The notes beneath the pieces were generated by a model. That model did no database searches, was not told the DNA's origin, and saw only the letters and a program-made list of their open reading frames with translations. Shown piece by piece: positions 1 through 64,000 of a DNA stretch of 64,000 bases (positions are counted from its first letter, which is position 1; the number at the start of each line of letters is the position of its first letter). Origin of the DNA: Okamejei kenojei (lineage: Eukaryota); assembly GCA_035221665.1 (NCBI GenBank), contig CM069136.1, positions 103,602,001-103,666,000 of the forward strand, given 5' to 3'. Made by a program: the position numbers and the translations under genes.

Positions 1-129
1 TAGATAGGAACGGTTTAGAGGGATAAGACCAAACATGACCAATGGAACTGGTTTAGATGGGGCATCTTGGTCGGCATGGGCAAGTTAGGCTGAAGGGCCT
101 GTTCCTCTGCTATGTGACTCCATGACTGT
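1..129 (+). mobile_element. CR1-type LINE 3' end (truncated by window start)
   Basis: tagatggggcatcttggtcggcatgggcaagttaggctgaagggcctg...ctatgtgactccatgact resembles the other CR1/V-SINE tails in the window. Confidence 0.75.
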
Positions 130-221
130 AATTCTAATTGCAACAGAGACTATTTGATATCTGATTAATCTTTTAGTCAAGTTGCTTCTAAGCTCCATAT
201 CCAGCGGTTTTGGAAATAACA

Positions 222-1515
222 TAATACCAGCATTTATTTCAAAAGAGTTTGTATACAAAAACAGGGATGTTAATGTTGAGGCTCTGTAAGGCACTGGTAA
301 GGCAGCATTTGGAATATTATGGGCAATTTATTAGCCAAGTATGTTTTGCAACATACGAGGAATTTCATTTGCCTAGTCAGTCATACAATAAAAAGCAACG
401 GAACATATATAACTAATTTCAACATAAACATCCGCCACAGTGACTCCTCCACATTCCCCACTGTGATGGAATGCGAAAAAAAGTTCAGTCTATTCCCTGT
501 GCTCTCCTGCAGTCGGGGGCCTCGAGTATTCCGTTGTCGGCACGATCTCGACTCCCTTAGCCGACAGCATTTTGGCCCTCCAAATCAGGGCGATCAGCTC
601 CTGCTTCAGGGGATGTCAGCTCCCCCGCGCCGGCAATCGAACCTCGCGTTGGGGCTGGTCGAACCTTCCACGATGTTCGAACTTCCCGACTCAGCCTCTC
701 CTGCGACTGCGAGCCCCCGTTGTACAGGCTGTGGTTGGAGCGATCCCAGGCAAGGGATCTACTCTGATGTTAAGTGGGGCCCAGGGTCAGTCCGAGGAGG
801 CCTCCAGCTCCATCGATGTTAGGCCGCAGAGCTACCGGAGACACGATCCGAAAAGTAATCTGAAAAGTAATCTTCGGAAAGGTAAGAACTGGAAAAAAAA
901 ATTCCCACCCCCTCCACCCACATAAAACAAACCGGAGAACAATTACGCGAATATTTAACACACACCAAAAAAAATTTAATAAACAAAAAAACAGACTGAC
1001 TGTTGGCGGGGCTGCCAATCGAGCGGCTCTGGAGAGGGTCCAGAGGAGGTTTACAAAAATGATCCTGGGAATTAGGTTAACCTGTGATGAGCGTTTGTCG
1101 GCACTGGGCCTGTACTTGCTGGAGTTTAGAAGAATGAGGGGGGACCTAATTGAAACATACAGAATAGTGAAAGGCTTGGATAGATGTGGAGAGGAAGTTT
1201 CCACCAGTGGGAGAGTCTAGGACTAGAGGTCATAGCCCTGGAATTAAAGGACATACTTTTAGGACGGGGATGAGGAGAAATGTCTTTAGTCATAGGGTAG
1301 TGAATCTGTGGAATTCTTTGCTACAGAAGGCTATGGTGGCCAAGTCAGTAGATATTTTTAAGGTAGAGATAGATAGATTCTTGATTAGTACAGGTGTCAG
1401 AAGTTATGGGAAAGCAAGAGAATGGGGTTAGGAGGGAGAGATAGATCAGCCATTATTGAATGGTAGAATAGACTAGATGGGCCAAATGGCCAAATTCTAC
1501 TCCTATTCCTTATAA
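222..1515 (+). mobile_element. CR1 LINE 3' fragment, split by an insertion at about 330-1026
   Basis: AFISxxFxYKxRDV/LxKALVRxHLEY-like piece at 225-328. It resumes at about 1027 with LERVQRRFT...LEFRRMRGDLIETY...FSHRVVNLWNSL and a 3' UTR. Confidence 0.85.
328..1026 (-). mobile_element. About 700-bp CpG-rich non-autonomous retroelement with a Rex1/Babar-like tail, nested in CR1
   Basis: Cleanly interrupts the CR1. The minus strand ends ...aaattcctcgtatgttgcaaaacatacttggctaataaa. Family assignment is tentative. Confidence 0.55.
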
Positions 1516-1537
1516 CCATTGTGTTCATGAAAAAATC

Positions 1538-1675
1538 TTCTTATTCTTTCGTGTGGCGTGCACAGCCTAAAGTTGTTGGACAACTTGTTCTATTTGATCT
1601 TCCGTTTGTGCACCTCGAGTTGATGGCATTAGCTGAAACAGGGCGGACCACGTGAAGGTTGCAATCTTCCACCCC
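1538..1675 (-). mobile_element. Short retroposon with an AAG-rich tail and a 12-bp TSD
   Basis: Flanked by catgaaaaaatc (1526-1537) and catgaaataatc (1675-1686). The minus strand ends ...gtgcacgccacacgaaagaataagaag. Confidence 0.65.
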
Positions 1676-2142
1676 ATGAAATAATCCACATTATTTTACT
1701 TCCCTGATGATGATTCGCCAACTTGCTAGACTCTTGAAAGTTGATTGTCAGTTCCAGGATACTCCAGACTTACCCTATAATATTAGCAACTCTGTGCTTA
1801 CATTGTCAGAGCACTTATTGTTCTCTCGTGCTTATAATGTGCAGCTCTTTCTTTTTCTGTCTGCCAAAAAAAATTACATGTCACCTTTTGGAAGCCGGCA
1901 GAATTATTCACTATTAAATTTGATCTTTAAAAGATAAACATGAAATCCTTGTGTCCCTGGGTCACAAAACTGGATGTCTGCAAAGTACTAGTCCACTAGT
2001 TGATGATAGTGCGAGTGTTAATACTATGCTGCTAATATAGGCAAACCACATCTGGAGACCATATCAGCAATGTTGTATACAATATTGGCGTCCTTATTTA
2101 AGGCGGGATGTACATGTATTTGAAGCAGCCAAGACTAAAACC

Positions 2143-2382
2143 TGTGTAGGAAGGAACTGCAGATCCTGTTTTACTCCAAACATAGACATAAAATGCTGGA
2201 GTAACTCAGCGGGTGAGGCAGCATCTCTGGAGAAAAGAAATAGGTGACGTTTCGGGTTGAGACCCTTCATGAGACTCTTATTGAGGCCTGAAGAATGGTC
2301 TCAACCCAAAACATCACCTTTTTCTTTTCTCCAAACATGCTGCCTGACCCGCTGAGTTACTCCAGTATATGTGACCATTCAT
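2143..2382. mobile_element. Penelope-like terminal fragment in inverted arrangement
   Basis: ctggagtaactcagcggg... is inverted against ...cccgctgagttactccag. Degenerate hammerhead-like cores in both arms. Perfect 10-bp TSD gactaaaacc (2133-2142, 2383-2392). Confidence 0.75.
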
Positions 2383-3064
2383 GACTAAAACCGCAAAGTA
2401 ACGGTTTGTCTTTTGAGGAAATGTTGGCAGGTTACACTTGTAGGCAGATACTACACCATTGGTATGTATTTCTAGGAATGAGCGAACTAATTAAATTCAT
2501 GGTAAAATGTGTCATTGTAGTATTATATATGCAGCAATGTCTTACTGACTGTGTGGTTGTGCTGAGAACCTACTGCCAACATTGAACATGGTACCACAGA
2601 GAATTTCCTGGGCTGGTGGGAGTCAAGCATCTAAACGAAGAGAACAATTTCCATCCAAGTGCTACAGGGGGCGATGAGAGAGGCTGTAGGATTTGGTTGA
2701 CGTGTCAATATAAGGAGTAGATACCACCAGCCTTCAGCAGGGCCCTGCACTCACAATGACACCCAGGTTGCAGCTCTGTGCCCTATATCTTACCACTGAG
2801 TGAGTGTTCCATGCACCACAACCTGCCCAATATCAGTCGGCGCAGGGTGCCTCTCCTCACTAAGCCATGGGTGATTTGTTTCTAAGATTCCTGAAGAGTA
2901 GTGCACATTGTGCGGCCTGAGCAATTGTCTTTCTTAATGTGCAAGGGGTTACGTAACGCTGAGTAATTCAGAATGGATGCTCAAGAACGTTACAAAGCGG
3001 TCTCATCGGATGGGGCCCCTGGTACATTGGCTGCAGTTTGGAAGATTAGGAGACCACTTGATTG

Positions 3065-3578
3065 TGACTGAGGCAGTGCAGCGTAGGTTCACGAGATTGA
3101 CCCCTGGAATGGCGGGACTGTCATATGAGGAAAGATTGAAAAGACTAGGCTTGTATTCACTGGAGTTTAAAAGGATGAGGGGGATCTTATAGAAACATAT
3201 AAAATTATAAAAGGACTGCACAAGCTAGATGCAGGAAAAATGTTCCCAATGTTGGGCGAGTCCAGAACCAGGGGCTACAGTCTTAGAATAAAGGGGAGGT
3301 CATTTAAGACTGAGGTGAGAACAAACATTTTCACCCAGAGAGTTGTGAATTTGTGGAATTCCCTGCCACCGAGGGCAGTGGAGGCCAAGTCACTGGATGG
3401 ATTTAAGAGAGAGTTAGATAGAGCTCTAGGGGCTAGTGGAGTCAAGGAATATGGGGAGAAGGCAGGCACGGGTTATTGTTAGCGGACGATCAGCCATGAT
3501 CACAATGAATGGCTCTGTGGCTCGAGGGGCCGAATGGCCTCCTCCTGCACCTATTTTCTATGTTTCTATGTTTCTATG
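3065..3578 (+). mobile_element. Young 5'-truncated CR1 LINE
   Basis: EAVQRRFTRLTPGMAGLSYEERLKRLGLYSLEF...FTQRVVNLWNSLP, with a (TTTCTATG)n tail. Inserted into an older CR1 with a short (tg)attg duplication. Confidence 0.9.
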
Positions 3579-3930
3579 ATTGAAACAGTTAAGATCCAGA
3601 GACGTTTTGAATGGGTGTATTTTCTTGTGGTAGAATCCAAACTAGGAATCACTAATTAAAAATAAGGGGATACCTGTATAATATTTAATTGAGGTTAAAT
3701 ATTTTCTCAGATAGGGAAATGAGTCTTGGGAATTCTCTTCCTCAATGGTTGCTGAAAGCTCAGTTGTTGATTACTTTGATGGCAGAGGTAGGTAGATATG
3801 TGATAAGGGTGAAAGGTTATTGGGGGTAGACAGGAATGTAGAATTAAAGTAACAATCAGAACAGCTATAATCGCAACTGATGTTGGAGCAGATGAGTACC
3901 CAATTGCCTTACTACTACAGATAATTTCTA
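3579..3930 (+). mobile_element. Old degenerate CR1 3' region (host of the 3065-3578 copy)
   Basis: Degenerate LIET...WNSLP...EVDR-like segments and 3' UTR. The upstream part lies at about 3020-3064. Confidence 0.6.
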
Positions 3931-5398
3931 TATTAGCATTCTCAACATATTATAATTTTTAAATTCCTTTAATTGTTAAACATTATTCTCAGCCAAAGTT
4001 CTGCACGAGGCTCATTCCATGCAAACTCAAACTTGAAATACTCATTGCCATTTGTTGAGCAAGATGATTTTATTTATATGTAGGGTTTGGTTCAATGTTT
4101 CTTAAGCACCAGTTATTTTGTGCATTTTGCCTAATTTCATACTTTTACTCCTGAGTAAATTTTATTTTCAAATATTTTTGTTGCCTTTTGATTTTAAACT
4201 ATAAAACTAGATGGTATTGAGAGTTCTTAGCTAGGTGAAGCATAAAAGTTCATAAGGCATAATTGAGATGAGGGATTGTAATATGTTGCAGATCTTCAAA
4301 AAAGTAACCAATTTGCAGGAGCGTTTTTGAACAAAATTAAACACCACACAAGGAGATACCATGGTAGGTGGAGAACGTAGTAACATTTTAATGAGAAAAG
4401 AGAACTAAAAAGGTGGAAGGGTTCACTAAGGGGTGTAACAGAGCCTTTGATTTTTGTAACTGAAAGATTAGTGGTCAATGCTGAAGCAAATAAATGTGGG
4501 GAAGAGCCTCAAGAAACTGTAAATGGAGACATCCATAGGTTGCAGAGCTGGTGTTAAATACCAAGCCAGGAAGGAATGAGGCAATGGAGGAATCTGAAAT
4601 CAAGGATGATTTAAAATTAACTTACAGCTTCGTTGGGAGGCAACGGAAGTCAACAAGAATAGGAAATGTGCCTGTTACTATAGCAAGGACTTAACAAGTT
4701 AAACTTACTGGAACATTTCAGAGGTAGGACATTTTTCTTGCCTCTTCATATGGCGAAGTGGAGATACCTCCACATAGACTCAGAAATTCTATTTGAATTA
4801 TGAAACCCAGCCTTCATGATACATCGCCCTTCCTATCAACTTAGCAGGCATAGGCCACATCGTACAATCTGCTGCGCACACGCTTAACAAATAAGTGGCA
4901 GCTACTATATTAGCAAGGGACAAATTCTTTGTCACATTTCCTGCACAATCAAGGCATTGGCTAGGTTTCCTTAATGATTAAGTCACATATGGAAGCCATG
5001 TGGACATTGAAGCATTTGGATGTGAAATCCATGGTTTTAATGAGCAGAAAAGATTTACAGTTAACAACCTTCAGATGAAATCAGACTATATAAACATAGT
5101 TATACACATCCAAGGCCATTAACCAGCAGCAATCCATGATGTAATTATTATGCAATGAAAGTAAATTGGAAGAAATGGTTTGAAGAACATGTTGACTCAA
5201 AGGAAGCAACAGGATTTAGGAAGAGTTGGACAAAATCTAAAAAAGGGTGGAACACCATCAGACAAAAGGTAGTATGTACATAATTATTACACATTCAAAA
5301 TTGTCAATTCAAATATGACCGGTATGGATTGGCATTAGTCCATCTGCAAGGGATGATGGTGAGGCTTTGACGTTCTCCTGCCTGGAGAGGGGAATGTT

Positions 5399-5769
5399 AC
5401 ATAGAAACATAGAAACATAGAAATTAGGTGCAGGAGTAGGCCATTCAGCCCTTCGAGTCTGCACCGCCATTCAATATGATCATGGCTGATCATCCAACTC
5501 AGTATCCCGTACCTGCCTTCTCTCCATACCCTCTGATCCCCTTAGCCACAAGGGCCACATCCAACTCACTCTTAAATATAGCCAATGAACTGGCCTCAAC
5601 TACCCTCTGTGGCAGAGAGTTCCAGAGACTCACCACTCTCTGTGTGAAAAAAGTCTTTCTCATCTCGGTCTTAAAGGATTTCCCCCTTATCCTTAAGCTG
5701 TGACCCCTTGTCCTGGACTTCCCCAACATCGGGAACAATATTCCTGCATCTAGCCTGTCCAACCCCTTA
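5399..5769 (-). mobile_element. Young 5'-truncated CR1 LINE
   Basis: ORF 5499-5762(-) LDRLDAG...FFTQRVVSLWNSLPQRVVEA. (CATAGAAA)n tail on the + strand. ttacat is repeated at both ends. Confidence 0.92.
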
Positions 5770-6319
5770 CATCTGTGGTTGCATTTTGTGCTGTGGCTGA
5801 TGAGGCCTATCCTTGACAGTCTCCCACAGCTTCAAATAATTAACAATGAGGATAAAGATGGTTGCTGGTAAAACTTATCATAGTCATTGCAAACAACAAT
5901 AAATCCATTGGAAGCAAGCAAATGCTTATTTAATATAGATTTAGCATTGGTATCAATTATAATCTGAGCAAAGGTGATTGAGTGTTTTCCACAGAGCACT
6001 CCATTGAGTTTCACACCCATGTTATTGCGTTGTCCGAATCTCTGTGCCTGTCATGCTGTTGCAACCAAGATTTTCATTATATCTGTAGCTCACCATATGT
6101 GAGCTTATGACAATAAACTCAACTTGACATGACTTGGTTCTGGAGATGCTGCGATGCTGGTTGGCTGAACATTGGTTTTGTCCAGCCCAGAAATGTTTCT
6201 TTTTAAATCTGTTTTTGATGTATCAGACAAAAGCAATGAAATCCACAATAAAGGAACTAGAGGGTGGCTAATACGAGATAATTGGATGTTAAAAGCTTGA
6301 CAACTACAGTGATTTGGCC

Positions 6320-7410
6320 ATTTGGATTTAGTGTTGACTTAGTCACAGAGGATAGAAGGTGTGGTGGAAGGGTGTAAACTGGCTGGAGGTCCATGAACGT
6401 CCACAGGGATATCAATTAGGACATCTGTTGCTTGTGATATATATATATATATATATATATGCACGAGGGATCTTGGGATCCAAATTCAGAGCTCCCTGAA
6501 AGTGGCAACACAATTAGATATATTGGTAGAGAAGGTGTGTGGTGTGCTTGCCATCCTTAATTGGAGCACAGGGTATCAGAGTCAAGAAGTCATTTTTCAA
6601 CTTTAAAGGACTTTGGTTAGGCTCCATTTGGAGTAGTATTGGTAGATCTGGGCTTTTCCGGGAAGGCTTTGGAGAGCATGCAGTAGAGGTTTACCAGAAT
6701 GCTGCCTGGATTAGTGAGAGAGGTTGAAACATTTTTGGTTGTCTTCCCTAGAATGCCAGAAGTTGAGGGAAGACCTGATAGAGGTATATACAATAATGCC
6801 CCTGTCCCACTTAGGAAGCCTGAACGGAAACCTCAGGAGACTTTGCATCCCACCCAAGGTTTCCGTGCAGTTCCCGGAGGTTCCCGGAGGTTTTTGTCCT
6901 CCGGCAACTACTTTCAACCAGCAGTGCAACCAGCTTCAAATAAAAAAATTACCGATTTTTAATTGGAAACCACTTTCGACCATTAGGGAGATAGACAAAA
7001 ACCTCTGGGAACCTCCGGGAACCACACAGAAACCTTGGTGGGGCGCAAAGTCTCCAGAGGTTTCCGTTCAGGTGGGGGACAAGGGGCATTATGTGACGCA
7101 TAGATAGGATAGATAGTCAGAATCTTTTCCCAGGTGGAAATGCCAAGAGGGCATAGGTTTGTGAGAGGATAAAGTTTAGAGATGTGTTGGGCAAGTTTCT
7201 TACACTGAGAATGGTGGATGCCTGGAACATGATGCCTAGGTTGGTGGCGGGGGCAGATACATAAACAGGAATTGAGGTTTTTATATAAGCTCACGGATAT
7301 GCTGAGAATGGAAGAATATGGATCACATGCATGTTGAGGTGATTAATTTAACCTGGCATCATTATTTACCGTGGACATTGAGAATCCAAGGGCCTGTTCC
7401 TGTGCTATTT
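6320..7410 (+). mobile_element. Older CR1 LINE RT/3' fragment interrupted by an (AT)n tract and a MITE
   Basis: Degenerate RT C-terminal motifs (RFTRMLPG, LREDLIEVY, FTLRMVDAWN) and tail caagggcctgttcctgtgct. Confidence 0.75.
6797..7088. mobile_element. PIF/Harbinger-like MITE
   Basis: Termini tgcccctgtcccactt / ggtgggggacaaggggca, about 100-bp imperfect inverted arms, flanked by TAA (6794-6796) and TTA (7089-7091). Removing it restores the CR1 sequence gaggtatatacaa-tta-tg. Confidence 0.8.
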
Positions 7411-10076
7411 TATATTTTAGTTAAGGGAATTAAAAGATAGTGTAGGGAAATGGCTCTGAGGTAAAAGGTTTTACTGAATCCTTGCCAATGACCAACGACC
7501 TAAATGTAGTGACCTTTCTTTTTGAAACTATTTGTGAACATTGTACATTGTTCTATGTGCTTTCATACTAACACAGTTGCGATGGACCAAGGCAATAGAC
7601 AAAAATAGCGAAGCAAGTAAATTTACTGTATTTATCCTATAGAGGTCGCTTTTATCTCATTATTCAGACAACTCGCATTGAGGAAATCAGCGAGCGGTTC
7701 GCAAAACTATGTCGAACCTTTCATAAGCTTACACCGTTTAATCCATGTGTTCGTTTAAAAAATCTGCGAGCACACGGATTTATGTGTAAAATAATATTTA
7801 ACAAAAGGCAAAAAGGAAGCGCTGGGAGTATCTTTCGTTATTTGGAACATTGTGTCAGGATATCCAAATGCCACATGGAATTATAAATTAAGCCCAAAAG
7901 TATTTTCATTAACAGAATGTTTAAAATGCAGCCAGAATAATGCGCAATCCCCACGATAAAACTCACATTTTCGACTTTCAAGAACTGACCACAACCTCTC
8001 TGAACTTTTCAAACATTACGCGTGCTAGTAATGGAAACGGGTGTTCGGTAACCAGAAAGAGTAATGTGGAGATGCTAAGAGGTAATTTCAAATTCTGCAG
8101 AGCTCGGTTTAGTATGATTAATTCCTTTGAAAGGTCGCCTTTTAGCCAGACAATAAAATGAAAACAAAATCGATATTCGCCCTCATGTTTGTTTACTGTT
8201 TTAATGCATTTGATATCGGCTGCAAATATTCCACTTCCATTGTTGCGAGCATACTTTGGAGGTTCAATGAGGCAACAAGAGAAAAAAAAAACGAACCGAT
8301 GCCTATGCGAGTCTGTGGGTACATATTTATTACATTTCAACCATTAAAGGTTTGCAATGATCACGCACAGTTGTCCCTGTAATTACACCCTGTGCCTCAA
8401 TGTGCAAGGAGCGAGTCGGCGCTAAATTGATCTTTCATCTGATGTACGGCTGGATAATTCAGATATCCACCCCCCTGGTCTTTAGAGCGCGATCTGTCGG
8501 AAGGTGTTCCAAAGTAAAGTTATTTTGAATTAGATGTTGGAGCGACAGCAATGCTTCCGGACGACAGTGGTTACTAGTCTTCGAATGGCCTTAGGGGGTC
8601 CACTGCAGCCGTTATCAGCTGTTCCGGGTGATCGAACTAAATTGACACGTCTTTATCCTTGAAAGTGTCAACACTAAAGCTCAAAATGCGCATCAACGTT
8701 AGCAAAAAAAAAAATGTAAAGAAAAAACAGATACCCAGAAACAAGTTTTTCTATGCAAATCTCCTTTGCACATTGCCTGTAATAAGTAAGTCAGGGTCCA
8801 AGAAACGAGATAATTGGCTTTGAAACTGACGAGGAAAGTGCCTGGAAATCGATCAACTGTCAGTGAAGAAATGAAGAAAATTGTCATCTGAGCAACCTGT
8901 TCATAACTGACATGGATCATATCTGAACTGGAAGCTAAAGAACCCGCACGTTGTAATTACAAAGAGCATCACGTTAAGATAGTCCATGTAAACTGCGTTT
9001 CGTTTAATTTCTCACTGCCTCTTTTGATGATCGAGCTGAGGGACTAGTATTTGCCATGATTTATCAGCGCGCACGCTGATCAAACTGATACGAGGTTTTC
9101 AGATCCTTCGGGGGAGATGTCGAAAATCAACGGGCCTGTGCACAAAACGTAGCTTCTTATTTGCTTGCCTGCTAATCCGCCACAGGGCTGGCGACGAGAA
9201 ACTGCCACGTTCTTTCGTTCGAGTTGTCTCCTAAAGAGTCAGATTAGTTTGTTGTGGTATCCGTGATTCCTGTTGGCATGAAGTTATAGGGCCAAATGGC
9301 TTGTTGCTGTGCTGTTCCTCCGCTCTAGATTCGCCGAGTACATACATGTAGCAATGATAAACACAGCAATAAATACACCAACCAGTGCAAAGCAGCAGAA
9401 CGGTGCTCTTGCAATAGTTTTTAAGTACTCTTAACGTATCTAATGGCTATAGGTCCAACTCTTTACTCCAGCACTTGGTGTTTTACTCAAGATTCCAGCA
9501 CTAGCTCCTTGTGCTTTCGTGGATATGTGATTGTAGTTTGCATCGCCTATTGTAGATTATTGATCCATTTGGTTATTCCAATCCACGCAAATAAAATATA
9601 TGCATTAATGTGGTGATTGATTAATAAGTGTTTCATACTCAAATAGCACATGGAATCAAAAAACAATCTAAATGTGCACTTACATTCCCCTTTTTTTTAT
9701 TTTCGAGGTTGTATGAATAAATTAACGGTCGAAGTTATTTATTGATAGGGTTTTTTTTTTGTAGATTTTGAAAGTGATATGAGTTGTTTCGATAGAAAAA
9801 TGTCCCTCAGCGGCTGAGATGCTGGACACAATTGAATCTCTATCAGGAGGTGTTTGTTACCTACACAGCCACGTGAGAACTCAAGTTTGTCGGACAGTTC
9901 GCTGTTTATAGGGAACCAATAGTTCACACAGTGTATCCCGTTGTTTTTTTTTTCACTCTCAGACAACCACCACCACCAGTGTGAGGTGACACATCCCGTG
10001 TTCCCATCGCTATTAAAATGCTGAATTCACGTTCACGTCTATAGTACCGGGAAACCACAAATACTTGTAAACAATG

Positions 10077-10120
10077 GTGAGTGAGTGAGTGAGTGAGTGA
10101 GTGAATGAGCGTGAGAGAGA
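10077..10120. repeat. (GAGT)n microsatellite
   Basis: gtgagtgagtgagtgagtgagtgagtga, seen directly. Confidence 0.9.
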
Positions 10121-10852
10121 AAGACAACGACGGCTGCACAAAGTAGCCACCTTTGGATGAAAGAGATGAATGACTAAATGTATGGGCTGATAATTAAAAG
10201 AAAATCTGCACCTTTCTAGTTCAAAAGGTGATTTAAAGTCTTAGATTTTCACTTTTCCTTTGCTCCCTGAACTGTTTTCTTCACGCTCCATTCTACAACA
10301 ATCTTTCACCAGAAACAGCTCCACATTTTAAGACAAGATAGTGATTGTGGTGTGTGTCGAAAATAAAATATTGTAATAGTTATTGGATGCTGGCTGCTGT
10401 GAGCGGTTAATGTCAGCAATTTTCGTTTTTTCTTTCCCTAGCACATTGTGAAATATTGCTTGTTTGTCAAATCAACGTCGGCCTTAATCAACATTTCTGC
10501 GGTCAAGTCGTTTTTTTTTTCTCTCTCCCTTCCACATGAATTCAAATGCGAGTTCTTGAAGTGGTTTGGCTTCAATTAAAAGCAAATACAATTACCATTG
10601 GGTCGTGCCTGGAATATCAGTCCGACACTTGCATCTATTAATCATGAGCTTCTTCTGGTCACCATTTAAATGAACTTCATATTTGACTGTCAGCTGCTTT
10701 GGGAATTATTCCATGTTTATTCACAGATTCTGATCTTGCATGTGCAAGCCTCTGCAAAATGACAAACACTTTTAGGGGGAAAATATAAGTAACGGGACAC
10801 GCTCTCCGTACACCGAATCTTTCGAATTTGCATCGAGAAAGACTAAAATACC

Positions 10853-10859
10853 GCGTGTT

Positions 10860-10893
<34 letters not shown>

Positions 10894-10905
10894 TGGGTGT
10901 GTGTG
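10853..10905. repeat. (GT)n(GA)n compound microsatellite
   Basis: Seen directly. Confidence 0.9.
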
Positions 10906-11547
10906 CTCGGCGACCTGTTGAAAAATAAAACTAACGGGGAACTTTGCGCCCAGATGCACGCCAACCGTTCTGTCCGATTCTGGGAGATTTCTATTTGTTT
11001 ATGAATATAAATGAGTCCCTCATCAATTAACCAGTAGTGAATAACTCAGCGGTTTGTTCAAATGTTCCCTCACCAATCCCCTCCCTCCCATCCCATCTTC
11101 ACCCCCCCCCCCCCCCCTCCCCAAAAAGAAGGTTTGCGTCGAGTTAGCGATCTTGACAATACCTCGTTGAGACTATAAACTGTGACAAGAGCTTGGCACG
11201 TAACAAAAGGACAATTTGAAGACCTCGTCTCGGAGCCGCTGAATTTTAAATGATCTTATTGATTTATTTCGCATCACAATCTGTCGCTTCTGCACTTAAA
11301 GAGCAGCAATTCTCTATTTTGAAAAATAATTGCGGTCTCTCTTTCTAAATTAAAACGGGGGAGGGGTGAATATATGTCATTTTAACTGCACGTTGAATTC
11401 TATGCGATTGTTTTACAGAAGCTTTTTGCAATTATTCCCAACGCAGTTTTTGAGTCTCAGCTGTCCGCTGGGAATGAAAAAAATGCCAAGGGAATGAAAA
11501 GAAGCGTGTTTCCCCCAATACCCACCATCCGCCTCCCTCCCACCCAC

Positions 11548-12268
11548 CCACACACACACACATACACACACACGCATCAATAATGCTGCCACTCAAAAAT
11601 ATTTTTCATATATACATTAGAAACTTTACTCTTGTCTCGCGTCAATAATCTCCCACTCCCCGTCACCCGCCCAACTTTTTTTTTTAAATCCACGGACGAT
11701 GGTTTAGAGCCAGTTTACTTGTTCATTCGTGCGCTGGTCTCGTACAGAATGGCTACATTTAATCCTGTCGTGTTGATACGGCGCGGTGCCTAGTTTGTGT
11801 ACAAAATCAACGCACTAGTTATAGATCTTGTGCCGTTGTTTGCTTGGTATGCGTGTGTGTGTTTGTGTGTTTCTGTGTGTGTGTGTGTGTGTGTGTTAAT
11901 TGTGACAAAATCCCTCGGCTAAGGTTTATTGTTTACCCGACGGTCGCTGAAAAGGCTGACCTGTTCGTTCTGCCCCGCTGTGTTTTAATAACTTTGGTAT
12001 TTCTTCATGCTTTTCATATAAAATGACAGGCTTCAAAGCCGAGAGGGACTAGAGGGAGCGGGGGTCCTGCATGCATCTCTCTCCTGGGTGGGAAAGCAGA
12101 TTATACCAACAATGTAAGATTCGTCTTAATAGTTACTGTTGTTCTGTGTCCCCTCTTTCTTTAACCTCACGTGTTTAGTACAGGAACTGAGAGAAGACCG
12201 ATTGATGCGCCCCCGGTGTAGAAGCGATTGTGGCTTGGATCACTCTTACTCATAAGTAAATTGATACT

Positions 12269-12300
<32 letters not shown>

Positions 12301-12504
12301 ACAAACCCCACTGACGGCGGAGATAGTACAGGGTGTAGGCGGCCCATCGTGTGTATAGTCGCAAAGTTGATCCATTGATGCCTTCAGATCTTTGGCGATG
12401 AAATAGTGAACGCATTGATTTCAGTGCAATAATCCGGTTTGATTTATTCAGGTGGAGGGCTGGACGGCGTGTGTGTGTGTGTTGGGGGGGGGGGGGGGGG
12501 GGGG
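11548..12504. repeat. Cluster of (CA)n/(GT)n tracts and a poly-G run
   Basis: (CA)n at about 11548-11575 and 12277-12302. (GT)n at about 11848-11896 and 12468-12482. G run at 12484-12504. Confidence 0.85.
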
Positions 12505-12649
12505 AGAGGGTGAAGAGGTCTGTTTTGTATTTTGAAGGGGTGTGTGGAGAGGTTGCGGATTCGGTGAAAATTTTTGGATATGTTGCTCCGTGATTAATAC
12601 TCTGCTGAAACAATGACGGCTGCGTGAATCACAGATGTCGGACAGTTGT

Positions 12650-12714
12650 TCTCTCCCTCTCTCTCTCTCTCTCTCTCCCTCTCTTTCTCTCTCTCTACAT
12701 ATATATATATATAT
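12650..12714. repeat. (CT)n followed by (AT)n
   Basis: Seen directly. Confidence 0.9.
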
Positions 12715-12998
12715 GAACCGCTCTAAACTGATCTCCAGGAAATACTTCGAGATCCCCAACACCCACTGTTGATGCCTGCACACATATATCTCGCATTTCA
12801 ATTATATTAGAGAAGCGATTTGTCGTAAACTAGTTCCGTCCCACTTGAAGCGCTCTATCCCTAACTATTCTCGTGTGCGAATCAGCGTGCCTCTCTCTCT
12901 CTGATGCGAGTGTAAAGGGTGCCATTTGATTTATTCCTGGCTGGAAACTTAATTGCTCCGCCCCCGGGATACCGTGTGACAAGTCATTTCTCCTTTTG

Positions 12999-13078
12999 AT
13001 GTGTATGTGTGTGTGTGTGTGTGTGTTATGTGTGTGTGTGTGTGTATGTGTGTGTGTGTGTTATGTGTATGTGTGTGT
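12999..13078. repeat. Imperfect (TG)n tract, about 80 bp
   Basis: Seen directly. Confidence 0.9.
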
Positions 13079-13306
13079 TTATCCGGCGGACCTGCTCTCC
13101 GAGAATCTTAAACATAACTTCATCAAAGCCTGCGCTGGCCTCCTGAGTAGAGAGCGAGAGAGAGACAACTTTGATCAAATACAGAGCCAACACTGAGCGT
13201 TTTTTTTGTTTTTGTTTTTTTTTGTTGTTCAATGATTCTTGGTTCTTATAAAAAGGAGAATTGAGGCGCTTGGGTGTTCTACCAAATTCTATATGTACCA
13301 GCGACC

Positions 13307-13845
13307 ATGGCCACGCCGATGGCTCTGATCCCGCCCGCTCCGGTGAATCAGACTCTGATCGCGACCCCTTCCTCCTCTTCCTCCTCCTCATCTTCTTCCT
13401 CTTCTTCCTCGCCGGCCATCTCGTCCATTCCTGCGTCCTCGGCGACTGGCGGCGGAGGGGGCGCCGGGGCAGCACAGACTCTCTACCGAGCGGACGGGAG
13501 CTCCAAGCCGGTTTACTCCACGCCGTCTCCGGTGGAGAACACACCGCAGAACAACGAGTGTAAAATGGTCGAGCTGCGAGCGGCCAAAGTGGCCTCGTTC
13601 ACCGTGGATGGACACGAGCTCATCTGTTTGCCTCAGGCTTTCGACCTGTTCCTCAAGCACCTGGTCGGGGGGCTTCACACTGTCTACACCAAATTAAAGA
13701 GGCTGGATATTACACCGGTGGTCTGCAATGTGGAACAAGTGCGCATTCTCCGAGGGCTGGGGGCAATCCAGCCCGGGGTGAACCGCTGTAAACTGATCTC
13801 CAGGAAAGACTTCGAGGTCCTCTACAACGACTGCACCAATGCCAG
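13307..13845 (+). CDS. DACH1: Dachshund homolog 1, coding exon 1 (low-complexity N-terminus plus Ski/Sno/Dac DACHbox-N/DD1 domain)
   Basis: ATG in strong Kozak context (gcgaccATGG). Translates MATPMALIPP...KPVYSTPSPVENTPQNNECKMVELRAAKVASFTVDGHELICLPQAFDLFLKHLVGGLHTVYTKLKRLDITPVVCNVEQVRILRGLGAIQPGVNRCKLISRKDFEVLYNDCTNA. KPVYSTPSPVENTPQNNECKMV, PQAF and VCNVEQ match DACH1 rather than DACH2 as I recall those proteins. Ends at a canonical donor AG|GTAAGT (phase 2). Confidence 0.95.
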
Positions 13846-16800
13846 GTAAGTGTCCCGCTGGCGCAACCAAGGCTTCCCCCACCCCAGCACTGTGAAAGTG
13901 AAAGTTTCATTCTTAATTTTAAATCGGCAGGAACTAAAGTTCCTGAAAAGCGAGAATAACATTTCACACTCGGAGGGAAAGACGGGGAGTGGGGGTATAG
14001 GGGGGGGGGGGGGGGGGGTTGCGGTCAATGGGTGCGAGGGCTTGGTTAGTTTCAGCCCCCTCTTGCCAATCGCATCGTTAAAGCGGTGAGTTTCACAGCG
14101 GGACTCTCTCCGGGGAAGCTCTGTCCTGCCACTTCTTCATTGCAGTTCCCTGGGACACGCTTCTGACTCTGACACACTTCACCCACATCCAAGTTCAGCG
14201 TTTCTCCGCGAACACGCTGCGGGTTCCTGCGCTCTTCGCGCTATCAGCGCCACCTGTTTGATGTGCTCCCTCCTTCCACTGCAAGTAGCCAGAACTAATG
14301 AAGGTTTATAAAAATAAAAACTCAAAAGCACGAGCTTCCCGTTTATCGTCGCCCCCACCCCCTCCCCCCACCCCACTCCACTCCAGTTTAGAGACTAGAT
14401 CTAAAGAGAGAGGAGCAAAGACTCAGCGGGTCAGGCAGCATCGCTGGGGAAGGAACTACGAATTAATGTTGCCGTTTAATTAGCCTTTCATCGCCTGTTA
14501 TTATCGGATTTCATCTTTCCAATAGCTGCTGCCAATCTTATCACAGGGCGCACGTTAGGCGGTTTTAAATGGTTCGCTTTCTTTCGGTCAGAGGTTAGAA
14601 CTGATGTAAGGAAAGAAGTTTGTTCACAAGCGAAAGCATGTTCGGTCAGCTTTCGTGGAAACTTTGGTAGTGTTCTGTTCTGTGGAGTAGAGAAAGATAT
14701 CCGAAGAGAACTTTAAGCTTTCACACCCCGCCTGGTTTCTCCAATCTACCTCGCACACCTTATCGCAGAACAATTAAACAACTCCGTGCTCATATCGCCA
14801 TATGAGCCCACGTCTGTCTCCTCTCAGGAACATATGTTCCGGCGAGTACGCATATCGGGGAAATTCTGAATTATATTCATGGTACATTTTACTTTGAAAT
14901 AATTCAAAATAAAATTCTTCACTTTTGCTGTTATTTTTAGTTCAAACTAATGTTTAATCTGATTTAGGAAAAAAAAATCTACTAAATCCTTGAGTAATAA
15001 TTAGCCACATCAGTTGAAAGAGAGATAAGATGTAAGCGACTTATTTTTCTTATTACTTTTAATGTACGGTTTCATGAATAAATGTTTCAAGTAATAGAAA
15101 CCCATTGAGTGCATTCTCGCTAATATGATGTGTTGCAAAATAACAGGCTGTACCAGATGGCTGCCAACAATTGTGCATTTACACCACCCATTAATAGCTT
15201 CACTTTGATCTTTTTATGCTTTAGAATATATGGCACATCGCTGAGTTCTGACGTGTACGTTGTACTGTGCCCTTTAATGATCCATATCAATTTAAAAGAG
15301 TCTGGCAGTATCACATGTTGCAAGAACAACATTCACAACACCCACACTGGTGTCTTCCTTTGCCCTCATCAGGTTTCTGTTGATCTAAAGTAATAGGGCC
15401 GGCACTGTGTTTCGTGTTTTTAGTCAAAATGACTTCATGCAAGAGCTAAATTTATAATTTGCAGGAATACAGAGTTAAATTGATACTTTTCAATACCATG
15501 CACTATCCCTTATCCTGTTATGTTTCACTGAAGAATCCATTAGTGTATTAAAAGTGTTGGTATCTTTTCCTGAACAATGCGGTCTAATGTTCAGTAAAAC
15601 AATCTTACCTCATGAAAGAGTTGCTTCAAAATATGTTACCTTGATGACACCTCTGTTGAAAGTTGTCATAGCTTTTGATAAAAGCATGATTAAATGGGTG
15701 ATCTTTAACCTCCCTTGTTATCTGGCTACTGCAGTATCATTCCACAGATTTAAAACTTAAATTTAAAATGATTCTTGTTGGGGTTTTTTTGAGGGGGAGT
15801 GTTTTAGTTTTAGCTGAGTTGTAAGCATAATTAGACCATGGATAGCTTAAACCAACGAGACAAGGTTACAACATCTTGCTCAGCCACATCTGTCATTTAA
15901 TGCTTATTGTTTCACAGAGAGCTACAGATCAATTTACCCTTCAGGATGATCAAAATAGCTTTGGCAATGGAATTATTAAAATGAGTCCATGTTATGCAAT
16001 TCGTCAGCGGCTCAATAATTTTTTGCAAAGCATAACTTAACCTGCCTCACATTGACACAGCTCATAATCATAATAGTGATTTCTTGTGGTCCACCAATAA
16101 GTGTAAAATACTGTTAAAGCATTTTCTAGATTACTGAGTGACCATGGAAATCTCTACACATCAACGAGCACCTCTTGAATTACTTCATAGTGAGTGGAAG
16201 TTTTGCACATGCAGTCATCAAGTAAATTAGCCGTGTGATGCAAGGAAATACAAAATACGGGTAGTCTGAAAATCTTTGTGATTAATATTTTTATTGCTGT
16301 AAATGATTAGGCACACATTTAATCATCAATGACTACTATTATATATCTTAACCATTCAGTATTGGAATGGTTAAGATATGTTAAAAAAAAACAGCAATGT
16401 GATTTTTGAAGATGTATATGAAAATAATAATAATTTCATGCTCAATAGGAGGAACTTGCCTAATATATCATCATAACCCATTACTGACTACTAAGGTGCA
16501 AACATCTGATTTTACTTATTTTTAACATTAGCATGATAAGACAAGGTGGAATAATTTCTAGAAAAGTATGAATCCTGTTCCGTAACGGTACCCAAAAAAT
16601 GTTTGTCTGATATTCTGCACACATTATTTCAACAGATCAATGGCTAATTATAACATTTCTATATTTGGATAATCTAGGTGAGCCTGAACAAAGTGCATTA
16701 CATCATATTTCATTGGTGTCATAAAGAAAGAGCATTCCTTGTAGGGTTGAGAAATAATATTCTGTTCAATGTACACACTACAAATGTTCTTATTAGTAAA

Positions 16801-19800
16801 GTCGTTTGCCAGATCATTGTACATTTTAGTTTTAGGTCAAAATTTCAATACTACATTTTACTATTAAAACATGTCATTGGAACCTTATTTTCTGTGTGCA
16901 GTTCTCAAATGATACAATTAAAAAAATGTTATATCCTAAAGAAAGTCAGAAAGAACATTATTGAATTCTAGTCGTACTTTCAAAATATTCTTCAGTTGGA
17001 TATTCTTCTGTATAATTTCAAATTGATGAAGGTAATGATTGGGAGTCTTTGTGTTCTTGTACAGGACTGTGAGCACATTTACTCTCCAGGAATTATCCAA
17101 ATATGCTAACACATGAAAATTTGTTCCACCAAATGATTCATTCCAAAATAAAATGTGTTAAAATGTCCAATTTACATGCTTAAATATTGTATTATCTTTA
17201 TTTTGCAATAACGGATCTAGCAATGGATTACAGAACTTGGCTTGCTTGCTTGCCCAACATAAGATTGTTACTCTTCCTAAAGACAGTCTTTAAGACATCA
17301 CCTAGTTTGAAAAAAAATCTCCAAAGAAAGCCAAATCTGCTCAATGACAATAGCAACATGTCATGTAGAACAGAACGTCTACAAAGACACAGGCAGCAAA
17401 TGATCCAATAAGTAAAGATTGTCATGATGTCTGTAGTTGAATTCCAATTGAAATTGATTGCATAAAGTGAGAGACTGAAAATTCGAGTATTTTGTTTGAA
17501 TTGATACTTGCAGTAGCATCAACAATTTACTTTGCTTGGTCCAAAGTGTTCACATTGGTTTTGCATCAAGAGAGTACTAACATTCCACTAAATGTTACGT
17601 ACAAGCATCCAGAGACTTATAACTCTTTCCTGCTTGCTAACTGCTCAAACTGCAATTTAATGCCAAGATGCAAAAAGAGTAACCCAAAACAGATCTTTAA
17701 TGCACTACCTAACATGTTTTCTTGCGCTCTTGTGCTCATACATAATCTTCATAGGGTCAAGGGTTCTTCTGTGAGGGAAGGAATAGGAAGGAAACAAGTG
17801 TGACAGTTTGATATGTCAATTGGTATGCTATATTTGACATAGTCACTTGAATGTGACATAACTTAGGTTTTTCTTTATATAATGTATATAGGTAGGAGCT
17901 CTGTTTATATGTAATGGAACCACAACTGACACTGAGAGGTAAGTATGCCTTTGGTTAAAATTGCTGTACAATCTCATATATTGGGCTTATCTCATACATA
18001 GAAATACAGTTTGATTCGGGGAGAAAAATATATTTGTCCAAAAAAACCCAAAATCTGATTAGCCTACTATTAATAAAGATCTGAATAATGTACGGATGCA
18101 AATTGTAAGCTGCCAACAAGCATTTGAGCAGGTTGGACTGCTTTTAGTAAGCATTTATTTTTATTACATTAACCAAAAATGTCCTTAACATTTTTGGTGC
18201 TTCTGCAATAATCAGCTTTATTTTGACTCTCTGTGTAACAATAAGCTAGTATCAAAATAAAAATGTAAGACATTTAGAACAACCAAAATATTACTATATT
18301 ATGTCATTTCACCAAATAAACCTCATATTTCATGTAACAGGATTTTGGAGCCATTGTAAGGAGTATAGTTATTAACAGGAAGAGCACAGTGAGGAAACTT
18401 GATAGTCGAAGATTACTTGGACCTCATTGAACAAACAATGATAAAACCATTACAAAACTTTTTTCCTGAACGTGTGTGAGGGTGAAAATTCCTTTAAATG
18501 TTCCATCTTGACACAATTTTAGATTTATGAAACAGACTTTTACGTTATATTACTTGATGAACTCTAATTGTACTCATCAGAAAGTGATGTCATGATAAGT
18601 GGATCTTCACTCATATCGCCTAACGGTAACCAAAATTCATAACAAAATATATGATGTACCTGCAAAGTCTGGCTGATTGAATCCTAATTGTATATGAATA
18701 TGAATCAGTACTGAGCAATACGGGAATGATAATTTCTGGAAAAGATAATTGTAATAAACTCTCTATGTTACTGAATATGGAGCGAGGGGGAAAAGGGATA
18801 GTGATACTATCTTTTCTTTAACACAATGGTACAAGGGAGTTTAATGATAGGATGGTAGTTAGCCGATACTGTCACACACAAGTCTGCAATTGCCTTTGAA
18901 AGCACATGGTAGTGGTAGATTGAATTAAATCACAATCGCTCTGGACTATTTCAGGAACCTTTACATCACAATTGAAAGCTTGTTTGCACACTCAATCAGA
19001 ATTCAATTCATCTTCAATCAGATTGTATTCTTGCTTTGTAATACCGTCCGGCTCCATTGGTCTTTCAGAGACTCACTAACTCAGTGATGGTTTCCACTGG
19101 GTTATATATTTGCGGCCAAGATGTATCATAAGAAAGGTTTTGGTTTCCAAGTACTATCACAAATCAAATCACTTTGGAAGGACCTGCTAAAATGGGATCA
19201 TCTTTAGGTGTCCTATACAAAAAATTGTTGGACCTAACAAAATTAAAGCATTCATGCCATTCTTCTGGGTACTTTATTTTGAAGATCGTCCAACAAAGTT
19301 TGCAACATTTCATGATCACATGTCTGAAAATACCTCAAGATTGGAGGCAGGCATCGACATCTTATGCATTCTTAATAAGCTTGCAAATGTGAATGGTATG
19401 AACATAACTCAAGATGTTACAAGAAAAAAATGCTAAGTCTGCCCCTTGACTTAAGACTGGCCATCGTAAGCATCAATGGAAAGTAAAATTGTAGAGATCA
19501 CGTATTTCTCCAACTTTACTGGCTTCACCTTTATTTTTTAATCTCTCAGATAGACTGCTGTTTTCGAAAATACAAACATTACTACACGCTGGAAGTCCAG
19601 TGCTTACGGGAAAGATCAAGAACAGGAATGTTTAAGGGAACAGTGAGGAATAACAGAGCTATGGTGGTATTTTGGTATTGTTGCATTGCAAAGAGTACTA
19701 TGGTGCTTTGATCATTTTCGGGACTGGCCATTCCAACTCTCATAGGAGACAGAGGAGACAGAGCAATGAGCATTGCACATCAGCAGTGTTTTGGGTGTGC

Positions 19801-22581
19801 TTTGGTGCGTGAGATAAGAAAGTTGAGACAATTAGAGACCAACATTTAGCAAAGGAGGGAGGAGATGTGCCCTTCATCCAAGAGAGCATAGTGAAAATGC
19901 ATGCTAACATAGTAGATGCGCAGCTTCTAGGCTAGCAATCATTCACATGGAAGAAACAACGTAAGGTCAGTGGAGTTGAGATATAGTGTGCAGATATGAG
20001 ATAATTTAATAAATTGATTCAATGTTAGTCAAGACAAAATGATGCAGTCTGATCCCAATTTTCAGAATGCTTTCGTAGATTGGGAATTTAGGCTCTCACT
20101 GGAACAAATATAAACAGCGGCATAATGTCTATGAGGAAGCTTAATTCTGTTACATGTATGAGAGATTAAGAATACAGCAATCACTGCATTGTTTTGGCGC
20201 AGCTATGGAAAAATAGAATTAAAAAGTTCATAGTTACCAATGCGCATTGCTTTTCTACAACGGAACGAACGGGAGCTACAACATTTACTTTTGTACTTTT
20301 ATACCCTGTGCTCTTTTTCATTTAAACTGCCGCGCTGAATTGTTTCGTGCTACTTTGGAGAGCTGATGAACACTTACCTCAAATTCTTTGCTGTCCCAAA
20401 GAAAGATGTTATTAATTAATACCATGCTTCAATGGAAAACAAGTCTTTGGTCCGTACAATTCTGAGTAGTACTCCATTAACTCCCATCTCCTGCCTCCTC
20501 CCCTATGCAAACACATATTTTGTCCATTACTTGTGCCCCACCATCTCTCCCCCACTCCTTCAACTTCACTTCCTTCCTTCCCTATCTATTTAGGATGTAA
20601 TTCGCGACTATGAATAATCCAACTGTGCCACCAATATCTTCAAATCATGCACTGACCTTCTCAAAATGTCCAATGCACTGTCGTTAACGATTCAGTTGAT
20701 GCCTGGTGAAATAATTTTTCACGGAGAGGGGAAACCATGACTGCTAATTGCATTGTAATATCACTGTCATGTATTTTTGAATGCATTACTGTTGGGTAGT
20801 GAATTAGTGAATAAATCAATTATGGTGACCAAAGGCACATTCTGCGGGTATATGAAGACTGATCAGATCAGCGGGATGTTTTGCACAAATGTGTGCAACT
20901 GACCTTAATTTGAATGTTAATTGTGACTACCCCTTTCCAAAACAAAACATTCTAAATGAACACATCTCCACTCCCTTTTATTGCAATATCACTTAGCTGA
21001 CATCCTCACGCGGAGAAGACTTGAAGGAGACAGGAACCGGGTCTTGGTTAGGCGTGTGCTTAATATGGTCACGTACAGAAATTGATTTTCTTCAGAAATT
21101 AATTAATTTTTCATATCGCCCTAAGCTGCAGTTAAAAAGAGTGCACACTTGCCTGTTTTTTTTTGCAGAAATATTGCCTAATCATATTAATACGATTGCC
21201 CTAAGGGTGGAAAGATAATTGTACAAACGCATTTGGAAATATGTATCACTGAGTATTTATGATTAAATTATGCAAATCGCCCATCTCCCATCCTTTCTAG
21301 CTGCGGATCCTCTAATTAGGATTGATATGCTGAATAGATGTTGCTGAATCTAGATACAAGCATGACCAAAAAGCATAAAATTGGAAATGACAGGGCTGGA
21401 ATTTAAGAAACTATCTCTCCACTCATTTCCAAACTTTGTAGCATAGCAAAGCTATAAGAATGAATGTTCCAATGAAATGTTAATGTATCATCTTTCAGCA
21501 TTGGGGAGGTACTCCACACGCTTTCCAGTTCTCTGGCCCTTGCTTTTTCATCTGAGCGATTACGAATTGCTGTGGTTAATACATTTCAGCTTTTGTCTTC
21601 GAGTGTCTTGCCGGAGAAAGAGTTGGGGTGGGGGAAACAGTCAACAGTTTCAGCGGGGATGTCAGAAACAGCTCCTTTCTCATGTTAAAAAAAAAACTTA
21701 ACCCGGGTAGGCTGAAACCCGGCCTACCGATTGGTCGGAAATGCGGCGACTGCTATGTCGCTCCAGCATTAACCCTTTATTTCAGATGTGAAATAGCGAG
21801 AGGGCGTTATCATCAGAGATCGCGCGGTCGAGATTAACGACCAGTCAGCTGATTTCCGTAATTTACCATGGAAGAGTTCTGTTGGAATCTGCAAACAGGG
21901 ATGGACTTCAGAACATCTCCAGATAAAGAAAAGGAGAGGTGGGTGGGTGGGTCACCTAGGCAACTGGAGAACTTACTCTCTGAAAGGATTCAACAATCTC
22001 ACAACTGGTCAGAAAGATTGCGGAGTAGAAAGATTGCGGATATTTATGTTGCACTTCGAAATTGCAAACGTAAGGATGAGGAGATTTGCTTCTCCGCAGG
22101 TAGCTAGCCCCCATTCTATCGACATTAGCTCCCTTTTGGTTACAGACACACACAGAATACCGCGATTCGCGCTTTAAGGCAAAAACTCTGGTAACATACA
22201 AGGCGAGTGCATGTCGCTGCAAATATCCCTTGTTACAGAGTGCGGAAGAAATGGTCAGGTCTCACCGCTATGGATTCTTTTAGCAGAATCCCTGCAAAAA
22301 AAGTAAATATTTTCATTAACTGGGTGGCAGAGGAGTTTAATGCGCATTCTGGTTTTCAGTCGAGAGACTGGACATTGCAATTTATTGATAGCGTGGAGCA
22401 CTCTTCGAAGCCCTTGAGCCTCGCATGTTTTCCCAACCCGTTGTATCTGAGCAGCCGGCCGAGTTGTATTTACAACCACTCAGGTTGGAAACACTTTGCT
22501 TGCTGGTCAGACACGATTTGAGGGAAAGTGGAACGGGGATCAACGTTTCAGGTTGATCTTCGGCCTGAATCATTAACTCTG

Positions 22582-24052
22582 ATTCTCCTGAGAGAATGGG
22601 TTGGCAGACAGGAAACAAAGAATAGGAATAAACGGGTCCCTGTCAGAATGGCAGGCAGTGGAGAGTGGAGTGCCTCAAGACTCGGTGCTGGAGCCGCAAC
22701 TATTTACAATATATTTTAATGATTTAGATGATGGCATTAAAAGTAACACTAGCAAATTTGCAGATGACACAAAGCTGGGTGATAGTGTGAACTGCGAAGA
22801 GGATGCTAGGAGGTTGCAGGGTGACTTGGGCAGGTTGGGTGAGAGGGCAGATGCATGGCAGATGCAGTATAATATAGATAAATGTGAGGCTATCCGCTTT
22901 GGCGGCAAGAACAAGGAGGCGGATTATTATCTCAATTGTGTCAGATTAGGAAAAAGGGAAGTGCAACAGCAGGCAGTGAAGAAAGCTAATGGCATGTTGG
23001 CTTTCATAACGAAAGGATTTGAGTATAGGAGGAAAGAGGTCCTTTTGCAGTTGTACAGGGCCCTGGTGAGACAACACCTGGAGTATTGTGTGCCGTTTTG
23101 GTCTCCTAATTTGTGGAAGGACATTCTTGCTATTGAGGCAGTGCAGCGGTTCACGAGGTTAATCCCCAGGATGGCGGGACTGTCATATGAGGAACGATTG
23201 GAAAGACTGGGTTTGTATTCACTGGAATTGAGAAGGATGAGAGGACATTTATAGAAATATATAAAATTATAAAAGGACTGGACAAGCTAGATGCAGGAAA
23301 AAAATTCCCAATGTTGGTCGCCTAGTTATAGGAAGGATGTCAACAAAATAGAGAGAGTACAGAGGAGATTTACTAGAATGTTGCCAGGGTTCCAGCAACT
23401 ATGTTACAGAGAAAGGTTGAACAAGTTAGGTCTTTATTCTTTGGAGCGCAGAAGGTTAAGGGGGGACTTGATTGAGGTCTTTAAAATGATGAAAGGGATA
23501 GACAGAGTTGACGTGGATACGTTTTTCCCATTGAGGGTAGGGAAGATTCAAACAAGAGGGCATGACATGAGAATTAAGGGACAGAGGTTTCGGGGTAACG
23601 TGAGGGGGAACTTCTTTACTCAGAGGGTGGTGGCTGTGTGGAATGAGCTTCCAGCAGAAGTGGTGGAGGCAGGATCGATTTTAACATTTAAGAGTAAAGT
23701 GGATAGGTATATGGACGTGAAGGGAATGGAGGGGTATGGTCTGAGTGCAGGTAGATGGGACTAGGGGAAAACAAATGGTCGGCACGGACTGGAAGGGCCG
23801 AGAGGGCCTGTTTCCGTGCTGTAATTGTTATATGGTTATATGGTTATATGGTTAATGTTGGGGGAGTTCAGAACCAGGGGCCACAGTCTAAGAATAAAGG
23901 GGAGGCCACCTTAACTGAGAAAAAAAAAAATTTCACCCAGAGACTTGTGAATTTGTGGAATTCTCTGCCACAGAAGGCAGTATAGGCCAATTCACTGGAT
24001 GAATTTAAAAGAGAGTTAGATAGAGCTCTCGGGGCTAGTGGAATCGAGGGAT

Positions 24053-24084
<32 letters not shown>

Positions 24085-24228
24085 GGGGGGGGGGGGGGGG
24101 GGGGGGGGGGGAGAGGCAGGCACGGGTTACTGATTGTGGATGATCAGCCATGATCACAATGAATGGCGGTACAGACTCGAAGGGCCAAATTGCCTCCTCC
24201 TGCACCTATTTTCTATGTTTATATGTTT
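22582..24228 (+). mobile_element. CR1 LINE RT fragment (outer element)
   Basis: ORF 22601-23254 carries RT motifs SGVPQDSVL, IYFNDLD and KFADDTKL, then LYRALVRQHLEYC. It resumes after the nested copy at 23854 and ends in a tttctatgtttatatg tail. Confidence 0.92.
23318..23853 (+). mobile_element. CR1 LINE of a second subfamily, nested in the first
   Basis: WSPSYRKDVNKIERVQRRFTRMLPG...FFTQRVVAVWNELP, with a (GTTATATG)n tail. TSD aatgttgg at 23310-23317 and 23854-23861. Confidence 0.92.
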
Positions 24229-26389
24229 CAGTCATTTGCAAAGGCATCCTGACACTCTGTCGAAGAATGGAAGAGTTTGCATTCTTCGTGCACTGAGCAT
24301 TTTCCACCGCGATGGAATGATTAAAGCATGAATGTAAGTTAGTGAAGGCCAGATACAAGTAATCTCAGATCGTTGAACCACAAGGGTTGGTTGGTGTGGG
24401 TGGGGTTGAGATGGTGGCGGGAGGGGGGGGGGGGGGGGGTGGAGGCAGGGGTAGATTAACAAGAGCCAGTGGTGTATGATAACCAAGGTGTTTGATGAAC
24501 AGAATCGCCAGGATGGCAAAGCAGAACTCCTTGACACAATTGCTGCTTTAACGACATTATTATAGAAGGCCAGAAGGTCCACTGTAATTACAGTGCTTAA
24601 CTCTGCTAAAGAAACAGCCGTTTGGATAAATTAACGAATAGGTTAGAAAAATAATTTTCCACGCACATTAGAATTGCTACCACAATATTTCCCACTAGCA
24701 ATTACTTGCTAACGAGCGGCTCCATTGGCATAACAATTATGAAAATGATACAAATCGAGAGTAAGAGGGAAATGGACATCACTGCCACTGCACACAGTCC
24801 CAAAGACATGGCTGCATTTATTAAAGGAGGCCAGGAAATTAGGAGATTTATGGAGTCACGAGGAAAGTTATCTGGGTCTTTCAAAGTGGCATGATGACCT
24901 CACAGGAGGAAGAAAGGCAAGATAATATTTTTAAAGCATTAATAATCGTAATGGGTAAAAGAACATGGTTGTTTAATGCCAAGATAGACGACCCGGATTG
25001 TTTTATTTTAATACTCAGCAATTTCGCAGGCATAGACTGACATCAAATCGTTTAAATATATCAGAACGAATGCGAATCGAAGAAAAAAATGCTTAAGCAG
25101 TCCTTTGGAAAGTGCAGTGGGAATAGCAAAAAATAAAACATGATAAATAAAAGGTCTCCAGTCATTATTCCCCAGTGCCCGGGGAGCCGCTTAGATGGAC
25201 TTTCCGAAGAGCTTAATGCAACCCATCGGAGATTTCAATTCCTGCCTGGTAAATAGAATGTGAAATCTATCGCTGGGAAATCCACGGCTGAAGTTTAAAG
25301 AGGTTCACATGATCCTTCAAGGCTATCATTTAGCAGAGTGATTTATCTGGTGTCGTCCGTGCATTGCAGATTGTGGATTGGATATTCCGAATCTAGAGAG
25401 AATTAAGCCAAACTGACATCGCATGCCAATAAGCATTGTTTCATTATTAAAACAGGATTCATTGCTGGCCTGCAGTGATTTATTGCAAGATTTGCAATTA
25501 TGACCAGATGACCTAGTTCTGCGGAGGAGAAGACAAATAATTTTCATGGCTCAAAACATTTTGTTTTCGTTTTGAAGACGCAAACTTTCCATTACTGTGT
25601 TTTGTTTTAATTTAAGGCCCCAGTTACGAAAAAAAAAGAATTCCCAGAACATGTGCAGATGGACGAGGGGAGATAATGTTATTAGGCAGGAGTACAAGTG
25701 TTTTATTTCGGGGCTTCTCTTGAAAGTGTGCACTGTTTGGTTAAAATGCAAAATTGTTCCGCGAACTGTGCTGTTAAAATAGTGTTTTAATGAGAGTAGT
25801 AGCGTGAGGCACACGAGGCGACGAACTAACAGGAGGGGCACGTTGAGTCAACGTTAACCATGTGAATCGGTGCAGATATATGGAATGGGGAGGATACCAT
25901 CAAACACAGCTGCAAAGAAAGAATGCAACACTACGGGGTTGTAATGCGCCACTTTTATTATGTAGATTGTCTACGTTCTGCATTTAAAATGTCAAATTGG
26001 AACCATTGGTGCTGAGGAAGAAAAAAAGAGTAATCCAGCGAGTTCGGTTTTATGGGTATGAGACATCACCGAGGAAGGTTGCCTTTGAAAACAACCCAAG
26101 GTGTTTTATACACACTGTTCTCATTCTGGATGGTGTCAAAGCTTGTTTGTCTATCACGTTACTTCAAAGGCCGTCACGGGCGATAAACGGGGTCCATTAT
26201 CAGAGACGTCCTTGAGTCGATTTTGTCCGTATATCGGAAAGAACACCCAAATTATTCGATATAGTAACAATTCCTTCACGGTATTGTAGTGAATGGCATC
26301 AAAAGCACATCAGACGGATAATAAAATAAAAACTACCTAGAGAGAAAGAGTGAGGGAAATAGTTCGGGGGTGGGGGTGGTAGTCCTGCT

Positions 26390-26544
26390 CAAAGATCTGA
26401 AGAAGGGTCTCGACCCGAAACGTCGCCTATCTCCTTCGCTCCTTAGATGCTGCTGCACCCGCTGAGTTTCTCCAGCTTTTTGTGTAACCCTCGATTCCCC
26501 AGCATCTGCAGTTCCTTCTTTAACACTCCGCTATAGGATCTTTG
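26390..26544. mobile_element. hAT-like MITE shell containing a Penelope-type terminal fragment
   Basis: TIR caaagatc (26390-26397) / gatctttg (26537-26544). 8-bp TSD gtcctgct (26382-26389) / gccctgct (26545-26552). Confidence 0.55.
26397..26424 (+). ncRNA. Minimal hammerhead ribozyme motif (Penelope type), copy 1
   Basis: CUGAAGA-A-[GGGUC UC GACCC]-GAA-ACGU-C: intact core, stem II, palindromic ACGU stem III and GUC site. Stem I is weak. Confidence 0.55.
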
Positions 26545-26654
26545 GCCCTGCTGTTTCCAGGAACAATACTTGAAGAGAGGTCCGATTTTGATTTCAATAC
26601 ATAACGTGAGCTCGGGGTTGTCCGTAAACCCGACGTTCTCAACCCGAGTCAGTC

Positions 26655-26800
26655 CGTACTTTCAAAGTGCAGTTGCAGTTGTGATGGCGAAACCCTGCTG
26701 CCTGTTTCTGCACAACAATCTCCCACAAACCGCAACGTGATAGAAACGAATGAATCATTTTTTTGGGGATGTTCGTTGAAGGATAAATGGCTGGTGTAAC
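26655..26800 (-). mobile_element. Deu-SINE (SacSINE1-like) fragment
   Basis: gtactttcaaagtgcagtt...tgcacaacaatctcccacaaaccgcaacgtgat...gttgaaggataaat resembles the Deu-SINE body in reverse. Confidence 0.55.
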
Positions 26801-26959
26801 GGCGGTGTTCTTATTCTGGATGGTGCCTTAGCTTGTTCACCAATCCCATTCCTTCACAAGCTGTCCTTGCCTGGAGCTAGAGCCCTATGATCCTTGCCGG
26901 TGATAGCGAGCACTCTCCCGCTGTCATCTCACTGATCACCCAGGCCCAGCGAGTCTTCA

Positions 26960-27118
26960 TATCTCGTTTCCCTGATCCCTGACCAGTCTGAAGAAGGGTC
27001 TCGACCCGAAACGTCGCCCATCTCCTTCGCTCCTTAGATGCTGCTGCACCCGCTGAGTTTCTCCAGCTTTTTGTGTAACCCTCGATTCTCCAGCATCTGC
27101 AGTTCTTTCTTTAACACT
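26960..27118 (+). mobile_element. Penelope-like terminal fragment
   Basis: 26987-27118 matches 26396-26527 at 129/132 nt. Same terminus family as the GIY-YIG-bearing copy at 40080-40815. Confidence 0.75.
26988..27015 (+). ncRNA. Minimal hammerhead ribozyme motif (Penelope type), copy 2
   Basis: Identical core ctgaagaagggtctcgacccgaaacgtc. Stem I has only about 2 bp. Confidence 0.55.
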
Positions 27119-27408
27119 TCGGGTTCCTTGATAGGTGTTGTGTCGAATGCGGTCGGTTATTATGGTGCTGGTGATCCGGGAGTCTGAATATTTTCAAGTA
27201 TGCTTTTTTTTTTAAAGGGCAACTTTTTGAGCTGTATGCATTTACGCTGGCAACTTGAAACTTCCGCAGCAATGCAATAGTGACCGCTACAATGCTACAA
27301 TCACCCCATCATTGATTGGACTCGGTGTGGAGTGAGCCAGCAAGCGCTACCATGCAGATGATGATCTGGGGCAATCTGTGCAATCGCAGGACTCTGGGTT
27401 TGCTTTTG

Positions 27409-28048
27409 ACATAGAAACATAGAAACATAGAAACATAGAAATTAGGTGCAGGAGTAGGCCATTCAGCCCTTCGAGCCTGCACCGCCATTCAATAAGATCA
27501 TGGCTGATCATCCAACTCAGTATCCCGTACCTGCCTTCTCTCCATACCCCCTGATCCCCTTAGCCACAAGGGCCACATCCAACTCACTCTTAAATATAGC
27601 CAATGAACTGGCCTCAACTACCCTCTGTGGCAGAGAGTTCCAGAGACTCACCACTCTCTGTGTGAAAAAAGTCTTTCTCATCTCGGTCTTAAAGGATTTC
27701 CCCCTTATCCTTAAGCTGTGACCCCTTGTCCTGGACTTCCCCAACATCGGGAACAATCTTCCTGCATCTAGCCTGTCCAACCCCTTAAGAATTTTGTAAG
27801 TTTCTATAAGATCCCCTCTCAATCTCCTAAATTCCAGAGAGTATAAACCGAGTCTATCCAGTCTTTCTTCATAAGACAGTCCTGACATCCCAGGAATCAG
27901 TCTGGTGAACCTTCTCTGCACTCCCTCTATGGCAATAATGTCCTTCCTCAGATTTGGAGACCAAAACTGTACGCAATACTCCAGGTGTGGTCTCACCAAG
28001 ACCCTGTACAACTGAAGTAGAACCTCCCTGCTCCTGTACTCAAATCCT
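27409..28048 (-). mobile_element. Young 5'-truncated CR1 LINE
   Basis: ORF 27517-28011(-) LYRVLVRPHLEYCVQFWSP...KAGTGY is uninterrupted. (CATAGAAA)3 tail. Confidence 0.95.
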
Positions 28049-28051
28049 TAG

Positions 28052-28175
28052 ATCTGCAAGAGATTGCAGATGCTGGAATATGCACCAACATCCAATCTGC
28101 TCATTGATTCGAGCAGCATCTGTGGGGGAAGGGATAAGATTTGTTGAAGTTTCAGGTTGAAACCCTGCTTCATGA
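28052..28175 (-). mobile_element. Degenerate Penelope-like terminal fragment
   Basis: ttgcagatgctggaat...gcagcatctgtggggg...gtttcaggttgaaaccct. Confidence 0.5.
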
Positions 28176-28436
28176 TTCTTCGGGGACTACTGCTGGGGAA
28201 TTAGCTGCAGCTGCTCCTTGTGCTGCCCCTCTGCCCACTCTGGTGGTTTCTGGCAATTGAACCAGTTAGCATAGAGTCGCATGGTCAGAGCAAAGAGAAG
28301 GGGAGATTACAACAACTGTCACATGAAAGTGGAAGTGGGGAGGGAGATCGCACGGTCTGCCGAAATGTGGAGCAGGCACTTTCATCACAGTGGAGCACAA
28401 GAGGCTGCAGAGATGGCGAACTTAGCCCAGTCCATC

Positions 28437-28748
28437 GTGGCACATTGTCACGGCGGTAGAGTTGCTGCCTGACAGCGCCAGAGATCCGGGTTCGATCCTG
28501 CCTATGGGTGCTCTCTGTATGGAGTTTGCACTTTCTCATTGTGACTGAGTGGGTTTTCTCTGGGTGCTCTGTTTTCACCCAAAATTCCAAGGACGTGCAG
28601 GTTTGTAGGTTAATTTGCTTCTGTAAATTGTCCCTGGTGTGCAGTATATAACTAGTGTAAGGGTGATCGCTGGTTGGTGTGGACTCGGTGGCCAAAGGGG
28701 TTGTTTCCAAGCTCTTTCTCTAAACTAAACTAAACTAAACTAAGCTAA
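28437..28748 (+). mobile_element. tRNA-derived V-SINE (HE1-like), full length
   Basis: tRNA-like head with B box ggttcgatcc, V-domain ggagtttgcac...gggttttctctgggtgctc, CR1-like tail and (TAAAC)n. Confidence 0.85.
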
Positions 28749-28749
28749 A

Positions 28750-28870
28750 TGAAACTGCCCTCCCCACCATTGAAAATGTCTACATGAGGTGCTGGCTCAA
28801 GAAGGCAACATCTATCATCAAAGATCCTACAATCCTGGCCATGCATTCCTTTCGCTGGTACCATCAGCCA
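28750..28870 (+). mobile_element. Rex1/Babar-like LINE fragment
   Basis: LPTIENVYMRCWLKKATSIIKDP resembles the Rex1 C-terminal region. Confidence 0.6.
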
Positions 28871-29102
28871 GTTACATACAATAAGAATCTTGCTTGTGGC
28901 AGTATCATCAGCACGTGGACTCAGCCAACTGTGTTGCAGTATTGCCAGCAGACGGGTGGGCCCTATATCAGTATCTTGGTATAACAGGGAACGCCAGCAG
29001 GAAGGGAAGGGTAATGCCTCAGGTTCATGGACCAGTAACACTATCAGTGAACATCTGCATTTATATGTCCTTTAGCATTGATTCCATTAACACTTGTTCC
29101 TG

Positions 29103-29262
29103 GGAATTAGACGTGGCCCTTGTGGCTAAAGGGATCAGGGGGTATGGAGAGAAGGCAGGTACAGGATACTGAGTTGGATGATCAGCCATGATCATATTGA
29201 ATGGCGGTGCAGGCTCAAAGGGCCGAATGGCCTACTCCTGCACCTATTTTCTATGTTTCTAT
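29103..29262 (+). mobile_element. CR1 extreme 3' end
   Basis: ELDVALVAKGIRGYGEKAGTGY*, then 3' UTR and (TTTCTATG)2. Confidence 0.9.
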
Positions 29263-29612
29263 GAATACATTCTTAGCACTAAATGAATTGCCTATATGCA
29301 TGGCTGTTCTAACGGTAACTGGTAGGAACTGCCCTAAAGTAGAGGTGGCAATTGTTTAAGCTCCACCAAAAACTTACCAGCCTTCAAAACTCTCACTGCC
29401 TTTGAATGTCCGTGACATTCACCAATGTTCAAAAATATTAAAAAACTATTAGTTAATATGAAAGCAAATTACATTTGTTTAAACAATTAAACAATTAAAA
29501 ACATATGAAATAATGAAATACAATTTAAATCAATTCAAATAAACCAATAGAAAATTATTGTATTTTCTCCTCAATTATATCTTTACATTAAAGTGAACAA
29601 GCCTGCTATATT

Positions 29613-29801
29613 AAACGGAAGATAGACACAAAATGTTGGAGTAACTCAGCAGGGCAGGCAGCACCTCTGGAGAGAAGGAATGGCTGACGTTTCGGATCTC
29701 GACCCAAAATCTCTTCAGAGATGCTCCCTGTCCTGCTGAGTTACTCCAGCATTTTGTGTCTATCTTTGGTGTAAACCAGCATCTGCAGTTCCTTCCTGCA
29801 G
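29613..29801. mobile_element. Penelope-like inverted terminal fragment
   Basis: aagatagacacaaaatgttggagtaactcagcagg is inverted against cctgctgagttactccagcattttgtgtctatctt. 14-bp TSD aagcctgctatatt (29599-29612) / aagcctactatatt (29802-29815). Confidence 0.8.
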
Positions 29802-29989
29802 AAGCCTACTATATTGATCAAGATTAACCTGGCACAGTTTCAGGAATCAGAGCTTCCAGTTTGGAAGTTGGAGCATGATTATCCCTGGATTGCTAATTAG
29901 CTGAGAGAGTTCAGCTATTCCACACAGTTTGTTGGGTCAAATAATTTGGTTCTGAGCAGAAGCACTGGCTTTTAAATGGATGATCCAAG

Positions 29990-30132
29990 CCAGCACCTCT
30001 GATGGCACAGCACTCCCTCGAGCAACACATTTTCAGAAGACTTTTTTGTTCTCAATACTCTGAAGTGGGACTTGAACTCAGAACCTTTTGGCTCAGAAGC
30101 AGAAGCACTACTAACTGAGTCCCAGCTGACTG
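29990..30132 (-). mobile_element. Deu-SINE (SacSINE1-like) 5' part
   Basis: cagcactccctc...gtgggacttgaactcagaacc...ctcagaagcagaagcactactaactgag. The minus strand carries a B box (gagttcaagtccc). Confidence 0.65.
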
Positions 30133-32449
30133 TCATCTTGGCGTCTGCTCAGAGTTGGATTTGGATCAGCTGAAAGGTTCTCAAATTTGTTCAATCAAAT
30201 AGCTAAATATAACACCCGAGCAGACCACCCACCCTCCTTATGCTAGTGTATAAGATAACAAAGCAAAACATTTTTGGGACAGAATTTGTTTCCTTGACAT
30301 TAAAGGTAGTTATTTTCAAAATCTTCTTGATATTTACACCATTCATCCCACAGCATATAATTTTGGTCTTGAGATTGAAAAGTTAGGCTTGTTTTTTCAA
30401 AGATCTGAATAAGTTCTCCAGATCAAAAACAAAGTCTTATTAGAGACAAAAGACTTTGAATTCAGGTTTAAAGAGATTTGTTTCTTCTTTTGATTATATG
30501 TAGACAGTAGCTGATTTTATTATTAAACATTAAAAGTTGTTCTCAGGTAGAGTTAAAATGCAAAAATTACTTTAATCTTGTATATTTTCCTCGTTACTCT
30601 CTTTCACTTTGATGGGTATTAAAATTAAACATTTCTGTGAGTTTTGAGTCATTATCACTATTCTGATGTAATTGCTTTGAGTCTGTTACAAAAAAAAAGT
30701 AAATAAGCAGTGAGGTTTTTTATATTAGAGGCTTTGTTTAAGTTTGTTATTTATCACATGATGGAGGCATGTCTAGTCAAAAATTAATTTCTGTTCCTCT
30801 GCTTATAATTCAACAACTGCCCTGCAAAGACATTCATCGTTTACAAGCACTAACATTTAATATATGTTCAAATAACTTGAAGGTACGTCAATTATTGCAA
30901 GAGATTAAATCCTCAGAACAATTCTATCAATGATTAAAGCCCCTCAAACTTTTTTTAAAAAATGGCATAGCCACAAACAAACATTCCAACCAGCTATGTA
31001 TTAAAAGGAAGATTTGCTTATCAGGACAATTTTGCTATCTGACAAGGGAAGAATTGAAAATTAATTTCTTTTCGACGTGAATCATTAAAAGAAAGAAAAT
31101 CTGCTTGTTTGCTGTCTCAACTTCAGGGCCTCAGAGCAGTCACTCTTCATTGTCCCAATGAAATTGGATGACTAATTGCATAGGCAGAGTGAAAACAAGA
31201 ACAGCTCTGTCTCCAGCACCCCCCTTCCACCCATCCCCCACCCCCACTTACAAAACAAAGTAATTTTAATTAACAGAAGAGTACAAAGGTTAGCCAAAGA
31301 TGTCCCTTTGATGAACGTTGCTAGATACTTTGGGAAAATGTTTGGCATTGTTTCCCACTAACCATTGCACAAATGGTAGTTGTGGAGCAGAGCATAGCAA
31401 TGAAATAAAATTGTACAATTGACATGTAGCAGCTTGAGCGGAATGGGAACCATGAAAGTTTGGAGAAAATGACAACTGAGACAAATGTATGCCTTACATA
31501 CTTTTAATATTGTTCGCCTTGTCAAACACGCACATTACTGATTTCTACTTTAATGTAGCCTTAAACACGCAGATGTTTTCGATAGAGTATCTTTCCTATG
31601 TAGCATCTCCCAAACGTACTTAATATTTTATTTTCACAATTGATTCCTAAGGTTAAATATTGGGAGGATAATAACAACTTAAAAAATGATTACAAGCAGT
31701 TAATTAAATGAATTAATGCCCTTGTTTTTTTCCTCCAGCAGTTCCTATTAATAAACTTGGTCAATAAGCTTCATGAGTAACTAAGACCCTGGAATGTGCA
31801 CTCCCTGCCAGTCAGTCTTACATTCCCATGACATCTCAACATTGGGGAGGTGGGTGCAATTTATCAAATCCTCATACATCACCAGCAATATGAAGCATTG
31901 TGTGGACATGCTCTTCACTTGAAACCCCATGAGAACTGTTTGTGCTGACATTTTTGGTGTGGAAAAATCAGTCATGTGACATATCTTCTCAATGGAGAAC
32001 AACTGCCTCCATGATACTGCTGTCATAAAATGATGGTTGGTGAAGCTGCTGAGCACATTGTCAGTTGTTTTAAGAGTTGCCATCTCTCGATCTTTTACAG
32101 TGTTTGGTTTTTACCAAAGGACTAAAGTTACAATATGTTTTCTTGTGCATTTGGAAAGCATGCATTTAAAACTGAATTGGAAGCACACTGTTCACTTAGA
32201 CTATGATTATAGGACTAAAGTAGTTGATTGTTAATCAGTGTATTTTCCAAATTAACAGGTTCAAAGCCAGCGTTGCATTCCATTGGGATAAGGAAACTAA
32301 CCTTGATTTTATTTGTCTGTAGGCCATCCAAGCACATCAAAGATTAAAGCAGGATTTCTATTATCATTATTTCAGCATAAAAATCAATGGTAAAATGAGA
32401 TAGTAAACTGGCAACCATTTCAAGATAAACTTGGGCCTTTGTAACATTC

Positions 32450-32850
32450 GTGGCCATGCTGGTAAAATTTTACCTTCAAGTTCCATCTCAGAGTGAGATC
32501 TGATAATCTCCCTGACATAGTAAGGCAGTACCAATGAAGTGATGCATTATTTGAGGTGATGTACAATGGACAGAATGTTAAACAGAGGTCAAATCTTTCT
32601 GTTTTGATGGTTCAGACGGTCTTTTAAGATCTAAACCTTTACTTAAAAGCTGTGTCTTTTGACCAATATGCTTCCTGCAAATAACAATGCCAAAAAATAT
32701 CTAATTAGGCATTCATCTCATAATAGTATGAGCAAGAATCGTGGTTCAGAATGGCTGCTGTGTTCATCGACATAATAGCAGTTTTCACACATCAGAAGTA
32801 ATTAACTGCATGAAGTGCTTTGAAATGGTTTGATCTGATAAGTCCCTAAG
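32450..32850 (+). mobile_element. Highly degenerate Deu-SINE
   Basis: ttcaagttcc...gttaaacagaggtc...gaccaatat...atggctgctgtgtt...cagaagtaatt...aagtgctttg occur in the expected order. Confidence 0.45.
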
Positions 32851-34019
32851 TATGATCAAGAACTATTTTTGCCTGGTTTGATTAAACAAACCAGTTTTGT
32901 GTTCACATGAATTTTCCACCTGATGTTGCTTCACTCACTAATATCCCTTATGTTGGCCTAAGTTTCTGATGGATTAACACAGATGACATTACAACGGTTA
33001 TTAAATATAGTGCTCCAGATGTTATAAATATATTTTAAAAATCCCAGGTATTTTCAAGTTGGTAGACTGTGAGAAGTTTATTTTCATAAAAGGTGACATG
33101 GCAATATGACAGTTTTCTGGTTATGCTGTTTCAGCTATACGGAACAGACTGATGAATTTTATATTGCATTGCCTGTTTTACAAAGCTACCTTACATTTCA
33201 ATATTTTATTTGTTGAATACGTGATTAGATTATTATTTAGAAAAAAAATATTATCAGATTCCATCATTATTTGAAACTTTCAGTGCCAATTGGATATACA
33301 AATGGACAATTGACAAGTTTTGACAACTGTTTCATTTACCATTATAGACAATGGCAGTATTTTAATTGACTTGTTACTGTATTGACATTTCCATCTTAAC
33401 TGAAGTAGATAAAAATTCAAAACCAGTTAATAATTATAAATGAGGAAAATATTATCCAATTTTATTTTAGCTTTTGCTGCATAAGCAATTGACTGGCAAA
33501 TGATTCTCTAGAGAAAATAAAGATACATTATTTTAATTAGTGAATAAAACTGCATTGGGAGAAACAACTTTCTCGGAAACCTTCCATTTTGTTCGATCTA
33601 TGTTGCAGGAAATATGATAGATACACTGAAGATCTGTTTATTGTCCCACAATAGCTGAGAAGGAAGCAACTGTTTACCAAAACTTTTAATTGTGAAGAAG
33701 TAGATATAGCTCTTATTTTGGGGAGCAGGAGGATTGGATCAAATTACCCACCCTCGTGGAATGTATTAGCTTAATCACTTTCTTTTTCTTTCCACATCCC
33801 CATCATCTCTGTTTAGAAGAGCAGATTTGTTTAACTAGATTGGCTTGGGCTTTACTGGTATAATGCTGGCAAAACTGTCAATGCTTGGTGTTATTATTCC
33901 ACCAATATGAGAGCAAACATCTGATTTCTAGGCACACATGTTCAACTTGGAGACGCTGCACTTGCCCTTCCACAGGCTGTGCTGTTTTACAGCCATAATC
34001 AAGGGAAATGAGTGCAAGT

Positions 34020-35020
34020 AGGAGACACAAGAAACTACAGATGCTGGAATGTGGATCGAAACACAGTGCTGGAGGAGCTCAGTAAGCCTGGCAATATCTG
34101 CGGGGGAAATTTACCATTTGGGTTGATTGGAATAGGGGAAGGTTACAGCTGGAAAGGAGAGGGGGTGGCGATACAAAGCTTGGATAAGTGTTAGGTTGAT
34201 ACAGGGGTATGATAGACAGATGTAAGTGAGAAGTTTGGAGTTGAAAAGGAGACAAAGGGATGCCAGATAAGGAAAGGAGAGGAGGAATGAGATATAAAGG
34301 TGAAGAGTGGAATTTGAGTGGATTTAGAAACATAGAAAATAGGTGCAGGAGTAAGTCATTCGGCCCTTTGAGCCCGCAACACCATTCAATATGATCATGG
34401 CTGATCATCCAACTCAGTATCCTGTACCTGCCTCTCTCCATACCCCCTGATCCCTTTAGCCACAAGGGCCACATCTAACTCCTTCTTAAATATAGCCAAT
34501 GAACTGGCCTCAACTACCTTCTGTGGCAGAGAATTCCAGAGACTCACCACTCTCTGCATGAAAAATGTTTTCCTCATCTCGGTCCTAAAGGAATTCCCCC
34601 TTATCCTTAGACTGTGGCCCCTTGTTCTGGACCTCCCCAACATCAGGAACAATCTTCCTGCATCTAGCCTGTCCAACCCCTTAACATTTTTGTAAGTTTC
34701 TATAAGATCCCCCCTCATCTTCTACATTCTAGAATTAGGTGGATTCCCATCCCAATTTTCCTTTTTATCTATCCCAGGGAAAAAGTGAGTCATACAAGGA
34801 AAATGAGGGAATCTGGTATGCTCATATGTAAGCAGCATGTGCAAGGTTTGCTTATCATTCCCAAGCCCATTAAATTTAAATTCGAAATAGTGATGTAGGG
34901 TCTTGAACGGAACTGTTGACCATTCCTTTCCCTTCACAGATATTGCCTGAATGGCTAAGTTTCTGCAGTAGTTTGGACTTTGCTCCAGATTTCAGCATCT
35001 GCTGCCCCTTGTGCCTCCAA
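34020..35020. mobile_element. Old Penelope-like element with inverted termini, interrupted by CR1
   Basis: Minus-oriented terminus at 34020-34120 (cagatgctggaat...gctggaggagctcag) with a purine-rich tract. Plus-oriented terminus at 34890-35020 (gggtcttga...ccagatttcagcatctgc). Confidence 0.55.
34325..34724 (-). mobile_element. Young 5'-truncated CR1 LINE
   Basis: ORF 34395-34718(-) MRGDLIETYK...QRVVSLWNSLPQKVVEA, with tail tagaaacatagaaa. Confidence 0.92.
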
Positions 35021-35033
35021 ATGTATCCTTGGT

Positions 35034-35105
35034 AAGATAGACATAAATATGCTGGAGTAACTCAGCGGGACAGGCAGTATCTCTGGAGAGAAGGAATGGG
35101 TGACA
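35034..35105 (-). mobile_element. Penelope-like terminal fragment
   Basis: agatagacataaatatgctggagtaactcagcgggacaggcagtatctctggagagaaggaatgggtgac. Confidence 0.7.
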
Positions 35106-38100
35106 ATAGGTAATAATATATCATAGGTGATAATATATCATAGACTTTAAGATGTCTATGATATATTAGCCCATAATTATTATTTGACAAACCACTGGCT
35201 CTAACATTTAATATTTTTGTAAATTCCAATTTCCTTAGCTAAGAAAAGGCAAGATAAAATTAAAAAATATTTTTTACAGGTTTGTTGATGATATTTCAGC
35301 CTCTGACTTAATCTTAAATGTAAGTCTGACTCATTAATTCATTCAATTTAAAATGTTGATATAATTATCTGTAAATAAAATTAACATTTCTTTTCTGGTT
35401 ATCGTTGGTGAGAATTCGTCAAAATGATTGGCTACCCAGTCACCCTCATGACTTCACTTGTCTTTGAATGCCAATGAACCCCCACTTGAACTGAGTATTA
35501 TAGTTGATGTTGGAGAAGAGGAAGTTCACACTGCCATGATTATTCGTTCTCCGTGGGCAGTTTTTTTCGCCCAGTCAGCGACCAGCGGAGTCAGTTTGCA
35601 ACTGACTTCTTATCATTTATTTTACTTCTTCTGGTGTGGTCTCAAACTAATAACACAGGCAATACAAGAACCAAGAATCAGATTTATCCAAACTTGAGGG
35701 AGTTGGTGAAATGTAGTCAGCACCAAAAGCAATTTTTCAGCTTTGGACTCTTGACAAATTTTGATTTATTTTTCAGAAATAAACTGGAAACAAGGAACTG
35801 AGTCATGCTTTTACATAGCTGTTAATTGAAAGAGCATTTGTTTTCTGTCATCAAGTTTTGGTTCAATTATGGACAATGTACTGTACTTTGCCATTTATTT
35901 TTTGCTAATTAATTCACTTTGGATATCACAGAGGCCTCAAACAAAGGTCCTAAGTAAAATGACAGCAAACATTTGCAATCTATTTCCTGCTAGATATACA
36001 TCCACAATAACACACTTCTGCGCATGATGCACCATTGATTGAAGTGGACAATTTCTGTCAGTGAAGAATTAATGATCGCCAGTGCGAGGAATGAAAATCT
36101 AACACCAGTGCAGTGTGGATAGTTTCGTGAGGCTGGGGACTTGGGCAATGGTTGATGTGTTATGTCTGTGCTATTAGTATTTCATGTTGGTTGAAGAAGT
36201 GAAAATTACAAATGATTCAATTCTTGATGCAGTCATCTCTCACTTTAAGAATCATAACACCTCTCTGGAGTATCATATTATCTTGAGAGGGGGAAGGGAA
36301 ATCAGAAGAGTCTTTTTAGTATAGGATAATTTGGCCATTAACAGAATGCTGATGCTAGTTTAAAATTAACCACAGAAGGAGGTGACTTTCTATACCAGAG
36401 TATTAACACAATGGATGGTTTGTCCTGCCAAACTTAATTTACCGCTGAATGGAGGTCATACTTACTTGAGGTGAACTCTGCTCTCCGAGGTGTTTGGTCT
36501 AGTGCTCTTTGTAATTTTTTTAAGGTGAAAAAGCAATTTATTTTAGCCGTGTTCACTTTTTTTTGTTTGCAAATAATGGAATTACTGGAAAAGTAGATTT
36601 CTCAGAATATCCGTTTCTCAGCTCTATTCATTATTTTCTACTCGCTGGTGGAAATATCGTCCATTGTCTATCTATATTTGTGTTAAGTTAGATTTCAGTT
36701 GAAATAACAGAAGAGCGATGCGTATAGATAATGTGGTGTGTCAGAAATGCTTGTGTGATGACAGACATCCCACTGTGTTGTCACAGCAGGAAAACATCAG
36801 TTAAAGTAACAGATATGGTCCTTCTATAAAGTGTGGTCAGTAGTATGGTCAGGGTTTCACAAGATTATTAATCACCCCGGGTCACTGTTTTCCCACCAGT
36901 AGGACTGGGCTGTTGTTTTATTGTTGTAATTTAATAAGTGAAGCAAGCAAAGGCCAAAATGAGTCTATTGCCCTGACCTTTGATTGGTTTTCTTTGAAAG
37001 TAAAGTGTACAGTTACCTTTCCTCTGATGTGTCGGTTTGTATGCAAAAGGAACACTTTGATCCCCTGTTGCCCTCTGTGACACTAAAAAGAAAGTGAGAC
37101 TCTATAACATTTCCATTTGCAGCATGAAGTGAATTGCTTGGGAAGGTGATAGACCTTATTGTACAACCCTGCTTGAGAAACTACATTCCCAGCCAAAACA
37201 AAAAAACAGTCCCACTGGAACAACAAGGGTAAATTAAAAATAGCATCAAGCAAGCATGAACAGGAATTTATGCACTGATGTAATGGCATTGGGAGATTTT
37301 ACAATGGTAATGTTTTTGAAAATTGTTAGCCTGCTTTTAAAATATGCATGACTTCGTTTTAAGAGCTCTATTACCTAATGTTTGGCCTGTTACGATAATT
37401 ATAAAAGATTTTGTGGGATATGTTGCGACTGGTAGGAAAGCAAAGAAAACAAAAGTAAATAGAGCATTCAGTGATTTTTAAATGAACTGAGCAGCCCAAG
37501 TGTTTATTTTCCAAATGTAAGCTCAGTTGCTACTTCAGCACATGGTTTTGCTTTGTGCATGGAAAAATTGTGACAGAATCCTGCAGCAGTACTTACTTAC
37601 TATTCCCAGGGTAGCACAGGTTTAAAAATAATTTTGGTCAACAGCACAGTTCTTCACTGAAAATGTATTTGTCCAAATAAAAAAACCCCATAAACCCTGG
37701 ACTCCAGTCTGAATCACTTAGACTGACAGAAAAGACAGGTTCTATTGACTTAACTCTGCGAAGCTGTGGGGAAAGTTAGGCGTGTGTGAAATGTTGTTTG
37801 ATTAGAAGTTTCCCCAGCTCGGTGTATTAAAGATTTCAAATGTTATCTGTTCAACTTTGATGGTTAGTGGGTTGTGTTAGGAGTCAAACTGACCCCTGGA
37901 GATAAACTGTCAGATGTTAGGGTGATTTATTAAATTCTGATTTGTGAGAAGAGATTTTAATGTTGAGAGAATGAAAATACATTGCAGGTGGCTGACAGCT
38001 CCAGGCAAAATTTGTGCTAAATTGCATACACCAAAGGCAAGTGAGTCAAAAAGAAAAGAAAAAATCCCTGTAGGATTTCAGTACTTTGTTGTGGATGGAA

Positions 38101-38359
38101 GTGAAAAATGCTTCTTGTATAAGTTGCTGCCTTTTTTTGATGTGATTTTTATAAGAATAACATTCTGTCTATTTATTTGGAGGCTTTTAAATAAGCAAAG
38201 GCTTATTAATAGTCCAGTGTTGTTAGTTGTAAAAATGTTTTAAAGTTATTACATATTTTCCTGGGTGGTCTCATGGCTGCTCTGTAAATCACTTGAGGCT
38301 TTTAAGGGTTACTGTAACTTAACTGGGTCTCACTGACCGAGGTTTGCAAAATTCAACTG

Positions 38360-38376
38360 GGCCACTAGATGGAGCA
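38360..38376 (+). promoter_or_regulatory. Candidate CTCF site
   Basis: ggccactagatggagca closely matches CCASYAGRKGGCRS (one core mismatch). It lies in unique sequence. Confidence 0.4.
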
Positions 38377-38844
38377 TCAAAAGGCAGAGGACACCACAGA
38401 ATGGGCTCAGACACAACTCATGGTGGTAGGCCACAGGTCGAATTGCCCCTTACCGTGCTACCTGATGAACATTGACGCAAGCTGGAGCACACCAATTAGA
38501 TTTTCATTCCTAATGGGGGATAGAAAAGATACGTTCATCAAAAATTTGCAGATATATTGATTGATCCTTTGTGAAAATACAGGTTTTCTCCACTGTTCAT
38601 TGGAGCAGCTCATTATGATGTCCAATTTGCTGTGTTGCATGGCAGTTGATGTTGATAAGACAAGGTCATTTTAAGGGGTATTGAATTTGTGAATAAAACA
38701 ACATGGAAACACTGTCCACAAGTATTTTATAACTATGGAAGTCAGTGGGACACCTATTTTTAGTGAAGTAAACAGCATTGTTTATCTAATTATTACCATT
38801 GCTTACTATCAAAGTCTCTCCTCATATGTTTAAAGACAGGACAA

Positions 38845-39190
38845 TGTGGGTGACATAGTCACACAGTGCCAGAGATCAAGGTTCAACCCTGACCATGGGT
38901 ACAATCTGTGTGGAGTTTGCACGCTCTCTCTGGGACAATATGGGTTTCATCAGGGTGTACCAGCTTCCTCCCCCATCTCAATGACATGCGGGTTGGTAGG
39001 TTAATTGGCCTCTGTGAACCTCCTCTCATTTGCAGGTGAGTGGTAGAATCTGGGGCAATTGATGAGAATGTGGGAAGAAAAAAACACACAAGATTAATGT
39101 AACATTGGTATAAAGGATGGTCCAAGCCTGGACTTGGTGAACCCGTGTCTCTTCTGCATCTCCCCATGATCCCTAACACATTAATCTAAA
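38845..39190 (+). mobile_element. V-SINE (HE1-like), degenerate
   Basis: ggttcaaccctgaccatgggt...tgtgtggagtttgcacg...ggtaggttaattggcc. Confidence 0.75.
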
Positions 39191-39498
39191 CACCAAAGGA
39201 AAATTAGTCAACTAGGAGTACAAGAGAGGGTCTTACTAAAAATATATACTATACTTTCCAATGCCAAATATTGGACACCATTTTGCCCAAAATCTCCCAC
39301 TGATAGGTAACAATAAAATAAATTTGATTGTATATGTGCAAAGTAGCTTTAAAGTACAAATTAAAAAAATAAGGTAACTGGTAAAATGGGTCCCCTTTCT
39401 GGCATTAAAGTCTACATTTACATGTCTAATCTTCACTCATAATAATGAAGAAGGAGGTCATTTGGTCCAAGACTTGCTCTCAAGGGAGCAATTCCTGA

Positions 39499-39628
39499 AT
39501 CTGAACAAGGTTCCCCATCTGAAACATCACCTATCCATGTTCTCCAGGGATGCTGCCTGACTCGCTGTGTTACTCCAACACTTTGTGTCTTTTTGTGTAA
39601 ACCAGCATCTGCCGTTCCTTGTTTCTAC
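39499..39628 (+). mobile_element. Penelope-like terminal fragment
   Basis: tctgaacaagg...gaaacatcacc...gatgctgcctgactcgctgtgttactcca...aaaccagcatctgc. Confidence 0.65.
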
Positions 39629-39689
39629 AACCCCTGATTCTTATTCACCCTCTCATTATTTGTTTGCAGTTTATCTCACACAAGCCCAT

Positions 39690-39890
39690 CAACTACCCTT
39701 CACTAAGGGGTACGTTTCAGTATCCAATTAACCTACCCAAGGTCTTGGGTTGTAGGAGGAAACTGGAGTACCAGAAGGAAGCCCATGGAGAGATTGTGCG
39801 AGCACGGCACAGACTGTACCCAAAATCAGTACAGATCCAGGACCCCTGGAGCTAAGAGGCAACAGCACTAAATTGCTGAACTACTATATT
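39690..39890 (-). mobile_element. V-SINE fragment
   Basis: ccaattaacctacc...ggaggaaactggagtaccagaaggaagcccatg is the V-domain in reverse. Confidence 0.6.
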
Positions 39891-40079
39891 GCCCAATGTA
39901 ACCCAGATATAATCAGAATTTTACATTATTTTATGAACAATGTACTAGTGCAATTCCTGTAGCCACTATTTTTATTTTGTTTTGTTAAAGGGTTAGCAAT
40001 GCAGAGAAATTATTTAAGGAGGTGTGACAGAACTTATTTCCAGACCTTGTTAGCTGTCTGTGGAGCATCCACCTATTCA

Positions 40080-40815
40080 AGGCTGGCTGAGCATAGACTG
40101 AGCGATCGTTTTGTCAAACACATGCTCTGTCTGCCAAGGCCCGATGGATCTCCCCGTTGATAAACCATTTTAACTCCTCTTCCCATTCTCAGACCAACCT
40201 TTTGTGCCTTGGCCTCCTCCATTAACAGAATGAGTTTGCATGCAAACTGAAGGATCAGCACCTCATATTGCATTTAGCTTACAACCCAACAATGAAATTT
40301 GAATTTTGGAATTTCAAGTAATGACCCCTGCCTTCCACCCCAGTGGGCAACCATTTCTCCCACCATCTCCCAACCCACCACGGTCACACTACTCATTGCT
40401 CCTCTTTCGTAGACTCATCGCCTATTCCCGTGACCCCATCTCCCTTTTTAATCTCCCTCTTTCCCCTCCCCTTTCAGCCCACTTCCCTCCGTCCAGTTTT
40501 ACATGTCACATCTCCTCATCTCTCCTTTTGGTTCTCTTTCCTCTCTAGCTTTTGTCACTCACGCACTCATCTGTCAATTAACCTCCCCCCCCCCCGCACA
40601 CACACAAACGTATGCACCTATCACTTGCCTGGCTGTGTCCCCACCTTTCTTTTCCTCTTTTCCAGTCTTCTCTCCTCTGCTATTATCAGTGTTAAGAAGG
40701 GTCCTGGCCCGAAACAAAATCTGTCCATTCCCTTCACAGATTCTGGCTGACCCCCACTGAGCTCCCCCAGTACTTAGTATTTTGCATTGATTTACAGCAT
40801 CTGCAGTTTCTCCGT
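40080..40815 (+). mobile_element. Penelope-like element 3' part with a GIY-YIG endonuclease remnant and terminus
   Basis: Frameshifted RLSDRFVKH...DLPV.NHFNSSSHSQT...GLLH...KLKDQHLI...LQPN resembles the PLE endonuclease C-terminus. A pyrimidine tract follows, then aagaagggtcctggcccgaaac...cagcatctgcagtt. Confidence 0.75.
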
Positions 40816-41064
40816 GACTTTTGATCAGGTGAACAAATACAAGCCAATTCTACATAGTTTTTGCAATCATACGGGCATCATGAGATGAGATGGATTGATG
40901 TAACGGTTGTATTGATGCAGATGAGGTAGCAAACAAAGTAGGTATTGTGCAACAGATTGGCAGTCCATAAATTTCCCTGGGAGGAGTTTGTGACGGGATC
41001 CATAGCCATATAATTATGGAGAATTGCCTTAATGAGACTATTCAAGAGGCAGAAAGGATGCTTA

Positions 41065-41856
41065 AGGACCTGTCCCTCTTGGGCGACCTAATCCGCGAGT
41101 CCAGAAGAGTGCCTTCGACCTTCAAGCTCGAAGGCACTCTCCTGGAAAGCCTCGAGCTGGATCGACCGGCCGCGTTGAAACCGCGAGCTGCATCGACCGA
41201 ACCGTGAGCTGCATCTACCGACCGCATACACACAAACACATCATGAAGTTTGGACCAGGGAAAGTGGAAGAGCGCTGCCTGCGCGATGAAGAAGAAGGTA
41301 AGTCCTTTAGAGAGCGCGGAGAGGGGTGGGTGGGGTGGGGGGGGGGGGGGGGGGGGGGGGGATGGGGAGAAGGGGAGAGAGAAGGGGGAGAGAAGGAGAG
41401 AGAGCGGGAGAGAAGGGAGGAGAAGTGGGGAGAAGGGGGGAGAAAGAGTGGAGACACTTTTAAGAAGTTTAATAAAGTTTAGCGGGCATTTTACCTACCG
41501 GTAGGTCTTCCTTGGACTTGAACTCACCAATGAGCCAATCAAAATGCCCGGTCAGCGAAGGAGATTGCCTACGGCTGCCCTCGACTGCCTGTAACTAAAT
41601 AGCAACCCCACTGCACTACGAGTTAAAAAGACCCATGCTGACCAAATTTTACTTGCGGAAAATTTTTCAATATGCTGAAAATTTTCCGCGACCTAGCTGA
41701 GGCCGCGAGTATTCGGGAACTTCCCTCGAGCATGAAGGAGAGTTCCAGCGACCTCACAGGACCTCCTAGGACCTTGTGTCGACCATGCTGCGAGTTTGAA
41801 TCAAGGGCAAACTCGTCTAAACTCACAGACTAGTTTGCCCAAGTGGGACAGGCCCT
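41065..41856. mobile_element. PIF/Harbinger-like non-autonomous DNA transposon, 792 bp
   Basis: TIR aggacctgtccctcttgggc / gcccaagtgggacaggccct (18/20). TTA TSD at 41062-41064 and 41857-41859. Confidence 0.85.
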
Positions 41857-42929
41857 TTACCTGTGAAGTAGCTATTCATTCACAAGAAATCACCAATGAC
41901 CAGTTTTTAAAGCAAAATAATAATTCTCATATCACTGAGGGATTGCAAACTTCTATTTGGCTTACTCATCAATAGCATCACAGTGTCTCAGTACAACGAG
42001 CAAAACCCAAAGTGACAGTCTCTGAGCAAATGAAATGAATTTAGTGCGCCTATCCTTTTAAACTGATTTAAATTGATTTGAATTAGATTTATCCACATTG
42101 AGTTGGACCCAGGGCAGGTAAGGATTTAGATCAATCTGCTCTAAGCTTAAACTCGAAGCCATCTGTTACGAGAAACTTAAATTGATCTTAAAAATGCTGA
42201 TGTGCAGACAAGGCACTGCAGAATATGATTACTGTATAAGGCAATAGACCACTTCTCTCACATACAGATCTGAGCACTGGGCTCTCTGTGTTTTCCCAGC
42301 AAGGCAATCGGAGCAATTGTGAATTCATAAGGAAATTATTGGTGAGCCGTTGCTGAAATCATCAGTTAGCAAAGGAAACACGTCTAACAGGTGCTGCTCT
42401 GGCATTGACATGAAATGTCGTACCATTTTGAGCAAGCATAAAATACATCTCTCATTGTATGTGTGTGTATGCACAAGTTTATATCATCTGCTTTAATGAA
42501 TATTAATGCAGACTAAATGCAAGCGAACCACTTTGAGATTGAACAGATACAAAATGATTGACCAACAGAATGAATAAACGTACATTTGACAATTTTGATT
42601 CAATGTATTCTTAGTTGTTTTTATATGTGGATAAATGTATTTTGACTCAGCCAGGGTGATCCAGGAGAGATCTGATTGAAAAAGCTTGCAAGGCTCCCAT
42701 GAATGACTGCTGATCTGTGTCTCTCTGCCTTCCCCCTTCATTGGCATACTTTGAGGAACGTGCTTCCCGAGTCCTGTTTCTCTGCTCCATGTGGCGTGTT
42801 GCACAGACCCACCGCTCATATTCCAAAGGGATGAGCCTGCAGCCCAATTTGTACTTGTGGCAAAGAGTTGTTTTACCTGCTGTGATTGAATGGAGACCAT
42901 GTGTTGTCAACCCTCAGTACTATTTCAGG

Positions 42930-43238
42930 GTTTAGTTTAGTTTCGAGATACAACGCGGAAACAGGCCCTTTGGCCCACTGAGTCCATGCCGGCCAGCGAT
43001 CCCATACACTAGCGCTATCCTACACGCACAAGGGACAATTTACAATTTTTACTGAAGCCAATTTACCTACATACATGTAAGTCTTTGGTGTGTGGGAGGA
43101 AACCGGAGCACCCAGCGATAACCCAGTTGGTCATGGGGAGAATGTATAAAGTCCATGCAGACAGTACCCATGGTCAGGATCAAACCTGGGTCTCTGGCGC
43201 TGTAAGACAGCAGCTCGACCACTGTGCCAACATGCCAC
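42930..43238 (-). mobile_element. V-SINE (HE1-like), full length
   Basis: (GTTTA)n tail, gtgggaggaaaccggagcacc V-domain, and B box ggatcaaacc in reverse. Confidence 0.85.
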
Positions 43239-43414
43239 CCCAAAGAAAAATGATCCAAATAAAAACCAAAAAGTATTGAACACATATTTTAGCAACTCTG
43301 AACAAAAGTTGTTTGAACATTAAAAAGGTTTCATTTTCCATCCCTTTGAGCACTTTGTTCATCTTTGTAAAAGTGTTGGAGAAACAATAAAGTAATATAC
43401 AGGCAAATGTGAAT

Positions 43415-43650
43415 TAGGGGATGGCCATTCGGTGCCTCAAAGCTACGTTTCATTGAAACCTGACTGTAAACGTAGCTTTGTGTTTCTGTCTCTGTCGTAA
43501 CCTCCCATCCTATGCTTATCAAATGTCTCAGTGCCTTTAAATTTGTTTAAAAAAGATTCTGCTTCCACCACCCTTGGAGGAAAAGTGTTCTAAATATTTT
43601 GCTTCCACCACACTTGGAGGTAAAGAGTTCTAAATATTTACGATACTCAT
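43415..43650 (-). mobile_element. Old CR1 3' fragment containing a 40-bp tandem duplication
   Basis: ggccattcgg...; gcttccaccacccttggaggaaaagtgttctaaatattt is repeated at 43561 and 43601. Confidence 0.55.
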
Positions 43651-43832
43651 AGTTTCCTTATTATCAGATTCGAGCATCTGCTGTCTCCGGTTTCTTCATT
43701 TATTACCTTCCAGCCCCTGTTTCTACCTCCCCCTAGGTCCAGATGAATGCATGAATAAAATAGCTTTAAAAAGGTTTTAAATAACTTTTAGGATAAAATA
43801 ACTAAAAATGCAACTTTTCTATATTGCCGTTA

Positions 43833-44069
43833 AGGGCGTGTCCCACTTTCACAACCGAATTTACGACCTCTGCCGAGATTGTCCTTGACTCATACTCGCA
43901 GCGTGGTTGTCACGAGGTCGTAGGAGGTCGTAGACAGCTCGTAGGAGGTTGTGATGCCAGTCGTAGGTACTCATGGCATCAAGTAGGTCGGGGCGTTTTT
44001 CTAGCATGATGAAAAATGTCCACGAGTAAAAAAGGTCGTGAATTAGGTTGTGAAAGTGGGACAGGCCCC
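43833..44069. mobile_element. PIF/Harbinger-like MITE, 237 bp
   Basis: TIR agggcgtgtcccactttcacaacc / ggttgtgaaagtgggacaggcccc. TTA TSD at 43830-43832 and 44070-44072. Confidence 0.85.
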
Positions 44070-44265
44070 TTACACTATTAACAAGGTGTTCAACATTTTA
44101 CTGAGAATTTAGTTTACTGGATGCCTGTGTTGGTTCAGCATTGGATAATTTTTTTTCTTAACATGAAAAGTTTGAATGGCAGCATGATTCAACAAAGTTA
44201 AAGCAGTACCATATTTTAAAAAGAAAGTCAAATCCCCTCAAAGAGTCAGTCTGAAGAAGGGTCTT

Positions 44266-44345
44266 GACCCAAATGTCACCCATTCCTTCTCTCCAGAGAT
44301 GCTTCTCTCCCGCTGATTTACTCCAGCACTTTGAGTCTATCTCCT
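44266..44345 (+). mobile_element. Penelope-like terminal fragment with a decayed hammerhead motif
   Basis: cagtctgaagaagggtcttgacccaaatgtcacccattcc...tactccagcactttgagtctatct. Confidence 0.7.
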
Positions 44346-46073
44346 CATAGAGAAAGCAGGTGCAGATCAGCTTGTTTCAGATTATGGATCATTGCTCAGA
44401 ACTCTGATGATGATTTATTGACCTCAAACTTTAACTCTCTTTCTCTCTTCATAGGTGCTGCCTGACCTGCTGGGCATTTATCAACATTTCCTGTGTTTAT
44501 TTGCAGAATCTGCTGTACTTTGCTATTTTTTCTTACATGATTAAATAAATGATAGATCAGACTATTCCACTCTCATTTTGCAATCTCCTAAATGCATTCC
44601 TGATGACCAGTATTGATGGATTACATTTAGAAAGTTCAGTGAAGCATCTCCTGTTCCTTTTGATTAAATTGCCGTGCAGACACTTTTGCTGAGTTGAATG
44701 CTTTGTTGAATCTTTTCTATAATGCCAGGTCTCAATTAGATCATCTGTGTAATATACTACAGTTTATTGCTGATCCCTTCATGACTTTGGCAATCAGAAT
44801 GAGAGAATGTCTCAGAAAGTACAAGTTATTTGCTAGGCCTCAGACTTATCCAGTATGTCTCTAATACACGTTTTAATTATTTAAAAAAAATAAAATGGAA
44901 AACCAGGGTTTCAGTCTTATGTGATTGAAAAGTTAATTCAGGTAAAATTGAGCAGCTCTCATAGATTAAAGAAACTCCTCAGAAGACAATGAACAGGTGA
45001 CACCAAGACCTCAGGAAAACTGAGGTTCGTGTTGCTTAGACCGAGTCTGCGGGGTATCCATTAGGATTTATATGGATTGCTATGGCTTCTAGTAATTGGT
45101 GCCAATGTAAGCGTACAATGGACAGATTTGCTAGTTGCTGATATGGCTTTGTCCGGCCTCCTCTCAAAAGATGCCCATCCCATGTCTTATTTGACAGGTG
45201 TTTTGCTGCTTGGCTGACCAGCTGAATTTTTAAGGAGATTCTGAGATGTCACATTGTGAAGGCAAGATAAATAAAAGGAGATTAGGCTAATTAAACTGAC
45301 GTCAGTCAAAAGCCTGTGACAGGAAACCACCTTGGCTTTTGGTCTGTTGGATAGCTTGAAGAATTGTGCTCGGATGCCACAGACATTTCTCCCAGTGGCA
45401 TCTATTATTTTATGATGTTATATGCAGCCAAGACAATTCACTTTGGACACAGTCACCGATCCAGGCACAAATTGCTTTCCGAATTGTGCCAGGTTTCTGA
45501 ATTGAATTTTTGTGCAACTTTCTACTGAAACTTATTTGCAATCTGCCTAAATTGATTTTATTTTCCTAAATCGGCAGAACTTTGCTTTTTGCATTACGAA
45601 TTTCTATATACTTGGGAGAGATGTACAGGTGTACTTTTGTTACTTTAATGGAAATGTAGTTAGCTTTTCTTTTAAATGGCACTTGGGCAGTCCACCACCT
45701 TTGATTAGCCCCTTGTTAAGTAACTGAAAATTGATTAAAAAAAACTATAAAAGAGGCCTTTACGGGTTACATCTTGCACACCATTGAGTTTCTCAGTAAA
45801 TTACAGAAAATTAAAGGATTTGTTGCCATCACCTAACAGCAAACAAGTTTAATTTCAATAATCTTTTCATAGGCCTATAAACAGATGCATTTGGCTGAAA
45901 CTTGTCATGATGATTGTTTTCTACTGTGAGGGCAGGGTGGGAATTAATTGCTTTGAAAAATGACACAATGTGCTGGAGTAACTCATTGGTCAGGCAGTAT
46001 GTTTGTGGAGCATGGATAGTGAATTACTGAGAACATGCCTATGCATTAATACTAGATTCCTTGTATTATGAAT

Positions 46074-47115
46074 ATGTTATATACTAGACCAAGTGGGCCC
46101 CGTCCACCATCACGCGGGGGGGGGGGGGGGGGGGGGGGGTGTTAATGGTGTCACACGGGATGGCTGGTCCTTACCAGCCATCCCGTGTGACAGGCACCCC
46201 CCCCCCCAGAGCCAATCACCCCCATCACCTGTTCCCCCAAATGTAACCCATTCGCCCAACGCAATATTCCACCACTTACCCATAGCCCCCAACTGCGCAG
46301 GCATGGCTCATTTCCCCTCGTCCCCAACACTCCCTCCCCCTCTTCACCCTCCCTCTTCTTGCCCCTCCCTTCCTCCCCTCCTCCCCTCCTTCCCCTCCTC
46401 CCCTCCTCCCCCCCCCCCTCCAGTCCCTCCCTCACCTCTCCCTCCCTCCCCTTTCCCCTGCCCTCAGTCACTCCCTAACCTCAGTCATTCCCTCCCTTAA
46501 GCCAATCATTTCCACATGGGGTGTGGGTGGGGGGGCAAAAACCTCACTATCTCCTTACTCTCCTTGAAGCTGCTGATCCCATTGCCTCTGTCACTTCTCC
46601 CTCCCTCTCCGTTTCCCAACCCTCAGTCACTCTCTCCCTCACCTCTCCCCTTTTGCACTCCCCCATTAAAGACAATGTTTAAATGACATTTATTCTCCTC
46701 CCATCCGCACTCCGTCAACTCTCGTAGCTTGTGTATTGGCAGCAGAGATCACATTGTGATGTCATTTTCGGTTTTCGGAATATTCACGGCAGCTTATGTA
46801 AATGAGATCCCATTGTGATTGGCGGACTGTGAGATGCCATTGTGACATCATCACTGGAAGCTGCTACAAAAGTCTCACTCTCACAGGCAGTTAGGCTTTT
46901 TTTTAATAAACTTTAAATATCAATAACGTGAAATTTAACAAAACATGAAATATAACATCAAATATGAAGAAAATTGATACTAACGACCACGGGAAAAAGT
47001 TGAGTAAGATTCTGCAAAAATGTTCACGCTATTGTGTAACGTTTTGGCATAGTTCCTTGATATCACAGTCAGACAGGCAGACAAACAAGACAAGACTTTT
47101 AATAACATGTAGAAT
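46074..47115 (+). mobile_element. Helentron-associated (HINE/DINE-1-like) non-autonomous element, tentative
   Basis: Starts atgttatatactagacc, has a C/T-rich interior, and ends cgttttggc...cagacaggcagacaaacaagacaagacttttaataacat. Short inverted match atgttat/ataacat. No TSD seen. Confidence 0.4.
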
Positions 47116-47379
47116 ATAATGCTTTGGGCGGGTGCTTAAGGGGAATTTGTTTTCCCCTAAAGATTTCAAATGTTATGGACTCTTGTCTTCATTGATACTC
47201 AAACTCATTCACCTTCATCAGTGAGAGGATTACACAGTAAGGTCCATCCAAATTTTGGTCCAGTGCTAAGAAACCTCAGAGCTGTAGATCAAACTAATTC
47301 AGTTTCTTGCTTTTCCAGTCTAAGAGTGGGAACAGGGCACTCAGTTTATTCACTCTTTAACCCTTCTCAACTATTTATA

Positions 47380-47685
47380 GACATAGATGTGTACAGCACA
47401 GGCTCTTCAGCCCACCTCATCTATTTCAACCATTATGCCTATCTATAGTGCTTGCCTGCATTAACTCAATATCCCACTTTGCCCTGCCCATTTAAGTACC
47501 TTTGCAGATGCCTCTTAAATGCTGTTACTGTACCTGCCTCCACCATCTCTTCTGGCAGATCATTTCAGATACCATCATCTCTTGTGTGAAATATATATCT
47601 CTTCAAATCTTCTAACTCTCCTTAAACTTTGATCTTCTAGTTTTGGACATGCCTACAATGAGATAAAGACACTAGCTATCTCCAG
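47380..47685 (-). mobile_element. Old CR1 3' fragment
   Basis: caggctcttcagccc...ctgcctccacc...ctggcag...cttgtgtgaaa...ccttaaac...ctagttttgga. Confidence 0.6.
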
Positions 47686-49287
47686 TGGCATCTTTGGCAG
47701 CAGGGAGATCAGAATTGAACCCAGGCTGCTGGAGCTGTCGGGCCACAGCACCTCCTGTTACCTTATCCTTCATTGTGCGCTGTCCTACATTGATGCACTC
47801 TCTAATGATGCTTGAAAAGAGCAGTGGATCATGGTTAGTGACATTATTTATATTAACAATTTACCAGGACCTTACTTAACATGTTTCAGCAGGTGTACAA
47901 ATATTTGCTTTTAAGCTGCCTCCAGCAGAAATGTCTAATGTCTTGAGGCCAAAACATAAGAAAAGTATATGTGCTGCTAATATTTACGACTTAATTTGAT
48001 TGACAAATAATCCAAAAAAAAGCCATATCTGATTTATCAGTATTAGATTAAGAGCATTTCATAGATAAATTAGAATCTATCTCTGACTCTCTCAGTTTCT
48101 GTCTCTTCTCTGCATTTGTTGGACGTTGCAAGAGATGCTTACACTTTCCTCACAAGAAGACATATTTTTTAATAAATACAAAGACCATTTTGAATTCTCT
48201 TTAAATGATTGTGGCATTCTTAAAGGATCATTCTTCTGCACAAAGTGCAGCATTTGGGTAAACATGTTAAGATGGTTACATATTGACGATGATGTACGGG
48301 TGTCACAGTTTATTTACTTTCATTGAGATGGCAATAATCTACGGTGTTACTGATTCCTCCCCAGTGTCAGAGAAAATCTCCCTTTGATATTCCATTGACA
48401 AAGAAATCAAGCAGTTCAGATCTCGACAATTGTAATGTAGTCAGGGCACCTTATCAGGTTTGTCCCTCGCCTATATCAAGTTGTATGGTGATAAAATAAA
48501 TTTGAATGACACATGATAAAAACAGTTTGTGATTTTGGACAATGTGAACTCATGCAGTTTACGCTTTTTTAATATTAAGATATTGGCCTCATCAGTCATG
48601 AAAGGGACATACTACATGGCCATCTCACCACTATATCTTTCATTCTTGAAACATCAAGGCCACAGAAATGGTGCACTTTATCATATATACATATTAAACA
48701 TCATAATGCCTTTTATGTCCTTGAATGGTAAATAGTCAATCCAAAAATTATGCACTTTCACATAATTATATGTCACATTTAATACATTGTTTGCAGAGAA
48801 AGCTTCAATCTATATTTCTGGTACTTCACTCTGCTTTGTATGTCTCAGTTTGAGAAAGTGCATTGAGGTAATGGTGATGAAACAGTCAGTGTTTCTGTCA
48901 TTGCGTAACAAAATTGGCATAAACTTCTGGAGTACACATATGTACAGTCATATGTGGAGTGTAGAGGTTGTTGCCTGTGTATGCTTGTTCCTCCCATGGG
49001 TCCAATCTTCTTCAGAATGGACTAATGTATCTTCAGTACCAAACACTAAAGGAGCATGTAGTGCCAGCAACACACTGTATGCTTCTTTCAAAAATAATTT
49101 CCATTAAATAGAAGCAGTTGTTATTACTATATTGTGTCCTGGATGACCTACACCAAATTCCTCAAGGCACTGGAAAGATACCAGCAACAAGGTCTTTGCA
49201 AAATCCTCCAAAATTATTGGAAGGATAAGTGAGTCAATGTCAATATTCTGTTCCAAGCCAACTTCCCCGGCATTGTGTTGTTTGTAA

Positions 49288-49586
49288 GGGGCGCCCAGGT
49301 GGCGCAGCGGGAGAGTTGCTGCTTTTAGCACCAGAGACCTTGGTTCGATCCTGACTACGAGTGGTGTCTGTACGGAGTTGGTATGTTCTCCCCATGCCCA
49401 CGTGGGTTTTCCCCGGGTGCTCTGGTTTCCTCCCATACTCAAAAGATGTACAGGTTAGTAGGGTAAAGAATGCAAATTGTCCTTAGTGTGTAGATAGTGT
49501 GCTAGTCTACGGGGATTGCTGGTCGAAGCGGATTCAGTGGGCTGAACATCCTGCTTCCGTGCTGTATCTCAAAACTAAACTAAACT
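49288..49586 (+). mobile_element. V-SINE (HE1-like), full length
   Basis: ggtggcgcagcgg A-box region, B box ggttcgatcc at 49342, V-domain and (TAAAC)n tail. Confidence 0.88.
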
Positions 49587-49639
49587 TAATTTGCCATGAT
49601 TGGTAGGCTATTACATTCACATGTCTGACACCAGACCCT

Positions 49640-49940
49640 TGAAACCAGGCCATCAGAAAAAGAGATTTGAGATGTCCACAGAGCTTTCTTGAAAGAATAC
49701 ATCTCCACTCCAGGGAAACCTTAGCCCATTACCTTTCAAAGTGGAGAGCAAGCATTGGGGGGTGGTATTAAGAAACTCAAGGCCTGGCATTGGGAGCAGA
49801 CTGAGGCCCCACATAAACAGCAGACGGAATACGCCATCCACAGAAGAGTCAATTATTCTCATATTGGCCTCATCAGCCACATCAGAACCCACAGAATTGG
49901 AATTGAAGCAGGTCATGAGAGACTGCATAAGAGGAAGGAG
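49640..49940 (+). mobile_element. RTE-clade LINE 3' fragment
   Basis: QKKRF...SKWR...SHIGLISHIRTHR resembles the RTE ORF C-terminus. Confidence 0.65.
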
Positions 49941-51489
49941 TATCGCATTAGTTGCTTGCATTGCAAGTTAACTTTTAAGGGTGCATTCAGGAAAAATTGA
50001 AACTGAACTACCCTTCTATACTTTTAATTGTGTGGATTGTCATCCCAAAGTTTAAAAAAAGTGATATGCAATGAATTCTAAAATTACTTTTGCTGAATGT
50101 AAGACATTTTTAACATCTACTTTAATCGCTGCATTTTTCTGAGTATTTTGCAGCTTGTAAAATTAAAGCAGGAAATCTTTACTTCCTCATTTGACGTCAG
50201 TGAAAATTCCACGTTATTTGGCTGCTCTTCTTTCTGATGAGATCATTGTTCCTGAATGCCAGACATGTCCTCGAACAGATGCCTGATAATCACCAATATG
50301 GCATAAGGGGAATCTTGCCCTAAGATCTTTGGTGCAAACATTTTTTGAAGGAAGTGGTAAACATCATCGTTTGGCAGGTGACTATAAGATGCAAGCCAAT
50401 AGATGTCACTAATATGGACATTGAAAAGAATACAAAGAAGGAGAGAATGTCGTATACAAGTGGGAGCTCTGATTGCAATCGCATAAAGGGACTGAATATT
50501 CCAGTTGTCACAACCTCCACTATTCCTTCACCGATTTCGCAAAAACAAAATACAAAATTACAACATTTTGGTTTTCAATAACACCATCACTTTTTAACAT
50601 ATCTCATCACTCCCCAAAAAAGAAAGGACTGAAAAACTTTTTCGGTTTATATTTTCATTTTCCAATATAGGTTGCAGCCTTCTAATAGGAAAACATTGAA
50701 CTGAATATATCAAGAGTTCTAATCAAGTATTTATTTTATTTACATTCCTTCCCATCTCGATTGTTAACATCAAGCTGAGGTTATTGGTTTTGGGCTTCTG
50801 ATATTTATTAGATTGCATTATTATGCATTATGCTCCTGGAAAGCTGATGAGTTTGGACATTTAGCCGGAGTGCTCTGTTTCTATTTCTCCCTCTCACTGT
50901 GGAAACAAATTTGGATTGACCTACATTATAGGGGGGAGGTGTAACTTGACCCTCTGTGACCCCAGGCAATGCAAAAAGCAAGTTTTATTAAAGAAGCAAC
51001 AGGGGGTCATTGCAACCAGCTTTGTGCATTCATGTGTCATTCTCTCTTTGGATATGCCTTCTGCTTGAATTTAGTTGCTTCACTCGTCTGGTTCCTTCTG
51101 AGTTAATTCCCTTCATCAACATTCACTTACCCGTCTGAATTCAAAATATGAATTGAAAAAGAAAAAAATAAATACATGCTTTGGGACTCTCCAAACACAA
51201 AGACTTTCTACGGGCAGAATGGGAGTTTTTATTCCATTTGAGGATAAAAATAAATGATGTTACTTTGACTGGCCAATCATAGAATGGATTTAATTAGAAT
51301 TCATCATTATAAATCCCAGATTTTACACTTTACTGGAGTAAACTGGGTCTTTGCAAAAGACAAGAGTGGTCCCATTTTTTAGAAGTGACAAATCAGATTT
51401 AAAGTTATTTTAACATTTATCATAGTTTAAGGTAAAATGTATTGTAATTCCAGGGGAGGATTTTTTTAATCACCACTGCAGTTACTTGG

Positions 51490-52190
51490 CTTGCTTCGTT
51501 GTATTTGAGTAAGATGGCTGTGAGTTCAAGTTCTTGGCAGAGACTTCAGACTTGGTTCTCAGGTTCTTAACTTGCCAGGCCTGAGGAATTATGTTATGAG
51601 GAGGGGAGTGTTGTCTTTGGAATTAATGAAATTGAAGTGAAGTGTGTAACATTATGAGGAGCTGAGAAGGGTAAACAGAAAGGACTTCCTCAGAAGGGAA
51701 GTCAGTAACTACATGATTATTTATTTAAGTTAATTGGTAGAAGGATTAGAGATAGAGAACAAAAATGATGTCAGTCCATAACTGACGGGGATCTGGAATA
51801 CACTGCCTGAAAGAGTGATGGAAGTAGAACCCTCCCCATATTAACTTAATACTTTGATGAGCCAAAATCCTGCACAAGAAGAGCTGGGAAATGGGATTCA
51901 CCCAAATTCAGTTTTTATCTGGCAACTTCCTTTGGAGCCCATTAATTTCTACAATGCTATGGGAAGGGGATCTGGCAGAAGTTTATATTTCATTTTAAAA
52001 TATAATTATCTGGCTAATTTTTATATTGGTGTTTGTGTGAACTGGCTTGGTGCAAATTGGCCAATTGTGTTTCCTACATTACAACAACAATTGCACTTCA
52101 GAAAGTGGTTCATTAGCTGTGAAGTGAATCTTTTTACAACACGTTGGGGATATATGAGAGATATCATAGTGCACCAATTTTGTCTTTTAA
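51490..52190 (+). mobile_element. Degenerate Deu-SINE with an internal old CR1 piece
   Basis: Head gtgagttcaagt at about 51520, CR1-like tggaatacactgcctgaaagagtgatggaag at about 51795, tail gcaaattggcc...tttcctacattacaaca...cacttcagaaagt...cattagctgtgaag at 52050-52125. Confidence 0.55.
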
Positions 52191-53844
52191 GTCTTTCAAC
52201 TTGCTATTTTCCCCCCATGATCATTGTGACCTGAGGGGACTGTTGAAAATCTCAATAAGCTTAGTGTTGGATATATACTGAAACAGAAATATACAACAAA
52301 TCTCCTAAATATTCACTTTTGTTTTAATTGTCATAAAGTTCAAGGCATTTTAATTACATCAGTCACAATGACAGTTGTACTACTGAAATTAGCTCTCATC
52401 TTTATTTATGGTTCCATAAACATGATCATGTAGTAATCAAACTAATTTGCTTTTCAACAATATTCAATCCAAGCCTGAGCACTGGTGAGGGGGAGGGAGA
52501 AAGAAAACAATGTATTATGAGGAGATTTAATCTTTAATAATGCGGCAGAGCACTTCGTAGAATTTCAACAAGCTGCAAGATCAAAAAAGTGCCCTTTGCA
52601 TCTAAAGCTCACTCTGTGTTGCAGTGTGGTGTTGTTCTGAATGCTGCAGTCCGCATTATAAAGTGTGCACCATAGAGTAACCCAACCCTGAACTGTCGTG
52701 AAACATTTCACTGTGAAGCCTTGGATTACATCAATAGCATCTACATGCATTCCCATAAATTAATAATTGGCCTCGGATCCGTTGCACTTTAATCAGTTGC
52801 TTTAGGATGCAAGCTGTACACATGACAGTGCTTATTTGCAGCAAAACTGAACATCTGGTATGTCAAAATAGTTTAAAAGGAAATTGTTTAAAAATAGAAA
52901 AATAAATAAATGCTTCCTTATTTACAACAGAAAGAATAAGCTATTCTGAGTTTAGTGCAAGGAGGCAGAATATATTTACTTAAAAAGCATACAGTGTGAG
53001 GGGATTAAAAAGCTCTCTAATCAGATAGAAATCGTTCGGCCACTTGATTAGGGCTGATTTCCACCATCTGGTGATACTTAAGGAGGATCTACCCTTGCTC
53101 ATTGAACACTGTAGCTGCTTAATTTGTTCGGTTCCTAGACATTTAAATCTCTCTGCAAGCAAATTAACAAGAAGGGGGGTGGAATGGAGTGCTTCAGGTT
53201 TTGTTCGCACTGACAGATGGATGGAGGGAGCTCAGATTGAATTCAGCCTAATTACATTGTGCTGTTTTATAATTCCTATCTGCCGTGTGTGCCTTGTTTA
53301 CAGGTTTCTGACTTCAAAAGCCTCGGATGTTTCAATGCAAGCTGAAACAAAACACTGCAATTCTTTATGGCTTGGTATTCATTACCCTGTTTTCCCTGAA
53401 GGGGAGACGATTCGAAAGGGCAGAGAATTATTGTGTATGGAGCATTGCACATGGAACAGGCATTCTATCCTCTTCGAAGTGTAACTTGATTTACATTGAA
53501 TTAGCAGCTGGAAAAGTGGCGGATGGGCCTAATGCTTGCCTGGCAGTAAAGATTTCTGTTTCAGAAGAGGTCACCTTAAAAAATGACTATCCATTTTGCC
53601 CAATTGCAAAGGCAATGCTTAACAATGACATAAATAATTTGACCTCAAGTAACCACAACAAATGGATGAATGTGTTTTTCGCCTAAATTCTGTACAACTT
53701 TTGCTCCTGCCATTGTTGCTTGGTTTTGAGCAAGTGTACCATCTTTGCAAAGTAAGTAATTAATACAAAGGTGTTTCCACTTCAGCCAAAATGTTTTGGC
53801 CAGATAGAAGGATTTTTTTTTAAAGACCTAAAAATTAACCCTTT

Positions 53845-54225
53845 TCAGATGTCAGAAAACACTTTACAGCCAATGAAATAGATTATCATCTTGTTGTGGA
53901 CAATCATTTTAGACAATTCTTACAAAGCAAACTTCCACAAACAGAAATATGATAATGTCTAGATAATCTACTTTGGTAATGTTGACTGAGGATAACTCTT
54001 GTTCTTTGAAGTACATCAATGTGTTTTTTAATCCTCGCCATAGGATTGAAATGGGACCTTGGTTTAATTGAGCTAGCTTTGTCTCATCCAAAAGATAACA
54101 TCTCATGGCAGTGTGGCATTCTCACAGTACAGTAGCCTCGATGTTTCATTGAAGTCTTTAGACCTGAACTTAAAACAAAAACCTTTGACAAGAGGCCAGC
54201 ATATTATCTACTGAGTCCCAACTGA
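53845..54225 (-). mobile_element. Deu-SINE (SacSINE1-like), near full length, degenerate
   Basis: cactttacagccaatgaa...ccacaaacag...gataatct...gggaccttggtttaa...tctcatccaaaagat...tactgagtcccaactga. Confidence 0.65.
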
Positions 54226-57200
54226 TGGTCACTAGTCACAAATCCAGTCCAATGACATCTTCATTCAGTATAGAGCAAAACCCTTAGCTTATGTTTTTCA
54301 CCAATCTCACTTGTTCATGTTTTGTTAAAAAAAGAAACCACTGATTTACATCTGAGTGAATATTTGATTATAGATTAATTTCCCTATTTTAACACCACCC
54401 ACTAAAATCCATACAATCTTTTGCAAAAAAACACCAATCCATTATATGATATATACAGGTTGGCATTAAAATAAGGAAATATTAAATGCTTCAGATTTAT
54501 AACTACCCTGTTGAACAGAAATCTGCAGATGTCAGAAATAAATACAGAGAAAATGATTAACTACATTGCTTGGCAAAGTTGTGAGGTAGAAAAGTTACCC
54601 TGTTCATACAAATTTAAATATAATGTTCAGAAATGAAGGTTCAATGAATGAGAAAGTAAATCACAAACTGTGAGATATGCTGACATTTGATATACCTCTC
54701 AGCGTACATCCAAGGACCGTAGACTGCAAACTGTTGTCAAACAGTGAAAAGGGAGTTAAATGAAATTTGAGGGATTTTGGTTGTCTTTTTTTCATAGAAA
54801 AGAGAGAAATTAATGGTGACTCTGGACAGATGTTACTAAGGAAATATACACACTGGTTTATTGTTTTTCTTCAAATCTTTATTCCAGATGTCCTGTGTGT
54901 GGTACAAAGTTAGTTTAAATTTGAAAGTTAGTTTAAATTTGGGTAGCAACATGTCAGAAAGCAGTGCCATCTTACTAGGTCTGTTTTGCTTCATGTCTGA
55001 TATATTTGACAGGCCAGCCTATATACAGTGTCTTTAAAAAGTAGAATGAACAGCACGTCTTTCACTGTTCTTGCGCATCTGTTTCCTTGAAGGCTTTTTT
55101 GAGAAGCAAAGAGATAATTAATGGTGTATAAACAATCAGCAGAAACACAACCTGAAGGACAAGCCAAGCAATAGTGGTGGATCTTTGCTTTAAGCTCCAA
55201 ACGCCTGGAGGAATAAGCTTACATCAGCCATTCTGTTCCTTATGTTACAAAACACAAACTTCTTTGGTTCCATTCATTAGCAAATGAACCAAAGTTTCTG
55301 GCCTGGCAAATACTCAGAGTCACATAACCAGGCGCCATAATGTTGCAATGGACATAAAACAAAAGTGCCTTATTTTATAATATACTTTGTAGATTTGGCT
55401 GGATATTTATCCTCTCTCCTTTCTAGAAATGAGTTTGCTGTTTCTGATGCAAGTTTCGATATAAAATGCCAAAATAAAATGTTTAAGATACAGTGGGTTT
55501 AATGGAAAGTTTAGTCGAAATTTCACGGGGAAAGGGTGTATTGGGAAGTAGAGTGACATTTCACTGCTGCGGCAATTTTAGATGGATAAATTGCAGACGG
55601 GAAAATTTCCTGACTCTGTAAAATGAGCAATGATGACATCTGTGGATACTGGTCTGTTCATATCTATGTGAAGCCTTTGGGGAAATAAATATTTCTGAAC
55701 ATTCGGTGAAATGAAGCTCACTTAATAAATCAAACTGACACAATAACACTTCTGGCACATGACTCTCTCTTTCTCTCTCTCTCTGCCAACATCCCCCCTC
55801 CCCCTCTACACACCCTCCGAGCAGTCTCTATTTTTGCACCACCAAATGTTGTGTCCCTGAAGGCACCTAAATCAAATCAGCACAGAACCACGATGGGAAT
55901 TTATTGAGATCCATTTCTGTTCTATGAGGAAGTCAGTTGCTAAACAGGCTGGGACAATAATAATGTTTGACCCTTTAAATGCTGAGTGGGTACAGGCAAC
56001 TTCTGACTCGGGGTAAATGGCTGAGTCAGCTTTTCTCCAGGGCTGTTGCTGGAGGAGGATGTGGTGAAGGAAGGAAAACATGGTGTACTCAGGAAAAATG
56101 AAGAATTGCAGACTTGTTGGACAGCTTGCATTTACATGCATTAAGCCAATGATGCCACAAAGTCATTTTGCATTCATCTCCCCCATTTATGTCATGTTAA
56201 TTCACACAGACTTTAAGCATCTAGGATCCAGGGCAGGAAAGTAATATTCAATGGTATACCATAACTGCTGAATTGGGGTAAAAAAAACTGAAGGATTTTC
56301 ATTATATTTGAGGTCAAATAGAAAACTGTAGTATTTGTGAAAGATGTAGTTATTATCCTATCCACAGACATCCTTTTGATGAGGTACTATTTGTTTCCGA
56401 GCACAAAATTATAAGGCCTGATCTCGAGGGCATAACATTTCCTGAAAGCTGTGCTTCATCAAAATATATTCTTCACTTTCCTTGAATAACACAAAACTGC
56501 AGATCTGTATTAAAAAAAAACCAATTATCTTAATTTTTTACAGGACAAAAAATCTCAATATTGGATATCTCACTCTCTCCATTCTCTAACCAATTTGTGT
56601 TTTATAATATTAGCAAGTATGGAACTAAAGTTAAATACCATGTTATAGTTGTTCCCCTCTGTCACTTCGGAGATCCCAATTTGTGGCTAAAAATTGCCTC
56701 TCGTCAAACACTAACACTCCAAGGAGGCTGCATTTCACCAGGATGGGGAATAGAGCCAAACTTTACACCTGTGCTTTGCATAGAGTTCTTTTATACACCT
56801 GTGTATCCATTAGAAATCCAGGCTCATTATAATTGTGCTTGTTCAGTTAATGTGTTTACAGTTACAATAGCTGTAAATTCCTGGTAAGTAAGCAACTGTT
56901 GCTAAGATTTCACATTTAGTCAGATTTACAGCCTATTTATCACTCAAGGTTAGCACATTTCTACATATTTGGTAGAGTCATGCATTTATTATGTTCCAGG
57001 AAATACATTTGTCTGACAGTATATTGGTGTTGATAAAGGGGAGTGATGTCAGTGATGACAAATGGAACATTTTTGCATTCCTTGGTACTTGGTATCAGAA
57101 AGGAGCAGCTCGAGTATAACAATGGTTAGATCCAGATTATTATCACCTCCATTGCTCCGTATTATTCACTGTTCACATTTATATAACACCTGTGGAAAGA

Positions 57201-58689
57201 CCTTTAGCAAGAGATGTATCTTTACAATTTTGTTTTGAAGATAGAGAACATTTAATGACACTCATTTATGAGGTCCAGCAATGTTCTCTCAATTACCTGC
57301 ATTTAAGCAGACCTATGCCATCAGGTTTTGGAGCATGCATTGACATAGCATGAGGCATGCTGTTGCATAGAATCCTATCAACCCATTGCAAAAACTGGGA
57401 TACCTTCAGCTAAAGAGAATAAATTGTTAAAAGAGTCCATGTGTCAAAAATAATAATTTAATTTGCACCAAAAATGTTGACTTTTGCTGCTCTGTTGAAC
57501 TCTGTCTGTGGTTACTATGCACAAAATCAATATTGAAAGGCAGGGCAAAGTTATCTAAATACTTTGCGGCATTGCTGGTAATCCGTTAGTGCATTAAAAT
57601 GAATTTCTTAAAGGTTTGAATTGGGGAGTTTACAAGGAAACTTACTTCTCAGAAAATATTCTTTATATTACAACAGGAGTCCATGCATGGTGGCAAATTC
57701 CCATCAGTACTGTGTGCTTCAATGTGGCTTCATTTTGTTTCATTTTCATTTCTATTAAAATTAATATTTTCTCAATCAACAGGAGTGATCAGTAATGTTT
57801 ACATTTTGTGTCTGGCTGTTGCGTCACATTCCTCAATCTCTCCTCAAATTATTTATTTTACCTTAGCTTAGATTTTATGGTCAATGAAGCAACAGCACTG
57901 ATCCAATGACCTCAAAGAAAAATGATCGTTAAGATGTAGCGATCTCCATAGTGAGGACCTCCAATTTCCACAGAGTTTGTTACTGTCAGGCATCTGCTGA
58001 ACTTTAACATCCTACAATATTACTGCCATCAAACTGGTTGCCCTCCAATCATATTGAAGAATTCTTATAAATAGCAAACCAGGACGTAAAATGGACACAT
58101 TTTTAAATGTTTTATTGAGCATGAAATAAAATCTGGAACTGAGATGAGGTGAAAAGCCATAAGAAAACATTTTTTTTTAAAATCTTAAAAAGTGCACAAC
58201 TGCGAAGAAGGTGTATGTGGAAATTATAATCCACACATCCACCAATATACAATTAAATATTTTTTTATGGGGGGGGGGAGGGTGGTAGGAATTAAGCAGA
58301 TAAATTACTTTGAACACCATTAACATTTCAATTGTAGCTCGTCGGAAAATATCATGGTTTTGTATCTTTTGCGGGAAGTAGGTCATGAAGATCTAAGTAA
58401 GTTCACAAGTTACAAGTAAGATCGCAAGTTTTGGCTAATTGTGCTGGAGGAAACCACAAGAGCACGCCCTGTAAAAGAGACGAAAAATTCACTGACGGCA
58501 ATTTTTGATTAATTCCTCATTAATGCATTTAATGGTACAAAATGCACCCAGAAGATGCTGTCAGGTTCCTGCCCCATTGTAACATTGGCACATGACCATC
58601 ACAGAAGTAACATAATGCAGTGTTAATGTGCAATTTCTATAAATATGTTGTGCATATGACAATGAACTTTACTTGACTCGACCTTATCG

Positions 58690-59180
58690 TAATGCATTAC
58701 ACAGCTTGGTATGACAATTGCTCTGTGCAATACCACAAGGAACTACAGATTTGTGGTGCAGCCCAGTCCATCAGACAAACCCGACTTACCCAGATGACCT
58801 TCCCCGTCGACGCCACATACACCTCACACTGCCTCAGGAAAGCTACCAACCTAATCAAGAATTGTTCTCTCCTCTTCTCACTCCTATTGGAAAATAATAT
58901 AAAACTTTGAAAGAATGTACTTTTAGATTCAAGGGCAACTTCTTCTCCACTGTTATCGGATTCTCTCATAAGCGAAGGATGTATTCCTGATCATCCAATC
59001 TCCTTTGCTGTGACCCTTGCACTTATTTTCATCTACACTTTCTCTGTAGTTGTAACACTACATTCTGCACTGTAGATGTTTTATTTTGCACGAACTAATG
59101 TACACACCCATGGTATGATCTACCTGGATAGTACACAAAGTATTTCACTTACCTCGATACACCTGAGAATAATAAACCTA
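58690..59180 (+). mobile_element. Rex1/Babar-like LINE 3' fragment
   Basis: TAWYDNCSVQYHKELQ..AAQSI...YTSHCLRKATNLIK...RFKGNFF, then a 3' UTR ending aataataaacc. Confidence 0.7.
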
Positions 59181-59663
59181 CACTAATACCAGTACCGTCT
59201 CCCCCTGCCCTTCTACTCTGTTTGCATGCCATGGTCCCAGGAGATTAATCTTTAGTCTTTGTAAGCAGGACAATCCTGGATGACTGGTAAATCTTATTTA
59301 AATTTAAGATAATAGGGTATATTTGGAGAAGACTGAAAGAACACTCAACTCACCAATGGTGCTGGGATCGTTCGGTTTCATCAAGTGACTGGATTGTCAG
59401 TTTACTGTTCTATTTTCTACATTTCCAAATATATTTTCTTCATAATATGTACATTAAATACAATCAGTACATGCCTTTCTCTACATTCATTGTGTCAGTA
59501 ATTCAATATGTTATCTGACAGAATGATAATGCTATTTCTTTCCTCCTTAAACAATACATTCATGAAGCAAATGAAAAACTGTTACATGGGCTCTGTTTAT
59601 CTGTTTCCAGTGGCAGCAAGACTCTGGGGGAGGCACAGTGTTTGATCTGACTATAGGTGCTGT

Positions 59664-60496
59664 GAGGGATGGAGATCGTTATCCAAACATGGGGGATCAC
59701 AATTTNNNNNNNNNNNNNNNNNNNNNNNNNNNNNNNNNNNNNNNNNNNNNNNNNNNNNNNNNNNNNNNNNNNNNNNNNNNNNNNNNNNNNNNNNNNNNNN
59801 NNNNNNNNNNNNNNNNNNNNNNNNNNNNNNNNNNNNNNNNNNNNNNNNNNNNNNGGGCCCTGTGGATGGTAACATCGGGAGTTAACCTGGTTGGTGACCG
59901 ACTCCGAACTCCAATAACAGCAGCTTCATCTGCCCCGAATCGTGGGGCTTCAATCGGCCCGTTCGCGGGGCCTTTCATCGCCCGGCGCAGCTTAAAATTG
60001 CCGCGGGATCTTCGATCGCTCGGCAGGAGCTTCAACATCAGGAACCTCGATTGCCTCAGCGATTTGACTGTGGGGCAGTGGAAGATCCGGAGGCCGATTT
60101 TAAGCCGATGAAAACCCCCGTGAACTGGCTCCGCTGTATGATCTTTGCTCCACCAGGACGTCTCCCACCTCCAATCACCACGCCCTATCCTCAGTCCCAA
60201 CCTCCGCTTCCACCTCTGACTGACATTTCCCTCCTCCAATCATTGTGCTGAATCATCATGTCCCGCCACCCACTGCCTGCTGACTGACGTCTCCCTTGTC
60301 CAATCGGTGCCCTCCTTCAATCATCAGTCCCACCCCCATTGTCCCGCGGAAAGCGGAGATTTTTCATAGATTTCACCGTATTTCAAAATCCGGATTACAA
60401 AACATGGGGGGGGGGGAAATTGTCCCCCACCTCTCAAAACCCGAGGGGGACATGTCCCCCCCCCGTCGCCCCACCCCCCCAGGATTTCCGCCCATG
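59664..60496. mobile_element. hAT-like composite insertion inside a V-SINE, spanning an assembly gap
   Basis: 8-bp duplication ggtgctgt at 59656-59663 and 60497-60504. Right end ggatttccgcccatg; the left TIR matches only 9/15. CpG-rich repeat at 59855-60110. Confidence 0.45.
59706..59854. other. Assembly gap (149 N)
   Basis: Run of N. Confidence 1.
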
Positions 60497-60730
60497 GGTG
60501 CTGTCTGTACGGAGTTTGTACATTCTCCCTGTGACCGTGTGTGTTTTTGCCAGATGCTTCAGATTCCTCTCACACTCCAAATATTTACAAGTTTGTACGT
60601 TAATTGTCTTTAGTAAAGATTGTAAATTGTCCCTATTGTGTCAGATATTGTTAGTGTACAAGGTGATCGATGGTCGGTGCAGACCTGTTGGGCCGAAGGG
60701 CCTGTTTCTACACTATATCTCTAATGTCTA
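60497..60730 (+). mobile_element. V-SINE body and tail (head remnant at about 59630-59663)
   Basis: ggtgctgtctgtacggagtttgtacattctccctgtgacc...gggccgaagggcctgtttc. Confidence 0.8.
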
Positions 60731-62507
60731 AAGAAAATGTCTAGGATATGGTCACTCCTCAGAGAGCGTTCGCTTCAGTACATCACTCAACATGTACTCC
60801 CATACCTTGGGAAGTGCCAACCGACAGCATTTGGTTGCGGACATCTCTTTACACTGGAAGACCAACCCAAGTGTACCTTTCACTCAGTTGACAATCTTCC
60901 AGATGCAGTTATTGTTTGACTCGGTATGGGTCCTGGGGAACATTATATCCAAGGACAACATCTCCAAATCAGAATCTTGTCAGAATGTCAGAAAGACTGC
61001 AAACTGCACTCTTTTAGTTAAAAGGGAATGTGAATGAGAACAAATTACCTTTCAACATTTCACTTGCAGCTGAACAGTGTCAGGAGCTAGAATGGTAAGA
61101 AGCACCTTACTTCTAAATCCTTCCTGAATTAAATAGCTTTTTTATTATGGGCAGCTCCTGAAATGTTGTAACTTTCCTTTTTAAATGACAATAGATTTTG
61201 CAGTTTAATAAAACAACTGCTGGCCATTTTCTGACTATTTCTTACCTTTCCTAAAGGTACATTCCACAGGCATCAGTCAACCTCAGTAGTTGGTTATTAT
61301 TTGTGTTTGGACACAGGCAATCCTTCTGTACTTCATAAACTCCGGAAGTTATAAAAGTGGAAATTCTACTCAAATAGTATTGGGAAGTGTTAGAACATAA
61401 ACTGCAATATATTATTAAAAAAGGTTAAAGAAGAACAATTGGCACATACGAGTCATGTTAATGATCGTTGACTCTTCAGATTTAATAATTGGAGTTTACA
61501 ATGAGAGGCTTTTTGTTCAGAGATTATTACGTGCACGTGCACTGAACACTTCTCAGCTCACATCACCTGAATAGTAGAGCAATGTTGTGCAATATCTGGA
61601 GTAAACATGTTTTCCCCTGATTACCTTGGTCTTCTTCTTATCGAGTCCACACACAAGACTAGAAGTTGTCCAGCCAGAGCTGAACACACTTCTCTGCATC
61701 TGGGTACAATGGTGTCCGTCTAGCGCTTCTTGTGCTTCGTGTGCATGGCGGTGGAAAGATTGGTGAAAACAGGGCCGCGACGTGAACGTTCTTGCCTTGA
61801 CCCCACCACCTTGGTGATTAATGAGTAGTCCAATCCCTTCCAACACTCATCTGGATGCAGTTGCTTGGGATGGCTTCTGACTGAGGATGCAGGGCCTTGC
61901 TCTTGTGATTAACAAGCTCCACCCTCAAAAATGATTTGATACTTTGATAAACCAGGCCACTCATTTTACCACCTGTTAAAACCATCTTAAACGCTTGGAA
62001 AGTTTGAAGACAAACTACTAAAATTAACATAGTTTTTTTTAAATTACATCAATACTTAAAAGTAATTTTACTTTTATAAATGAAAACTATTAAAACACAA
62101 GTAATCAAAAATAAAAAAGAAACAACTAAATATATAAAATGCAATCTTAATTAATTCAAAGAAAAATAGATTGGCAAGTATTTACTGAATCTTCCAAAAA
62201 CATTGTTGTAAATAAAGTTGCTGACGTTGCCTAGTCTAATTTGGCAAAAGTTCAGTTCACAAACATAGCAGAGAAACATCAAGACATTGGTGGTTGTCTC
62301 TTGGGGTCCATTTCACGAAGCTTGGGTCAGATGAATGATGATCAGATGTGATTGAGGCTATGATTTTGATCCCCCTGCACCTGTGTGGTGCACCAGTGCC
62401 TTGCTATTTCTCCTCATCAAGCACTCAGTCTCTGCTTAGAAAGTTACTGTGAAATGTTCTCCCTCTGCCCTTTCAAATATTGCTGCCCAGATTGTGGCAA
62501 CCTATCT

Positions 62508-63077
62508 GTTGTACAGGGTCTTGGTGAGACCACACCTGGAGTATTGCGTACAGTTTTGGTCTCCAAATCTGAGGAAGGACATTATTGCCATAGAGGGAGT
62601 ACAGAGAAGGTTCACCAGACTGATTCCTGGGATGTCAGGACTGTCTTATGAAGAAAGACTGGATAGACTCGGTTTATACTCTCTAGAATTTAGGAGATTG
62701 AGAGGTGATCTTATAGAAACTTACAAAATTCTTAAGGGGTTGGACAGGCTAGATGCAGGAAGATTGCTCCCGATGTTGGGGAAGTCAAGAACAAGGGGTC
62801 ACAGCTTAAGGATAAGGGGGAAATCCTTTAAGACCGAGATGAGAAATACTTTTTTCACACAGAGAGTGGTGAGTCTCTGGAACTCTCTGCCACAAAGAGT
62901 AGTTGAGGCCAGTTCATTGGCTATATTTAAGAGGGAGTTAGATGTGGCCATTGTGGCTAAGGGGATCAGAGAGTATGGAGAGAAGGCAGGTACGGGATAC
63001 TGAGTTGGATGATCAGCCATGATCATATTGAATGGCGGTGCAGGCTCGAAGGGCCGAATGGCCTACTCCTGCTCCTA
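62508..63077 (+). mobile_element. Young 5'-truncated CR1 LINE
   Basis: LYRVLVRPHLEYCVQFWSP...KAGTGY*, nearly identical to 27409-28048(-). The microsatellite tail is missing. Confidence 0.95.
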
Positions 63078-63547
63078 AGAGATGAGTGAAAATCAAGGGA
63101 TTGTATAATGTACAGATTTTCTGAGCACCAACTCAGAACTATGTTATAATACAATGTACCAGGTTGTCAGAGCTTGACAAATATTCATTATGATACAGTT
63201 TTCTACTGTTGTGAGATTTTTCAGTGGAGGGTGACAATTGGAAAGGCATTTTGGTATTGTTCCCTCAATAGTGGATGAAGGATACATATGAATAGGGCAA
63301 CACAAGGTATAAATCCTCCCAACACAACAGCTTGAAGAAGAATGATTAGTGATGTCTTTAAGAAATCTAAGCCACAAAGCTGAAGATTGAACAATTAATT
63401 TGATGGCATATCTTAAAACAAAGGACTAAAATTAAGTTAAGAATTAGATTGAAAGACAAAATAATCTTAAAGAATAAATGACATTGTTGTTTTTTTTTAA
63501 AATTAGGGTGATAGAGTCGGAGAGTAATACAGTGTAGAAATACCTCA

Positions 63548-63628
63548 ATCAGTGTGAAGAAGGGTCCTGACCCAAAATGTTGCTTATCCATGTTTGCCTG
63601 AGATTCTGCCTGACTGAGTTACTCCAGG
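63548..63628 (+). mobile_element. Penelope-like terminal fragment, decayed
   Basis: cagtgtgaagaagggtcctgacccaaaatgttg...ctgagttactccag. Confidence 0.6.
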
Positions 63629-63651
63629 ACTTCTTTACAAGTACAACTACA

Positions 63652-64000
63652 AGTAAAATGGATGAAGGGGTGCCAGTGGATGTAGTGTATCTGGACTGCA
63701 GAAAGCCTTTGCTAAGGTCCCGCACGGGAGACTGATGACTAAAATTAGAGCACATGGTATTGGAAGTAGGGTGTTGACATGGATAGAAAATTGGTTGGCA
63801 GACTGGAAGCAAAGAGTAGGCGTGAACGGGTCCTTTTCAGAATGGCAGGCGAGTGGAGTGCCGCAAGGCTCGGTGTTGGGGCCGCAACCGTTTACCATAT
63901 TAATGATTTGGAAGCGGGAATTAGGAGCAACACCAGCAAGTTTGCGGATTACACAAAGCTGGGTGGGAGTGTGAACTGTGAAGAGGATGTTAGGAGGTTG
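63652..64000 (+). mobile_element. CR1 LINE RT fragment running off the window
   Basis: VDVVYLD...KAFAKVPH...IRAHGIG..VLTWIENWL...SGVPQGSVLGP...SKFAD, with frameshifts. Confidence 0.9.

Follow-up and report, generated by a model that had tools for sequence, protein, structure and literature searches.

A 55-nt copy of the end of DACH1 coding exon 1 lies upstream of the gene in four organisms and is probably a decaying templated insertion

A 55-nt piece of the first coding exon of DACH1 is present a second time, 1065 bp upstream of its donor segment and in the same orientation, at the edge of a compound microsatellite in a 64,000-nucleotide stretch of genomic DNA of Okamejei kenojei (the window). 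This copy is real and shared by a lineage: we found it in four organisms. Probably, 55-56 nt of exon 1 were copied into the microsatellite by template switching while a break was repaired in an ancestor of these four related organisms, and the copy has been decaying since then without a function. The features concerned are the following:

12650..12714 (no strand): compound microsatellite to the left of the copy, (TC)n at 12650-12696 and (AT)n at 12699-12714
12714..12769 (+): copy of the exon segment, 55 nt long (56 nt with 12769); 48 of 55 nucleotides identical without gaps
12713..12772 (+): 19-codon ORF whose ATG arises where the (AT)n tract meets the copy and whose stop lies in the right junction
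12635..12772 (+): 45-codon ORF in the same frame, from an earlier ATG at 12635 through the microsatellite
13307..13845 (+): DACH1 coding exon 1, identified by Pfam, PDB and protein matches, with the splice donor GT at 13846
13779..13834 (+): donor segment, the end of the Dachshund homology domain, from the self-match and 1L8R

DACH1 is a regulator of limb and sense-organ development. Exon 1 matched the Pfam domain Ski_Sno_DHD (PF02437) with an E-value of 1e-42 and human Dachshund (PDB 1L8R) with an E-value of 2e-59, and its best named protein match was a sawfish dachshund homolog 1-like protein (91%), which points to a ray-like elasmobranch; no batoid exon-1 protein was found by name among the best 120 of 618 matches. 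Judged by these similarities, the donor is the end of coding exon 1 of DACH1, which carries the Ski/Sno/Dac homology domain. Four shark DACH1 isoforms (P0006-P0009) continue after exon 1 with a sequence unlike the usual exon 2, which suggests an extra exon or alternative splicing.

Recalculation reproduced the geometry of the original prediction: 12714-12768 aligns with 13779-13833 without gaps, with 48 of 55 identical nucleotides (87%) and 39 of 42 over the first 42, at an offset of 1065 bp, and the ATG at 12713 opens a frame of 19 amino acids. In a BLASTN self-search of the whole window this pair had an E-value of 1.4e-11, and the duplicated letters were these 55 nt alone, the intervening 1010 nt between the copy and the donor being free of duplication. 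In the exon contig of organism B (see below), the alignment extends by one more base, through 12769, and the copy may therefore have measured 56 nt originally; in that case a later synonymous change may have occurred in the exon of organism A. A continuation of the similarity (atgcc) toward the splice donor had also been claimed, and this part did not hold up, since 41% of 3000 random local positions score equally. The same figure led us to reject the idea that the copy reaches precisely to the splice donor, an end point that would have hinted at an RNA template.

Nine self-matches less than 3 kb apart were found in the window, most of them overlapping sequences that are repeated elsewhere in it. 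Short direct pairs without a further copy were limited among these nine to the exon copy with its donor and to 26116-26175/26806-26865. The latter is a direct repeat with 77% identity, 690 bp apart and of no obvious repeat family; its neighbor is a 97% pair (26396-26530/26987-27121) that recurs at other places in the window. Of the inverted pairs, 112 in all, the 25 longest consist only of simple repeats. The window also contains an interspersed repeat family with 77-99% identity (3070-3581, 5399-5769, 27417-28015, 34325-34733 and 62505-63078) and an assembly gap of 149 N at 59706-59854.

A comparable upstream copy was found in none of 80 other animal Dach loci, 50 of which had at least 1200 nt upstream (none of them is known to be elasmobranch). 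These loci yielded one unrelated 19-nt inverted match, and among the matches listed the only upstream similarity was that of the window copy itself to the exon of one locus (L001).

The run index gave 24 runs from 13 studies, five of which contained half or more of the words of the region, and contigs of four of the 24 runs were compared with the window: X5, X6, X11 and X13, from organisms A, B, C and D, respectively. In X5, a second sample, one contig covers 12721-12990 with two differences, one of them in the copy (12761); in X6, a contig over the same interval shows six substitutions and agrees with the exon at 12764. The exon forms a separate contig in both runs, with six mismatches, which is the number expected. 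The depths of the copy and exon contigs were 22.4 and 23.6 in X5 and 8.59 and 8.45 in X6; by depth, the copy is single in organisms A and B. X11 covers 12730-12990. The X13 contig (depth 2.2) begins to align at 12778. Its loose end was placed by eye and comprises the 3' part of the copy and the same stop, with the exon's letter at 12756, 12758 and 12764 and a third letter at 12762; seven letters replace 12775-12777, and the right junction differs between organisms A and D. Positions 12645-12720, including the region of the ATG, were masked and uncovered in all four runs, and 12510-12713 had zero cover in all of them, probably as a result of filtering or masking.

The copy is older than one change in the exon. 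Ile is found in all 18 elasmobranch DACH1 records (seven species; sharks and sawfish) at the codon that encodes Val in the window exon and Ile in the copy; since the copy keeps the Ile codon and the exon now has Val, the copy predates the exon change. With these records as reference, the difference at 12752 arose later, in the exon, the copy having kept the older state, and the remaining six differences arose in the copy. To this extent the seven mismatches of the original prediction need a correction: six belong to the copy and one, that at 12752, to the exon.

The residues altered by the six copy-side changes are, in order, C, D, L, Y, N and D. Among 120 fetched proteins (many of these are isoforms and not independent), N is conserved in 119 and each of the other five residues in all 120. 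At the same positions in the 80 animal Dach loci, no variation is seen at C, L and the final D, Y is present in 77, and the first D and N vary. It had been predicted that the substitutions mostly change amino acids, and in fact all six copy-side changes in the window are non-synonymous, as are both additional changes in the relatives. Since the changes hit near-invariant residues, the peptide does not appear to be preserved, and we observed no purifying selection on the 19-aa peptide. In a neutral simulation with six changes, the probability of no stop was 0.84 and that of all changes being non-synonymous was 0.21; under this model, neutral drift would very likely leave the frame open.

Several features of the substitutions remain unexplained if the copy is simply decaying, and we count them against that reading. 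None of the eight copy-side changes (six in the window, one in X5 and one in X13) falls at a third codon position (P = 0.035; for the six window changes alone, P = 0.08), and the changes cluster in the 3' third of the copy. The persistence of the copy in four organisms beside a developmental gene is also counted against it. Between organism D and the window, 4 of 18 nt are different toward the 3' end of the copy, against 3 of 209 nt in the flank (Fisher P = 0.0009); the first of these counts comes from a by-eye alignment of a single contig end at depth 2.2. A single event that changed several bases, constraint on the flank, gene conversion by the exon in D or an error of the thin contig could each account for this cluster.

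The flanks of the insertion share a short word, which was found by flank word comparison:

12697..12704 (+): left copy of the 8-nt flank repeat ACATATAT
12782..12789 (+): right copy of the 8-nt flank repeat ACATATAT, 12 nt from the right end of the insertion

An equally long shared flank word occurred at 1.3% of 3000 random local positions, and ACATATAT is itself microsatellite sequence. At the left junction, a 2-nt TG is shared, 2 nt being near chance. We suggest that the (AT)n tract provided a broken or stalled end (no allele without the insertion was seen in the runs compared, all of which carry the stretch), that this end could have primed on the nearby exon through the TG microhomology, and that about 56 nt of the exon would then have been copied before the end was rejoined. 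The in-frame ATG would be a by-product of this step, with its A from the repeat and its TG from a Val codon. The main transcription start presumably lies downstream of the copy, which would leave the ORF outside the mRNA. The sharp 55-nt patch common to four organisms agrees with the local templated insertion or relic that had been proposed, and its being older than the exon change and carrying its own changes at conserved residues agrees with the neutrality suspected there.

The copy might instead be what is left of a longer duplication of exon 1 that was mostly deleted later, and would be functionless in this case as well. The same orientation and the short distance would fit such an origin, as would the presence of the other local direct repeat at 26116-26175/26806-26865. 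However, the similarity ends abruptly at either edge of the copy, the exon and the promoter have no other duplicated piece, and the extension toward the end of the exon is at chance level; we regard this origin as unlikely.

The surroundings of the copy were scanned for promoter motifs, which gave one candidate region:

12891..12990 (+): candidate proximal promoter downstream of the copy, from the motif scan, with TGATTTAT at 12927, a GC box at 12958 and TGACAA at 12977

We take the match at 12958 to be a GC box and that at 13247 to be TATA-like, both from the motif scan and both downstream of the copy; two further TATA-like matches fall within the (AT)n tract and were rejected as repeat sequence. 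TGATTTAT, presumably a PBX-HOX-like motif, flanks the insertion at 12440 and 12927, and its 9-nt form occurs nine times in the window. Across the four runs, 12891-12990 has 2 listed variant sites in 100 nt, and a stronger constraint there than in 12778-12890 is unsupported (2/100 versus 5/113, P = 0.45). The interval 10000-15000 is CpG-rich around exon 1 (observed/expected 0.6-1.05) and dense in microsatellites, and beyond 15000 the ratio goes down to 0.13-0.48. An Rfam search of 10000-16000 gave one match only, far below the threshold (SCARNA7 at 11469-11654, minus strand, 23.9 bits versus 65); it lies over simple repeats and is probably due to chance.

It is quite unlikely, in our opinion, that the insertion is an unstable cis-regulatory element, fast-mutating and tandemly amplified in some relatives, that tunes the DACH1 promoter. 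Ten contigs were obtained from X11 (organism C), with distinct versions of 12730-12793 at depths of 352.5, 198, 92.7, 61.8, 36.7, 28 and 7, while the unique right flank had a depth of 65.1, below the top copy versions; one version continues into CT-rich letters after 12792. A tandem array with a unit of roughly 40-140 nt would give this pattern, and we take it as a hint of one. The position of the copy between two TGATTTAT motifs in a CpG-rich region and the clustering of changes in its 3' part would also fit. On the other hand, the depth of a contig is no measure of copy number, enrichment, pooling or PCR stutter could mimic the same picture in X11, a small run of unspecified library type, and the copy is single by depth in A and B. 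The broader proposal that a fast-evolving, copy-number-variable exon fragment, amplified in tandem in one relative or more, tunes DACH1 in rays, either as a promoter minisatellite or via an upstream antisense RNA pairing with the end of exon 1, is a long shot.

The original prediction had also considered a translated uORF or a micropeptide mimicking the end of the Dachshund domain. The frame is indeed open in the register of the exon, the differences listed for X5, X6 and X11 include neither a frameshift nor a stop over the portion of the copy covered, and the stop is visible in the loose end of X13. The 1065-bp offset is a multiple of three and the ATG of the copy is in the genomic frame of the DACH1 CDS, for which the chance is one in three. 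Against a peptide stand the non-synonymous changes at conserved residues and the neutral expectation of an open frame. In addition, the ATG at 12713, which is masked in the relatives, has T at -3 and A at +4, a context as weak as had been predicted; ten further ATGs lie between the copy and the true DACH1 start; and the 19-aa ORF spans about 19 of the 109 positions of the Ski_Sno_DHD domain. The 45-aa ORF, which runs through the (TC)n/(AT)n tract, is absent from the protein collection searched, and in a search for homologues 0 of 708 candidates reached E <= 10 (a weak test with a very short query). The RNA rows in the run index were six metagenomes with a 0.09 share of the words of the region, and three runs of organism A guessed to be RNA had a share of 0.07, both being weak tests that speak neither for nor against transcription. 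Nothing in the frame, context or homologue data suggests a maintained micropeptide, and a translated product seems very improbable to us.

CpG-island promoters often fire upstream antisense RNAs. A divergent antisense promoter RNA with the reverse complement of the copy could pair with the end of exon 1 beside the splice donor, and the predicted duplex has -84 kcal/mol versus -110 for a perfect one. This energy follows from the homology alone, though; two of the seven mismatches would be G-U pairs and the other five break the pairing, which argues against selection for antisense pairing. We find this role hardly credible. An assembly or polishing artefact, for which one could cite the adjoining microsatellites and which the original prediction had already doubted, is practically excluded by the presence of the copy in contigs of the second sample and of three other organisms and by its codon now lost from the window exon, which polishing or misassembly of the present exon could not have supplied.

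As a neutral relic, the copy would be a dated fossil of the exon that keeps a codon since lost from the gene. Its presence can mark a group of rays as a shared derived character, and it is a clean case, in the germline, of a gene with a patch of its own coding sequence in its upstream region. If the hint from organism C is true, a promoter tandem repeat born from an exon could be tested directly as a source of differences in expression.

No description of a DACH1 promoter copy was found in the literature covered, which mostly leaves out subscription journals. With microProteins, as far as described in the accessible parts of PMC4807768 and PMC9638782, the 19-aa ORF shares its short length and its relation to a transcription factor domain; it differs in comprising only a part of the domain (about 19 of 109 positions) rather than an intact interaction domain, in having lost conserved residues, six of them being changed, and in being known from sequence. 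Two classes of templated sequence insertion polymorphisms (TSIPs) can be compared on the basis of the available text of PMC5110952. The flank word could be read as the target-site duplication of a class 1 TSIP or retrocopy, for which at least 5 bp are given; unlike these, the copy has no poly(A) tail, AATAAA or crossed exon junction (there is no A tract after the copy and no AATAAA on the plus strand in 12200-13320), and its 8-nt flank word is microsatellite sequence 12 nt off the right end. Like class 2 TSIPs, it is a short patch without a poly(A) tail or signal, which fits break repair; the donors of that class are distant, whereas here the donor is 1065 bp away.

Germline templated insertions of at least 25 bp number about 100 per human genome, with 103 and 99 in two people, and microhomology was present at 138 of 155 and 135 of 148 junctions in two people, according to the part of PMC8421209 available to us. 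The copy resembles these insertions, termed MMB-TI in that source, in being a heritable insertion of at least 25 bp with a template from the same region and possible junction microhomology (55 nt, 87% identity, template 1065 bp away). It differs from the insertions described in that text in being old, diverged and shared between organisms, and in having the coding sequence of the adjacent gene as its template. The element adds a further example to a mutation class that is already known.
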